DNA from: Mobula hypostoma
Lineage: Eukaryota
Reading direction: 5' to 3'
NCBI RefSeq assembly: GCF_963921235.1
Contig: NC_086108.1
Span: 61,754,001 to 61,818,000 of the forward strand
DNA length: 64,000 nt
The notes under the pieces were generated by a model, which saw only the letters and a list, made by a program, of their open reading frames with translations, had not been told where the DNA came from and did not search any database. Positions 1 to 64,000 of the stretch are shown here, one piece after another. Each line of letters starts with the position of its first letter. Positions within the stretch are counted from its first letter, which is position 1. A program made the position numbers and the translations under genes.

Positions 1-558
1 TGCCGTGCACAATTCTGATTTGATGGAGACAGACGTGAGAAGGCACAGAGGAACATCTGGAGAAATTTCTGAAATGCCCGGTTCGCTGCTACTGTTACTG
101 TGCGATTGAGAATCTCTGGAGGGAAGGCCCCAAAATCCCCAGCTTTGCCTGCTGCTGGCGAGCGAGGCTGGGGTCGAAGCGTTCAGCAGAGATGGTGCTC
201 GGTACTTGGTGTCGGAGGGCTGATCGGAGCTCAAAGTTTTCGGACGACTCAGAGTTGGACTGTGGTCGGGCATGGCAAGGAGAGTTTTCTTCCTTCTCTG
301 GTCTGTGTGAGATGTGGGACTTTCGAGAGACTTTTACTCTTTTACTGTGCCCATGGCCTGTTCTTCATCAAGTTATGGTATTGTTGCACTGTTGTAACTA
401 TATGTTATAATTATGTGGTTTTTGTTGGTTTTTCAGTCTTGGTCTGTCCTGTGTTTCTGTGATATCACACCGGAGAAATATTGTATCATTTCTTAATGCA
501 TGCATTACTAAATGACAATAAAAGAGGACTGCATGTCCTCATAATCTAATCTAATCTA
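1..558 (+). mobile_element. Non-autonomous retroelement (SINE-like), 3' part, with AATAAA and (AATCT)n tail
   Basis: Ends in AATAAAAGAGGACTG...CTCATAATCTAATCTAATCTAA. A related inverted copy lies at 41489-42160 (shared GTGCACAATTCTGATTTGATGGAGACAGA and TTCTTCATCAAxTTATGGTATTG). Confidence 0.75.
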
Positions 559-1670
559 AATTACCTAGCTCTCTGAACCTTTTGTAAGCTTTTCTTTTCT
601 TCTTGACTAGATTTATTACAGCCTTTGTACACCACGGTTCCTGTACCCTACCATAACTTCCCTGTCTCATTGGAACGTAACTATGTAAAACTCCACACAA
701 ATATCTCCTGAATATTTGCAACATTTCTTCTGTACTTTTCCCTGAGAACATCTGTTACCAATTTAAGCTTCCAATTTCCTGCCTCATAGCCTCATAATTC
801 CCCTTACTCCAATTAAACACTTTTCTAACTTGTCAGTTCCTATCTCTCTCCAATGCTATTGTAAAGGAGATAGAATTATGATCATTATCTCCAAAACGCT
901 CTCCCACTGTGAGATCTGACACCTGACCAGGTTCATTTCACAATACCAAATCAAGTACAGTCTCTCCTCTTGTAGGCTTATCTGTATATTGTGTCAAGAA
1001 ACCTTCCTCTACACACCTAACAAATTCCACCCCATCTAAACCTTGCTCTAGGGAGATGCCAATCGATATTTGCGAAATTAAAATCTCCGATCACGACAAC
1101 TCTGTTATTATTACACCTTCCCAGTATCTGTTTCCCTATCTGCTCCTCGATATCCCTGTTGCTATTGGGCAGCCTATAAAAAGCACCCAGTAAAGTTATT
1201 GACCCCTTCCTGTTCCTAACCTCCACCCACAGAGACTCCGTAGACAATCCCTCCATGGCATCCACCTTTTTTGCAGCTGTGACACTATCTCCGATCAACA
1301 GTGCCTTGCCCCCACCTCTTTCGCCTCCCTCCCTGTCCTTTCTGAAACATCTAAAACCCGGCACTTGAAGTAACCATTCCTGTCCCTGAGCCATCCAAGC
1401 CTCCGTAATGGCCACCACATCATGGCTCAAGAACTGATCCATGCTCTAAGCTCATCCACTTTGTTCACAACACTCCCTGCATTAAAATAAGCACATCTCA
1501 AACCATCGGTCTGAGCGCATCCCTTCTCTTTCACCTGCCTATCCTCCCTCTCACACTGTCTACAAGCTTTCTCTATTTGTGAGCCAACCACCTCTTCCCC
1601 AGTCTCTTCAGTTCAGTTCCCACCCCCAACAATTCTAGTTTAAACTCTCCCTGGTAACCTTAGCAAACCT
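559..1670 (-). mobile_element. CR1 LINE fragment, ORF2 APE-endonuclease region (degenerate)
   Basis: ORF 1017-1442 has VVAITEAW..., GFRCFR, FYRLPNS and VVVIGDFN motifs. ORF 551-751 (EPWCTKAVINLVKKKRKAY) is homologous to the CR1 at 43203-44366. Confidence 0.9.
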
Positions 1671-2472
1671 ACACCTCTGCTCTTTTTTCCATAAAAGGTT
1701 ATTCATCAGTGTTCTTCTCAATCCTGCTGTTCTTCCCAGTACAGCTGGAAACCTGGGATTCACTGATTCTGGCCTGCAAATATGCAGAGGATCATGTAGG
1801 TAGATATGGCAAGATTAACAGATCAACAGGGAGGTGGAGAGCCAAGCAACAAGGAGGCAGCAGAGCATACCAAAGGGACAGTGAGGAGGTGATGTCTGAA
1901 TGGCTGGAGTCATGGCATTTGTAATTTTTAAACCTATCAAAACCTGGCTATATATGATTAAAATAAAACGTTCACTCATGGGTGGCTCTTGGAAGTGGTT
2001 TAGATTGACTTAGCCAATGTGCACCTCTACTTCCCAAAGAAAAGTTTACCTGACACTAAGTGCAGAAACAAAATCAAATTGTAGAAAGTCTACTGACTTG
2101 AACATCTTGAGGGAGTAAAAAAAACAAGACCAAGAAAGACAAGACTTCATTCATTAATATTTCATGTAAAATCATAGGGAGAAAATGTTCATTGGAAAGG
2201 TCTTAATCACAATTTTTCAGTTACTTTCATTCAGTGTACACGTTCTGCAGCTTCTCCCATTACAACTGGAGGGTTTGAACTGTGGTTTTAGTGAAGTTAG
2301 TCTGCTTTGGAGTGTTCTGGAGAAAAATAATCCACAGAACTAAATCATTTTCTGAAAGATTTTATAGAATTGCAGTAACTTCCTGCCAAATGCAGTACTA
2401 TTCATGAAACCATGAAACAGTTATTTTAAATATTTCTCCACAATATAGGCTAGCATGCCCTACTGATAATGA

Positions 2473-2912
2473 CTGACTGACTGAGGCCTCTGTCAGTCAG
2501 AGCTGACTATGGCTATGGAGTCCTAACTGTATAGATACGCAAACCGAGGCAGTACAATATGGAGAGTAAGCTTTTGTCTAACAAGCTCCCCCCACCACAC
2601 AACTGATAAACCAAAGAAACAGCAGAGACCAATACAGTCTGGTACCAGCAGCATAGCAGGAGTTGTCAGTCAACATTGAACTCAATATAGGACTGCATTA
2701 GGGACTCCAGCTCTGGATTTTTCCCTCAGAGTTCACTCCCGAAGCCTTCCCCATGAGTGGGTATAGCCGCAAGGCAGCGGAGGTTTGAGATCAGAGTTTT
2801 CCTTCTCCGAGATGAGCTGCCAACCACAGTTGACGAGCCCCGTCTGCCTGAAGCGACTGGCATTAAGGCGCCAGTAGCCAGCCTTTGCCTCTTCTCCTGT
2901 CAGTAGAAACTG
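2473..2912 (-). mobile_element. RTE-clade-derived non-autonomous element (5'UTR-like sequence plus short tandem tail)
   Basis: Minus strand reads ...GGTTGGCAGCTCATCTCGGAGAAGGAAAACTCTGATCTCAAACCTCCGCTGCCTTGCGGCTATACCC..., resembling RTE 5' UTRs from recall. It terminates in (TCAG)n at 2473-2485 and has no ORF. Confidence 0.55.
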
Positions 2913-5454
2913 ATAATATTTTTACCTAATCTACTTTAGCACATAATCTTTTGTTCAGAAAAAGGTATGTTAAATGCAGCCAAATATATATATATATCTA
3001 TAATAAGTAATTAACTTTGGCTTCTGGCATGTTGTCTGGAAATTTGACATAGATATATTAAAAAAAACAAGTAAATAGCACTTATAAAGTAATGCACCAG
3101 ATTAATCTGCATGGTTATAATAGAACAAACCATGCCACAGCTCATGCCCAGAATTCCTCACTGTTTCACTGCAAGAAATTGTCGAATTAGTAATAACATT
3201 GAATACCTTGTATATGTAAAGTGTGGTCACAACAAACACAGTAATTTTGCCAACATTGATCAATAAAGATATCGATTCAAATTTCTATAATGGTCATATA
3301 GTTCATCTGAAAATATACATGCTATTGCTGAAGATGATCATTTTCCAAAAGTCTGGTCATTATTTCCTTGAGACCACAAAACATGTTTTTCTTCTTAATG
3401 TGGTCTTCAATGTTAATGGGGTCTTCAAGTTCTGAAGTGAGCAAAATTGTACTTCCTCAAACATTTTCCATTATTACCTTTCCTCCAGAAGAAACAGCAA
3501 TCCCCAAAGGAACATGGATATTTTTCTCATCAATATTTAAAAAGTCCACATAACATAGAGCAGCATAAGAACAACGTAGAGTTCCCTCTATTCTGCACTA
3601 GTAAGTTGCTGTGGACAAAACATAACATAATAGCACAAAAGAAAAAAAAACACCTAATATTTTCGAAGTAGGTTATTTTGTAATATTTTAAACCCTCCTC
3701 CCCGCTCCCAACGTCTTGCACATAATTACACTTTGGCAACAGTATCATTTATCAGACTCTGGCTCTTATGAACCCTTTATTCTGTTTACATTCACACAGC
3801 AAAGGTTAAATAATTAACACCAAACTATGGCAAATTGCTCAGCAGAAAATGTGAAATTATCATCACCTTCTGCCATCACCTCAGAAGGCAGAGAAAAAAT
3901 ACGTTAAGCTTCTTACTTTCTGTACAGAAATTTATAGATATGATAATATACAAATTAACATGATGATAATTAGATTATAACACTGGATGTGATAAATTTA
4001 ACATATGTGCACTGGTAGAAATTGAGGGAAAGTCCTTGGGATAGGAACTGTTCAACTTTCAGTTCTATAATGGAAGGACAATCTGGAATATCAATATGAA
4101 CAAGTTCAACAAGTTAAAAATCAAATCTAGGTGGAGAATACTGATCAGTCAATAAAAGGTCATTAAATTCTTCTTTAACAAGAAAGCATTTGTGAGACCA
4201 TCAATAAGTACTTCATCTATAAACATACTAAATATGATGACTGGTTTAATGGATATTCAGTTTAGGTAGGTTCCCTGCTGTCCTAGTTGGCATCGATACT
4301 GAAAGCAGTTTCATTCAACTGCCTATGGTTTTTAGTTCCTACATTCAAATCCACATCAAGGTTCAAACAAGTTCAGGAACTGTTGTCTTAGGTGAATGTA
4401 CATCATTTGGTGGCATTTCAAACAATTTTACAAACATGGGTCACTAGTTGTTAGAGTCACACAGTCATACATCATGGAAACAGCACCTTTAGCTCAACTG
4501 GTCCCAGCTGTCCAACGTCCATTTGCCTGCATTTAGCCCATATCCTTTGTGGCCCTTCTGACCCATATACCTGTCAATCTGTCTCTTAAATGTTGTTAAT
4601 CATTCTAATTTAAGCTCAGTGTTCTTTGTACTATACTTAACATTGATAATATGAACATACAAAAGATAGGACTTTAACATAATTAGAAGAAAGCTCCAGT
4701 TTATGGGGATCTGACATAAGAATATAAGAAAAATGAAACAGAACAAGACTAACAGATGCTTTGACTCTGCTCCATCTTCCTGTAGCTCCCCACCTGCATG
4801 CAGCTCAGGTCACTAACGTTGTATGATGGTCCTGCTGCTCCCCCAACACCCTCACTATTAATCGCGCCACACCTCTCCACCCACCTTTCATCTACCATAT
4901 CCCAACTAAAACACCACCATCAATCCCTCTTCTGTCTCTGCCTCCTCCAAGCCCCTTCCTCCCACCACATCATATCCTCAATCCTCCCCTCCACAACCTT
5001 CTTTGTGCAGGGGTACAAGGGCTTCACCTCTGTACCCCTGCACCCGCAGTTCAAAGTTCTAGTTCCAGTATAATGTTCAGCTCTTCTTCCATCCCCTTCA
5101 CATTTCTACAAGTCCTCCCATCCTTTCTCTTGTCACCAACACTCCTCTCCTTCTTGGACACCCCCTTCTGGCCTTTTACTCTCTCTCACCATTTTTATTT
5201 CCAATTACCGATGCAACATTAACCAACTTAACTTCTCCACTCTCCTCACCCACTCCAAACATGAAACTCTCCACTCGCTTGACCAATTGCAACCTTGACA
5301 TCAAAGCCGCAGATAAAGACTGTTCCATTAAGGTCTGGCAGACTGGCCGATACTGTGTAAATGCTGGAAGGTAGCTCTTGGGCATACCTACCCATCAACC
5401 CTTTAATCATGACCACACCAGTAATCATCAATTCACCATTTGTAGTACCTACAG

Positions 5455-5730
5455 CAGCCACTGCATCAAGAAAGCGACATCCATCATCAAAGATCTCCAC
5501 CATCTTATCACAGCTACCATCAGGGCATGAGGTACACAAGCCTAAAGACCCACACTACTAGGTTCAAGACCAACCTTGTCCTTTTAAACATTTTATTCTT
5601 GAACCATCCAGTAAAACCTTAATCAGCAGCACAGTTGGACAGAACCATGACTATTCTGATCACTATGCACTAAAATGAACTTTGTTTTGTTCTAAATGTG
5701 CCCCTTTTCTTGCTAGAACTGTGCATAATT
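5455..5730 (+). mobile_element. Rex1/Babar-type LINE 3' fragment nested in the PLE
   Basis: GAAAGCGACATCCATCATCAAAGA...CTACCATCAGGG...AGGTACACAAGCCTAAAGACCCACACTACTAGGTTCAAG matches the Rex1 3' ends at ~8060-8170 and ~63405-63520. Confidence 0.65.
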
Positions 5731-5873
5731 TAACAAGATTACTGTCCCTTCTCACCAACATCTAGGACACCGTGCATACTCTACACAATTTTAGTAATAT
5801 CCAATGCACTGCCTCATCTTCACTGTGGATGTTCAGTCCCTATATATTTCCATATCCCTCAGCAAGCCTAAGG

Positions 5874-5953
5874 TAGGGGTCGTCAAAGTGGGGTCTATCG
5901 ATCACTAGGCTAGTGGTAGGGGTGCATGGCATAAAAAAGGTTGGGAACCCATG
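5874..5953. mobile_element. Tiny hAT-like MITE remnant
   Basis: Termini TAGGGGTCGTCAAA ... AAAAAAGGTTGGGAACCCATG resemble hAT/Charlie-type TIRs and interrupt the PLE RT region. No clean TSD is visible. Confidence 0.45.
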
Positions 5954-7486
5954 CTCTGTTCCTTTCTAGAACATAAACAGTTTCCTTGCACTAACACTCT
6001 CCTCCATCTGTTGGAACTTGTTCTTTTTCGATTCTTCTCACTTCCTGCAAATCAAAGATGTAGCTGTGGACATTAGCCTGGGCCCTAGCTCTGCCTGCCT
6101 TTTCATTGGCTATGCGGGGCGGTCTTTGTTCCATTCTTACCCTGGCACCACTTCCTAACTCTTTTTCGACTACATCAACAACTGCATTGGTGCTGCCACC
6201 TGCAGCCATGCAGAACATCAATGTCATCAACTTTGCTATTGCCTTCTACCCTTCTGACACCACTCTCCCCTTTTCTTTATCTCTCTGTCTCCATCTCAAG
6301 AGACAAACTAAGCAGTGATGTTTACTTGAAATCCACCAACGCCCACAACTACCGAGACTATACCTCTTCCCACTCAGTCTCTTGAAAGGATGTTATCCCT
6401 TTCTCTCAGAATGTGCATCATATGTTCTTGAGATGAGACCTTCCACTTCAGGCCATCAGAGATCTTTCTCTTCTAGGGACCTGGTGACACCTCATTCACA
6501 CCCCCACCCTCCAATGTGGTCAATAGAGCCCTCACTCACAGCTCCTCAATCTCCCACATCTCTGCTCTCACTCACCTCCCCAGAGAGAACAGAGATAGAG
6601 TTTCCTTGGTCCCAGACCAACATCTGCATTCAGCCCATCATTCTTCAATCTTTCCACCAGCTACAATGTGTTCCCACCACCAGCCACATCTTCCCCTCCC
6701 CACCCCTTTCTGCTTTAACTAAGGATCTCTCTCTACGCAGCTCACTCATTCCTTCTATTCCCTAGGCATTTTCCCCTGCAACTCAACAAAGTGCAACACC
6801 TGCCCCTATGCCTCCTCCCTCACCACCATCCAAGGACCTAAACTGATCTACCAAGTGAGGTAGAGATTCACATGCATCTCCTCCAACTTTGTGTGATCCA
6901 TTCGGTGCTCTCAATGTGGCCTCCTTTACATTAGTGAGACCTGCTTTGTTGACTACCGGTACTCTGTCAATGGTGGCCATTTGAAGCTCATAAGCTATTT
7001 TAATTCCCCTTTCCTTTCCCACATTGACCTGCTTGCTCTTGGCCTCTGTTACTGACAGGGTGAGGCCAAACACAAAGCTAAAGAATAGTACCTCGTACCC
7101 CACTTGGGTACAGTATAACCTAATGGTATGTTTATTGAGTCCTCAAATGACAGGTAACCTACTCCCACTCTATATGTTTCTTTCCCTTTCTGATCTGCTC
7201 AGCCCTCTCATATACACCCTTCATTCCAAATATCAGCCCCCACATCACCCAGTTTCTTTCCACTCTTTCATTTATTCTATCTGCCAATCACTCACCATTC
7301 CTCCCGCTGGGCACTCCCCCATTGTTCTAATCTGCCCACCATACCTCCCAGTCATGGTTCCACTTCTTAACTTCTTTTCCTATCAAATTCCACCTTATGC
7401 AACGTCCATGTCTAACTCCCTGCTTCTGTTACAGACTTCACCCTTCCTTCCCCCACCTCATTTCACCTGCCAATTGTCTCTCTTAC

Positions 7487-8365
7487 AGCTCAAAAGTCAT
7501 CTATATATTCACCGATATACAAGTTAACAACTGGTGTGAAAATTTCAGATGGTGATAAGGAGGTGTACAAGGGTGAGATAGACTGGCTGGTTGAGTAGCG
7601 TTGCAGTAACAACCTTGCATTCAACATCAGTAAGGTCAGGGAACTGGGTATGGTCTTCAGGAAGGGGAAACTGGGAAAACGCACACTAGTCCTCATTGAG
7701 TTGTCAGTGGTGGAGAGGGTGAGCAGCTTCAAGTTCCATGGTGTCAGCATCTGAGAGTATCTACCCTGGGCCCAACATACTGATGCAATCATGAAAAAAG
7801 GCACATGAGTGGCTACTCTTCATTAACAGTTTGATCAGATTTAGTATGTCACCAAATATTCTAGCAAATTTCTACAGATTTACTGTGGAGAGCATTCTGA
7901 CTGGTTGCATTATCAGCTGGTATGGAGGGTCCACTGCAGAGGATCGGAAAGAGCTGCAGAGGATCGGAAAGAGCTGCAGAGGGCTTTAAACTCTGCCGGC
8001 TCCATCATGGGCATTAGCCTGTCCAGCATCAAGGACACCTTCAAAAGGCAATCCCTCAAGAAAGCAGCATCCATCATTCAGAATACTCCTCACCCAGGAT
8101 ATGCCCTCTTCTCATTACTCTATCACGGAGGAGGTACAAGACCCTGAAGACACACAATCAGTGTTTTAGGAACAGCTTCTGACCCTCTGCCATCAGATAT
8201 CTGAACGGTTCAGGAACCCATGAACAGTACTTCATCATTTTACTTGTTTTTGCAATTTTTGAAATGTTATTGTAACTTATTGTACATATGTATTGCAGTG
8301 TCCTGCTGCTGCAAAACAACAAAATTCATGACATAGGTCAGTGATAATAAACCGGATTCTGATTC
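7487..8365 (+). mobile_element. Rex1/Babar-type LINE, 3' part of RT and 3'UTR
   Basis: Decayed NNLAFNISK, FKFHGVSI and KKAASII...HPGYALFSLL. Tail GATAATAAACCGGATTCTGATTC. Confidence 0.8.
7934..7982 (+). repeat. 20-bp tandem duplication (CTGCAGAGGATCGGAAAGAG x ~2.4)
   Basis: Read directly from the sequence, inside the Rex1 copy. Confidence 0.9.
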
Positions 8366-11300
8366 ACCTGGATCCATCTATCACTTCCCGGCTCTTACCT
8401 CCCCCTCTCCGTCAGCTCTTTACACTGACCAAATCCCCTCTACTATTTCTGTCTGGAGGAAAGGTCTCAATTTGAAACATGGACTCTCCATTTCCTCCCA
8501 CAGATGCTGCCTGGCCCACTGTATCCATCTAGAAGCTTGTTTCCTGCTCCAGATTCCAGTATCTTCAGTCTCTAGTGTCTCCACTTCCCTGTGCAATTTG
8601 CATATGCCTGATTCCCTTAATGCATAAAAGTCCAAAACGCAACAACTTTGTACTGGTGGTACCTCATTACTAATTAAATACAAGAAATGATTGGGCCAGT
8701 AACCATCAGTGAAGAGGGAAATATAGAAATAGAAAAAATTGTTATTAGGTATATTAAGGAACAAGAAAAAACGTCAAAGGATGGAAGGAACAGAGCAATT
8801 GTGAAGAGAGGAAAAGAACAAAATAAATAGTCTGCAGTCTGCAATAGGCGGTGAAGAGACAATGGCGCAAGGCATAAATGGTTGATAATAAAAGAGTAAA
8901 CAAAGGTTTGGTATTGATGAGGTTGAATTACCGCAATGTCAAATTAAAGGCAGTGTTGAGTCTGAATGACTACAAAGTGTCTAAATGGCAGATGAGGTTC
9001 AGTTCGTTAAACTTCCACTGGTAAAGAGCCAAATTAGAGATTTACATTGTTCCAATATGCCAGAGTGGTCAAGTAAATGTGGGACAAAGAATGAAAAAAG
9101 ATAAGCTATTGAAAGTTTGAGATTATATCTGCAGAATGAGCAATGTATTCTGCAAATATTACTAAACTGTTGCTTCATCTATAAAGTACCTAGATCCCTG
9201 AACAGTGATTAAAAAGGCAGGCACTTCGACAGCTGTGCCAGAGGAAAATGGCTGCAAAACAGAAGGAGCCATTGTTGGGGACACCTGTCACAAAGGAATG
9301 GTGCTGTTCCGCCTTGAGCTCTCCTACTTGTGCTTCGCACTTTCCAATAACTTTGTGGCTCAATATTAATTACCTCAGTTTTCCTACTCTGCTGAAATCA
9401 GCCTGATCTGACAAAAATTTCCCACATTGATGTTTACTAAATTCACTTTAGATTGAAAAAAATAGATACTTTCAATGTCAAAACAAGCAAGAATGTTGCC
9501 ATTGGCTATATTTGGGATCATAAATATGAAAAGAGAATACAAATCTTATCCAATAAAGAAATGCATAAACTTGCCACAATCTGCAAGAAATGGCTCTTCT
9601 GAATATGTTGAACACTACTTTTATCAAAATTCTGTTTCCTTAGTTGCTTTTCTATTATTTGAAGCAGTTTCTTTCTGTCACTTTTCAAATATTTTGCTTG
9701 AAAAGATGAAATAAAATTTGCAGTCTTACAGCATGGAAGCATCCCAACTGATCCACTTGCAATACATCATTTGCATTGCTAGTCTTGGAACCTCTGCACA
9801 AAAGAAACATGAAAAGTGAGCAGCACAATTTCTTTGCAATGGTGGAAGCTCTTAAAATGGCAATTCTCATGCAAACCATCACCTTAATTTGGGTTTGAGT
9901 GCCAGGCTAGAGAGGGACAGGATGCCACTTTCTCTAATGGATAATAGTGTGTTGATCACTGGAGCTAAGCATCTGGAGTGAGGGTTTGAGTGACCTTGTA
10001 CACCCTAATCTCCAAAGAAATAAGAAGATATTTCATGAAACATCAGAGACAGGAAGACCAACAGCATTCATTGACTATTTTTAATTAAAAATATTTAAAT
10101 AATTGTTGTTTCTCTCATTAAGGTGTGAACACCGTTTCTTCACTTTGTGCAGATACTTAATTTGTATAGTGCCAATGTTGAACATGCTTCCCTTCCAGAA
10201 GCCTCCAACATGGCAGGTTATTGCAAGGGTTCCTGTTAACAATATTACACACAGAGAGGTGGTCACTTTTGGTGGTAACCTTCCATTTCAAAGCTATTAT
10301 GAAATACCAAAAATATTGTTGAACACAATAGAGCTTCTAGCTTTGTGTTTCATCTGCACAAGAGTATTATGGAAAAATGCACTGATTAATGGATAGTTTC
10401 AACAATCAAAATCCCATGAATAAGTATCAACCTCTTCCAAAGAACCACGATTAACATTAAATTGTTTTGTTTTGTCCTTTATCAAACACATTTTCCTGCA
10501 AATATTGAGGGATAAGTACAACATTAATAGCACTAACTTTAAGGATTACTGAATACAATTATAGGAAAGCTGGATTAACATTAACAGAGTACAATCATTA
10601 ATTCAGAAATAATGTAGCATCAACTGCACATGTTAATTTAGCTCCTTAACACTGTCGAGCTTAACAGTCTTCCAAGCTGCTTCTCCTAATGATAATTGGC
10701 ACACACTGTTCAGATATTTTCAGAAATAAACAGAATAAGAAGATTAACAACAGTAAAGAGGCTGGGTTTTTGAAAAAAGTCTCTTTGGTGAGCTTAGCCT
10801 TTTAAGGAAGGAATACAACAGACTTATTATTTTATTGTGTATCAGTCAGAGTTTTCATTTCAAATGCCAGGACTATTGCTTCTTGCAAAACAACATTAAC
10901 AGCTAAGATAATTCATGTTAACAGAATGATATTTCCTTCACCGTTCAATAATCTGACTAAAATTGTGAGAAAGAGCTCCCTTTGGGATTTTAGACCATTG
11001 GAGGATTCAAGCCTACATGCATTTTGACCTTTACTACAAATAATCTAATTCACTCCTACCAAATAAATGTAATGCACACAAATGCTATAATTGTTGAGAC
11101 AGACATCAAAGTGCTTTTTTCTCCCAGATGAGCATGTCCCATACAGCATTGCTGATATTTCATTAAATGTGTAATTTTCTACTTTTGGCTCTTTCCAGTT
11201 ATAACACTGCAGCATTTCTATAATTCCCTGCCTTTGATATTCTATAGAAACCTTTGAAAGAAAATCAGATTTTAATGTTTTAGGCTTCTGGTATTATGAA

Positions 11301-12699
11301 ATCCATCAACTCAATTACAGCTGTGGAGAAATTATGTAATTCGTGACTGATCTAAGCCCTACTGTCGAAAACCAGCCCGTAGTCTGGATGAGAAACCACC
11401 ATCACTGATCTGGATAGATGAATTAAGTGCCCATGCCAATGCAAACAGAAAGAATTGCTGGCATCCCCTTCTAGAGATGACATTTGTTCCTTTCTTCAAG
11501 GAAGCTGCTTCCTCCACAAGTACACATAAAAATGACCTCATTATGCTGCCTTCTGGAATGGTGATCATTCTAATGCCAGGACTATTGGAGACATTGCTGC
11601 TTATAGAACTTGACACATTTTCATCCAGTTACAATAACAAAACTTCAGGTTCTACTATAATTAGTTTGCTTTGCATTTTAATAAGGGAATGCATGAATTG
11701 CACTTTTAAAATTTTCTTTTCTGGTACTTTTACCGTAACCTCCAAAAAGTTTGCATTTTCTTTTTCAAGGTGACCATTTTTTCCCTGAATTAAGTCCATC
11801 AAATACAGACAAACTTGTTTCTGTTTATTCTGTAGCACCACAGAAGCTCTCTATCTAACTAGAGTGGGTGCAGACTTTGGCTCCTGCAATAAATTTATCC
11901 CAATTCATTAGCTAATCCCCCTCACACTATACAAAATGAAAATTACATTCAAGTAGATAATGGCAATATGCATATTTCTTTTCAGAGTTAATTCTCACCC
12001 TTCGTGTGGATGCACTTTCCTTTAACTGGCAAGCCAAAAGCTTATAACAACTCATAATTTCACTTTGAATCTGTTGACATGCAATTTCAAGGACTTGTTT
12101 TGAAGTTAAAATGAGTTGATTACCAATATTGAAATGTCACACAATTGCCAAGATCACCATAGAAACTGTGTAATGAGCTTCTGTGGAGGTTACCTTAGGG
12201 GTCATAGTACCTCTGTGGCAATTCTATTCTGTATGTTCTCGAGATACTTATTTGGCATTAAGGCATGTTGTCTTTTCTTAAATTGGAAGTGTTAGATCCT
12301 GAAACCAATTTGTCTGGGTATCCTTTAGAAAAGCGCCTACTCAGTACTTTCATCGAGAATTCGGCAATCCCCAGTGATTTTCTAAGAGCAGGTCAATGTT
12401 AACCTTTGACTGAAGTATAGTGTTGAGCATAAGAGTTATCTAAGACTATGTAGCATAATCAAAGGATTATCCTACACAGTTCAGTGTAACTTTGCTGATG
12501 AGTAGCAAAGTGGTATTCATAAATGTTGCACATTATGGATTTTGGAGCGAGTTGAGCACATCTATATGAAACACTGTCACTGGAAAGCAGGAAAGCAGCA
12601 TCCATCATCAAGGATGCCCACCACCCAGCACATGCTCTCTTTTTGCTGCTGACATCAAGAAGGTGGTACAGGAGCTTCAGGACTTATACCACCAGGTTA

Positions 12700-13108
12700 T
12701 AGACAACAGAGAATAGACAATAGGTGCACGAGTAGGCCATTCGGCCCTTCGAGCCAGCACCACCATTCATTGTGATCATGGCTGATCATCCACAATCAGT
12801 ATCCAGTTCCTGCCTTATCCCCATAACTTTTGATTCCGCTATCTTTAAGAGCTCTATCCATCTCTTTCTTGAAAGCATCCAGAGACCTGGCCTCCACAGC
12901 CTTCTGGGGCAGAGCATTCCAGAAATCCACCACTCTCAGGGTGAAAAAGTTTTTCCTCAACTCCGTTCTAAATGGCCTACCCCTTATTCTTAAACTGTGG
13001 CCTCTGGTTCTGGACTCACCCATCAGTGGGAACGTACTTCCTGTCCAATCCCTTAATAATCTTATATGTTTCAATAAGATCCCCTCTCAGCCTTCTAATT
13101 TCCAGAAG
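12700..13108 (-). mobile_element. CR1 LINE 3' end, same subfamily as 53437-54680
   Basis: ORF 12796-13074 (RTRGHSLRIRGRPFRTELRKNFFT.RVV..WNALP) is near-identical to the end of the 53.4-54.7 kb copy. It abuts a Rex1 3' fragment at ~12590-12700. Confidence 0.9.
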
Positions 13109-13646
13109 TTCTTGTATTCTTAGATTCAATAATGTCAGATCTGAGAAGTGGAACTATATATTCCTAGTAAAATAGAAGAAATTGAGATTATAAGTGTAGC
13201 TGATAGGAAGAACCCTGTTGCAAACTCTATCAACAGTGAGACAGTGAAAAGATGAAAAAGCGGAATCAGAAACTAAGACAATGCAGGTTGGAATTAAAAA
13301 CTGAAGCTATGGAAAGTTGTATTATTGGACAAGCATCTCTAAGATGGCAAAATTGATGATGATGGACAGTGCAGATTCCATAACTGATGTAATATGACAG
13401 AGATAAAGGTAGTCATCAATAAAGTGGTAGAAAATAAAACTTCCACGATGAAAATGTATGTGGATTTCAAGCTTACTAGAATGCCAGAAGATCAGATAAG
13501 ACACCAAGGTTACTCACCAGCGGATTCAATTTCCAACTAGATAAAACACTTCAGTGTGTGTGGAACAAACTGACTTCAACTATTTTCAAAAGCACTTAAA
13601 AATAATTTTTGGCACATCTAGCTCTTGATTCTGAACTTTCAACATA

Positions 13647-14164
13647 CACTCAATGGACATTTTATTAGGTACAGGAGTAGAACCTGGTGTGATCTTCTGC
13701 TACTGTGACCTATCCACTACAAGCTTCAATGTGTTGTGCCTTCAGAGAAGCTCTTCTGCACACTACTGCTGAAATGTATGGTTATTTGAGTTACTGCCAC
13801 CTTCCTGTCAGCTTGAACCAGTCTGGCCATTCTCCTCTGACTTCTCTCACTAAACAAGGCATTTCTTTTTTATTCTCGCCTCATTCTTGATAAACTGAGA
13901 CTGTTGTGCATCAAGTTTCCAGGAGATCAGTAGTTTCTGAGATACTCATACCACCCCATCTGGCACCAATAATCATTCCACAGTCAAAGTCACTTAGATC
14001 ACATTTCTTTTCCACATCCTGATGTTTGGTCTGAACAACAACTGAATCTCTTGAGTATGTCCTCATGTTTTTATGCATTGAGTTCCTGCACCATGATTGG
14101 CAGATTCGATACTTGCATTAATCAGCAGATCTACAGGTGTACTTAATATAGTGGCCACTGAATG
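13647..14164. mobile_element. Tc1/mariner-type non-autonomous DNA transposon (MITE)
   Basis: Left TIR CACTCAATGGACATTTTATTAGGTACA. Right TIR (reverse complement) CATTCAGTGGCCACTATATTAAGTACA. Flanked by TA at 13645-13646 and 14165-14166. Confidence 0.85.
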
Positions 14165-14494
14165 TACAACTACATATTAAAGCACAACTTCTTAATTCTT
14201 CTTAAAGTTATGAAGTTTTGGACTTTAAATTATAACTTTTCAGCTAATAAAGCTACTGAAGGGGAGAATGATATCATTAAGCCGTGAGATTTACTACAAT
14301 TAAGACATTTAAAGTAAAGAGCTTTCTCGACCTCTGAATATTTCAAGGCACTTGGGTGAATTTCTTTTGAAGTACTACCACCTGTCATCTAGGAAATATA
14401 GGACACAAAACGACTCCACAAATGGCAATGATAAAATAATTAATTGAGGCATAAAATGCCAGACTTAATGGCATTATTTTACAGAAGACCAAGG

Positions 14495-14945
14495 AGTGCA
14501 GTAATGAAAAGTTGGACAAACTTGGTTGGTTTCTTTGGAATGGCAGAGGCTGAAGGGATATCTGATAGAGGTTTATCAGACTATGAGGGGCATAGATAGA
14601 GTAGACAGACAATATCTTTTTCCCAGGGTTGAAAAGTCTAATAACAGAGGGCATAAATTTAAGGGCAAGAGGAGGTCATTTCAAAGGCGATGGGAGGGGC
14701 AAGCTTTTCTTTACACAGAGTGGTGGGTGCCTGGAATATGCCACCTGGGTTGGTGGGAGAGGCAGATACTTCAGATACTTTTAAGAGAAGTTTACAAGGG
14801 CATATGAATGTGAGGAAAATGGAAGGATATGGAGAATGGGTAGGAGGAGGGGACTAATTTAGTTGGCCATTTGATTACTAATTTAATTGGTTTGGTACAA
14901 CATTGAGGGCTGAGTGGCCAGTTTCTGTGCTGTATTGTTCTTTAT
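14495..14945 (+). mobile_element. CR1 LINE 3' end
   Basis: ORF 14526-14807 reads SLEWQRLKGYLIEVYQTMRGIDRVD...RGHKFK, followed by a CR1-type 3'UTR. Confidence 0.85.
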
Positions 14946-16084
14946 TCTGTTTTACGTTACATAAAGTCGCCTCTTATTCTTCTTGACTCCTAAGAGAAAA
15001 GCCCTTGCTCACTTAACCTTTCCTCATAAGACATGCTCAGGCAGCATGCTGGTTAACCTCCTCTGCACCCTCTGTAAAGCTTCCACATCCTTCCTATAAT
15101 GAGGTGACAAGAACTGAACACAGTACTCCAAGTGTGGTCTAACTAGAGTTTTACACAGCTGCAATATTACCTTGTGGCTCTTGAGCTCAATTCCCCGACT
15201 AATAAAGGCCAACGCACTATATTTCTTGTTAACCACCCTAAGTGACTCGCATGACAACTTTGAGGGATCTGTGGACTTGGACCTGAAGACTTCTCTGTTT
15301 GACACTGCTAAAAACACTGCCATTAACCTTGTATTCTGCCTTTATGTTTGATTTTCCAAAATGTATGACCTCATACCTTTCCAGATTGAAATCCATCTGC
15401 CTCTTCTCAACTCAGCTCTACACCCTGCCTATATCCTGTTGTAACTTACAATAGCCTTCTGTAGTATCCACAACATCACCAACTTTCAAGGCACCTGAAA
15501 ATTACTAACCCACCCTTCCACTTCCTCATCTGAATCATTTATACAAATCATCAAGAGTAGGGCTTCCATCACAGACCCCCTACAGAACACCACTAGCCAC
15601 TGACCTCCAGGGAGAATACACTCTATCTACCTCGACCCTCAGCATTATGTGGACAAGCCAATTCCGAATCCATGCAGCAAAGTTTTTATGAATGTAATTC
15701 CTGATGACTTTCCTGATGAGCCTACCACGGTGAAATTTGTCAAATACCCTACAAAAAAATCCACAAATACCACATCCACCATTCTACTTTCATCAATTTG
15801 TTTTGTCACTTCCTAGAAAAACTCACTCGAGGCTGTGAGGCACGACTTGTTCGTTACAAAGCTATGGTGACTATCACAAATAAGGCTATGCTTCTCCAAA
15901 TACTCATAATTCCTGTCCCAAAGATTCCTCTCCACCACTGACATAAGACTCACTGGTCTATAATTCCCAGAAATAATCCTATTACCTTTTTCAAATAATG
16001 GAACATTTGCATCTTCAGATCCTCTGATACAACACAAAAATTATCATCAATGCCCCAGTATTAACTTCCCTCACCTTACATAGT

Positions 16085-17280
16085 AGTTCAAGTTCAAGGC
16101 CAAGGTCAAGTTTAATTATCATTCAATCATACAGGAACACAGCTAAACAAAACAGCATTTCTCCAGGGCCAAGGTACAAAGCACAGGACCAACAGTTGTA
16201 CGCAACACAAGGCATATACAACACACACAAAATGCTGGAAGATCTCAACAGGTCAGGCAGCATTTATGGAAATTAATAGATAGTCTATGTTTCAGGCTGA
16301 GACCCTTCTTCAGGACTGAGAAGGAAGAGGAAAGATGCCTGAATAAAAAGGTGGGGGGAAGGGAAAGAGACTAGCTGGAAAATGATAGATGAAGTCAGGT
16401 GGGTGGGAAAGGCCAAGGGCTGGATAAGAAGGAATCTAGTAGGAGAGGAGAGTGGACCAGAGGAGAAAAGGAAGGAGGAGGGGACACGGGGAGAAGTAAT
16501 TGGCAGGTGAAAAAAGGTAAAAGGTCAGAGTGGGGAACAGAAGAAGGGGGGATTTAATTTGTTTACCAGAAGGAGAAATCATTATTCTTACCATCAGGTT
16601 GGAGGCTACCCACAAGGAATATAAGGTGCTGTTCCTCCACCCTGGGAGTGGCCTCATCTTTGCACAAAAGGAAGCCATGGATATATAAGAGAGCAAGTAG
16701 CTATCTCATCTTCTAAGATAGGACAGCAAGCTAGCAAGTATACAGTCACAAGGAGAAAAATATCTATTGCTTGAGTCCATGAGTGACATGGCCTGTAAAT
16801 TGATGGTGCATGGGCTTTATCATCAAGAAGTTCTCATTAGACCGCAGATGAACATATGTACAGTATGCATGCAATAGAGCTCATCATTCCACTGATGATC
16901 ACTGGAGGCAGCACCGGCAGAAGCGGGCAGTCCCCAATTCAGTGTGGACACCGCTTCACTGCCTCCGGCGTCTCCTCTCCTTGACTGCTGCAAAAGACAA
17001 GCCGGCGGCTTGAGGCCTAGTTCTCACTGCAACCGAGGCCACGCAGCTACCTCATCTTCTGTCTTCCCAATAAACAAGGGAAATGGACCTGCAGCAATGC
17101 CTTCTGGTAGCAGGCAGGCACCAAGTCCAACTCCTGCAGCTTCTCCACCAATGAGCAGCTCACTAATGGGGTAGGTCTGCAGTACCTGAAGTTCTTAAAG
17201 TATCCTGTGCTCATAAAATAGATGTTTAAAAAAGACAAAAGTACCTTTGGTTTGCCCCCAAATTGGCTGCTGCATCTAAT
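16085..17280 (-). mobile_element. Non-autonomous retroelement with (TTGAAC)n-like tail, itself interrupted by a PLE fragment
   Basis: Tail GTTCAAGTTCAAG...TTTAATT at 16085-16120. Non-coding body continues at ~16700-17280. It separates the two CR1 pieces. Confidence 0.5.
16218..16690 (-). mobile_element. Penelope-like element 3' fragment
   Basis: CAACACACACAAAATGCTGGAAGATCTCAACAGGTCAGGCAGCAT terminus and GIY-YIG tail match 29646-30130 and 40795-41440. Confidence 0.8.
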
Positions 17281-18874
17281 TTGAAGTGATCTACGATAAC
17301 AAGCCTGTTCTTTTTGCACCTTTCCAAAATCTGCCTGTTTATCTGTATGTTCCAGTGACCCTGTTGCTATTAGGGGGCCTATTGAATATAGAGTGGTTGC
17401 TACTTTCCTGATTCTGACTTCCACCCAAAATGGCTCAGTAGACAATCCCTCTATGATATCCACCCTTTCTGTGCCTGTAATGCCACCCTTTTTACTCTCT
17501 TCTATCCATTTTGAAACATCTAAACCCTGGAACATCAAGCAGCCAAAAATGCCCTTGTGACAACAAAGTCCCTGTAATGGCCACAACACCGTAATTCCAC
17601 ATACTGATCCATGTCCTAAGTTCATTAGCTTTGTTCTCAATATCTCTCGCATTGAGATAAACACATTTCAACCCATTCAGCTGACTGCATTTATGTCTTG
17701 ACCGCTGCCTATCCTTCCACACAGTCTCTCTGCACATTTCATCTACCCTTACATCAACTGCTCCATCACCTGACCTAACACTCTGGATCCCATTCTGCCA
17801 AACCGGATAAACCCTCCCCAACAGCTCTAGCAAACCTACCTGAAAGGATATCGGAATCAGGTTTAATATTATTGGCATATGTCATGAAATTTGTTGTTGG
17901 TCGTTTACATTGAAGTGAAGGAATAGGAAAAGAGAAGCAGTTACAGAGACAATGAAAACTGGAAGATTTCAAGAACATTTTGAAGGCTAATATTTGAAAA
18001 AAGCACTTCGAAAAATAGCTATTTTTTGATTGCTTGATCATTCAAAAGTATCAGGATTATAATAGACCTGGACATACTGAACATTTTGGATTAGAGCTTA
18101 CAACTGATCATAAGATATTAACTATACCAATCCTTTCATCACAACCATATAATAGGGTGTAGAGATGACAGGCTAATCTAATCTGTATTCAAATTCTGAC
18201 TTCCTAAGTCATTGCATTTCCACAGTGTGAATGACAGAAGGGATAAGTATCACTTTTTACAGAGATCCAGAATGGATTCAGACTTCAGACTTCTGTGTCT
18301 AATGCATCCTTTGAAAGGAACAATTTTCCAATAGTAGCAGAGGGAAAGGAAGTGGGTGGGAGGTAGGAATTACATTGAGCTGTGACTAAATATAGCTTCT
18401 CAGTTTTGATAAACTAGCGCACGATAAGAAATACTATTTTTTCCTCAACAAAATGTTTATTGTCTGAAAATAATGACAAATTTTTAAAAATCAGCTTTTA
18501 GCATTAATAAATACAATTAGTCCTCTGCTCAAAAAATGCATTTTAAAGCACAGTGAGTCATGCAATGAAAACTGTCTTGATTTGAGGTTTATTGTTGAGC
18601 CTTGGCCATCGAAGAGGTGCTGCTCCTAAATTCAGATTGAACTTTGTTGAAGCAGCAAAGGAGGACAAATATAGGAAGGTCAGAGTGGGAGTGGGATAGA
18701 GAATTCAAGGCCAGGCAACTGGAAACGCAAGGTCAAGTTTGCAGACTTAATGGAAGCCTTTCTGCAAAGCAGATATCCAATTTGTGTTTGGTTTCCCCAA
18801 TGCTGAGAAGACTATTTGAGAGCACCGATTTCAGTAAATGAAATCAGAACTAGTAAATCTTTGCAGTGGTGATT

Positions 18875-19153
18875 TCGAGAAATGGTGTGAAACAGGCCCT
18901 TGCAACCCAAAGAATCGCACCCACCCAGCAAACCAACTATTTAAACCTGGCCTAATCACAGGTTCATTTGTAATGACCAATTAATCTACTAATCAATACA
19001 TCTTTGGAGGGAGGAAACCGGAGCATTTGGAGGAAACCCAAGAGTTCATGGGGAGGACATACAAACTTCTTACAGATGTCATAAATTAACTCCAAACTTC
19101 GATGCCCCGAGATATAATAGTGTCGCACTAACCATTATGCTACTGTGGGGCCC
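18875..19153 (-). mobile_element. tRNA-derived V-SINE (HE1-like)
   Basis: The reverse complement contains the V-domain core TGGGTTTCCTCCAAATGCTCCGGTTTCCTCCC.CCAAAGATG, with a tRNA-like head and a CR1-like tail (AAGGGCCTGTTTC). Confidence 0.75.
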
Positions 19154-19334
19154 TAGTTCTGCAGGTACTGATTGGCTAGAAGGGTGTAGGTAAAAGGGCA
19201 GGGGTTGCATCTCTTAAAGTCATCCAGGAAGAAGCTGTAAGAATGGAAGTTGGTATTGACTGAGATAGAAAAATGAACAGCAAACCCTGGATGGAAATGT
19301 CCCGTTGGAATCAACTTATTTAACTCTATTTATG

Positions 19335-20020
19335 CTGGTTTCATTGAAAGCGGTGGCACAGGTAGATACAGTCGTAAAGAAAGCTTTTGGCACATTGGTC
19401 TTCATAAATCAAAGTATCGAGTACAGAAGATGGGATGTTAAGTTGATGTCATATAAGACTTTGGAAAGGCCTAATTTGGAGTGTTTTGTGCAGTCTTTTT
19501 TCACCTACCCACAGGAAAGAAACAAATAAAGATGAAAGAGTACAGAGAAAATTTATAAAGGTGTTGCCATGACTGGAGGACCCGGGTTATGAGGAAAGAT
19601 TGACTAGGTTAGGACTTTATTCCTTGGAATGCAGAAGCTTGAAGGGGAGATTTAATAGAGGTATCCAAAATTATGAGATGTATAGACAGGGTAATTGCAA
19701 GTAATGCTTTTTCCATTGAGGTTGGGTGGTACTACAACCAGAGTTCATGGGTTAAGTGAAAGGTAAAATATTTAAGGGGAACATGAGGGGAAACTACTTC
19801 ACTCAGAGGGTCATGAGAGTATAGAATGAGCTGCCAGAGCAAGTGGAGCATGCAAGCTCGATTTCAATGTTTAAGCAAAGTTATGGATGGTAGGGGTATG
19901 GAGATCTATGGTCCCAGTGCAGGTTGATGGGATTAGGCAGTTTTGATGGTTCAGCATGGACTAGATAGGCTGAATGGCTTGTTTCTGTGGTGTATTTTCC
20001 TATGTCTCTATGACTCTAAT
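19335..20020 (+). mobile_element. CR1 LINE 3' portion
   Basis: QVDTVVKKAFGTL.FINQSIEY...RPNLEC. The tail ends TTCCTATGTCTCTATGACTCTA. Confidence 0.85.
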
Positions 20021-20854
20021 CCTGAAAGGGGAGAGGGTATGATGTGCATTTTTGCAACTTTTGCATTGAAATTTGCAGAAATTATTAATGAAATCTATAA
20101 AATGTGGGGGCAAATAGGGTGGAAGTTGAGGTTGTTAAATCTTATTCTTTTCTAGGTAGGAACAGATATGTGGGAAATTGAACAGACACACAGGGAGCTC
20201 TATCAACTATCGTGAAAAGGAAATCAGTTTAAATTGGCCTCCCAAAAGTACCAATTTGAAAAGTGTCAAAATAAGAAAATATATGATGGAATCAGACAAA
20301 CTGGAAATTGAGGTACAGTAAACAAGTTGAGAGCAGCAGTCAAGATAGTTGTAAGAGTCTTGTAATAGATTGCTACGGGAATAGTAAGTAACCTGATGTT
20401 TGTCTTTTTTGTTGCTATTTAATAGCCATCTGGCAGGTCGGCCAGAATCCCAACTCCCATCTCTCCTCATCTGATTTATTCTTCAATACTTAATTCTCCA
20501 CTTTAATATCCTCTTTATTTTTCTGTAGGGAAAGGTCAGGCCTTCGACATGTCTCTCTACCAGATTCAGCACAATCGAGATCAGCTCATCATGCCCAACC
20601 ATTCCTTAGTTCAATGAGCCCAATGGAGTTGAGCTACAGCTGGGTAGATTGAAGTCCAAGGATTGTTGTTCTCAACAAACGTTGGTGTAAGTAGTGGTCA
20701 TGGAAAATAAAATTGAAGGAGAGATTAGTAAAAGATCAAAAGGTTACATGAAGAAAAGCCTTTTTTACTTAGTAAAATATCGTGACCCAAATGGTATTCG
20801 CCGAAAATCTAGTTGAAGAAGTTGAGATATAACAGAAATGAATGGGCCCAAGGA

Positions 20855-21555
20855 GAATATTTTGGGGTCCGAGTCCATAGGACACTCAAAGCTGCTGTGC
20901 AGGTTAACTGTGTAGTTAAAAGGGCATACGGTGCCTTGGCCTTCATCAGCCGTGGGATTGAGTTCAAGAGCCAAGAGGTAATATTACAGCTATATAGGAC
21001 CCTGGTCAGACCCCACTTGGAGTACTGTGCTCAGTGCTGGTCACCTCACTACAGGAAGGATGTGGAAACTATAGAAAGGGTGCAGAGGAGATTTTCAAGG
21101 ATGGTTCCTGGATTGGCAAGTATGCCTTATGAGAAGAGGTTGAGTGAATTTGACCTTTTCTCCTTGGAGCAACGGAAGATGAGAGGTGAGCTGATAGAGG
21201 TGTATAAGATGATGAGAGGCATTGATTGTGTGGGTAGTCAGAGGCTTTTTCCCAAGGCTGAAATGGCTAATGCGGGACGGCACAGTTTTAAGGTGCCTGG
21301 AAGTAGGTACAGAGCAGATGTCAGAGGTAAGTTTTTTTATGCAGAGAGTGGTGAGTGCTTAGAATGGGCTGCCGGCAACAGTGATGGAGGCGGATACGAT
21401 AGGGTCTTTTAAGAGACTCCTGGATAGGTACATGGAGCTTAGAAAAATAGGTGCTATGGGTAATCCGAGGTAATTTCTAAAGTAAGTACATGTTCGGCAC
21501 AGCGTTGTGGGCTGAACGGCCTGTATTGTGCTGCAGGTTTTCTATGTTTCTATGT
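20855..21555 (+). mobile_element. CR1 LINE 3' portion
   Basis: ORF 20813-21412 has LYRTLVRPHLEYCAQCWSPHYRKDVETIERVQRRF. (TTCTATGT)n tail at ~21540-21555. Confidence 0.9.
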
Positions 21556-23875
21556 CTTTTACTAACATGTTTTATTTGTGCCTTCCGGTTTCATTTGCCT
21601 GAGCCAGCTGTGTCAATTTGTTCATAGTTTATGAAGTATTAATTAGTTCTTCTCAATTCTTCTCTCCTAAGGGATAAAAGAATGCCTCTATTTCCTATTC
21701 CCACTAAGGTATCCCATGGCTACTGTATAATAATTGCAGTATAGGAAGTGAGAGAGCCATAGTATGCAGTGAATGAGTTAAAAACATGTTTGTGCCTTTT
21801 GTGTGTTTTTGCCTAAGGCAGATAAACATTTTTTGGTCTAGGTCATGGTAGCCTGATACTACCAGCATCATTACTTCTGAAATATTTCTGTACATGTAAA
21901 AGTAAGGTCAAACTGTCAGCAATGCCATTCAAAAATAGATGATAGAATTGTCATATTTTGCCAGCTGTAGATTCATTTTGCCCCCTGGACATTAACATAC
22001 CACTGGGAATCATCTGCTCTACAAAATAGTCTCAGTCTTGTCTAGTTCAAAGCACTCCACGTACTTCTCAATTCTTATCAGTTAAGGCACAGGCGATGTT
22101 AAGTATATGCCCATCTGTCAAGTAGATTTGTAAACAGATTATTACCAATTGTCCACAGTTGCTGATTTCTAAGTATTACAAATACATTACAAAAAAAAGG
22201 CTTCATCATATGAAACAAAGTGCCTTCCACAGACCCACCAATTTATCATGTCGCAAGTACGATGAAGTGAAAAATCCCCTTTATTCAGGACTGTGACTCA
22301 GCTAACACTAACTGATCTCCTTCCACCATGGGTACAACTGGCCATTCAATGATTGCTGCGTCCAAAACAGCATTTGAAATTTTCTGGCTTCAAAATTGGC
22401 TGGAAAATTACAAGCCTTGTGCGGTGGAATTCTGGAATATATAATTGTAGTTAATAATTTTAATCAACAACATGCATTTTTGGAAAGGGGCATTATATGG
22501 CAAAAATATTTGGAGACCAGACATCCCTACAGGGCATAGCCTAATGAAAGAAGAATGTGCACTCATCTTCATGGAATTAATTTATTTTCTTTTTCCCCTC
22601 ACTCCATTTAGAACTAACCTCTTATCTCCAGATTTTACTCAGCTAAAAATAGCCACTTAATGAGCTAAGATTGCCAATGTAAGCTTCAAGAGCATCAATA
22701 ATCATTTTTCTTTTTTGGTCACAGCTGCAACAGTAGAGAGTGATATGTCAGTGACAATGGTGCCCTTAACACCACACAGAACACACTATACCAGTACAAC
22801 AGAATCCAATCCAATTCTCAACAATAGATAACAGTTTCCATAACACCCAACTAAAATGCCACAACATGGAGGCCGGTACTGTTTCCCTATAACTTCCTGT
22901 CTTATCTTGAGGCAGCTTCTGGGCCACACAATCAATATGAAAAAGCCAACTATGGAGGAACAGATTAACATGATTTATCTTTGTTAAAATCCCATATAGT
23001 TAGAAACAAATTAGTACATCTGCTTTCTGGCTGCACAGTGCTAGTAAATAATTAGGAGACCCTCATTTATTTTTTAAGACAGGACACTAAGCTTCACATT
23101 TAGTTTCAGATATTTAAACAGTGTAGAAAGGTAAGAATACTATTTTCAACAGCAATGCCTTTGTTAAACAATCAGAAATATTACCTTTAATGTACAATTA
23201 CCAAGTTTAATTAAGAGGCTTCCCTGATTATTCAATTGGTAAATGCACATTGAAGCATTGAACCAGATAGCCAAGATGGTCTCCACTTCAACCTCAGTTC
23301 TATGCTTTTGTTTCGCATTATAGTTTATTGCATCTCAGCAATGAGAAGGGACTTGGTTTCCGACCTCTCAATTATATTTCATGATTTCATTTGTGACATC
23401 TGTCAAGCTTCTGTGCCCATACCCTCCCGTGACAACAATCATTTGGCCAAAGTTTCATCATTACGAATTGGCTGAAACATTGCCTGGGCAATGTTTTAAA
23501 GGGCAAGAGGACCCCGGCAAAACCCTCTGCAGGAGCTCAAAGGTAATCATTTCTAATAAGGTATTACAATATTGCGCTGATCAAAAAGGAGCTGTATCTG
23601 AAAAACTGGAACCCTATGGCAAAAGTTAAGGAGGGAAACTAAGTGGATTGCACTCACATGGAGTCTGTATGGATATAATTAGCTGAATGGCCTCTTTCCA
23701 ACCTGCTGCCATGCATTGATGACTGCCAGTGTAATAATGCAGAGTAGGAAGACTCTATAAATAAATAGGAGGCTGAGGAGATGGTGGAACAGAGTTTTAG
23801 AATCCTGGGGCACTGGGACAAATGGTGGAAGAGATGGGACTGGTTGTACTTCAATATCCTTGAGGTTTTTTTAAA

Positions 23876-24225
23876 AATCAGAATCAGGTTTATTATCACC
23901 AGCATGTGACTTGAAATTTGTTAACTTAGCAGCAGCAATTCAATGCAATACACAATCTAGCAGAGAAATAATAATAATAATAATAATAAAGTAAATCAAT
24001 TAGATATATTGATTAGATTTTAAAAACGTGCAAAAACAGTAATACTGAATATAAAAACAAGTGAGGTAGTGTCCAAAGATTCAATGTCTATTTAGGAATC
24101 GGATGGCAGAGGGGAAGAAGCTGTTCCTGAATCGCTGAGTGTGTGTCTTCAGGTTTTTATACTTCCTACCTCATAGTAACAGTGAGAAAAGGGCATGCCC
24201 TGAGTGCTGGAGGTCCTTAATAATG
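23876..24225 (-). mobile_element. Rex1/Babar-type 3' end inserted in an old CR1 ORF1 remnant (~23480-24265)
   Basis: AATCAGAATCAGGTTTATT tail and GGGAAGAAGCTGTTCCTGAA are shared with the other Rex1 ends. The flanks resemble the esterase region of the CR1 at 42831-43200. Confidence 0.7.
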
Positions 24226-24644
24226 GAGAGTTGATAGTAGGTTAAAACTAACTTGCTGGAGGAATGGGATTACGACATTATCTATAACAAGATGAGCATA
24301 ATTCCTGACAGGACCTCAATTTGTCTGAAGAAACCTCCAACAATTTACTGTGTACCAATCTGAAAATGTGTCAGTGCTTAAAGGCACCCTCCACGTGGTA
24401 GCCAGAAACAAGAAACATGCATTCTGATGAAATGAGTGGAGAGCCCTAGATTTTGGGAGAGGGGCCTGAATATTCTTGTCATCAAGTAGATGCCAGGAGG
24501 GAGGACAAGTACAACTAGGGGCAACATAAGATGACTTATTTTCTCTCCTTCTCAGTTCTGACAAAGAGTCTTTGACCTAAAATACGAAGTCTGTTTCTCT
24601 TTTCACAGGTGCTATGTAATTTGCTCATTATTATCAGAATTTTC

Positions 24645-26380
24645 AAGGTTTTAATTGACCATACCTATATGTCACCACATACAACCCTGAGATTCTTTGT
24701 TCCCCATGGGCATACTCAGCAAATCTATAGAATAATAACTATAAGACAATCAATAAAGGATCAAGTAAAGCTTAGAGACAACAAACTGTGCAAATGCAAA
24801 TGTAAATAAATAGCAATAAATAACGAGAGCACGAAATAACAAGATAAAGTGTCCTTAAACTGAGATCACTGGTTATAGGAACATTTCAATAGATGAGTAT
24901 AGTTAACCCCTTTTGCTCAAGAGTCTGATGGCTGAGGGGTAGTAACCATTCTTGATTCTGGTGGTCCCAGTCCTAAGGCTCTTGTACCTTCCCTCCGATG
25001 GCAGCAGCGAGTGGCTGGTGAGGATCTTTGATTATGGATGTTGCTTTCTTATGACAGTGTTTCGCGTGGATGTACTCAGTAATTGGAAGGGCTTTACCTG
25101 GGATGTACTGGCCTGAATCCAAAGGTTCAAAAGTTCATTTATTATCAAAGTATGTACCTATATACAACTCTGAGATTCATCTTCTCCAGATAGCCACAAA
25201 ACAAAGAAAGAACATGAAAGTCATTCAGAGAGAAACATCAAACCCATCACCCCCTAAACGAAAAAGAATGGTATCATGATCATCAGTCCCCACCAAACAC
25301 CCCTCCCCTGCACTGGGGGGAACAAGAACATCGACAGCCTCCAACCCCCCTCCCGCGCACAAAATGGAGCAAGAACATCGATCCCAAAACGCCCTCCCCT
25401 GCACAAATGGAACAAGAGTATAGACCCCAAAACAACCCCCCCTCCACAAAAAAACTGACAGAATGCAACAAGAAAATCAACCCCCAAACCCCTCCCCTCA
25501 CACAAGAAAATGGAAAAGGAAGGGTTGAAAAAAAGACACAGACTATCAAAAAGTCCACAGTCCATAAACACAATGGTCTAATCCATAAATGCAGAACCAT
25601 GATACCATCTTCCAGCATCACCGATACTCATTGAAAGAGAGTGACACCACACGAGACAGAGGCCAACCCACCTGCCACAGCAAGCTACACAGCGATGGGC
25701 CGCTTACAGATCAGGCAGGCAGTCAGTGCTGAACTCCCGCTCGCATTCTGCATTCGCTTCAATGTCTCAATCTACCTCAACACTTTAATCAGCGATTAAT
25801 GGACGCTTTAATCAGCAAAATAGAGTCGAACATTGGCTCTAATTTTCTTTGCGCCGAGGCCATCCAAGTATGTGCTCACTTCCCAGAATCGTCTCGGAGA
25901 CAGCAAAGCACTGGATCACTCAATCGATCAAACCCACTAGCTTTCCTAGGATTTTCCATTCAAAGGCATTGGTGTTCCCATACCAAGCCATGATTCAGCC
26001 AGTCAATATACTCTCTACTACAGATCTATAGAAGTTTGTCCAAGTTTTTGATGTCATGCTGAATCTCCACAAACTCCTGAGAAAGTAGAGGCGCTGTTGT
26101 GCTTTCTTTGCAATTACATTTATATGATGGATCCAGCACAAGTCTTCTGAGATAGTTACACTCAGAAATTTAAAGTTACTGACCCTCTCCTCCTCTGACG
26201 AGGACTGGCTCTTGGATCTCTGGTTTCCCTCTCCTGAATTCTACAATCAGTTTCTTGGTTTTGCTGACACTGGGTGAAAGGTTGTTATCATGACACCACT
26301 CAGCCGAGTTTTCAATCACTCTCCTGAATGCTGATTTGCCACCACCTTTGATATGGCCCACAATCTCTCATCCTCTCAGA
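24645..26380 (-). mobile_element. Rex1/Babar-type LINE 3' portion, interrupted at ~25120-25930
   Basis: ORF 26176-26361 (AEWCHDNNLS.SVSKTKKLIVEFRR) is homologous to 62960-63060. Confidence 0.8.
25120..25930 (-). mobile_element. Non-autonomous retroelement carrying an internal ~40-50-bp minisatellite
   Basis: Tail AAAGGTTCAAAAGTTCATTTATT. Imperfect repeat unit CCCCTCCCCTGCAC...GGAACAAGAACATCGA, about 5 copies at ~25295-25520. Confidence 0.6.
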
Positions 26381-26624
26381 AAATACCATATTGAGTTAGC
26401 TATGAGCCACAGTAAGCAATTGAAACAAGGTCCATTTATTAAATGTCACACTAAATGTCATTTATTTATGTCTTATCATCAGTCCAGGTGTACCTGCAAA
26501 GTAGGGATTATGAAGTGAAGGCGGAACTCCCTAGTATGGTTATTTGTGTGTCATTTTGCTGAAAACTATTGGAGTGTGTGAGAGAGCCAGTGGGCTTCCC
26601 CTGGGAACTTTGCTTTAACTAGCA

Positions 26625-27480
26625 GGTGGAAGATGAGTTCCTTTTTATCAGAGAATCTCTTATATCATGTGTGGACAATGCTCATCTCCTCTCTCTGCTC
26701 AGCTGGAAGGATTTGGCTCTAGATGGTGTGCAAGGACATCCCCTGGTAGCTTTCCTTTTCCTCCTTCTCCTATTGTACCTGCTGCTCTTCAGACTCTGCC
26801 TCCCATTGAGATTGGGTCTGAGAGGAAAACGGATCAGCCATGGTGAAATGGCAGAGCAGACTCAATGGGCCAAATGGCCTAATTCTGCTCCTATGGAATT
26901 TTATCCGCCAAGTTCTGGGTTTCTCTGCAGCCCTTTCTCTGGCACCAACTATTGTCTTGAACCGCCAGATTGTACAGAATGAACACAATGCAATGAAGTC
27001 TTTGGGCTTGCTACATTCACCATCAGGATAATTTTCTAAGGCACTGCAACAAACTGGGGAAAATAAGACTTTTTTCTGTTAATGGAAGGGTCCAGCAATT
27101 TCAAAGAGGCTCATAGAAGCATGATTGCTGTCACTGGTTCCCTGCACTAATGGGAATCAGCACTGCTGGCAGAATACAGTGCCCAAGATACCGTGAGTTT
27201 CTTAATGAACTCAAGGTAGACAAAGTCCTCTTTTTCCAAATATGGGGCCTTCGTGATGTGTCTGATGCAGTAGGAGCAACATAGAGGGAGCCACATCAGC
27301 AGGCTGATCTGGAGATTTGGAGTGATCCTGGGACATGGAAGGTGGAAGTCAAGCTAACCCTGACCGCACTGCAGTTCAGCACAAAAGCACAGACCAAGGG
27401 CTCCCCACAGCAAAACATGCATCTCAGGATTGACACTTTTGGAAAATCTGAGCCTGCAAACATGTGATGCTACAGAGAGA
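26625..27480 (-). mobile_element. Fossil PIF/Harbinger DDE transposase (HARBI1-family-like), fragmented
   Basis: Manual minus-strand translation across frameshifts gives, in Harbinger order: RLRFSKSV.PEM..LL, AVRVSLTSTFHVPGSLQ, CIRHITKA, FPLVQGTSDSNHA (cf. GFPxVxGxIDCTH), INRKK, CIVFILYNLAVQ (cf. LHN), then an acidic tail and DIRDSLI. A CR1 3'-end fragment is inserted at ~26808-26897. Confidence 0.7.
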
Positions 27481-29645
27481 TGCAGGTTTGTGAAGGTACT
27501 TTGGGAGTATTGCCTTTATGGGTGGATATGCCATTGTCTTCTGACTCTTAATCTTCCCCAACAGATTACTCCATTCAATCGATGCCAAGTATTCCTGTGC
27601 TGGGGGAAAAATTCACTTTGCTATCAACCCTCATAATGAAGAATAGTCAGTTGAATGAAGCTTAAGGGGCCAACAGAAATTTGAGAATACTCACCAGCAA
27701 AGTATATGCCTTCAGTAGAGAAAAGAACACATTCATAAAGAAGAGAAAAAAACATAAAGTTGACCTGCTTCTCCAAAGTACAGCTTTTGTCAATCCTAGC
27801 TAGTTTATTGAATATTTGTGTCAAGTTTTGTTTATGGGCCCTTTGTTTCTGGTATCACTTCATCATATCCACTAAGTAAAGCGGGATGAAATCATCCTTC
27901 CCCCAAAGACATCTTTAATTTTTAAAAAGGATTACAGGATGCTCAGTGTTGCAACAAGAACATGGCAGATGCTCATTAGAGCAAGAATGTGCACCCTGCA
28001 TGCATTAATAAATCTGCTCCAAAATTGATACTGGATTTCTTTATGAAATATGACCACATAAACCTTGTTTACTTTGCCAAGGACAAATTCCGCTGACTGA
28101 AAGATTACCTCTAAAAACTGAAAAGCTGTTTGTGAGTAAACTGATACAAAGTTGTGTAATCTTTCTGATACAGTATAATTGAGAAATTACCCTCATGACT
28201 TTAAGATCTTCTTCAGAGCGAGGGTTGACAGTTTGGGATAATAGAGCATTTTTCATTTTCCTTCTGTTGACAGTGTCAAGAAGGTCAACTATAGGATGGT
28301 TACTGTAAGTACCAGCATCAGTAAGTATCAGCAATGCACTTTCAACTCTTAACACTTCTCACTGCTTAAAGCAAAAAATAATATTCACCCAATGTCAAAG
28401 ACAAGTTTCAGTTTTAGAAAGTAATTTAAGATAAAGCACAAGTATATTAAAATGAAATATCACAACTACTTTGTTCTTCATTTTAAGTTAGCATTTTATA
28501 TTGACACCTCAAACCACCAAAGAATCTTATTTTCACCTTCTGTTAATTACACGTTTTAATCTTAGAGAATGTATTTTATAACAATTAAAGATAACCTCTC
28601 CCTTTTTGTCTCCTTCCACATCTATGGGGTCCAGCAATAGGTTGTATAGGAATATGAATTGGTACCTCAAACAATGTTTCCTTAATTTATTCTTATGTGA
28701 GTGATGCTAGTGAGTCAATCTCTACTGACCAGCGTTAATTGCATTGTATGTAATAAATAGACCCAGCTCCTATAAATTGCAATAAAGATAGCAGGGCATT
28801 TTTGTTTTAATTTATTAGAAAAGGAAATAGTGTCAGAGGACTGAGAGATAACTAATGATATTGCTGTATTTACAAAGAGAGAGCAAGTACTGGGAATTAT
28901 AGGGTGGTCGCTCAACATCATGGCCAGTAATGTTATTGAAATTGTTCCTCAAAGGTATAGCAGAAGAATACTTAGAAAGTGAAAATATTATTGTATAGTA
29001 AGAGGCAACTTCCAACGTGAAGATAATACTTTTAGTTTAGTTTTCCGTTAGTTTTTGAAATAACAGAAAAGAGAAAATCAAAGCAAAATATGTCATGTAT
29101 TTGGAATGGATTTTCTAAAGGTATTTGATAAAAGTGCTGCATATTTGGCTCATGATCAAGGTCAGAGCATAGATAGTCCAGGGACAGATTGCAGGTTAGC
29201 CATAAAATAGTAAGATCAGAGGGTAACAGTGGGTTCTCAAACAAGGACAAAAATATAGGAAAAATCCTGCACATTGGATGCATCGTCTGTAGTCAGACAC
29301 AAGCCAGCCAGACCTGATGGCTTAGCAGCTGACCTTATCTGAAGGACATTCGGTGTTTCTACAATAACTGGAATATTGTCATTCCCATTTTTCTAAAGCT
29401 GGTCCACTAAGCACCTGATTTATTAAATTCTGTTTCATGACTTGTTATGATTACATTTGAACTCAAGACCTTCAAGCTCTGAGTCCAGAAGTGCAACCAT
29501 TACTTTGCTGCAACATAAATTCAAATTTTAGAGATAATTGAATTCAGATTTCCCAGTGATGAGATAGAGAATCCTCAGAAAACCATTTCCACCATTTCCA
29601 ATATGTAACAATACTTCCTCCTGACAAGGAGGAATCAAGGTAAAT

Positions 29646-31600
29646 CTTAAACACAAGAAGTTCTGCAGATGCTGGAAATCCAGAGCAAGATATGCAAAAT
29701 GTGGGAGGAACTAAGCAGGTCAGGTAGCATTCATGGAAATGAACAAACAGATGATGTTTTGGGCTGAGGATCTTCTTCAGGACTGGAAAGGAAGGTGGAA
29801 GATGCCAGAATAAAAAGCAGGAGAGGGGGGAGGAGGGATAGCTAGAAGGTGATAGGTGAAGCCAGGTGGGTGGGAAAGGTAAAGGGCTGGAGAGGAAGGA
29901 ATCTGAAAGGAGAGGAGAATGAACCACAGAAGAAAGGAAGGCAGAGGAGCACAGGGGGAGATGATAGACAGGTGAGAAGAAAATAAGGCCAGAGTGAGGA
30001 ACAGAAGAAGAGGCAAGGAGGAGGGATTTTTTTTCTGTCTACCCAGACAGAATATAAGGTATCATTCTCCATCCTGAGGGTGGCCTCATCGTAGCACAAT
30101 AGGAGTCCATGGATCAACATGCTGGAATGGGAATCAGTATTAAAATCTTGGATAACCGGGAAGTTCTGCTTTTGGTGGATGGAACGGAGTTGCTTGACAA
30201 AGCAGTCCCCCAGTTTATAGGATGGGCCTCACCAATGTAGAGGAGGCCAATTTAGGAGCACCAGGTGCAATAGACAACCCCAGCAGATTCACAGGTGAAG
30301 TGCTGCCTCATCTGAAAGGACTGTTTAGTGCCCTGACTGGAAGTGAGGGAGGTGTGGCATTTTGGCCGCAAGGATAAGTGTCAGGAGGGAGATTAGTGAG
30401 AAGGAATGAATGGACAGGGGACAGGGGAATCACAGAGGGAATGATTCCTGTGGAAAGCGGAGAGTGGGGAGGAGGTAAAGACGGTTTGGTGGTAGGTTCT
30501 TTTTGCAGATGGCGGAAGTTGTGGAGAATGATGTGTTGGATGCGGAAGCTCATGGGAGGTAGGTAAAGACAAGAGGAAATCTATCACCGTTAAAGTGGTG
30601 GGAGGATGGAGTGAGAGCAGATGTTCAGGGAATAGTGGCAAGGTGTGTGAGAGCAGCAGCAAAGGTGGAGGAAGAGAAACTCTATTCTTTGAAGGAGGAG
30701 GACATCTCTGATGTCCAGGAAAAGAAAGCCTCATCCTGGAAACAGATGTGATGGAGATGAAGGGACTGAGAAAAGGGTATAGCATTTTTACAGGAGACAG
30801 GGTGGGAAGAGGTATAGTTATGGGAATCAGTAGGTTTATAAAAGATGTTGATCAACAGTTTGTCTCTAGGGGTAGAGACAAAGAGATCGAGAAAGGGGAG
30901 GGAGGTGTCAGAAATGGCCAAAGTGAATTTAAGGACAGGGTGGAAGATGGAGGCGAAGTTGACAAAACTGACGAGCTCAGCATGGGTGCATGAAGAGCAC
31001 CAATGCAGTTGCCAATGTAACGGAGTAAGAGCTGGGGAGCATTATGGGGGTAAACTTGGAACAGAGACTATTCTACCTAGCCAACGAAAAGGCAGGCATA
31101 GCTGAGATCCATGCAGGCGCCCATGGCTACCCCTCAAGTTGGGTGAAAGTGGAAGGAGCTGAAGGAAAAATTCTTGAGGGTGAGGACTAGTTCTGTCAGA
31201 TGGTGGAGGGGCACTGGCTGGTTCCAGAAGAACTGGTGGGAAGGGATTGAACCAAGTGGGATAGAATGGAGTCGAGGTATGAGGACACGATTTCAGTGGG
31301 GCAGGAGCAGGCAGAGACAATGGACCTACCTGAACAGTCAGGTTTGTAGATCTTGGGTAGGAGGTAGAAGCGAGCAGTACAGGGTAAAGGAACTGAGTTT
31401 GGTGGCAGTGAATGGGAGTTCTCCAGAGTTCATGAGCTCAGTGGTGGTGTCTGATGGTCTGGAGTGGGGTTCTCTTCAAGGGGTAGCTTTGAGAAGGGAT
31501 CTGAGAGTTGCCACCAGGCCTCAGCAAGATAGAGGGAAGCCCACCACTCTACAACAGTACCCCTTTTGTGGAGGGCAGTGCCTCCAGAGGAGGTAAGGTT
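29646..31600 (-). mobile_element. Penelope-like element, RT + GIY-YIG, degenerate
   Basis: GVAMGACMDLSYACLF (~31090-31135), RYIGNCIG (~31000-31023), SLPFLDL...FYKPTDSH...SSHPVSCKNAIPFSQ (ORF 30682-30921) and GVVYCTWCS*IGLLYIGE (~30228-30280). Confidence 0.9.
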
Positions 31601-33147
31601 GGAGGAGGAAAGAGGAGTGTTGAAGTTGAGTTGATGTCTCATCTGCTGAAGTTGAGTCAGTTGTTGACTGTTCACTCATTTCAGGCTCAAACATTCCTAC
31701 AGTTAGCAGACGATATAGTTGGACACAATGCATCGCTGCCTCTGTCAAGCATAGCAACATGCCTGTGCCCAGTCTGAGGCAGTTCTCTCTATCGAACCAA
31801 CATGAGCAACAGTTCCTGCAGTCTGCACTGCTCTAATAATGCACCTTACCTCAAATACAGATCAGCATTTCTCACCACATTGACGCATTTCAGATCAGCC
31901 ATCCTATGGTTCTAATGCGTAAAACATACAATTAAAATCAGTTTTGCACCATGGTTTGTGCTCTCCAGGAATTAAATTCAATGTCACCAGGATTAGTTTG
32001 AAGGCTTACCGCACATAAGACAGAAGAATTATTCACTGTCATTCTAAATTGGTTTGAACCATGGTCCCAGATGGAAGAAACCACTGCTTGCACCTACCGT
32101 TCTGCCTGCAAGCTTTGCTTTTGTTAACAACATAGATATGATCTTATTTCTTAAAAAGTGCAGAAGCTCGTTGTTGTAGGCACTTATACGGCATTTACAG
32201 ACCAGAAGTGGAAGCTATATCTAAATATTAACACTGCCTTGAGACTGGAGGACAGAGGTGTTTCCCCAAAAATGATGAGTAATACAGCAAACCTGGGACT
32301 GGACAGAATAAATACAAAATAAGAATGAACACAAAACCCATGTGGCAGAAATATTAAAGCTGCTGATTATTCTTCATCACACACATGATAATGTTCACTG
32401 TATTTTCAGAGACCTTATTGATTACATTACATATTATTAGTAAAATATGAGGCCAGAAACAGACCTATATTTGGTAAACCTAAACAAACTATATTGTAAC
32501 AAGAGAATATTATGTATATTATGTTGACTTCGAATTCTAAAACTCATGGCAAATTATAATATGCTGTCATTAATTATGGTGCACATACCACTAAAGACCA
32601 CAGATAAAATTCTGGACAAATGCTTAATTGTCAAATGTAACGCTCATATATGAATAAACAGCCATTTTTTTGTTTTTCCACTGTTTCTAAATTATATTTC
32701 TTCCGATTTTCCAACATTATTAGACATTATAGACATAAATTGTAGAAGTTACACTTCCAATAAATTCTGGCCATGCATACAGGCTTATCAAGAGGCCTTC
32801 TGATTTGCTGATGTGAAACAGATATAATGCAGAAAATGTGTTCAGTCTATACTTAGACTGGAGAATATATTTTTGGGGTGTCCCAGGTATTGCTATATTC
32901 AAAACAATAAATGAAGCAATGTGAGAAAACTAAATTTTATTCTATTATATAACTAATTTGAAACCTAGTATTGCAAACTGCAGAGTAACTAACAAGTATA
33001 AAACATGTACAAGAGGTTGTGATAATATTCTCAATTACTAGCCGGTGCATGAATTACCCTTAGGTTTGCAGTATCACCTTCTCCCACCAAGCTGAGCCTC
33101 TGAGTAAAATTTCTCATCAGGCTGATCTAACTCAAACATCTCAAGCA

Positions 33148-33515
33148 TTAGAATCAGAATCAAGTTTAATGATGTGAAATTTGTTGTTCTGCTGCAGCAA
33201 CACGGTGCATCAGTTAAAAAAAAATTATAAATTAAATAAGAGATATACATACATGTACATATATGCATACACGCACACACGTACGTATATATTATATTAA
33301 ATAAATAGTGAGAAAACAAGAGCCAACAAATAGTAAGGCGGTGGCGTTCATGGCTTGATTCATTGACTGTTTGATAGTGAAGGGGAAGAAGTTGTTCCTG
33401 AAACATTGAATGTGTGCTTTCAGGCTCCTGTACCTCCTCCCTGGTGGTAGCAAAGAGAAGAGGGCATGTCCTGGGTGATGAGGATTCTTCATGATGGATG
33501 CCACCTTACATCTAT
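33148..33515 (-). mobile_element. Rex1/Babar-type LINE 3' end
   Basis: ORF 33292-33582 (KVASIMKNPHHPGHALFSLLPPGRRYRSL...FRNNFFP). The tail is AGAATCAGAATC on the plus strand. Confidence 0.85.
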
Positions 33516-33609
33516 GAAATTTTGAGAGTATAGTCACTAATAACAGCACAATGGGGCTCAATACCATTGAGCAAAAGATCATGGAATGCAGATGCGCATT
33601 GAGTTGACA

Positions 33610-33922
33610 AAGTGGTGCAGTTAATATAGCTGCTGAATCAGAGTTCAGTGTGTTGAGAGTTCAATACTGACTTCTAGTGCTTTCAATGTGGAGTCTGCAC
33701 ATTCTCCGTCACCATATTGTTTTACTCTGTGTACATTGTTCCTTCCCACAATCTAAAGATGAGTAGGTTCATTGGTTAATCTGTAAACTGCTACTTTTGT
33801 ATAACCAGTAAGAGAGGATGATGGGAATGTAGAGATTAAAATTAGACTAGTTTAGCAGTAGTGTAAATGCTTGCTTGATGTTAGCATGAACTTGATGGGC
33901 AGAAAGGCCTGTTTCCACGCTA
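33610..33922 (+). mobile_element. tRNA-derived V-SINE (degenerate)
   Basis: B-box-like GAGTTCAATACT, V-domain TGTGGAGTCTGCACATTCTCC...CCCACAATCTAAAGATG, and tail GATGGGCAGAAAGGCCTGTTTCC. Confidence 0.7.
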
Positions 33923-36544
33923 TATATATATTTAATGAAATAAAAACTACAGCAAGTGTTGGAAGATTGATGTGCTATAGATTATTATAGAAAATGGTTA
34001 GCCTTATAGAGAAAACAGGTTACACTTCTCAAGAATTTACTGGACTAGGGGACTGTCTGCTATGGCCGAGCAACCAGTTCAAAACGTTGTCAATGGCACA
34101 TTAAGGCTGTCAACTGACAATAAACCCTTCACAAGCTAAAACTTCTTGGCATCAATACATCTTTAGACCTTCCTATTTTTCAGCTAGGTGAATTCCAGAG
34201 CGAGGACAGAAGGTTATGCTCTAAAGTTCTCCAAATCAATTAGAATATAAACAATGACTGCATTAATTAACTTCACTGAATTAGGTTTGGCATTGCTCTT
34301 AGCATGTAATAGCACATTTTCCTATACAGGTATACATAGATACAGAAACTGCATGCTGATTTCCTGTATTATCAACTTTCCATAATGGGAAGATAAAAAT
34401 CTCATAACTACAATTTTGCTCAATAGTTTTATTTCTCTAACTCCAATAATGACTCAACAACTAGTGCTAATTTGCTTCACTAAATAGCAAGAAAATAAAC
34501 CTTTTAAATACTGCCCAAGTAGAAATCTTTTATAATACTTGCCCTTAAATTTATGACATTTTGAATACACTTTCAACTTGAGACCTCAGATCAAGATAAA
34601 TGAATTTATTGGTTGAGATATTCATCTAGAGAAACAGTTGTAAATAAATAGAATTCCATGATACTCAGTTCTATTAAATCAGCTCAACAGTATTACAGGC
34701 TGTTGCTAAGATAGCATCGATGAAAAATGTCTCCTAACAATAGACCTGGCATTATACATACCTGGGTTTATGTGCTTTTATTTAGTTGCAAATAATTTCT
34801 TATTAAAGTCAGAGATAACCATTTTAATAACTTTCATATTATCCAGTAAATACATCATTCTAATACAGTAATGTTGGATGTCTAGGTAGAACAATAATAG
34901 TGATTCAGGATTTGAATGTAGATGTCGCCATTGAGTGGTGTAGGGGATACATTTTTGCAGTACTAAATTTTCAGTTCTATGATCTAAAGATACCTGCCAA
35001 GAAATTGGTAGTGTTAAATATCCATTTTATTTTTGTCAGCATATTACAACCTACTTCTGAAATTATATTGAAGTCCACGGAAGCAATTTGCATGAGTTTT
35101 TGCTCAATCAATATTTTTTTTTACACGTTTAGTGCTGCCAATTACAGATTAATTTCTAGCCACACATCTTAGAAACATATATTCTCTGTGACCTGATAAA
35201 CTGTAAGGTTTCTTGAGAAATAGATTTGCAGACCACAGAAATGATTTTCCTGTCCTTTCTGCTGTGGCTCCATCTCATCCTAACACAAGGAGTTAAATTA
35301 TCACAATAGTCTCAAATATTTGAACAGAGTGAGTCTACAAATATTGACGGTCTTGCTGTCAAAATAATGGCAAGGTTAATGTAGCTCACCTTTAAGAGAA
35401 AATGGTACAACAACTGCAGGCGAGGTGCAGATGTACAATTAAATGCCAATATCCCAAAGTTGCAATTGAAAGTACACCGCTCCATTAGCTTTGGGAAAAT
35501 GGCACTTCACTGGTTACTACATGAATGTAATGCATTAAACCAGCATGTACTTCCACAGAAAAGGTACAAAAAAAATCTAACCTTAAATGATGTCATATAA
35601 AAATAACTTTTGATAGTGTCGATCTCAAAGGAGGTTCTACAATACTGAAAATCAATTCACTAATTTGTGCCCATTTTCTTCCTTTGAAATCAGCTGCAAA
35701 AAATGCAATTCTCCTATTGGCTAAGAAGTGACAAGATAAATAACTCAGATGAAAATCATTTTAGAACGATTTGGGACGTATGATTTGAGGGAAGGTAGAA
35801 TAGTTCAGAATTAACTTTTGTTTCTCTCACCCATTATTGAGAAAGCACTTCCCCTCAACCCCAATTCTACCTGCTCACCATCTCATCAGATTATATGATA
35901 CAAGGATGAATGCCATATCAAGTAGCAAATAGAGCAACTGGAACAAGGATCTACTGTAAGTAGGCCAGTAGAACAACATTTAGTGCTGCCATGGTGATAT
36001 GAAGTGTCTTGACAAGGAGATACATTCTATCACTGCATTTGTTTTTGTCATCTGAACAACACCTATTTACATAGACTGAGGTCCCATTTTCCTTGAGAAA
36101 TTATTAGGAAATCAGAAGTAAGTCTTATTAAATACACTGCTGCATCTCGGTATAAATAACCAATTATACATCAGCTATATCAGTCACACTCATCAAGTGC
36201 CGTTGTACAATTCTCCGATATTTTGTATCAGCTTGAATTCAGTTGCCTTCTGACATAATTTGAAGTGTCTCACCAGTGTATTATTGAAAATTTGGGAGAA
36301 CAATGCTTACTCCCAGGGATACTGAGAGAGAATCAACATTGACGTAAAATTGTCTCCTGGCTAGCCTCACTATCTGCCGGTGAGTGCTTCAGAGCATCTT
36401 TCATATGGACACTTCAACATAGTTCTCAAGGAGTAAAGGACATTTCTTTTTGGTGTATTTTTATTAAATAAAAATCTGGTTTTATCAAAAGAATCTTGTT
36501 ATCAGAATGAGTAAAATGCTGAATATCTGCAAGAAGATGCTTAC

Positions 36545-36860
36545 TTTCCATAACATAGGATGCATTTTGGAACAGTCAAACAGCCCCGCCAGTCCCATTC
36601 TCCCTTATTTTCCCTGTAGCCTTGCCTCTCTATTTTCTTTCATGTGCCCACCAACTCTCCTTTGGTTCCTTTAACAGTCACCATATGTGATAATTTATAG
36701 CAGCTAATTAACCTACTAGACCACATGTTATGAGATGTGCGAAGAAACCCATGCAGCCATGGGAAAGTAATATATACCCCATACAGACAACACTCGAGGT
36801 CAGAACCGAACCCAGCTCCTGGAGCTGTAAGGCAGCAGCACGGCCTGATACACCACTCTA
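36545..36860 (-). mobile_element. tRNA-derived V-SINE (degenerate)
   Basis: The reverse complement has GCTGCCTTACAGCTCCAGGAGCTGGGTTCGGTTCTGACCTC (tRNA-like head) followed by a V-domain-like sequence. Confidence 0.65.
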
Positions 36861-38204
36861 CACTCAACAATAAGTGCAAGCTAATAGTTTAGTGTGTGAC
36901 ATTTCACAATTACAAACCATTGTTGCTTCTATTTCACAGGCTGTTTGACAGGATAAGTATCTTCTCTTTTGTTTTTAAATTATGCCTTTGCACTGAGCAG
37001 TTAAAGAAAATTTAATTAAGGCATGGTGCCTGATGGATCATGGGAAAAAACTTTACTATTAATATTGGAAAAAAAGCTTTTTAGATTAAACTGAATAACA
37101 GGAACTATAATTATTGATGCAAGTCTGATTAAGAGAGGCTTCAGTGGATTTTAATGCATTCTAAACTGTTGTTCATTATAAATGGTTGTTAAAAATCGGC
37201 CAACTGACAAGGTGCAAGTATGCAACAGTCACCATAGGAACAGTTGCCAAACAGTTGGTGAAGCACTAGGTTCATCTGACAGGTGCCAAGAGAAAAGCAG
37301 AAATATTTAATTACCAGATGAAGCTCCTGGAGGAGGCTCTGCTTCATTTAGTTTTACTGGCATAATCAGCTCTCTGCATTTCAGAAGATATGGAGTTTCC
37401 CAGTGCACAAATATGCCTGTTATTTACTGTTGTCAGAAATGAACATTAATAGGCTTACAATTCTTGCAATTAATATTGAAAAAAAATGCTGGCATAATAA
37501 TTAAGAGGTATTTTCTTATTCCCAATCAAACTTAATTAACACAATTTCCCAATTACTCAGGCACTGAACAAAGAATGGCTCTTGTTAAGGTACAGCCATT
37601 CATAGTGTCAAAAGTCATTAGGAACCACTGCAGTAGATTTTAAGATTTGGCTGGCTGCATACATTATTTTTTACTGGTTTTCTTTCAAACAGCTTGATTT
37701 ATATGCATCGATGAAAAGCATATTGAATTAAAATTCAGGACGGAAAGACTTCCCTGGAAAAGCTGGGACATAATTTTATTCTTTTCTTCACAAATACTCA
37801 GAAATTAATAGCATTCACTATGAGGTGCCTTCCTCCAAAATCAGCAATGATCTTGGGTGTTTTGATGAAAGGGACAGGAAACCATTCTGATTATACAAGC
37901 AATTAAGTACTGGCAATACAATATCATATGATTCCCCTATAAACATCTTAAGCTGCTACACAGTCATACAGTTACAGATTGACAGTACTTGGCTATTATT
38001 TACACTCCACCACGGAAGGGAAAATTTACACTCAAGGGTTCCTGTCAATAACAGTACCACATTCTCTGATACTTAGATTAAGCACATGGATGGGAAAAGG
38101 CTCAGATTTTTAGCTTGCTGAGTTTCCCCAACATGTATGCAGAGGAGATCCGCAAGCCTATTAATTTCGATGGGAAATGTACAGCTGTGAAAAACAAAGA
38201 ATAA

Positions 38205-38460
38205 AATTTTATTTAATTTTATTTAGAGATACAGCATGGAATAGGCCCTTCCAGCACTTCGAGCTGCGCTGCCTAGAAACCCCCAATTAAATCCTAGCCT
38301 AATCGCAGGACAATTTACAATGACCAATTAACCTACTAACCAGTAGGTCTTTGGACTATGGGAGGAAACTGGGGCACCCAGAGCAAACACACATTCCACA
38401 GGAAGGACATACAGGTTCCTTACGGATGACATTGGAAAAGAACTCTGATCTCCAGTGTCC
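38205..38460 (-). mobile_element. V-SINE, same family as 18875-19153
   Basis: Shares CCTAATCxCAGGxxxATTTxxAATGACCAATTAAxCTACTAA...GGGAGGAAAC with the 18.9 kb copy. Confidence 0.75.
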
Positions 38461-39251
38461 CATGTGTTGTGTTTATGTGTTCTAGTTATATTTCTTTCAC
38501 ATTTCTATTTTGTTTTAAATTGTGTCAAGAACATAGGAAACAGAAGCAGGATTTGGTCCTAAGATCCCTCGTGACTGCTCCCTCGGACAGAAAGATCATG
38601 CCTGACCTTTCACAGCACTGCTACTTTTTTTTTGCATACTCAAGCTGAGTGGCAACAGGCCTTCAAGAAATATAATCAGTGACAAAGGGTGGGCAAGAAT
38701 AATATATTCAAGATAGATAGATAACTTATATAAACATCTATCAATATCTATCTTAACCATACAATATTCAGCAATTGAACCTCCACAGGTCACAAGGCTA
38801 GAGCTTCCTAATAATTTTGCACCCTCTGTTTGAAGAAATTGCTCCTTATGTCAATTTGAATGGCCAGCCAGTTACTCTGAAACTTGGACACCAAGTTCTA
38901 GATGCCTCAATAAGCATAAATATTGACTTCGCATCCATCTTGTCAAGCCTTTAGAAATTTTGTTCATTTAATTGCATATGAATGTCAAAGGGCTTCATAA
39001 CAAAGAAAAACTACAACTGAGGCAGATTGCAAAGCTAAGTACAGAGCTTTACCATTTAGAGGTTCCTAAGATATCAGCATGGACAAAAAAAGTAGTTCTT
39101 TCCCAGCCGTGTTACTGATTACACTTGTTGAGGTCCTGTTGCAATTCAGCTCCAGGGCTCCGCTTCCAATTCTCTCAACTTGGGAGAAGGGCATTCTAGC
39201 TCCTGAGGAGGTCCTTCTAGGGAATGAGAAATGGAAAACACTTGGCTACAA

Positions 39252-39602
39252 CAGTGGTCCCCAACCTCCGGGCCACGGACCGATATGGGGCCGCGAAGAA
39301 TGCAGTGGTGCAGCGGTAGCCGGAATGCACCCAGCACATCTTTAAGAAAAAAGCCAAAATAAACAAGCTAATTAATTAGGTGCCGCCCGGAATGTAAATG
39401 TCGGCCCAGATCAGGGATGACGCAATCAGCAATCGCCTCTGATCTGAGCCGACATTTACGTGCCGGGCGGCACCTAATCAGTTAGCTTGTTTATTTCAGC
39501 TTTTTTCTTAAAGATGTGCTGAGTGCGTTCTGGCTACCGCTGCACCACTGAATTCTTCACGGCAATGTATCGGTCCGCGGCCCGAAGGTTGGGGACCCAC
39601 TG
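39252..39602. mobile_element. Palindromic hAT-type MITE with 8-bp TSD
   Basis: TIR CAGTGGTCCCCAACCT / AGGTTGGGGACCCACTG. Inverted arms of ~172 bp meet at a ~5-nt loop (39424-39428). TSD GGCTACAA (39244-39251) / GGCTTCAA (39603-39610). Confidence 0.92.
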
Positions 39603-40794
39603 GGCTTCAACAGCAGAAGGCATTCAGGAAATCCAGGCCAATTTCTTCTCTCTACAGATGTTATCTGATCTGGTGGGCATTTTCATCATCTTTGTTTTTT
39701 ATTGCACAGAAGAAATAACAGTAAACATTTTATTTGTGTAAACCAAGAAGTGAAAAGGAAAACGTTATTACTCTAGAATAAAAATTGTAAGAATCAATAT
39801 TTACGTGTTGATGCAGACAAAGAATTATTCAGTTTACTTGCTTTATAATTTAAATTGAAGATTTTTTCAAGATATTATTGAGTTGCCTGCATCTTTGGAC
39901 AAACACACTTGACCCCCTTAACCAGATTCGCCTTAGAAATTCACAGGAATGGAAATTTTACTTTGCTCAGGAGAATAACTTTCAAAACTTGCATTTCTTC
40001 CTCAAGTACACAGAGCATAATCTCTAGGGTTCAAGCCTTAGCTACAGATCAATCTTTCTTTTCAAATACTCTATTCACAGGAGATTTTTTTCTTTCATCA
40101 TATTTTAGCAAAAATCAGCACTTCTGCATTTCACATTGCAATTATGTCAGTCTGGTTTAATATTATTCTTTTGATTTATCGCAAATCAGAGCAACGTTAA
40201 TAATTACCAGTTTCCAAGCACTTTTCCATAGGAAAGGACTAGGGCGCTTCATTCATTCCCAAGGACTTGCTCCAGTTTAATCAGGTGTAATGTCTTACTC
40301 TACCTAGGAACCTATCCAATTTGTTTATCCCCTGTAAAGCAGGACTGTATTAGTCTCTTATATTTTGATCCATTTACTCCAATTAAAAACTAATTTGGGA
40401 CAAGGGCTGCAGTTCTCTGGAATCTAAGTAGAGACTATTCTCTAAGAAAAAGATTGGAAATATTCACAAGGTCAGTCTGTGTAGAGAGAAACAGATTTAA
40501 TATCCTGGATTAGTGACTTTACATCTGGACTGGATGTCGGAGATGTAACAGATATTTGAGCAAGAAGAGTAAGTCAGGAAAACCTAATAAAATAGCAAAG
40601 TATGGGTGTAGCAGAAGTATAATCATGATCCATATTTCTGTTTACACCATCTATGGAATCAGTTTTGATTCTTTTTCCACTTGCACTATTAACACTTCTG
40701 TGATTTAATGCTTGCCACATTTCACCCACCGCAGACCTCCCTATTTTTAGTTCTTCTTCCTCCACCACACACCTCACACCACTTTCCTGTCTCA

Positions 40795-41440
40795 CAAACA
40801 CAAGAGAATCTGCAGATGATGGAAATCCAGACCGACACACAAAGTGTTGGAGAAATTAATCAGGCCAGGCAGCATCTCAGGAGGGGGATAAACAGTCGAC
40901 GTTTTCGGACCAAGACCATTCATCAGGACTGGGAAGGAGGGGGGGGGAAGAAGCTAGAATAAGGTTGTTGGGGGGGGGAGGGAAAGAGCAGAAGCTGGCA
41001 GGTGAGAGGTGAAACCAGGTGAGGGGGAAGGTGGGTTTATGGGTGAGAGGTTGGGAGGTGATAGCTGAAAAAGGTAAAGGGCTGAAGAAGGAATCTGATG
41101 GAAGACAGTAGACCATGAGAGAACAGGAAGGAGGGGCACCAGAGGAAGGTGATGGATAGGTGAGGAGAAGGGAGCCAGGAAGGGGGATGGTAAAAGAGAG
41201 AAGGGGTTGGTGGGAGAAATTACTGGAATTTAGAAGAATCAATGTTCATGCCAACAGGTTGGATACTACCCACATGGAACATGAGATGTTGTTCCTCCAA
41301 CCTGACAGTGGCCTATTCATGGCAGTACAGGAGGCCATGTCAGAATGGGAATGAGAAGTAGAATTAAAATGGGTCTCCACCTGGAAATCTCACCTGTTGC
41401 GGCAGACAGAGGGAAGGTACTTTACAAAGCAGTCCCCTAG
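40795..41440 (-). mobile_element. Penelope-like element 3' fragment
   Basis: Homologous to 29646-30210 (CACAAGAGAATCTGCAGATG.TGGAAATCCAG... terminus and GIY-YIG tail). Confidence 0.8.
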
Positions 41441-41488
41441 CTTCCCTGTCTCTGCAGTTTCTTAAAACTTCCAACTTCTTACCCTTCT

Positions 41489-42160
41489 GATTAGATTATG
41501 AGAACACTCAGTCCTCTTTTATTGTCATTTAGAAATGCATACATGCATTAAGAAATGATGCAATGGTTTCTCCGGAGTGATATCACAGAAAACAGGACAA
41601 ACCAAAGACTAACACTGACAGAACCACATAATTATAACACATAGTTACAGCAGTGCAAAGCAATACCATAATTTGATGAAGAACAGACCATGGGCACAGT
41701 AAAAAAAATTCTCAAAGTCCCGATCGACTCCCGAGTTCCCGACAGCAGGCAGCAAAAGGGAGAAACTCCCTGCCATAAACCTCCAGGCACCGTCAACTTG
41801 CCGATACCTTGGAAGCAGCAGACCACAGCCAACACTGAGTCCACCCGTCCGAAAAATTCGAGCTTCTGACCAGCCTCTCCAATACAGCCTCCCGAGCGCC
41901 ACCCTCTGCTGAGCGCCTTCGACTTCTCCCCGGCCACTGAAACACGCAAAGCCGAGGATTCCAGGGCCTTCGGCTCGGGAGATTCCGGTTATCGCACAGT
42001 ATCAGCGGCAGCGAAGCGGGCATTTCAGAAGTTTTCCAGATGTTCCTCCACGCTCTCACATCTGTCTCCATCAAATCAGAATTGTGCACGGTCCCCTACT
42101 TGACAGATAACAGACATCACCACCGAAGTGGCCGCGCGCGCTACCGTCACGCCGCCCCCC
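41489..42160 (-). mobile_element. Non-autonomous retroelement, near-complete inverted copy of the family at 1-558
   Basis: Begins GATTAGATTATGAG (the tail, read on the plus strand). Clear similarity to 1-558, with a CpG-rich 5' end at ~42120-42160. Confidence 0.8.
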
Positions 42161-42287
42161 CAATGAAATATCATTGGCCTGTAATATTCCTAACTCCACA
42201 GATGGTGCCTGACTCCTAGCATTTTCTGGATGCATTTCAGATTTCCTGAAGTTTTTATATCAACACCTTGGTGCTGCCTCACCTTGA

Positions 42288-42628
42288 GTGGAGTTTGCAC
42301 GTTCTCCCTGTGATCACGTGGGTGCCGTACTTTCCTCCCACATCAATGTGATTGGCCAGTTGCTGTGTTCCTCCACCATTTTGTGTGTGTTACTCAAGAT
42401 TTCCAGCATCTGCAGATTCTTTTGTATCTATGGTTGGTAGATTTATTGGCCAATGTAAATTGTTCCTGATGCTTATGTAAGTGTTCGAATCTGTGGGTGG
42501 GTGGGGGAGGAGCTGATGGGGAAATGGAAAGGGTAAGAATGGGATTAAAGTTGATGCAAATGGTTGGGCCAGCCAGTTTGGTAGACTGAAGGGCCTCTTT
42601 ACACCATAGCTCTCAATGATTCTATGAC
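42288..42628 (+). mobile_element. V-SINE fragment with a small PLE-terminus insertion
   Basis: GTGGAGTTTGCACGTTCTCCCTGTGATCACGTGGGT...TTTCCTCCCACATC, with tail GAAGGGCCT...ATGATTCTATGA. Confidence 0.65.
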
Positions 42629-42830
42629 TGGTATCTTACTTCCCAATAATCTACAGAGGAACACCTGTTGTAAAATAATTTTGAATTGTTCTAACAACTT
42701 GTACAGTATTTCAACAAACTGCTCCATTTATTTCATGAATTTCTGCTTGTGCTTCCTAAAGCCTAATTACTTTCATATCAGATTTTAATCTACAGACACC
42801 CTGTATTTAGGTGAATGCAACTAATTTAAC

Positions 42831-45800
42831 TGGGAGGGTGATCAGCCAGATGTCGTGGTGCACATCGGTACCAATGACATAGCAAGGAAGAGTGAGGAGG
42901 TCCTGGAGAGTGAGTATAGAGAGCTTGGTAGGAAGTTGAAAAGCAGGACCTCCAGGGTGGTAATCTCAGGATTTCTACCTGTGTTACGTGCCAGTGAGGT
43001 TAGGAATAGGATGCTCTGGAGGATGAACGAGTGGCTGAGGAACTGGTGTAGGGGGCAGGGTTTCAGATTTCAGGATAATTGGGTCCTCTTCTGGGGCAGG
43101 TGGGACCTGTACAAGAGAGACGGGTTACACTTGAACTACAGGGGGGACCAATATCCTTTCAGGAAGGTTTGTTAGTGCTATTGGGGAGGCTTTAAACTAG
43201 ATTTGCAGGGGGATAGGAACCAGAGTGCCAGAGCTGACAGTGTGGCTGGGGTGAAAATAAATGATGTTAAAAGTTCAAGCAAATCCGCTAATAGAAAGGT
43301 TGTGAGTGGTGGTAAAAATCTTCTGAGGTGTATATATTTCAATGCTGGGAGTATTGCGGGGAAGGCGGATGAGTTGAGGGCGTGGATTGACACGTGGAAT
43401 TATGACGTTATAGCAATTAGTGAAATTTGGCTACAGGAGGGGCAGGACTGGCAGTTTAATATTCCAGGGTTCCGATGTTTCAGATGTGATCGAGGCAGAG
43501 GAATGAAAGGTGGGGGAGTAGCATTGCTTGTTAGGGAAAATACTACAGCAGTGCTCAGGCAGGACAGATCAGAGGGTTTGTCTACTGAGTCCTTATGGGT
43601 GGAGCTGAGAAACAGGAAAGGTATGGCCACATTAGTGGGATTGTATTACAGACCACCCAATAGCCAACGAGAATTGGAAGAGCAAATCTGCAGAGAGATA
43701 GCAGGCAACTGCAGGAAACATAAAGTTGTGGTGGTAGGGGATTTTAATTTTCCATATATTGATTGGGACTCTCATACTGTTAGGGGTCTAGATGGTTTAG
43801 AGTTTGTAAAATGTGTTCAGGAAAGTTTTCTAAATCAATATATAAAGGGACCAACTGGAGGGGATGCAATATTGGATCTCCTGTTAGGAAACGAGTTAGG
43901 ACAAGTGACGGAAGTCTGTGTAGGGGAGCACTTTGGTTCCAGTGATCATAACACCATTAGTTTCAACTTGATCATGGACAAGGATAGATCTGGTCCAAGG
44001 GTTGAGGTTCTGTACTGGAAGAAGGCCAAATTTGAAGAAATGAGAAAGGATCTAAAAACCGTGGATTGGGACAGGTTATTCCCTGGCAAGGATGTGATTG
44101 GTAGGTGGGAAGCCTTCAAAGGAGAAATTTTGAGTGTGCAGAATTTGCATGCTCCTGTCAGGATTAAAGGCAAAGTGAATAGGAATAAGGAACCTTGGTT
44201 CTCAAGGGATATTGCAACTCTGATAAAGAAGAAGAGGGAGTTGTATGACATGTATAGGAAGCAGGGAGTAAATAAGGTGCTTGAGGAGTATAAGAAGTGC
44301 AAGAAAATACTTAAGAAATCAGGAGGGCTAAAAGAAGACATGAGGTTGCATTGGCAGTCAAAGTGAAGGATAATCCAAAGAGCTTTTACAGGTATATTAA
44401 GAGCAAAAGGATTGTAAGGGATAAACTTGGTCCTCTTGAAGATCAGAGTGGTCGGCTATGTGTGGAACCAAAGGAAATGGGGGAGATCTTAAATAGGTTT
44501 TTTGCGTCTGTATTTACTAAGGAAACTGGCATGAAGTCTATGGAATTAAGGGAAAGAAGCAGTGAGATCATGGAAACTGTACAGATCGAAAAGGAGGAAG
44601 TCCTTGCTGTCTTGAGGAAAATTAAAGTGGATAAATCCCCGGGACCTGACAGGGTGTTCCCTCGGACCTTGAAGGAGACTAGTGTTGAAATTGCAGGGGG
44701 CCCTGGATGAAATATTTAAAATGTCGCTGTCTACAGGTGAGGTGCCGGAGGATTGGAGAGTGGCTCATGTTGTTCCGTTGTTTAAAAAAGGATCAAAAAG
44801 TAATCCGGGAAATTATAGGCCAGTAAGTTTAACGTCGGTAGTAGGTAAGTTATTGGAGGGAGTACTAAGAGACAGAATCTACAAGCAGTTGGATAGACAG
44901 GGACTTATTAGGGAGAGTCAACATGGCTTTGTACGTGGTGGGTCATGTTTGACCAATCTATTGGAGTTTTTCGAGGAGGTTACCAGGAAAGTGGATGAAG
45001 GGAAGGCAGTGGATATTGTCTACATGGACTTCAGTAAGGCCTTTGACAAGGTTCCGCATGGGAGGTTAGTTAGGAAAATTCATTCGCTAGGTATACATGG
45101 AGAGGTGGTAAATTGGATTAGACATTGGCTCAATGGAAGAAGCCAAAGAGTGATAGTAGAGAATTGCTTCTCCGAGTGGAGGCCTGTGACTAGTGGTATG
45201 CCACAGGGATCAGTGCTGGGTCCATTGTTATTTGTCATCTATATCAATGATCTGGATGATAATGTGGTAAATTGGATCAGCAAATTTGCTGATGATACAA
45301 AGATTAGAGGTGTAGTAGACAGTGAGGAAGGTTTTCAGAGCCTGCAGAGGGATTTGGACCAGCTGGAAAAATGGGCTGAAAAATGGCAGATGGAGTTTAA
45401 TACAGACAAGTGTGAGGTATTGCACGTTGGAAGGACAAACCAAGGTAGAACGTACAGGGTTAACAGTAAGACACTGAGGAGTGCAGTGGAACAGAGGGAT
45501 CTGGGAATACAGATACAAAATTCCCCAAAAGTGGCGTCACAGGTAGATAGGGTCGTAAAGAGAGCTTTTGGTACATTGGCCTTTATTAGTCAAAGTACTG
45601 AGTATAAGAGCTGGAATGTTATGATGAGGTTGTATAAGGCATTGGTGAGGCCGAATCTGGAGAATTGTGTTCAGTTTTGGTCACCAAATTACAGGAAGGA
45701 TATAAATAAGGTTGAAAGAGTGCAGAGAAGGTTTACAAGGATGTTGCCAGGACTTGAGAAACTCAGTTACAGAGAAAGGTTGAATAGGTTAGGACTTCAT

Positions 45801-46193
45801 TCCCTGGAGCGTAGAAGAATGAGAGGAGATTTGATAGAGGTATATAAAATTATGATGGGTATAGATAGAGTGAACACAAGCAGGCTTTTTCCATTGAGGC
45901 AAGGGGAGAAAAAAAACCAGAGGACATGGGTTAAGGGTGAGGGGGCGAAAGTTTAAAGGGAACATTAGTGGGGGTTTCTTCACACAGAGAATGGTGGGAG
46001 TATGGAATGAGCTGCAAGACGAGGTGGTAAATGCGGGTTCTTTTTTAACATTTAAGAATAAATTGGACAGATACATGGATAGGAGGTGTATGGAGGGATA
46101 TGGTCCGCGTGCAGGTCAGCGGGACTAGGCAGAAAATGGTTTGGCACAGCCAAGAAGGGCCAAAAGGCCTATTTCTGTGCTGTAGTTTCTATG
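42831..46193 (+). mobile_element. CR1 LINE, 5'-truncated but long: C-terminal ORF1 (SGNH esterase) plus complete, frameshifted ORF2 (APE + RT)
   Basis: ORF1 has VVHIGTNDI...DGLHLN (SGNH blocks III and V). ORF2 has LRCIYFNA, GDFNFP, SDHN, KSPGPD, DFSKAFD, PQGSVLGP and KFADD (45282-45296). Frame breaks near 44315, 44700 and 45910. Tail GTTTCTATG. Confidence 0.97.
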
Positions 46194-46299
46194 CTTATAT
46201 TCTAAATATACTGCAAAACAAAATTTAAAACTAATTGAATAAAGGGAACATGTATGCTGAGGAAAGACAAAAATGTGCAAATGATTAAAAAAAAATGTG

Positions 46300-46800
46300 G
46301 TGGTCATCTGCCATGTCCGATGATGACAAAGGACCCATGCAGGAGAGTTTTTAAAGTGGAAAAGCCATTACACTGGGGCAGTTCCACTCTCTTCACCTTA
46401 GAAGTCCAGCTTCATTGGTACCAACAAGCGTCGTACACTAGGGTCTTTCTTGGTTGCAGTGGATGACCATGAAATCATGCACTCCACGGGGCATTGCAGT
46501 TCCACCTTCCTGGCCATTGGATCTCACTGTAGATCTGATCCACCCAGTCCACTGGAGCTGACTTTGCAAGCTAGGACAAGCGTGCTGCTATCTCACTGGG
46601 ATACAAGGCTGCTGGCTACCCTCACCTGGTTTAGCGCTCCCACTGAAGTGGTGTACCGGGGTGTGGCCGCTGTCACACGCAGAATAATAAAGACTTACTA
46701 TAAAACTACGTAAATGACTTGCAGCAGGATAAAACTTGGCAGGCCAGGTAGCACCTGCGGAAAGCTGCACAGTTATGTCTCACTCCTGAGACACTCCATC
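46300..46800 (-). mobile_element. RTE-clade-derived non-autonomous element (5'UTR-like)
   Basis: Minus strand GTGAGATAGCAGCACGCTTGTCCTAGCTTGCAAAGTCAGCTCCAGTGGACTGGGTGGATCAGATCTACAGTGAGATCCAATGGCCAGGAAGG resembles RTE 5' regions from recall. No ORF. Confidence 0.45.
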
Positions 46801-47829
46801 AGAACAGAGAAAAGGAGGAAACACATAGGTCCAGGTGGAGACACAAGAGACTGGATCCCAGAGCAAAAAATAATCTGCTGGAAGAACTTAATGCGTCAAG
46901 CAGCATCTGTGGAAGTAAAGAGATAATTGACATTTTGGGTCAAGACCCAACATCAGGATTAGTCTAGGATGGTATGCCTTCCAAACAGATATACACTATG
47001 AGTTAGCCCAGTCAATCAAAACTGAAATTACAAGGACATTAGCATCAATATCAGTCCTCCATCGGTATGCTAATGTGAGCCTGCAGGACTTAGTTGGTGT
47101 ATCTTGATGTATCATCAAGTAGTACTTCTGTTGTGTGGTCTACTGAAATAAACAGAGTTCCCATTGTCAGTTGTTGGCTAACATTTTTAAAGAGTTAAAG
47201 AATGGAAATTAATCATAGAACTTAACGGCAGAGAACTTTTGTACATGCAGTTGACGGCTCTGATTGAGCTCAATTTCAGTTCCAAAACTGTGCTACATTT
47301 GTTGATGAGAATTATGACAGCAGGAAAGAGGCTGCCATTCCACACAGATTATATATTGGTGAGATTAAAAACAAAGACGAGGAAATCTGTAGATACTGGA
47401 AATCCATCAACACACACAAAATGCTGGAAGAACTCAGCAGGCCAGGCAGCATCAATGGAAAAGAGTAAACAATCGATGTTTTGGGCCGAGACCCTTCATC
47501 AAGATGGGCAGAAACAACCTTATTATGAACACACATACTTTTCCAACTAACAACCATGTTTGTTGTTAAACATTCGGGCAAAAACTGTTGTGCTTGGGTG
47601 TGTTTATTCAGATATTTACAAGCCTCAGCACCCTCTAAAGGTGATGGTCACACAGGAGTAGAAAGATGAACATTCAAATCTGCCACATATGAACGAGAGT
47701 ATTTTAGTGAAAGAGTAGCCTCCAAAACAGCCCGACAATCCACTCCATCCAGGTCATTTTGGGATGGATCATAAATATTGGCCCAGCCAGCAACACCACA
47801 GCTCATCGATGAATGAAGATAAAAACTGA

Positions 47830-48230
47830 GGGTGGGCTTGAATGGTTAAAACGCTCTTCTTTCACTGTGATATGAACATGCACAACATCTTTCATGAGCT
47901 GATTCACTTCCATCAATGATTTCCATGTTGTCAGGTTGATTTTCAAACCACAGTGATGGGTTTCATCTTGTACAACAAAATTGTTGCAAATTTGCCTGCC
48001 TACCCAAGATCTTGTCTCCTTGAAAACAAAGTAATATCTCAACTTTCTGGATGATTGCCAGGTTCAATGGAGACTGTTTACTGCAGCAGTCAGTCATCTA
48101 ATGGATGGTTCCTGTTTTAATCAGCCAGCTGATCCACAATGTCAGTAGAGCTCAAATTAGTTCAACGGCCAGAAGACAGGACACTCCTTTATTAGGATTG
48201 ATTCTAACTCTGCCCTTGAGAAAACGGAAG
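47830..48230 (-). mobile_element. Very old LINE RT remnant (RTE/L2-like), tentative
   Basis: KGVSCLLAVEL (cf. GVRQGCxLAP) followed at plausible spacing by QDETHHCGLKIN (cf. GLKINxxKT). Confidence 0.3.
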
Positions 48231-48527
48231 GCAGGGATCATTTAACAAGTAGTTTCATAGGTAGATATACCAATTAGATCTCCCTTGAGGAAAAACAGAA
48301 AAGTTACTAATCAAACGTACTTGTATTGTTACAGGCATGAAAATCTGATTTTTCATACCTGTCGAAGAATATGACAGTAATCTAGTGCATTAGTGTTTGA
48401 AACGAGGAGTTTAACAGAATTCTGCACAAGCTATACACAGCATCTGTGGTCACGCTGGCAACCATGCTGTAAAAATGTCATGAGCAACATCAATAAAATA
48501 TTTAATTAATTATTACATACAAAAGAA

Positions 48528-50147
48528 AAAAAGGAGGAGGTGCTTGCTGTCTTGAGGAAAATTAAAGTGGATAAATCCCCGGGACCTGACAGAGTGTTCC
48601 CTCGGACCTTGAAGGAGACTAGTGTTGAAATTGCGGGGGCCCTGGCAGAAATATTTAAAATGTCGCTGTCTACAGGTGAAGTGCCGTAGGATTGGAGAGT
48701 GGCTCATGTTGTTCCGTTGTTTAAAAAAGGATCGAAAAGTAATCCGGGAAATTATAGGCCGGTGAGTTTAACGTCAGTAGTAGGTAAGTTATTGGAGGGA
48801 GTACTTAGAGACAGAATCTACAAGCAGTTGGATAGACAGGGGCTTATTAGGGAGAGTCAACATGGCTTTGTGCGTGATAGGTCATGTTTGACCAATCTGT
48901 TGGAGTTTTTCGAGGAGGTTACCAGGAAAGTGGATGAAGGGAAGGCAGTGGATATTGTCTACATGGACTTCAGTAAGGCCTTTGACAAGGTCCCGCATGG
49001 GAGGTTAGTTAGGAAAATTCAATCACTATGTATACATGGAGAGGTGGTAAATTGGATTAGACATTGGCTTGATGGAAGAAGCCAGAGAGTGGTGGTAGAG
49101 AATTGCTTCTCTGAGTGGAGGCCTGTGACTAGTGGTGTGCCACAGGGATCAGTGCTGGGTCCATTGTTATTTGTCATCTATATCAATGATCTGGATGATA
49201 ATGTGGTATATTGGATCAGCAAGTTTGCTGATGATACAAAGATTGGAGGTGGAGTAGACAGTGAGGAAGGTTTTCAGAGCCTGCAGAGGGACTTGGACCA
49301 GCTGGAAAAATGGGCTGAAAAATGGCAGATGGAGTTTAATACTGACAAGTGTGAGGTATTGCACGTTGGAAGGACAAACCAACTTAGAACATACAGGGTG
49401 AATGGTAAGGCACTGAGGAGTGCAGTGGAACAGAGGGATCTGGGAATACAGACACAAAATTCCCTAAAAGTGTCGTCACAGGTAGATAGGGTCGTAAAGA
49501 GAGCTTTTGGTACATTTCCTTTATTAATCAAAGTATTGAGTATAAGAGCTGGAATGTTATGATGAGGTTGTATAAGGCATTGATGAGGCCGAATCTGGAG
49601 TATTGTGTTCAGTTTTGGTCACCAAATTACAGGAAGGATATAAATAAGGTTGAAAGAGTGCAGAGAAGGTTTACGAGGATGTTGCCGGGACTTGAGAAAC
49701 TCAGTTACAGAGAAAGGTTGAATAGGTTAGGACTTTATTCCCTGGAACGTAGAAGAATGAGGGGAGATTTGATAGAGGTATATAAAATTATGATGGGTAT
49801 AGATAGAATGAATGCAAGCAGGCTTTTTCCACTGAGGCAAGGGGAGAAAAAAACCAGAGGACATGGGTTAAGGGTGAGGGGGAAAAAGTTTAAAGGGAAC
49901 ATTAGGGGGGTGCTTCTTCACACAGAGAGTGGTGGGAGTATGGAATGAGCTGCCAGACGAGGTGGTAAATGCGGGTTCTTTTTTAACATTTAAGAATAAA
50001 TTGGACAGATACATAGATGGGAGGTGTATGGAGGGATATGGTCCGTGTGCAGGTCAGTGGGACTAGGCAGAAAATGGTTCAGCACAGCCAAGAAGGGCCA
50101 AAGGGCCTGTTTCTGTGCTGTAGTTTCTATGGTTCCATGGTTCTATG
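48528..50147 (+). mobile_element. CR1 LINE, 5'-truncated RT/3' end, same subfamily as 42831-46193
   Basis: Near-identical to ~44589-46193. ORF 48699-49562 contains KFADD. (GTTCTATG)n-type tail. Confidence 0.97.
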
Positions 50148-51389
50148 TGAAAAGCACGTCAGGTTATTGGAGTGTTCAATGAAGAGGTTCTGGAATGAAA
50201 AGGTGGATGTGGGTTACTGGGTCCTCTTCAGAGATCTCCTTCAGGTGTTTTTTTCAAATAAAGTGTACATCTCATATCAGAGCGAAGATTCGGGTTAGAA
50301 TTTGTGAAAGCATTTTAACACTGGCTGATTTGACATTAGCAAACTGGTTATTTGGAAGCACCACCAAAACACTGGAAGAGAACTAATTCAACGTTACATG
50401 GTTTCACTAGAAGCCACTCAGTGTGGCTTTGAAAATAAACGTTGAATTTTTTTTAGATCTCACTTTTCATAACTAGCAGAAAAATAATATTCTTCTAATA
50501 TTAAATATTACTGAATACCAGTGAATGAAAATATTTTATGATTCTATGATTTATATCATTTACAGTGGTGTTGAATCAGAGAAACAAATTAAATGGGAAC
50601 ACAAGTGGGCCGTTATATGACCCCTTAAGCCTTCTTCATCCTTCAATAACAACTCAGCTTTTCTGATCTTGGCTTCATCTCCACTTTGCTTCCCGTTTTC
50701 CATAACACGGGCTCCCCTACGGTTTATCAATCACTCAGCCTGCATTAAATCGGCCTCCACATATCCCTGCTGCAAAGAAATTCGAAATATTCTTGAAAAG
50801 GTAATCTTCCTTATCTCTGTACTAAATAGTTGACCACTCTTTCTGAACATGCTAGCAGAAGCAGGAAGTGCCACTTTTTAAGGGGCCAATAATTACATTC
50901 ATTTTATTTGCTGAATAGCATCAACTGCCTACTTGGAGGTTTTGTGAGTTCCTTAAAATTGCTAAATTCTACAGGGATGTGAAGGCAGGTCGAACGGCTT
51001 TTACCTTTAGGCTTCCATGCAGACTGATTCCTACTGGAGCCAGCACAATGCAGCTTTACAGGGACGGTGAGCAAAGGTGGGGCAGAGTAAACGGAGCACT
51101 CTAGGACACAGAGAGTAGCCCTCAGGGGGAATTCCATCGAGCTACATCATGACAAATGTGCACATTTCAATGAGGACTGAAACTTCCCATTTCTTCCAGC
51201 AATCTCACCCTCCCCAACATGAGATCTGTGCTGAGATTATATAGTACAAGCTAGCTCTAACTGGTGTAAGCCATACATGGTACTGGGCCTGCTGCTGAGG
51301 CATATAGTTGGCAGGCAACATGGATAGCACTTACAGTTTGATGGGCAGCATTTCGAAATGGGCATACTGCCTGCACTGGAAGCAACCAG

Positions 51390-52061
51390 TCTGTCATTGC
51401 CAGTACAACAATCTATGTGGTGGTGTGCTGGGGCAAAGGCATCAACGCAAGTGGCTCAATAAGCTGATTAGAAAGGCTGGCTCTGTTTTAGGAGTCAAAC
51501 TGGACACATTGGAGGCTGTGGTAGAACAAAGGACCCCACGGAAAATCCTAGCAATGCTGAACAATGTTTCACAGTCGCTCCGTGCCACCTTGACAGAACA
51601 GAGGAGAACGTTCAGTAACAGACTAAGACAATTGTGCTTCTCCAAAGAGCGTTCTATAAAGGCATTCTTACCCTCAGCCATTACACTGTGTACCGAGTCA
51701 ACCGAAAGCCAGGGAAGTGATGGCCCCCTCCTGTTAGACTGTTATTAACCTGTTTACCAGAGCTCCGTTTACCACTCCCTGCTTTCGTGGACACCCTGTG
51801 CAACACTACCATCGCTTCTTATCTGGAGGGTGTGAATGTGCACCCATTACGGTATAATATTACAGTAATTCTTGCACTACCATCCTATCAGTGTGAACTT
51901 GTAAATCTTATCATCTTTAACTTGTGAATCTTATGTATCTTATTTTTAAGGTAACATTTTTTATTTTTCTTATTTCTCTTCTAACATTTGTAAATCGATG
52001 CAATTGTAATGCTACTGTGACACTGTAATTTCCTTTGGGATCAATAAAGCATCTATCTATC
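51390..52061 (+). mobile_element. Rex1/Babar-type LINE 3' fragment (different subfamily)
   Basis: LNKLIRKAGSVLG...TFSNRLRQ...FLPSAITL, with tail GGGATCAATAAAGCATCTATCTATC. Confidence 0.85.
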
Positions 52062-53095
52062 AATGGTATAGGCCAATAACACACCATAATACCCAAGTCC
52101 GTTTTCAGTACCTTTAAAGTTGATGCTTTTCTGTGTTTTTATTTTCAATATTGGACAAAGTAATCAAATTGAATTTAAAGGTATTAATAAAGTGTATGAG
52201 GTAATAACAGTAAGATATATAAAAATAAAATTTCAATCCCTCCAGCCACTTCACTGCTGGTTTTATAATTAACCACATTTTCTAAGGGATATTTAGCCTT
52301 CTCACCACAGATCTCATATGTAAAAAACGCAGGAGCTTTGTGAATACAATCAAATGGAAATCATTTGATTTCAATACTGCTGTTATTTTGCTGCCTTACC
52401 TTTCAGCCACACTTCCCATCACATTCATTAACCAGGATTTTACAGATCCTGATACAACAATTTTAAGTTCTATTTGAACAGTTCCTAACCTGTATATAGA
52501 TAAAGTTGTGTACACCTGTTGAAACCACTGGCCTAGAATTTATGTTGCACAACCTAAGGAAATGGTGTGGTGTAGCTGAAATAGTTTTAATCTTGAGTAC
52601 AGCTATCTTGTGTTTTAGTTCCAGACAGGAAATTCAAGTTTGATTGTTATTTACACTAACACATTTTCCCTGGCATATAACTATCCTATATTACATTGCC
52701 CATAGCACAAGGCCCATATATTATCTGTAGAATGATTTTCAACCATAGTGAATCTGGAGCAAGGGGTTATAACCTCAGGATGAAATTAGAATTTAGATGA
52801 AAAGGAACTTCTCCTCTCAAAGGGTTGCAAATATTTTGGAATTCTCCACCCCAAAGAGATGTACATGAATTGTTATTAAATCTATACTAATTGAAATGAC
52901 AAGCATTTTAGACCATGAGATCAAGTGATTCAGATGGGGAAGTGGAGCTAAGGTGAATAATTGGATCAACCACGATCCTACTGACCAGCAGAGTAGGCTC
53001 AAGAGGCCATATGGATCTCTCTTGTTCCTCTTTCTCATGCTTTTACATAAAGAAGGACACAAAATCACCAGTATTGATTTGAAAGCAGAGGCCAT

Positions 53096-53325
53096 TTATG
53101 TGCATCTAATACTTCAGTAATATTGAAAATATACTGATTGTATTTGTGTTCATTTAAATAATTAATTACTGATTATATGTAAAAATCCGTTAATTGCATA
53201 CATCATCGCTCTACCTCATGATACGTGTGCGCCTCGCTTAAAGATGAAGGTACAACTGTATTCTTCCCAGACTCCCATGTTTCCATTTCAATTAGTTTAA
53301 TATTTTGAAGCTACAAAACATAACA
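53096..53325 (+). mobile_element. Isolated LTR related to the Gypsy LTRs at 55171-55317 and 57483-57713
   Basis: TGTGCATCTAATACTTCAGTAATATTG ... TTTTGAAGCTACAAAACATAACA aligns by eye with the 57483-57713 LTR and ends in ...AACA. Confidence 0.7.
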
Positions 53326-53436
53326 TCTTCAATCCATCATTTTGGCCTGGTGGAATGGCTATTGAACTGCTGCTATTGAGAAAGTCTGTTTTGTGCTTAA
53401 GGAGGATGAATGCCATCATCACTCTCACTTTCTGTA

Positions 53437-54680
53437 ATAGACAATAGGTGCCATTCGACCCTTCGAGCCAGCACCGCCATTCACTGTGATCATGGCTGAT
53501 CATCCACAATCTGTATCCAGTTCCTGCCTTATCCCCATAACCTTTGATTCCACTATCTTTAAGAGCTCTATCCATCTCTTTCCTGAAAGCATCCAGAGAC
53601 TTGGCCTCCACAGCCTTCTGGGGCAGAGCATTCCATACATCCACCACTCTTTGGGTGAAAAAGTTTTTCCTCAACTCCATTCTAAATGGCCTACCCCTAA
53701 TTCTTAAACTGTGGCCTCTGGTTCTGGACTCACCCATCAGCGGGAACATGCTTCCTGCCTCCAGCGTGTCCAATCCCTTAATAATCTTATATGTTTCAAT
53801 AAGATCCCCCCTCAGCCTTCTAAATTCCAGAGTATACAAGCCCAGTCACTCCGATCTTTCGACATATGACAGTCCCGCCATCCCGGGAATTAACCTTGTG
53901 AACCTGTGCTGCACTCCCTCAATAGCAAGAATGTCCTTCCTCAAATTTGGAGACCAAAACTGCACACAGTACTCCAGGTGTGGTCTCACCAGGGCCCTGT
54001 ACAGCTGCAGAAGGACCTCTTTGCTCTTGTACTCAATTCCCCTTGTTATGAAGGCCCCCATGCCATTAGCTTTCTTCACAGTCTGCTGTACTTGCATGCT
54101 TGCTTTCAGTGACTGATGTACAAGAACACCTAGATCTCGTTGTACTTCCCCTTTTCCTAACTTGACTCCATTTATATAATAATCTGCCTTCCTCTTCTTA
54201 CCACCAAAGTGGATAAACTCACATTTATCCACGTTAAACTGCATCTGCCATGCATCTGCCCACTCACCCAGCCTGTCCAAGTCACCCTGCATTCTCATAA
54301 CATCCTCCTCACATTTCACACTGCCACCCAGATTTGTGTCATCGGCAAATTTGCTAATGTTACTTTTAATTCCCTCATCTAAATCATTAATATATATTGT
54401 AAACAGCTGCTGTCCCAGCACTGAACCCTGCAGTACCCAACTGGTCACCACCTGCCATTCCGAAAGGGACCCATTAATCGCTACTCTTTGTTCTCTGTCA
54501 GCCAGCCAATTTTCAATCCATGTCAGTACTCTGCCCCCAATACCATGTGCCCTAATTTTGCCCACTAATCTCCTATGCGGGACTTTATCAAGGGCTTTCT
54601 GAAAGTCCAGGTACACTACATCCACTGGCTTTCCCTTGTCCATTTTCATAGTTACATCCTCAAAAAAATTCCAGAAAAAA
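53437..54680 (-). mobile_element. CR1 LINE RT/3' end
   Basis: ORF 53846-54685 has YLDFQKALD, QGSVLG, KFADD and LVRPHLEYCVQFWSP. ORF 53297-53839 carries the CR1 C-terminus. Confidence 0.95.
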
Positions 54681-55040
54681 TCCAAAAAATGGTAATCCCA
54701 AATCCCTGTCTGAAAATCTAAGCGTTGACACTGAACAAACTATCCACTGGCTGACACGTAAAAGAAAACATATGAACGTTGTGGTCATCATGTCCAGTCA
54801 CAAGCTCCCCTTTACGTGGCTGCAAAAATCCAGGCAAACAGCTTCCTCAATGGCTCAATTATGTATGGAAATATAATCTGTTGTCATATTGTTACAAATT
54901 TTTGCCTTATATGACATTTTAATTAGAAGTTGTTTTTTTTTAAATAAGCGTATAAATAGAAGCAGGAGTAGGCCATTTAACCTTTCATTCAATAATACAG
55001 CCATTCACAAAAATTATGGACCATTATTTACCCTACATAT

Positions 55041-57713
55041 AAGGACAGAACTGAACCATTCTCCTACACAGTGGAGATTGAGTCTGATATCATCGAGAGA
55101 CAACACATCGATCAGTAGAGGAGAGCAGAGTCAATCTATAGAGAAGCAAGTTGGCTACTGCTATCAGACCAGTTTAAGTACTTTATTACGGGTTCTATGT
55201 ATAAATATATGAATTGCCTATGTCAAGTGCCTTGCTTAAAGTAAACACAAAGTTAGACCCCATTTCGGACTCCTGCATCTTCCTCTGAATTAGTTTAAAG
55301 TTTTGAAGTTGCAAAACGAGGTTTTTTAAGACAAACCTGATATTACTACCGACCTATTGAAATGCAGTGAGGAATGGTCAAGTTTCAAAATAAAGCAGCA
55401 CAGCATATGTTCTTCAGAAGGGAAGACATGGTCGAGTTTAAAGACAGAAAACAGAAGAATTCACAGGTTCATAAACAGTGAGCACCAGGTGATAATAATC
55501 ATAAATAAAAGCAGAACAGGCTGGCTACATCAGAAAGATAGACACTTTTGATTACTCAGTGGGTAACAGGCTCATGCATACTGAGCTAACTGAACAGTAT
55601 TTTGAAACAAATGAAATAGCCAATGAGAAACAAGTGCCTGTTTTGCTGAGTGCATTGGGTTTAAAGTTTACTTCAACGTTTAACTGCAGCAACCAAATCA
55701 GTAGAAATGACCTTTGCTGATATTGTGAAAGTAATGCAGGAACATTTAGAATGAAGCCTTTATTGATGGCAGAATATTGAGGTTTCATAAGTGGAATCAA
55801 AAGGAAGGCGAGTCCATTTCAGTGTATGTGGCTGAATTGAAGAGATTGTCTGAGCTTTGTCAGTTCGGTAATGGGCTTAATGATATACTGAGCATTTAGT
55901 TTGTGGAATCGTACAAGAATGCATTCAAAAATGGCTCTTAACTGAGCCACAGCTTACATTTAAAAGTGCAGTTAAAATTGCTGTATCAATGGAAACAGCT
56001 GACAGAGACACAATTCAGTTGCAGTTGGGAATGAAAGTGAGTATGAACAAAATTGAAATACCTTAACAAAAACCAGCCTGGCTGAACCAGTTATGTTACT
56101 GTTGTGGCAGGGGCTCACATTCACTAGATGAATGTAGGTTTAAAGACGAAACTTGCAGAAAATGCAATAACGTATGTCACATACAAAGAGCATATAAGGC
56201 AGACAAAAATAAGTGGTCCGCACAGGGAAGAGACAAAGCTAAAAACTCAAGCTGTAGTTTAAAAAAGAGCACTAATCTGTACGCTGTTGATGAAAAGTCT
56301 GTTAATGATGAGAGTGCCTTTAGATTTACAAAATGAAATCTGACAATAGACAATCAATATGGCTTACACCAGAAGTGAACAGCAAATTGGACACTTGCTC
56401 AGCTGTTTCAGTCATTCCACAAAATGAGTCTGAATGGCATTTCAAAGATACAGAACTGAAGTCTGCAGATATCCAACTAAGACCTTATACAGGAAACAAG
56501 GTAACTCTTGGGGAATGACATTTGTATTAGTGAAATGCAACAACCAACAAGCCACATTGAGCTTGTAAGTGGTAAAAACAGGAGGACTAGCACTGTGGAG
56601 GCATGATTGTCTGAGGCAACTACAATTTGATTGGAGATCCATCCATCGCCTGCATGCCACAGCCCCTGTAACAGTCAATTGAAAGCAGATCAAGAAAGAT
56701 ACTGGATGATTCCACAACTGTCTCCATGATGCACACCATGAACCATTCCTCAATAGAGAGTAAAAAGGGTTGGATCTGACCTCTGCGCCTCTGGTTGGAA
56801 AGCATATTGGACCAAGGAATGACTATGCTGCTCAGAAGGATTGTGAAAGTGATAAAAGCAGTGTCCAACTACAATAGATTTTATAGGCAACATATCTGAG
56901 AAAGCTACTGATTTCTTAATCTGGCAGTTACTTGCAAAATGTGGCTTGATGTTAAACTGGTGGAGAGTTCAAAGAGCTTCAGGAAAGCTGCAAGCATTTA
57001 GCTTTTGTGAGTATAAGCAATTGAATCTACTCTGCGTGCATTAAGGTTATTGTATGACCTTCAAGTGGGAGGCAAGGAGCTGCTTGTAAAAGTGGATGCA
57101 AAGACCGAAGCCCAGCTGGATGAATGGAAGGCCAAAAAGAAAGGAGTCAATGAGATACATAAACAGAATATTCATCAGATTATGTCAGAACCACTTTGCG
57201 CAGTCCCAGAGTCAACTCCTACAACCACCACTGAGGAGGCCCCAGAACCTCAACTTCCACCTGTCAAACAGAGTGATCTCCCGTGTCAGGAAAGACATTA
57301 TTCCAAAAGAGAAAAAATCCTCCACAGTGATTAAATCTCTGGACCTGAATGGGACAATTTAACATTTACTATGTTGTGGATGATGTGGATGTCTGTATAT
57401 AGTAGTTGTATTATATAGTATTCTGTGTATAGTTGAGATGCTTTCTATATTGAGTTGGAACTTACAGCCATACAGGGAGAAGTTTGTGTATTTAATATTT
57501 CGGTAATATGGTAAATATATTGTTTGATGAAGTATTCTTGTTTGTTTAAATAATTCATTATGGATTGTATGCATAAATACATGAAGTGCATACTTTATCA
57601 CGCTACCACGTAATATGTACGCACCCTAAGTAAACACTGAGTTAGACTCACATTTCAGACTCCGGTGCCTTCCTTGGAATTATCTTAATGTTTTTAAGTT
57701 ACAAAACTTAACA
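55041..57713 (+). mobile_element. Degenerate Ty3/Gypsy LTR retrotransposon: pol-3' fragment, partial LTR (55171-55317), gag, protease, captured RBM25 fragment, pol tail, PPT, LTR (57483-57713)
   Basis: Gag reads AGYIRKIDTFD...EQYFETNEIANEKQVPVLLSALG from 55520 and QKEGESISVYVAELKRLSELCQFG. Zinc knuckles CYCCGRGSHSLDEC / CRKCNNVCHIQRAY (56094-56195). Protease LDTCSAVSVI (56387). Pol tail ...CQERHYSKR. Purine tract AGGGAGAAG directly before the 3' LTR. Confidence 0.9.
56779..57183 (+). pseudogene. RBM25: Processed (intron-less) fragment of RNA-binding motif protein 25 (RRM domain), inside the Gypsy element
   Basis: Translation with 1-nt frameshifts near 56863 and 57021: TSAPLVGKHIGPRNDYAAQKDCESDKSS/PTTIDFIGNISEKATDFLIWQLLAKCGLMLNWWRVQRASGKLQAFSFCEYKQ/ESTLRALRLLYDLQVGGKELLVKVDAKTEAQLDEWKAKKKGVN. 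This matches the recalled vertebrate RBM25 sequence (VGKH...GPTTTVFVGNISEKASDMLIRQLLAKCGLVLSWKRVQGASGKLQAFGFCEYKEPESTLRALRLLHDLQIGEKKLLVKVDAKTKAQLDEWKAKKK). Confidence 0.93.
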
Positions 57714-57734
57714 ACCATGTCATTATATCTATAA

Positions 57735-58510
57735 GAATACTTGCCATTACAAGCTCAGTGTGCTTGCCATAACTCAGGCCGTTGCAACCCTGAAATTTTG
57801 CCTTTGGCTTCCTCACGCTTGCCGCAGGGAGTGTCTGTAACACCAGTTTCTCTGCAGTCCATGCTTGTAGTAAACAAATAACTGATGTCCTGCTTGAGAG
57901 AGCAAACACATTCGGCAATTTCTCCATGGATGTCCTAGGACTCTGGGGCTTGCACAGATTGCAGGATTCCCTCAGGTCTCTGGTGTCATTGACTTGACTC
58001 ATGTTGCTCCTTCACAAAACATGACTAGTTTCATAAATCACAGGACTTTCACTCTATTAATGTGTGTCTAGTGCGTGGTTCAGGTCTGTGCCTGCTTTCC
58101 TGGCAATAATGCTTTGATATTGAGGCAATCACACAGTTCCTATTGTTCTCTCTTACACATGGAGCTGAAGACTAACAGCATATCCCTTGCACAATTGTTT
58201 TATGACTCTTCACAGAAATCCACACTCAGTTGTACTACTGCTGTTATTAGATTAATGAGTAAGCTAGAACCTAATAGTCTGTAAAGGACTGCTCAAATTC
58301 CTGCATAGATCTGTCAACATCCTGCAGGAAAAAGTGCTTCATATAATTCTGATTTGCTATATGCTGTCTAAAGTGAAAACACTACGAGAGAAGAACAATT
58401 AGCATGATGAGCATATTGATAATGAGCATTGAACAGGAGGAAGGCAAAGGTTTCCTGCAGTTAGAGGAATTCAAAGAAAACACCAACTGAAGAAATCTTG
58501 ATCCTCTGCC
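57735..58510 (+). mobile_element. Fossil PIF/Harbinger DDE transposase (HARBI1-family-like), fragmented
   Basis: Collinear motifs across frameshifts: AVHACSKQITDVLLERANTF, IAGFPQVSGVIDLTHVA (~57958-58008), FINH../FHSINVCLV, VCACFPGNNALILRQS, AYPLHNCFMTLHRNP and GLLKF...IILICYML. Confidence 0.85.
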
Positions 58511-58924
58511 TCACTCTAAATTAGCCAGTCACTCTACCCTACAATCAACAATTTGCCAAAAATGAACATTTATATTCATGATAAGCAACATCAAACTCCT
58601 ATCAAGTGTCGTTTCATTTCTAGATGACTGCAAAGTAACAGTGTCAGAAATGAGAATTTGCACAAGCTGACATGAATTTTCCTGCAACATATTTGCAAGC
58701 TTAGTCTAATGCATTCATTTATTGGTAGAGTAATAAAAATAGAGACCTATATTTATGTACCAGGTTTTACATCCTAAAATGTGGCAAAGCACTTAACAGC
58801 TAATGAAATACGTTTAACATGTAGCCATGGTTGAAAGGTTGCAATGTGGTAAATTCACAACCTCTTGGACACAATGAAGACTCACAAATGGTAAATTAAT
58901 AATGACCAAATAATTTCATCTTTC

Positions 58925-61586
58925 TTATGCTCACAAGTCACTGCTAGATATTCACTGCTAGACCAAATACTGCAAGTCTACCTCACGGGTGAGTTGTTGG
59001 ACAGCAGATGAGCTCGCGAGGATGGGCGTATTGCCTGTCAGCCAACCGCGTTGTTACCTGCTACAGCTGCTTCTGTCAGAAGCGGTGCGCAAGGAAACAA
59101 AAGCGTGGTAAGTGCATTGGTGGCATTCATGCGAGACTAGAGGCAAAATCCTGCAGGCCAGCTCTCCCGTCAATTCCTCTTTCAAATATCCAATCTCTAG
59201 AAAATAAACTGTGCCCGAGACTGAATCAGCATGAGATGAAAGACTGCTGCACACTGATTCTGACAGAAACATGGCTCCAAGATATCACCCCGGAAGTGGC
59301 CATCCAGTTAGAGGGCTTCATCTCTTTTTGGGCTGACAGAATTCCTGCACTCTCTGGCGAGACCTGCAGTGGAAGTGTATGTATCTATGTCATTAAGAAT
59401 GGTTTGTGAACACTTTGGTGATGATGACCCCCTGTTGGCCTATGGTAGATTTCTTAGAGGTGAAGTGCAGACCCTTCTATTTACCAAGGGTGATCACTGC
59501 TACTGTGATTGTGGCTGTATACATCTCTCACGTGCTAATACTGGGGAAGCACTGTGTGAGCTCTACAGTGCCATGGAGCAAACCACACAACTCGATGGTT
59601 TCTTCGAGTTGTTGCTAGCAACTTCAGGATATCGAGGACATCCCCATTATTAAACACATCTTTGTGAGGACAAATCAGAAGCCATGGTTGACAGCAAAGG
59701 TCCGGGCATTGCTGAGAGACTGGGATGCTGCCTTCCTATCGGGGGATAAAACAGCTCTCAGTCTGCATAAGCTGTGCTTTCCTGTGCTTTCCTGATGGAA
59801 GGCAAAATAGGATTGTTCACAGAGAGTATACGGCCATTTCTGTGACACCAGATATATAAGGCGCACGTGGCAGGGCATAGCGGACTGCCCTGTGCATCAG
59901 CAACATTGAAGCTTCTCCTTCTGATAGGCTGAATGATTTTTATGCTTGGTTTGATGCATTGAACGATGTGCCAGAGAGGAAGGTCCCCCTTCCGTCTGAG
60001 GAGCAGGCACTCTGTCTGCGACTGATTGTGAGGAAGACCCAGGCCAAGGTCAACCCAGGTAAAGCCGCGGAGCCTGATGACATACCTGGTCAGGTGCTGA
60101 GGGACTGTGCATCTCGGTCAACAGAGATTCAAACAGACATCACCAACATCTCTCTGGAACAGTCCACTGTCCCCTCAGGCTGCAAGGAGGCCACCATCAT
60201 CCCAGTACCCAAGACAGCCACAGTAACCTGTCTCAATTATGACTGTCCAGTGAAGTGCTTTGAGCAGCTGGCTATAGATCACATTAAATCCCATCTTCCT
60301 ACTATATTGGGCCCTTTCCAGTTTGCTTATCACTTAAATTGGTCTACTGATGATGCACCCCACTTCATCATGTGCCTGATATGACAAGATCCTTCATGTG
60401 GCAAGATGTCATTTATCAACTTCAGCTCAGCATTTAATACAATCATCCCTCAAAAGCTGGTGGATAAACAGTCCGCGTCTCAACATCTCTTCACTGTAAC
60501 TGGATCCTGGACTTGCTGACAGAAAGGCCACAGTCAGTACGTGTTGGCAGAAACACCTCGAGCTCCATCACACTGAGCACCAGCACTCCCCAGGGATGCA
60601 TGCTCAGCCCGCAGCTGTTCACACTGCTGACGCATGACTGCACTGCTGGATCAGGTTCAAACTGAGTAACCAAGTTCGCTGATGATACAACAGTGACTGG
60701 CCTCACCAAGCAATGGTGACAAAACGGCTTATAGGGAGGAGGTAGAGTGGCTTGTAGAATGGTGCAAGCACGACAACTGGAGTCTCGTAGTGGACAAGAC
60801 CAAAGAGATGATTGTGGATTTTTGGACTGTGCAGGCTGACCACTCCTCATTGCACATAGACAACACCTCCATGGAGAGAGTTAGGGGCACTAAGTTTCTG
60901 GGAATGTACATTATCGACGATCTCACCTGGTCCCTCAACGCCATCTCATTGGTCAAGAAAGAACAGCAGTATTTCCACTTCCTGAGGAGATTGAGGTGAG
61001 TGAGGTGAGTGAAGTGAGTGAGGCTCTCCCACCCCACCACCCATTCTAATCACTTTTTTACAGGAGCATGACTAAGTGTGTTCTGACCAGCTATATCACC
61101 GTCTGGTATGGGCATTGCAAAGTATCTGATCTGAAGTCTCAAAAACGGATTGCAAGTCCTTTTGAGAGGGACATTAGGATCTCTCTTTCACCCATTAGAG
61201 ATACTTATAAGGAGCGCTACATATACAGGGCTTTAGCATTGCAAACATCCCTCCCATCTACCTTACAATCTCTTTGATCCCCTACCATCAGGCACTAGAA
61301 CAAGAACTGTTAGGATGGGAAACAGCTTCTTCTCCAGGCCATCGGGCTTCTGAACTCCCTGCCACCACCCTGGTCTCATCACACATGAAGTGCCAGTAGG
61401 ATTATACTGTTTACTTTTTAACTTGTGTTGTAAATGTATCTTATTATTTCTTAATTTATTTGTGATAATATTACTTCATGTGTTACGTGTACTGTCCTTG
61501 GTCCAGAGGAACACTGCTTCAGTTGGTGGTATACATGTTCAGTTTTAATTCAATAACTATTAACTGAACTTGATTTTGAACTTGAA
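58925..61586 (+). mobile_element. Rex1/Babar-type LINE, near end-to-end but internally deleted and degenerate
   Basis: KRCARKQKRGK...RPALPSI.LSN.QSLENK...LTETWL (APE), [34 protein letters not shown] and KFADDTTV (60672-60695). (TGAACT)n tail. Confidence 0.9.
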
Positions 61587-61914
61587 TGATGGAATAAGTA
61601 GGAGTAAACTAGTGATAATGTCATGACTGCACATAGTACTCAAAATCCAAAACTCATTTCAGAAAAGTTAATGTAACTAATTTCACTTATATAACTATAG
61701 AGTGATTAATGTTATCAACTGTGAATGAATTTCTAAGCAAAGCTAATTTTAAAATATGTATTGAGGAATATATATAGTTTTGGACATTTAGAACAACTCC
61801 ATTGCTTCTCTATAGACGATTTCTTACATAGAGAAGTCTAAAGTCAAGTTTAAGGCATCTGTTTCAACATTTCACCCAAAAAGATCATACACTAAAAACT
61901 CTTATCAACTCTTC

Positions 61915-63828
61915 CCCATCTAAAAACCCTGGATGAACCATACGTTTTCAGTCTGCTGAGGACAGATCAGAGGCATCCAAGAATATTACAAGATGTCCAG
62001 GTACAATCTCTGGAAAGCCATCTCACAGGCAAAGTGGCAGTTCCAGTCTAAACTTGAATTAATGAAGGATGCTCAGCAGTTATGCTAGGGCTTGAATACT
62101 ATCAACTCTTATAAAGTAAAATCAAGCAACGTCAGCAACAACAGGGCTTCACTTCCAGATGAACTCAATGCCTTCTATGCTTGCTTTGACTGGCAAAACA
62201 TGGAAGAACCATCATGAACTCCCACAGTCCCGAAGACCCTGTGATTTTAGTCTCTGAGGCTGACGGACATGTATCCTTCAGGAGGGTGCACACAGGCCCA
62301 GACGGGGTACCTGGCCAAGTGTTAAAGACCTGTTCTGGTCAATTGGCTGAAGTGTTTACTGAGATCTTTAACCTCTCAATTCAATAGTCTGACATACCCA
62401 ACTGCTTCAAGCAGGCTTCAATTTCACCAGCGCCTAAGAAGAACATGGTGACCTGCCTCAATGATTATTGTCCAGCAGCACTTACATCCACAGTGATGAA
62501 GCCTTTTCAGAGGCTGGTGATGAAACTTGGATCTGCTTCAGTTTGCCTACCGGCACAACAGGTCCACAGCTGACGCCATCCCATTGGCTCTTCACTCAAC
62601 TCTGGAACTTCTGGACAGCAAAGGTGCATACATCAGGATGCTCTTTATCAACAACAGCTCATCATTCAATCCTACCATCCCCTCAAAACTGATCAATAAG
62701 CTCCAAGACTTTGGTCTTAATACCTCCTTGTGCAATTGGATCCTCAATTTCCTTACTACAGACCCCAGTCAGTTCAGATGGCAACAGTATCTCCTCTACA
62801 ATCCCCATCAGCACAGATACACCATAAGACTGTGTGCTTAGCCCCCTGCTCTACTTGCCTTACACTTATGACTAAGTACAGCTCCAATGCCATATTCTTG
62901 TTTACTGTCATAGGTCGAATCAAAGGCAATCATGATTCATAACATAGGAGGGAGATTGAAAATCTGGCTGAGTGATGTCACAACAACAACCTCATACTCA
63001 ATGTCAACAAGACCAAGGAGCTGATTTTTAACTTCAGGAGGAAGAAACCAGAGGTCCATGATCAAGTCCCCATTAAGGGATCAGAGGAGGAGGAGGTCAG
63101 CAATTTTAAATTCCTCAGTGTTATCATCTCAGAAGACCTGCCCTGAGCCCGGCACTTAAGTGCAATTACAAAGGAAACGTGACAAATCCTCTGCTTCCTT
63201 AGGAGTTTCCGAAGATTTAGCATGACATCTAAAACTTCTAGAGATGTGTGTTGGAAAGTATATTGACTAGATATATCACTGCCTGGAATGGATACACTAA
63301 TGCCCTTGAACTGAATTTCCATCAAAAAGTTTTGTATATGGCCTAGTCTATCACAGGCAAAGTCCTCTCCACCATTGAGCACATCTACACAAAGCGTTAT
63401 TGTAGGAAAGCAGCATCCATCACTAGAGACTTCCACGACCCAGGTCATGCTCTCTTCTCACTGATGCCATCAGAAAGAAGATACAGTAGTCTTAGGATTC
63501 GCAGCACCAGGTTCAGGAACAGTTATCACCCCCCAACCATCAGGCTCTTGAACCAGTGGGGATGACTTCACCCAACTTCACTTGCCCCGTCACCAAAGTT
63601 TTTCCACAAACGAAGACACATTTTCAAGAGCTCTTCATCTCACGTTATCAATATTTATTGCTTATTATTAGTTCTTCTTTCTTTTTGTATTTGCATGGAT
63701 TGTTTTCTTTTGCGCACTGGTTATATGCTGAGTTGGAGTCTTCCATTGATTCTATTATGATTATTGGATTTATTGAGTATGCCTGCATGGTTGTATATGG
63801 TGATAGTAAATTTACTTTGAACTTTGAA
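61915..63828 (+). mobile_element. Rex1/Babar-type LINE RT and 3' end, degenerate
   Basis: [20 protein letters not shown]...YIRMLFI..SSSFN.TIPSKLI.KLQD.GL..SLCNWIL and NVNKTKELI. Tail AAATTTACTTTGAACTTTGAA. Confidence 0.9.
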
Positions 63829-64000
63829 GGTAACCTAATGGTACCAGACTCCCACAGCACTGATATTCTGGGAGACTAATTCGATGTATTCAGGAATGGA
63901 ACAATGACCCAAAGCCTCTTGACTGTGTTACTAGTTGAAGTAGAACTCAAAGTTCAATGTACATTTATTATCAAAGTACATATACCATATACAATCTTGA

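Follow-up and report, generated by a model that had tools for sequence, protein, structure and literature searches.

The window, that is, the whole stretch of DNA analysed here, comprises 64,000 nt (G000:C50:61754001-61818000) of a 3.48 Gb genome. Three-frame translation of positions 55000-57760 reveals, all in a decayed state, gag, zinc knuckles, a protease, an RRM-like stretch and the C-terminal tail of pol. As indicated in Table 1, these belong to a chimeric element in which a piece of the host gene RBM25 lies in frame after the gag-protease of a Gypsy retrotransposon, replacing RT, RNase H and integrase.

Table 1. Features of the chimeric element and of the DNA upstream of it (positions within the window)
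Feature	Position	Strand	Basis
LTR of this family further upstream, with no primer-binding site behind it	53096..53325	+	73-74% to the 3' LTR; matches parent LTRs
Integrase C-terminal tail remnant of a parent-type (non-chimeric) element	55040..55168	+	77-82% to the pre-tail region of parents L128, L130, L142 and L143
5' LTR remnant of the chimera	55172..55317	+	~80% to the 3' LTR, in two blocks
Decayed gag, with stops and frameshifts	55523..56315	+	tblastn to P0218 aa 2-264, E 9e-39
Two zinc-knuckle-like motifs in gag	~56094-56195	+	Translation
Decayed aspartic protease and protease-RT linker, ending at the putative switch site	56315..56709	+	P0218 aa 273-394
5' capture junction: last 10 nt of RBM25 exon 3, fused in frame	56710..56719	+	
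RBM25 48-nt in-frame cassette exon	56720..56767	+	Host C1:99832633-99832586, 81% identity
RBM25 exon 4 (RRM start ~56874)	56768..56936	+	85% to host exon
RBM25 exon 5 (RRM)	56937..56994	+	83% to host exon
RBM25 exon 6 (RRM end ~57100)	56995..57153	+	91% to host exon
RBM25 exon 7, first 32 nt, cut by a deletion private to the window copy	57154..57185	+	
Gypsy pol C-terminal tail (stop 57332-57334) and 3' untranslated region	57186..57473	+	67-75% to parent tails; translation
Polypurine tract, decayed	57474..57482	+	Sister copies have this purine tract ahead of their 3' LTR
3' LTR (family LTR ~247 bp, TG...CA)	57483..57713	+	

The Gypsy parent family and the RBM25 insert

The parent family of the element is a Ty3/Gypsy LTR retrotransposon, as judged from its pol order, LTR ends, polypurine tract and short target site duplication (TSD). 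Pieces matching the Pfam families protease, RVT_1, RT_RNaseH, Integrase_H2C2 and rve are arranged in Gypsy order in parents L127, L130, L142 and L143, and one named homolog is 'K02A2.6-like'. Pol coverage was measured against P0218, a single-ORF gag-pol homolog, of which the window covers aa 2-394 only. Residues 500-999, corresponding to RT and RNase H, are covered by 0 of 101 chimeric copies versus 11-18 of 18 parent copies, in agreement with the preliminary description, in which the RT, RNaseH and integrase core was reported missing. Given that the 101 copies, compared with P0218, encode no RT, RNase H or integrase core, the chimera is not autonomous; no intact helper copy was seen among the fetched parents, every one of which is decayed.

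The window copy itself is old, decayed and dead. LTR sequence and a polypurine tract had been described as retained, which holds for the 3' LTR and a decayed tract, but the 5' part and the last bases of the 5' LTR have been deleted, together with the primer-binding site. In sister copies a conserved motif, a candidate primer-binding site, follows the 5' LTR. No tRNA gene was found in the 64-kb window. Because a parent-type integrase tail directly precedes its 5' LTR, the window chimera lies in tandem behind a parent remnant. It is uncertain whether the LTR further upstream belongs with the chimera: the five bases preceding this LTR (53091-53095) and those following the 3' LTR (57714-57718) match at four positions, by which the two could be the outer ends of a three-LTR unit. 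A CR1 piece and unrelated DNA separate 53096-53325 from the chimera, which weighs against such a unit, as does the lack of a primer site behind the upstream LTR.

The top protein match of the insert is RBM25, and at the nucleotide level positions 56710-57185 are ~86% identical to host spliced RBM25 (64 mismatches in 463 aligned nt), corresponding to host mRNA 162-641. This stretch is intron-free and crosses five exon junctions, as expected from a spliced mRNA, and it contains four net 1-nt frameshifts (near 56768, 56862, 57018-57022 and 57151). Thus, the earlier reading of this DNA as RBM25 coding sequence of spliced origin, translatable across 1-nt frameshifts, was correct, whereas the limits proposed for it (56779..57183) marked the right region but placed the start ~70 nt too far downstream, missing the exon 3 tail and the 48-nt cassette. 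An open 140-aa stretch of a sister copy (L020) is 64-77% identical to RBM25 proteins (best E 2.6e-59), all its named protein matches being RBM25 and the others hypothetical or unnamed. Pfam RRM_1 is detected in the L020 stretch with E 3e-7 and in the window's own piece with E 0.004 only; PDB sequence searches returned nothing, or generic RRM matches at E 0.0014 or worse.

The host RBM25 gene, located with a C-terminal RBM25 protein query, lies on the minus strand of contig C1, where ten exons give an open spliced frame and AG/GT bounds all 10 host exon ends used. Three matches from a PWI family search were considered as the host gene, none of which was RBM25. The 48-nt cassette is a real exon: AG and GT bound it in the host gene, it is joined to exon 4 in contigs from runs X1, X3 and X7, and its peptide is identical in RBM25 isoforms of Heptranchias perlo, while being absent from the 54 bony-fish and tetrapod-type proteins among the matches listed. 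On these grounds the host is taken to be a cartilaginous fish. A further exon of 30 nt, situated between exon 3 and the cassette, occurs in present-day joints but is missing from the captured copies. No direct joint of exon 3 to the cassette occurs among the 15 joints listed; protein P0217 shows this join, the same as in the captured isoform.

Capture junctions and the route of the insert into the element

Parent copies align with the window up to 56716 and then run on into RT. At this 5' join, seven nucleotides (TGCCACA, with one mismatch in the window copy) are common to the Gypsy linker and RBM25 exon 3. A search for parents at the putative switch site, using the Gypsy linker followed by any base but A, gave 378 matches, and 23 of the 25 linker loci fetched enter RT, or start to before being interrupted; the other two are a deleted chimera and an unrelated sequence. 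The 3' join has to be read from longer sister copies, which leave RBM25 at about mRNA 1233 and enter the pol tail through GAGAAGAAA, nine nucleotides common to RBM25 and the RT-bearing Gypsy parent. The preliminary description set the 3' junction at ~57184, where the pol tail of the window copy does begin; that join (~57185) is, however, a later private deletion and not the founding breakpoint, given that sister copies hold 150-600 more nt of RBM25. As deduced from the long sister copies, the founding capture comprised ~1,070 nt with eight exon junctions, from host mRNA 162 to ~1233 in exon 10.

No polyA tail, and no TSD or other duplication, surrounds the insert at the founding joins. Because microhomology occurs at both joins and these marks are absent, a double template switch by the reverse transcriptase is the route we favour. 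Capture by splicing from an upstream LTR was also considered and rejected, because the cassette is preceded by 10 nt of exon 3, and it is within this exon that the join falls, as a microhomology.

An insert of this kind could also have arrived as a processed pseudogene made by a LINE (CR1 or L1) within a Gypsy copy whose pol was deleted separately, and CR1-type LINEs are abundant in the window. However, such a pseudogene should not stop in the middle of the coding sequence, in exon 10, with no trace of at least seven coding exons that lie beyond it, nor be joined directly to the pol tail with neither a polyA tail nor a duplication. Moreover, the Gypsy pieces flanking the insert are ~3 kb apart in the parents and both ends overlap shared words, so that we give a LINE origin almost no weight, in line with the preliminary description, which had likewise not read the fragment as an independent LINE-type insertion. 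Only slightly less improbable is a founder made at the DNA level, in which an RBM25 cDNA or an earlier retrocopy recombined with a genomic Gypsy copy, or patched a break in it, by microhomology. Microhomology-mediated repair leaves the same short shared words, which by sequence alone cannot be told apart from those of RT switching, but it needs free cDNA or a prior retrocopy. Exons upstream of mRNA 162 or downstream of ~1235 occur in none of the 101 copies, and no such longer retrocopy appears in the best 150 of 5,629 protein matches; the sense orientation and the clean replacement of internal ORFs fit the template-switch pattern reported in Tan 2016 (PMC5131818). Both LINE insertion and DNA-level recombination therefore fit worse than a double template switch.

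Amplification, decay and the role of the insert

The chimera has a single origin. Searched at the DNA level with 56700-57260, the genome yielded 3,198 first-look candidates, and 39 other scored places are 81-84% identical over query positions 1-486, spanning the join between Gypsy and insert. An exact 25-mer across the 5' join occurs at 118 loci (60 fetched), and two exon-junction 18-mers at 289 and 405 exact loci, with reversed-pattern controls giving 0. In a sample chosen independently of the join (40 fetched of the 405 loci carrying the exon 6/7 word), 28 copies break at the same 5' position and have the Gypsy linker immediately before it, three have the linker beside a short deletion and nine have lost or interrupted that end; genuine upstream mRNA, or extension beyond ~1235, was seen in 0 of the 40. 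Hundreds of loci scattered over the genome thus have identical breakpoints but flanks and TSDs of their own.

Copy number was estimated by mark-recapture, each 18-mer being present in 9 of the 60 fetched join copies, which gave 1,927 (95% 1,088-4,073) and 2,700 (95% 1,524-5,708) copies. The overlap of the 18-mers on three contigs (11 among 60 and 91) gave 2,209-2,391. Both 18-mers were picked from 13 candidates on the same 60 copies, which, together with rate heterogeneity, biases these estimates low. The chimera has therefore been amplified to roughly 2,000-2,700 copies, an estimate with wide ranges, of which 405 loci were counted directly. At the switch site, chimera-type and parent-type words number 224 and 378, respectively, some of the 224 being mutated parents, and the chimera makes up about a third of the family.

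A 5-bp TSD matching in at least four of five positions flanks 7 of 13 two-ended chimeras, versus 1.5% of mismatched pairs, while in the other six the match is poor (3/5 or fewer); the two LTRs of an element differ by 17% (12 pairs). These LTRs and TSDs, together with the breakpoints held in common genome-wide, corroborate the amplification as a family proposed in the preliminary description, and it is reasonable to suppose, as was done there, that it took place in trans. Chimeras and parents differ at only six sites in gag-protease. A frameshift in gag, suspected to be shared by the chimeras, was discarded, since the interval in question has the same length, 43 nt, in most copies of both kinds (32 of 49 chimeras, 9 of 12 parents). 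A parent-type gag variant is found in 3 of 49 chimeras and the chimera-type variant in 2 of 12 parents, and the three exceptional chimeras are what recombination in shared particles would give.

After capture, the insert was shortened by shared deletions lying 3' of the RRM. The length from exon 7 to the pol tail could be measured in 66 of the 101 copies (35 were dropped for insertions or losses): it is 107-176 nt in 33 copies, 205-293 nt in 18 and 339-696 nt in 15, against 624 nt in the host message. A deletion joining mRNA 751 to 871 is common to 25 of the 66, others cluster further 3', and their breakpoints are ambiguous in this purine-rich region.

The copies examined decay neutrally. They differ from the host gene at 14% of positions overall and at 9.7% outside CpG and shared sites, with similar values in all classes of site. 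Private changes comprise 1732 non-synonymous (including 111 stops) and 524 synonymous ones, which, set against the mutation spectrum, corresponds to an omega of 1.10. Identity ranges from 62 to 85% in the best 150 of 5,629 protein-level candidates; only 15 of these 150 are without stops, and none of the 150 is a conserved outlier. With four frameshifts in the window copy, a private omega of 1.10 and no such outlier in the best 150 of 5,629, neither a functional retrogene nor domestication is indicated. A chimeric protein was not seen in the protein database, which, the copies being decayed, is weak evidence.

Differences from the host that are present in at least 60% of the copies number 19 synonymous and one non-synonymous, unpolarised because they were counted without an outgroup. 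At the single non-synonymous site the copies agree with Heptranchias and disagree with P0217, and the 19:1 pattern is what purifying selection on the host gene alone would predict. Because the 19 shared synonymous changes are not significantly above the copies' age (P = 0.10), amplification probably followed soon after capture. In run X7, which we guess to be RNA, diverged contigs join the cassette to exon 4, and the intron of the organism sequenced differs by ~5% plus gaps; these contigs hint weakly that relatives share the chimera family.

Some of these features raise the question of whether the RBM25 piece aided the spread of an element of the same origin, either as a Gag-protease-RRM fusion or a released RRM acting in RNA packaging or export, or as an RNA signal for stabilisation or export. 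In favour of this, the 5' join is in frame, no frameshift specific to the chimeras is shared in gag-protease, and the chimera reached about a third of the family. Furthermore, all deletions that several copies have in common are located 3' of the RRM, beyond mRNA 750, whereas gaps in the RRM half have breakpoints that are different in each copy, and there is just one shared non-synonymous difference from the host in 451 N sites. However, a join falls in frame by chance one time in three, and in-frame ORFs were reported in 14 of 17 fly cases (Tan 2016, PMC5131818). The deleted half is purine-rich, low-complexity and slippage-prone, and the shared deletion seen most often (119 nt) puts what follows the RRM out of frame. 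The in-frame join and the sparing of the RRM are both accounted for by chance and by a sequence prone to slippage. Only two subfamily-diagnostic sites were found, both non-synonymous, and, because the 19 synonymous changes are no more than host drift would yield over the age of the copies, there was perhaps little time for selection on a master copy. We thus consider help from the insert in its own spread unlikely, and the RBM25 insert is most likely a passenger. Equally doubtful are a transposition advantage drawn from the captured RRM or from an RNA cis signal or, alternatively, an effect in which thousands of RBM25-homologous inserts drew small-RNA silencing onto an essential host gene.

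The history that we infer comprises co-packaging, template switching, mobilisation in trans and an insert carried along passively. A spliced RBM25 mRNA, with exon 3 joined to the cassette and the cassette to exon 4, would have been packaged once in a Gypsy particle in the germ line of an ancestral cartilaginous fish. During minus-strand synthesis, RT would have jumped from the integrase end to RBM25 exon 10 at the 9-nt shared word and, after copying ~1,070 nt, would have returned to the Gypsy template in the protease-RT linker, at the 7-nt shared word. The resulting element would keep the LTRs, primer site, gag-protease, pol tail and polypurine tract and lose RT, RNase H and integrase; it may then have spread non-autonomously on the enzymes of the parent family to ~2,000-2,700 copies, while the purine-rich 3' half of the insert would have been lost in part in sublineages. 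That the chimera was successful could be due to its shortness and its intact cis signals. We consider this double template switch in a shared particle, followed by trans-mobilisation of a passenger insert, probable as a whole, and its capture-and-amplify part, taken alone, nearly certain. The in-frame join, the lack of a chimera-wide frameshift in gag-protease and the location of all shared deletions 3' of the RRM speak against its passenger part, and the 19:1 shared differences can be assigned to neither host nor element without an outgroup. The poor TSDs of 6 of 13 elements, the lack of an intact helper and the wide copy-number ranges (1,088-5,708) count against the reading as a whole.

Significance and comparison with known captures

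One LTR-mediated capture of a host mRNA can thus become a major vertebrate repeat family, hundreds of times more abundant than the literature cases compared here, as far as the parts of those reports considered extend. An old splice isoform of RBM25, with a cassette that is also conserved in a distant shark, survives in its ~2,000 neutrally decayed copies, which document the shrinkage of non-autonomous elements and can serve as a neutral clock and as presence/absence markers in the phylogeny of sharks and rays. In practice, genomes of this kind will show spurious expansions of the RBM25 gene family, and reads will be mis-mapped, on account of these copies. Whether selection favours the host sequence that a retroelement captures, or such sequence is simply tolerated, becomes testable with this family. 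In the open literature searched, no paper was found that ties RBM25 to a family of this kind, and the chimera may already be catalogued as an unnamed repeat in Repbase or Dfam.

Acutely transforming retroviruses carry in-frame gag-onc fusions, have lost replication genes and need a helper. The chimera resembles these transducing retroviruses in the in-frame fusion of gag to a host coding piece, the loss of enzymes and the dependence on a helper. It differs from them in having no env and no sign of selection on the captured gene, in its germ-line retrotransposition and in a 5' join that is a microhomology inside an exon instead of a splice from an upstream provirus.

Among crocodilian endogenous retroviruses, CrocERV29 captured KIT-ligand and CrocERV31 nectin3, with nine and six copies, respectively, in old events common to related species (Chong 2014, PMC4299795). 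Here too, host mRNA captured in an LTR element continued to replicate afterwards. However, the crocodilian elements are retroviruses that retain pol and carry near-whole ORFs under purifying selection, whereas the present element is a Gypsy retrotransposon with a lost pol core and a partial cDNA, decaying neutrally in hundreds of times more copies. As in maize Bs1 and other plant LTR captures, the transduced host gene piece lies in sense orientation, but transduced ORFs in plants stay at one or few copies according to the section of the review considered (PMC7264820), unlike this high-copy vertebrate case.

The closest parallel is provided by the LTR-mediated retrocopies of Tan 2016 (PMC5131818), in which a piece of spliced mRNA replaces internal ORFs with a median microsimilarity of 6 bp. 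In that study, nine fly retrocopies account for 18 insertion sites, two of the nine having more than one site, and mosquito, zebrafish, chicken, human and mouse have only 3-10 retrocopies each; sharks have 0 occurrences in the portion of its text considered. Like these retrocopies, the chimera contains a partial spliced mRNA joined at 7 + 9 nt of microsimilarity in place of internal ORFs, keeps both LTRs, has no polyA or TSD at the insert and re-transposes as a non-autonomous element, whereas here one event has given rise to ~2,000 or more copies with nested deletion subfamilies. The mechanism is therefore a known one (Tan 2016, PMC5131818), and it is the scale that is unusual relative to the published cases compared.

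A possible LTR tandem and LINE copies around the chimera

The window copy of the chimera, in which a spliced RBM25 cDNA replaces the RT, RNase H and integrase of a Gypsy LTR element, possibly forms part of a three-LTR tandem arrangement (window 53091-57718), and sequence comparison shows that the outer 5-bp flanks of this unit agree at four of five bases. Five family copies elsewhere in the genome (L004, L016, L019, L006 and L085) carry additional LTR pieces within gag-protease or just upstream of it, which suggests that the chimera's Gypsy family often occurs in tandem or nested form.

Translation also revealed three CR1-type LINE copies in the window; the first of these looks young, its endonuclease and RT reading frames remaining open over long stretches of 396 and 427 aa. 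The decayed fragments just downstream of the chimera are LINE-like in their motifs and are of another family.

Features of the window and of the host RBM25 region (G000, contig C1)
Feature	Coordinates	Strand	Remarks
LINE copy	43176-45956	+	
LINE copy	48690-49948	+	
Upstream LTR	53096-53325		first of putative three-LTR unit
LINE copy	53440-54739	-	
Parent-type integrase tail	55040-55168		between upstream and shared partial LTRs
Shared partial LTR			between integrase tail and chimera
Decayed endonuclease/RT fragments	58993-61049	+	
Alternative exon, 48 nt	C1:99832633-99832586 (L144)		RBM25 intron 3, in frame
Alternative exon, 30 nt	C1:99837505-99837476 (L144)		RBM25 intron 3, in frame
LTR of the chimera's family	C1:99876647-99876890	opposite	~36 kb upstream of RBM25 exon 2
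LTR of the chimera's family	C1:99906403-99906636	opposite	~66 kb upstream of RBM25 exon 2

Variation among chimeric copies

The pol tail of chimeric copies (L068, L075 and L109, for example) is polymorphic in the length of a T-run. Of 31 chimeric hits, 15 have a run of 4-5 T, and the 4 parents compared all have 3 T. This variation may be the mark of a subfamily, or of recombination with parents that took place repeatedly. Within the RBM25 insert, the commonest shared deletion joins positions 751 and 871 of the host spliced message; it ends at the first base of exon 9, or at most one base from the exon 9 start, and a GT donor is absent at its start. In the copy L102 (G000:C9:130771098-130775722) the insert appears to be internally duplicated or rearranged, message positions 593-773 being followed by 263-764.

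Alternative exons of host RBM25

Both alternative exons in intron 3 of host RBM25 are present in spliced joints. The peptide encoded by the longer one, not seen among the bony-vertebrate proteins listed, is identical to that of Heptranchias isoforms.
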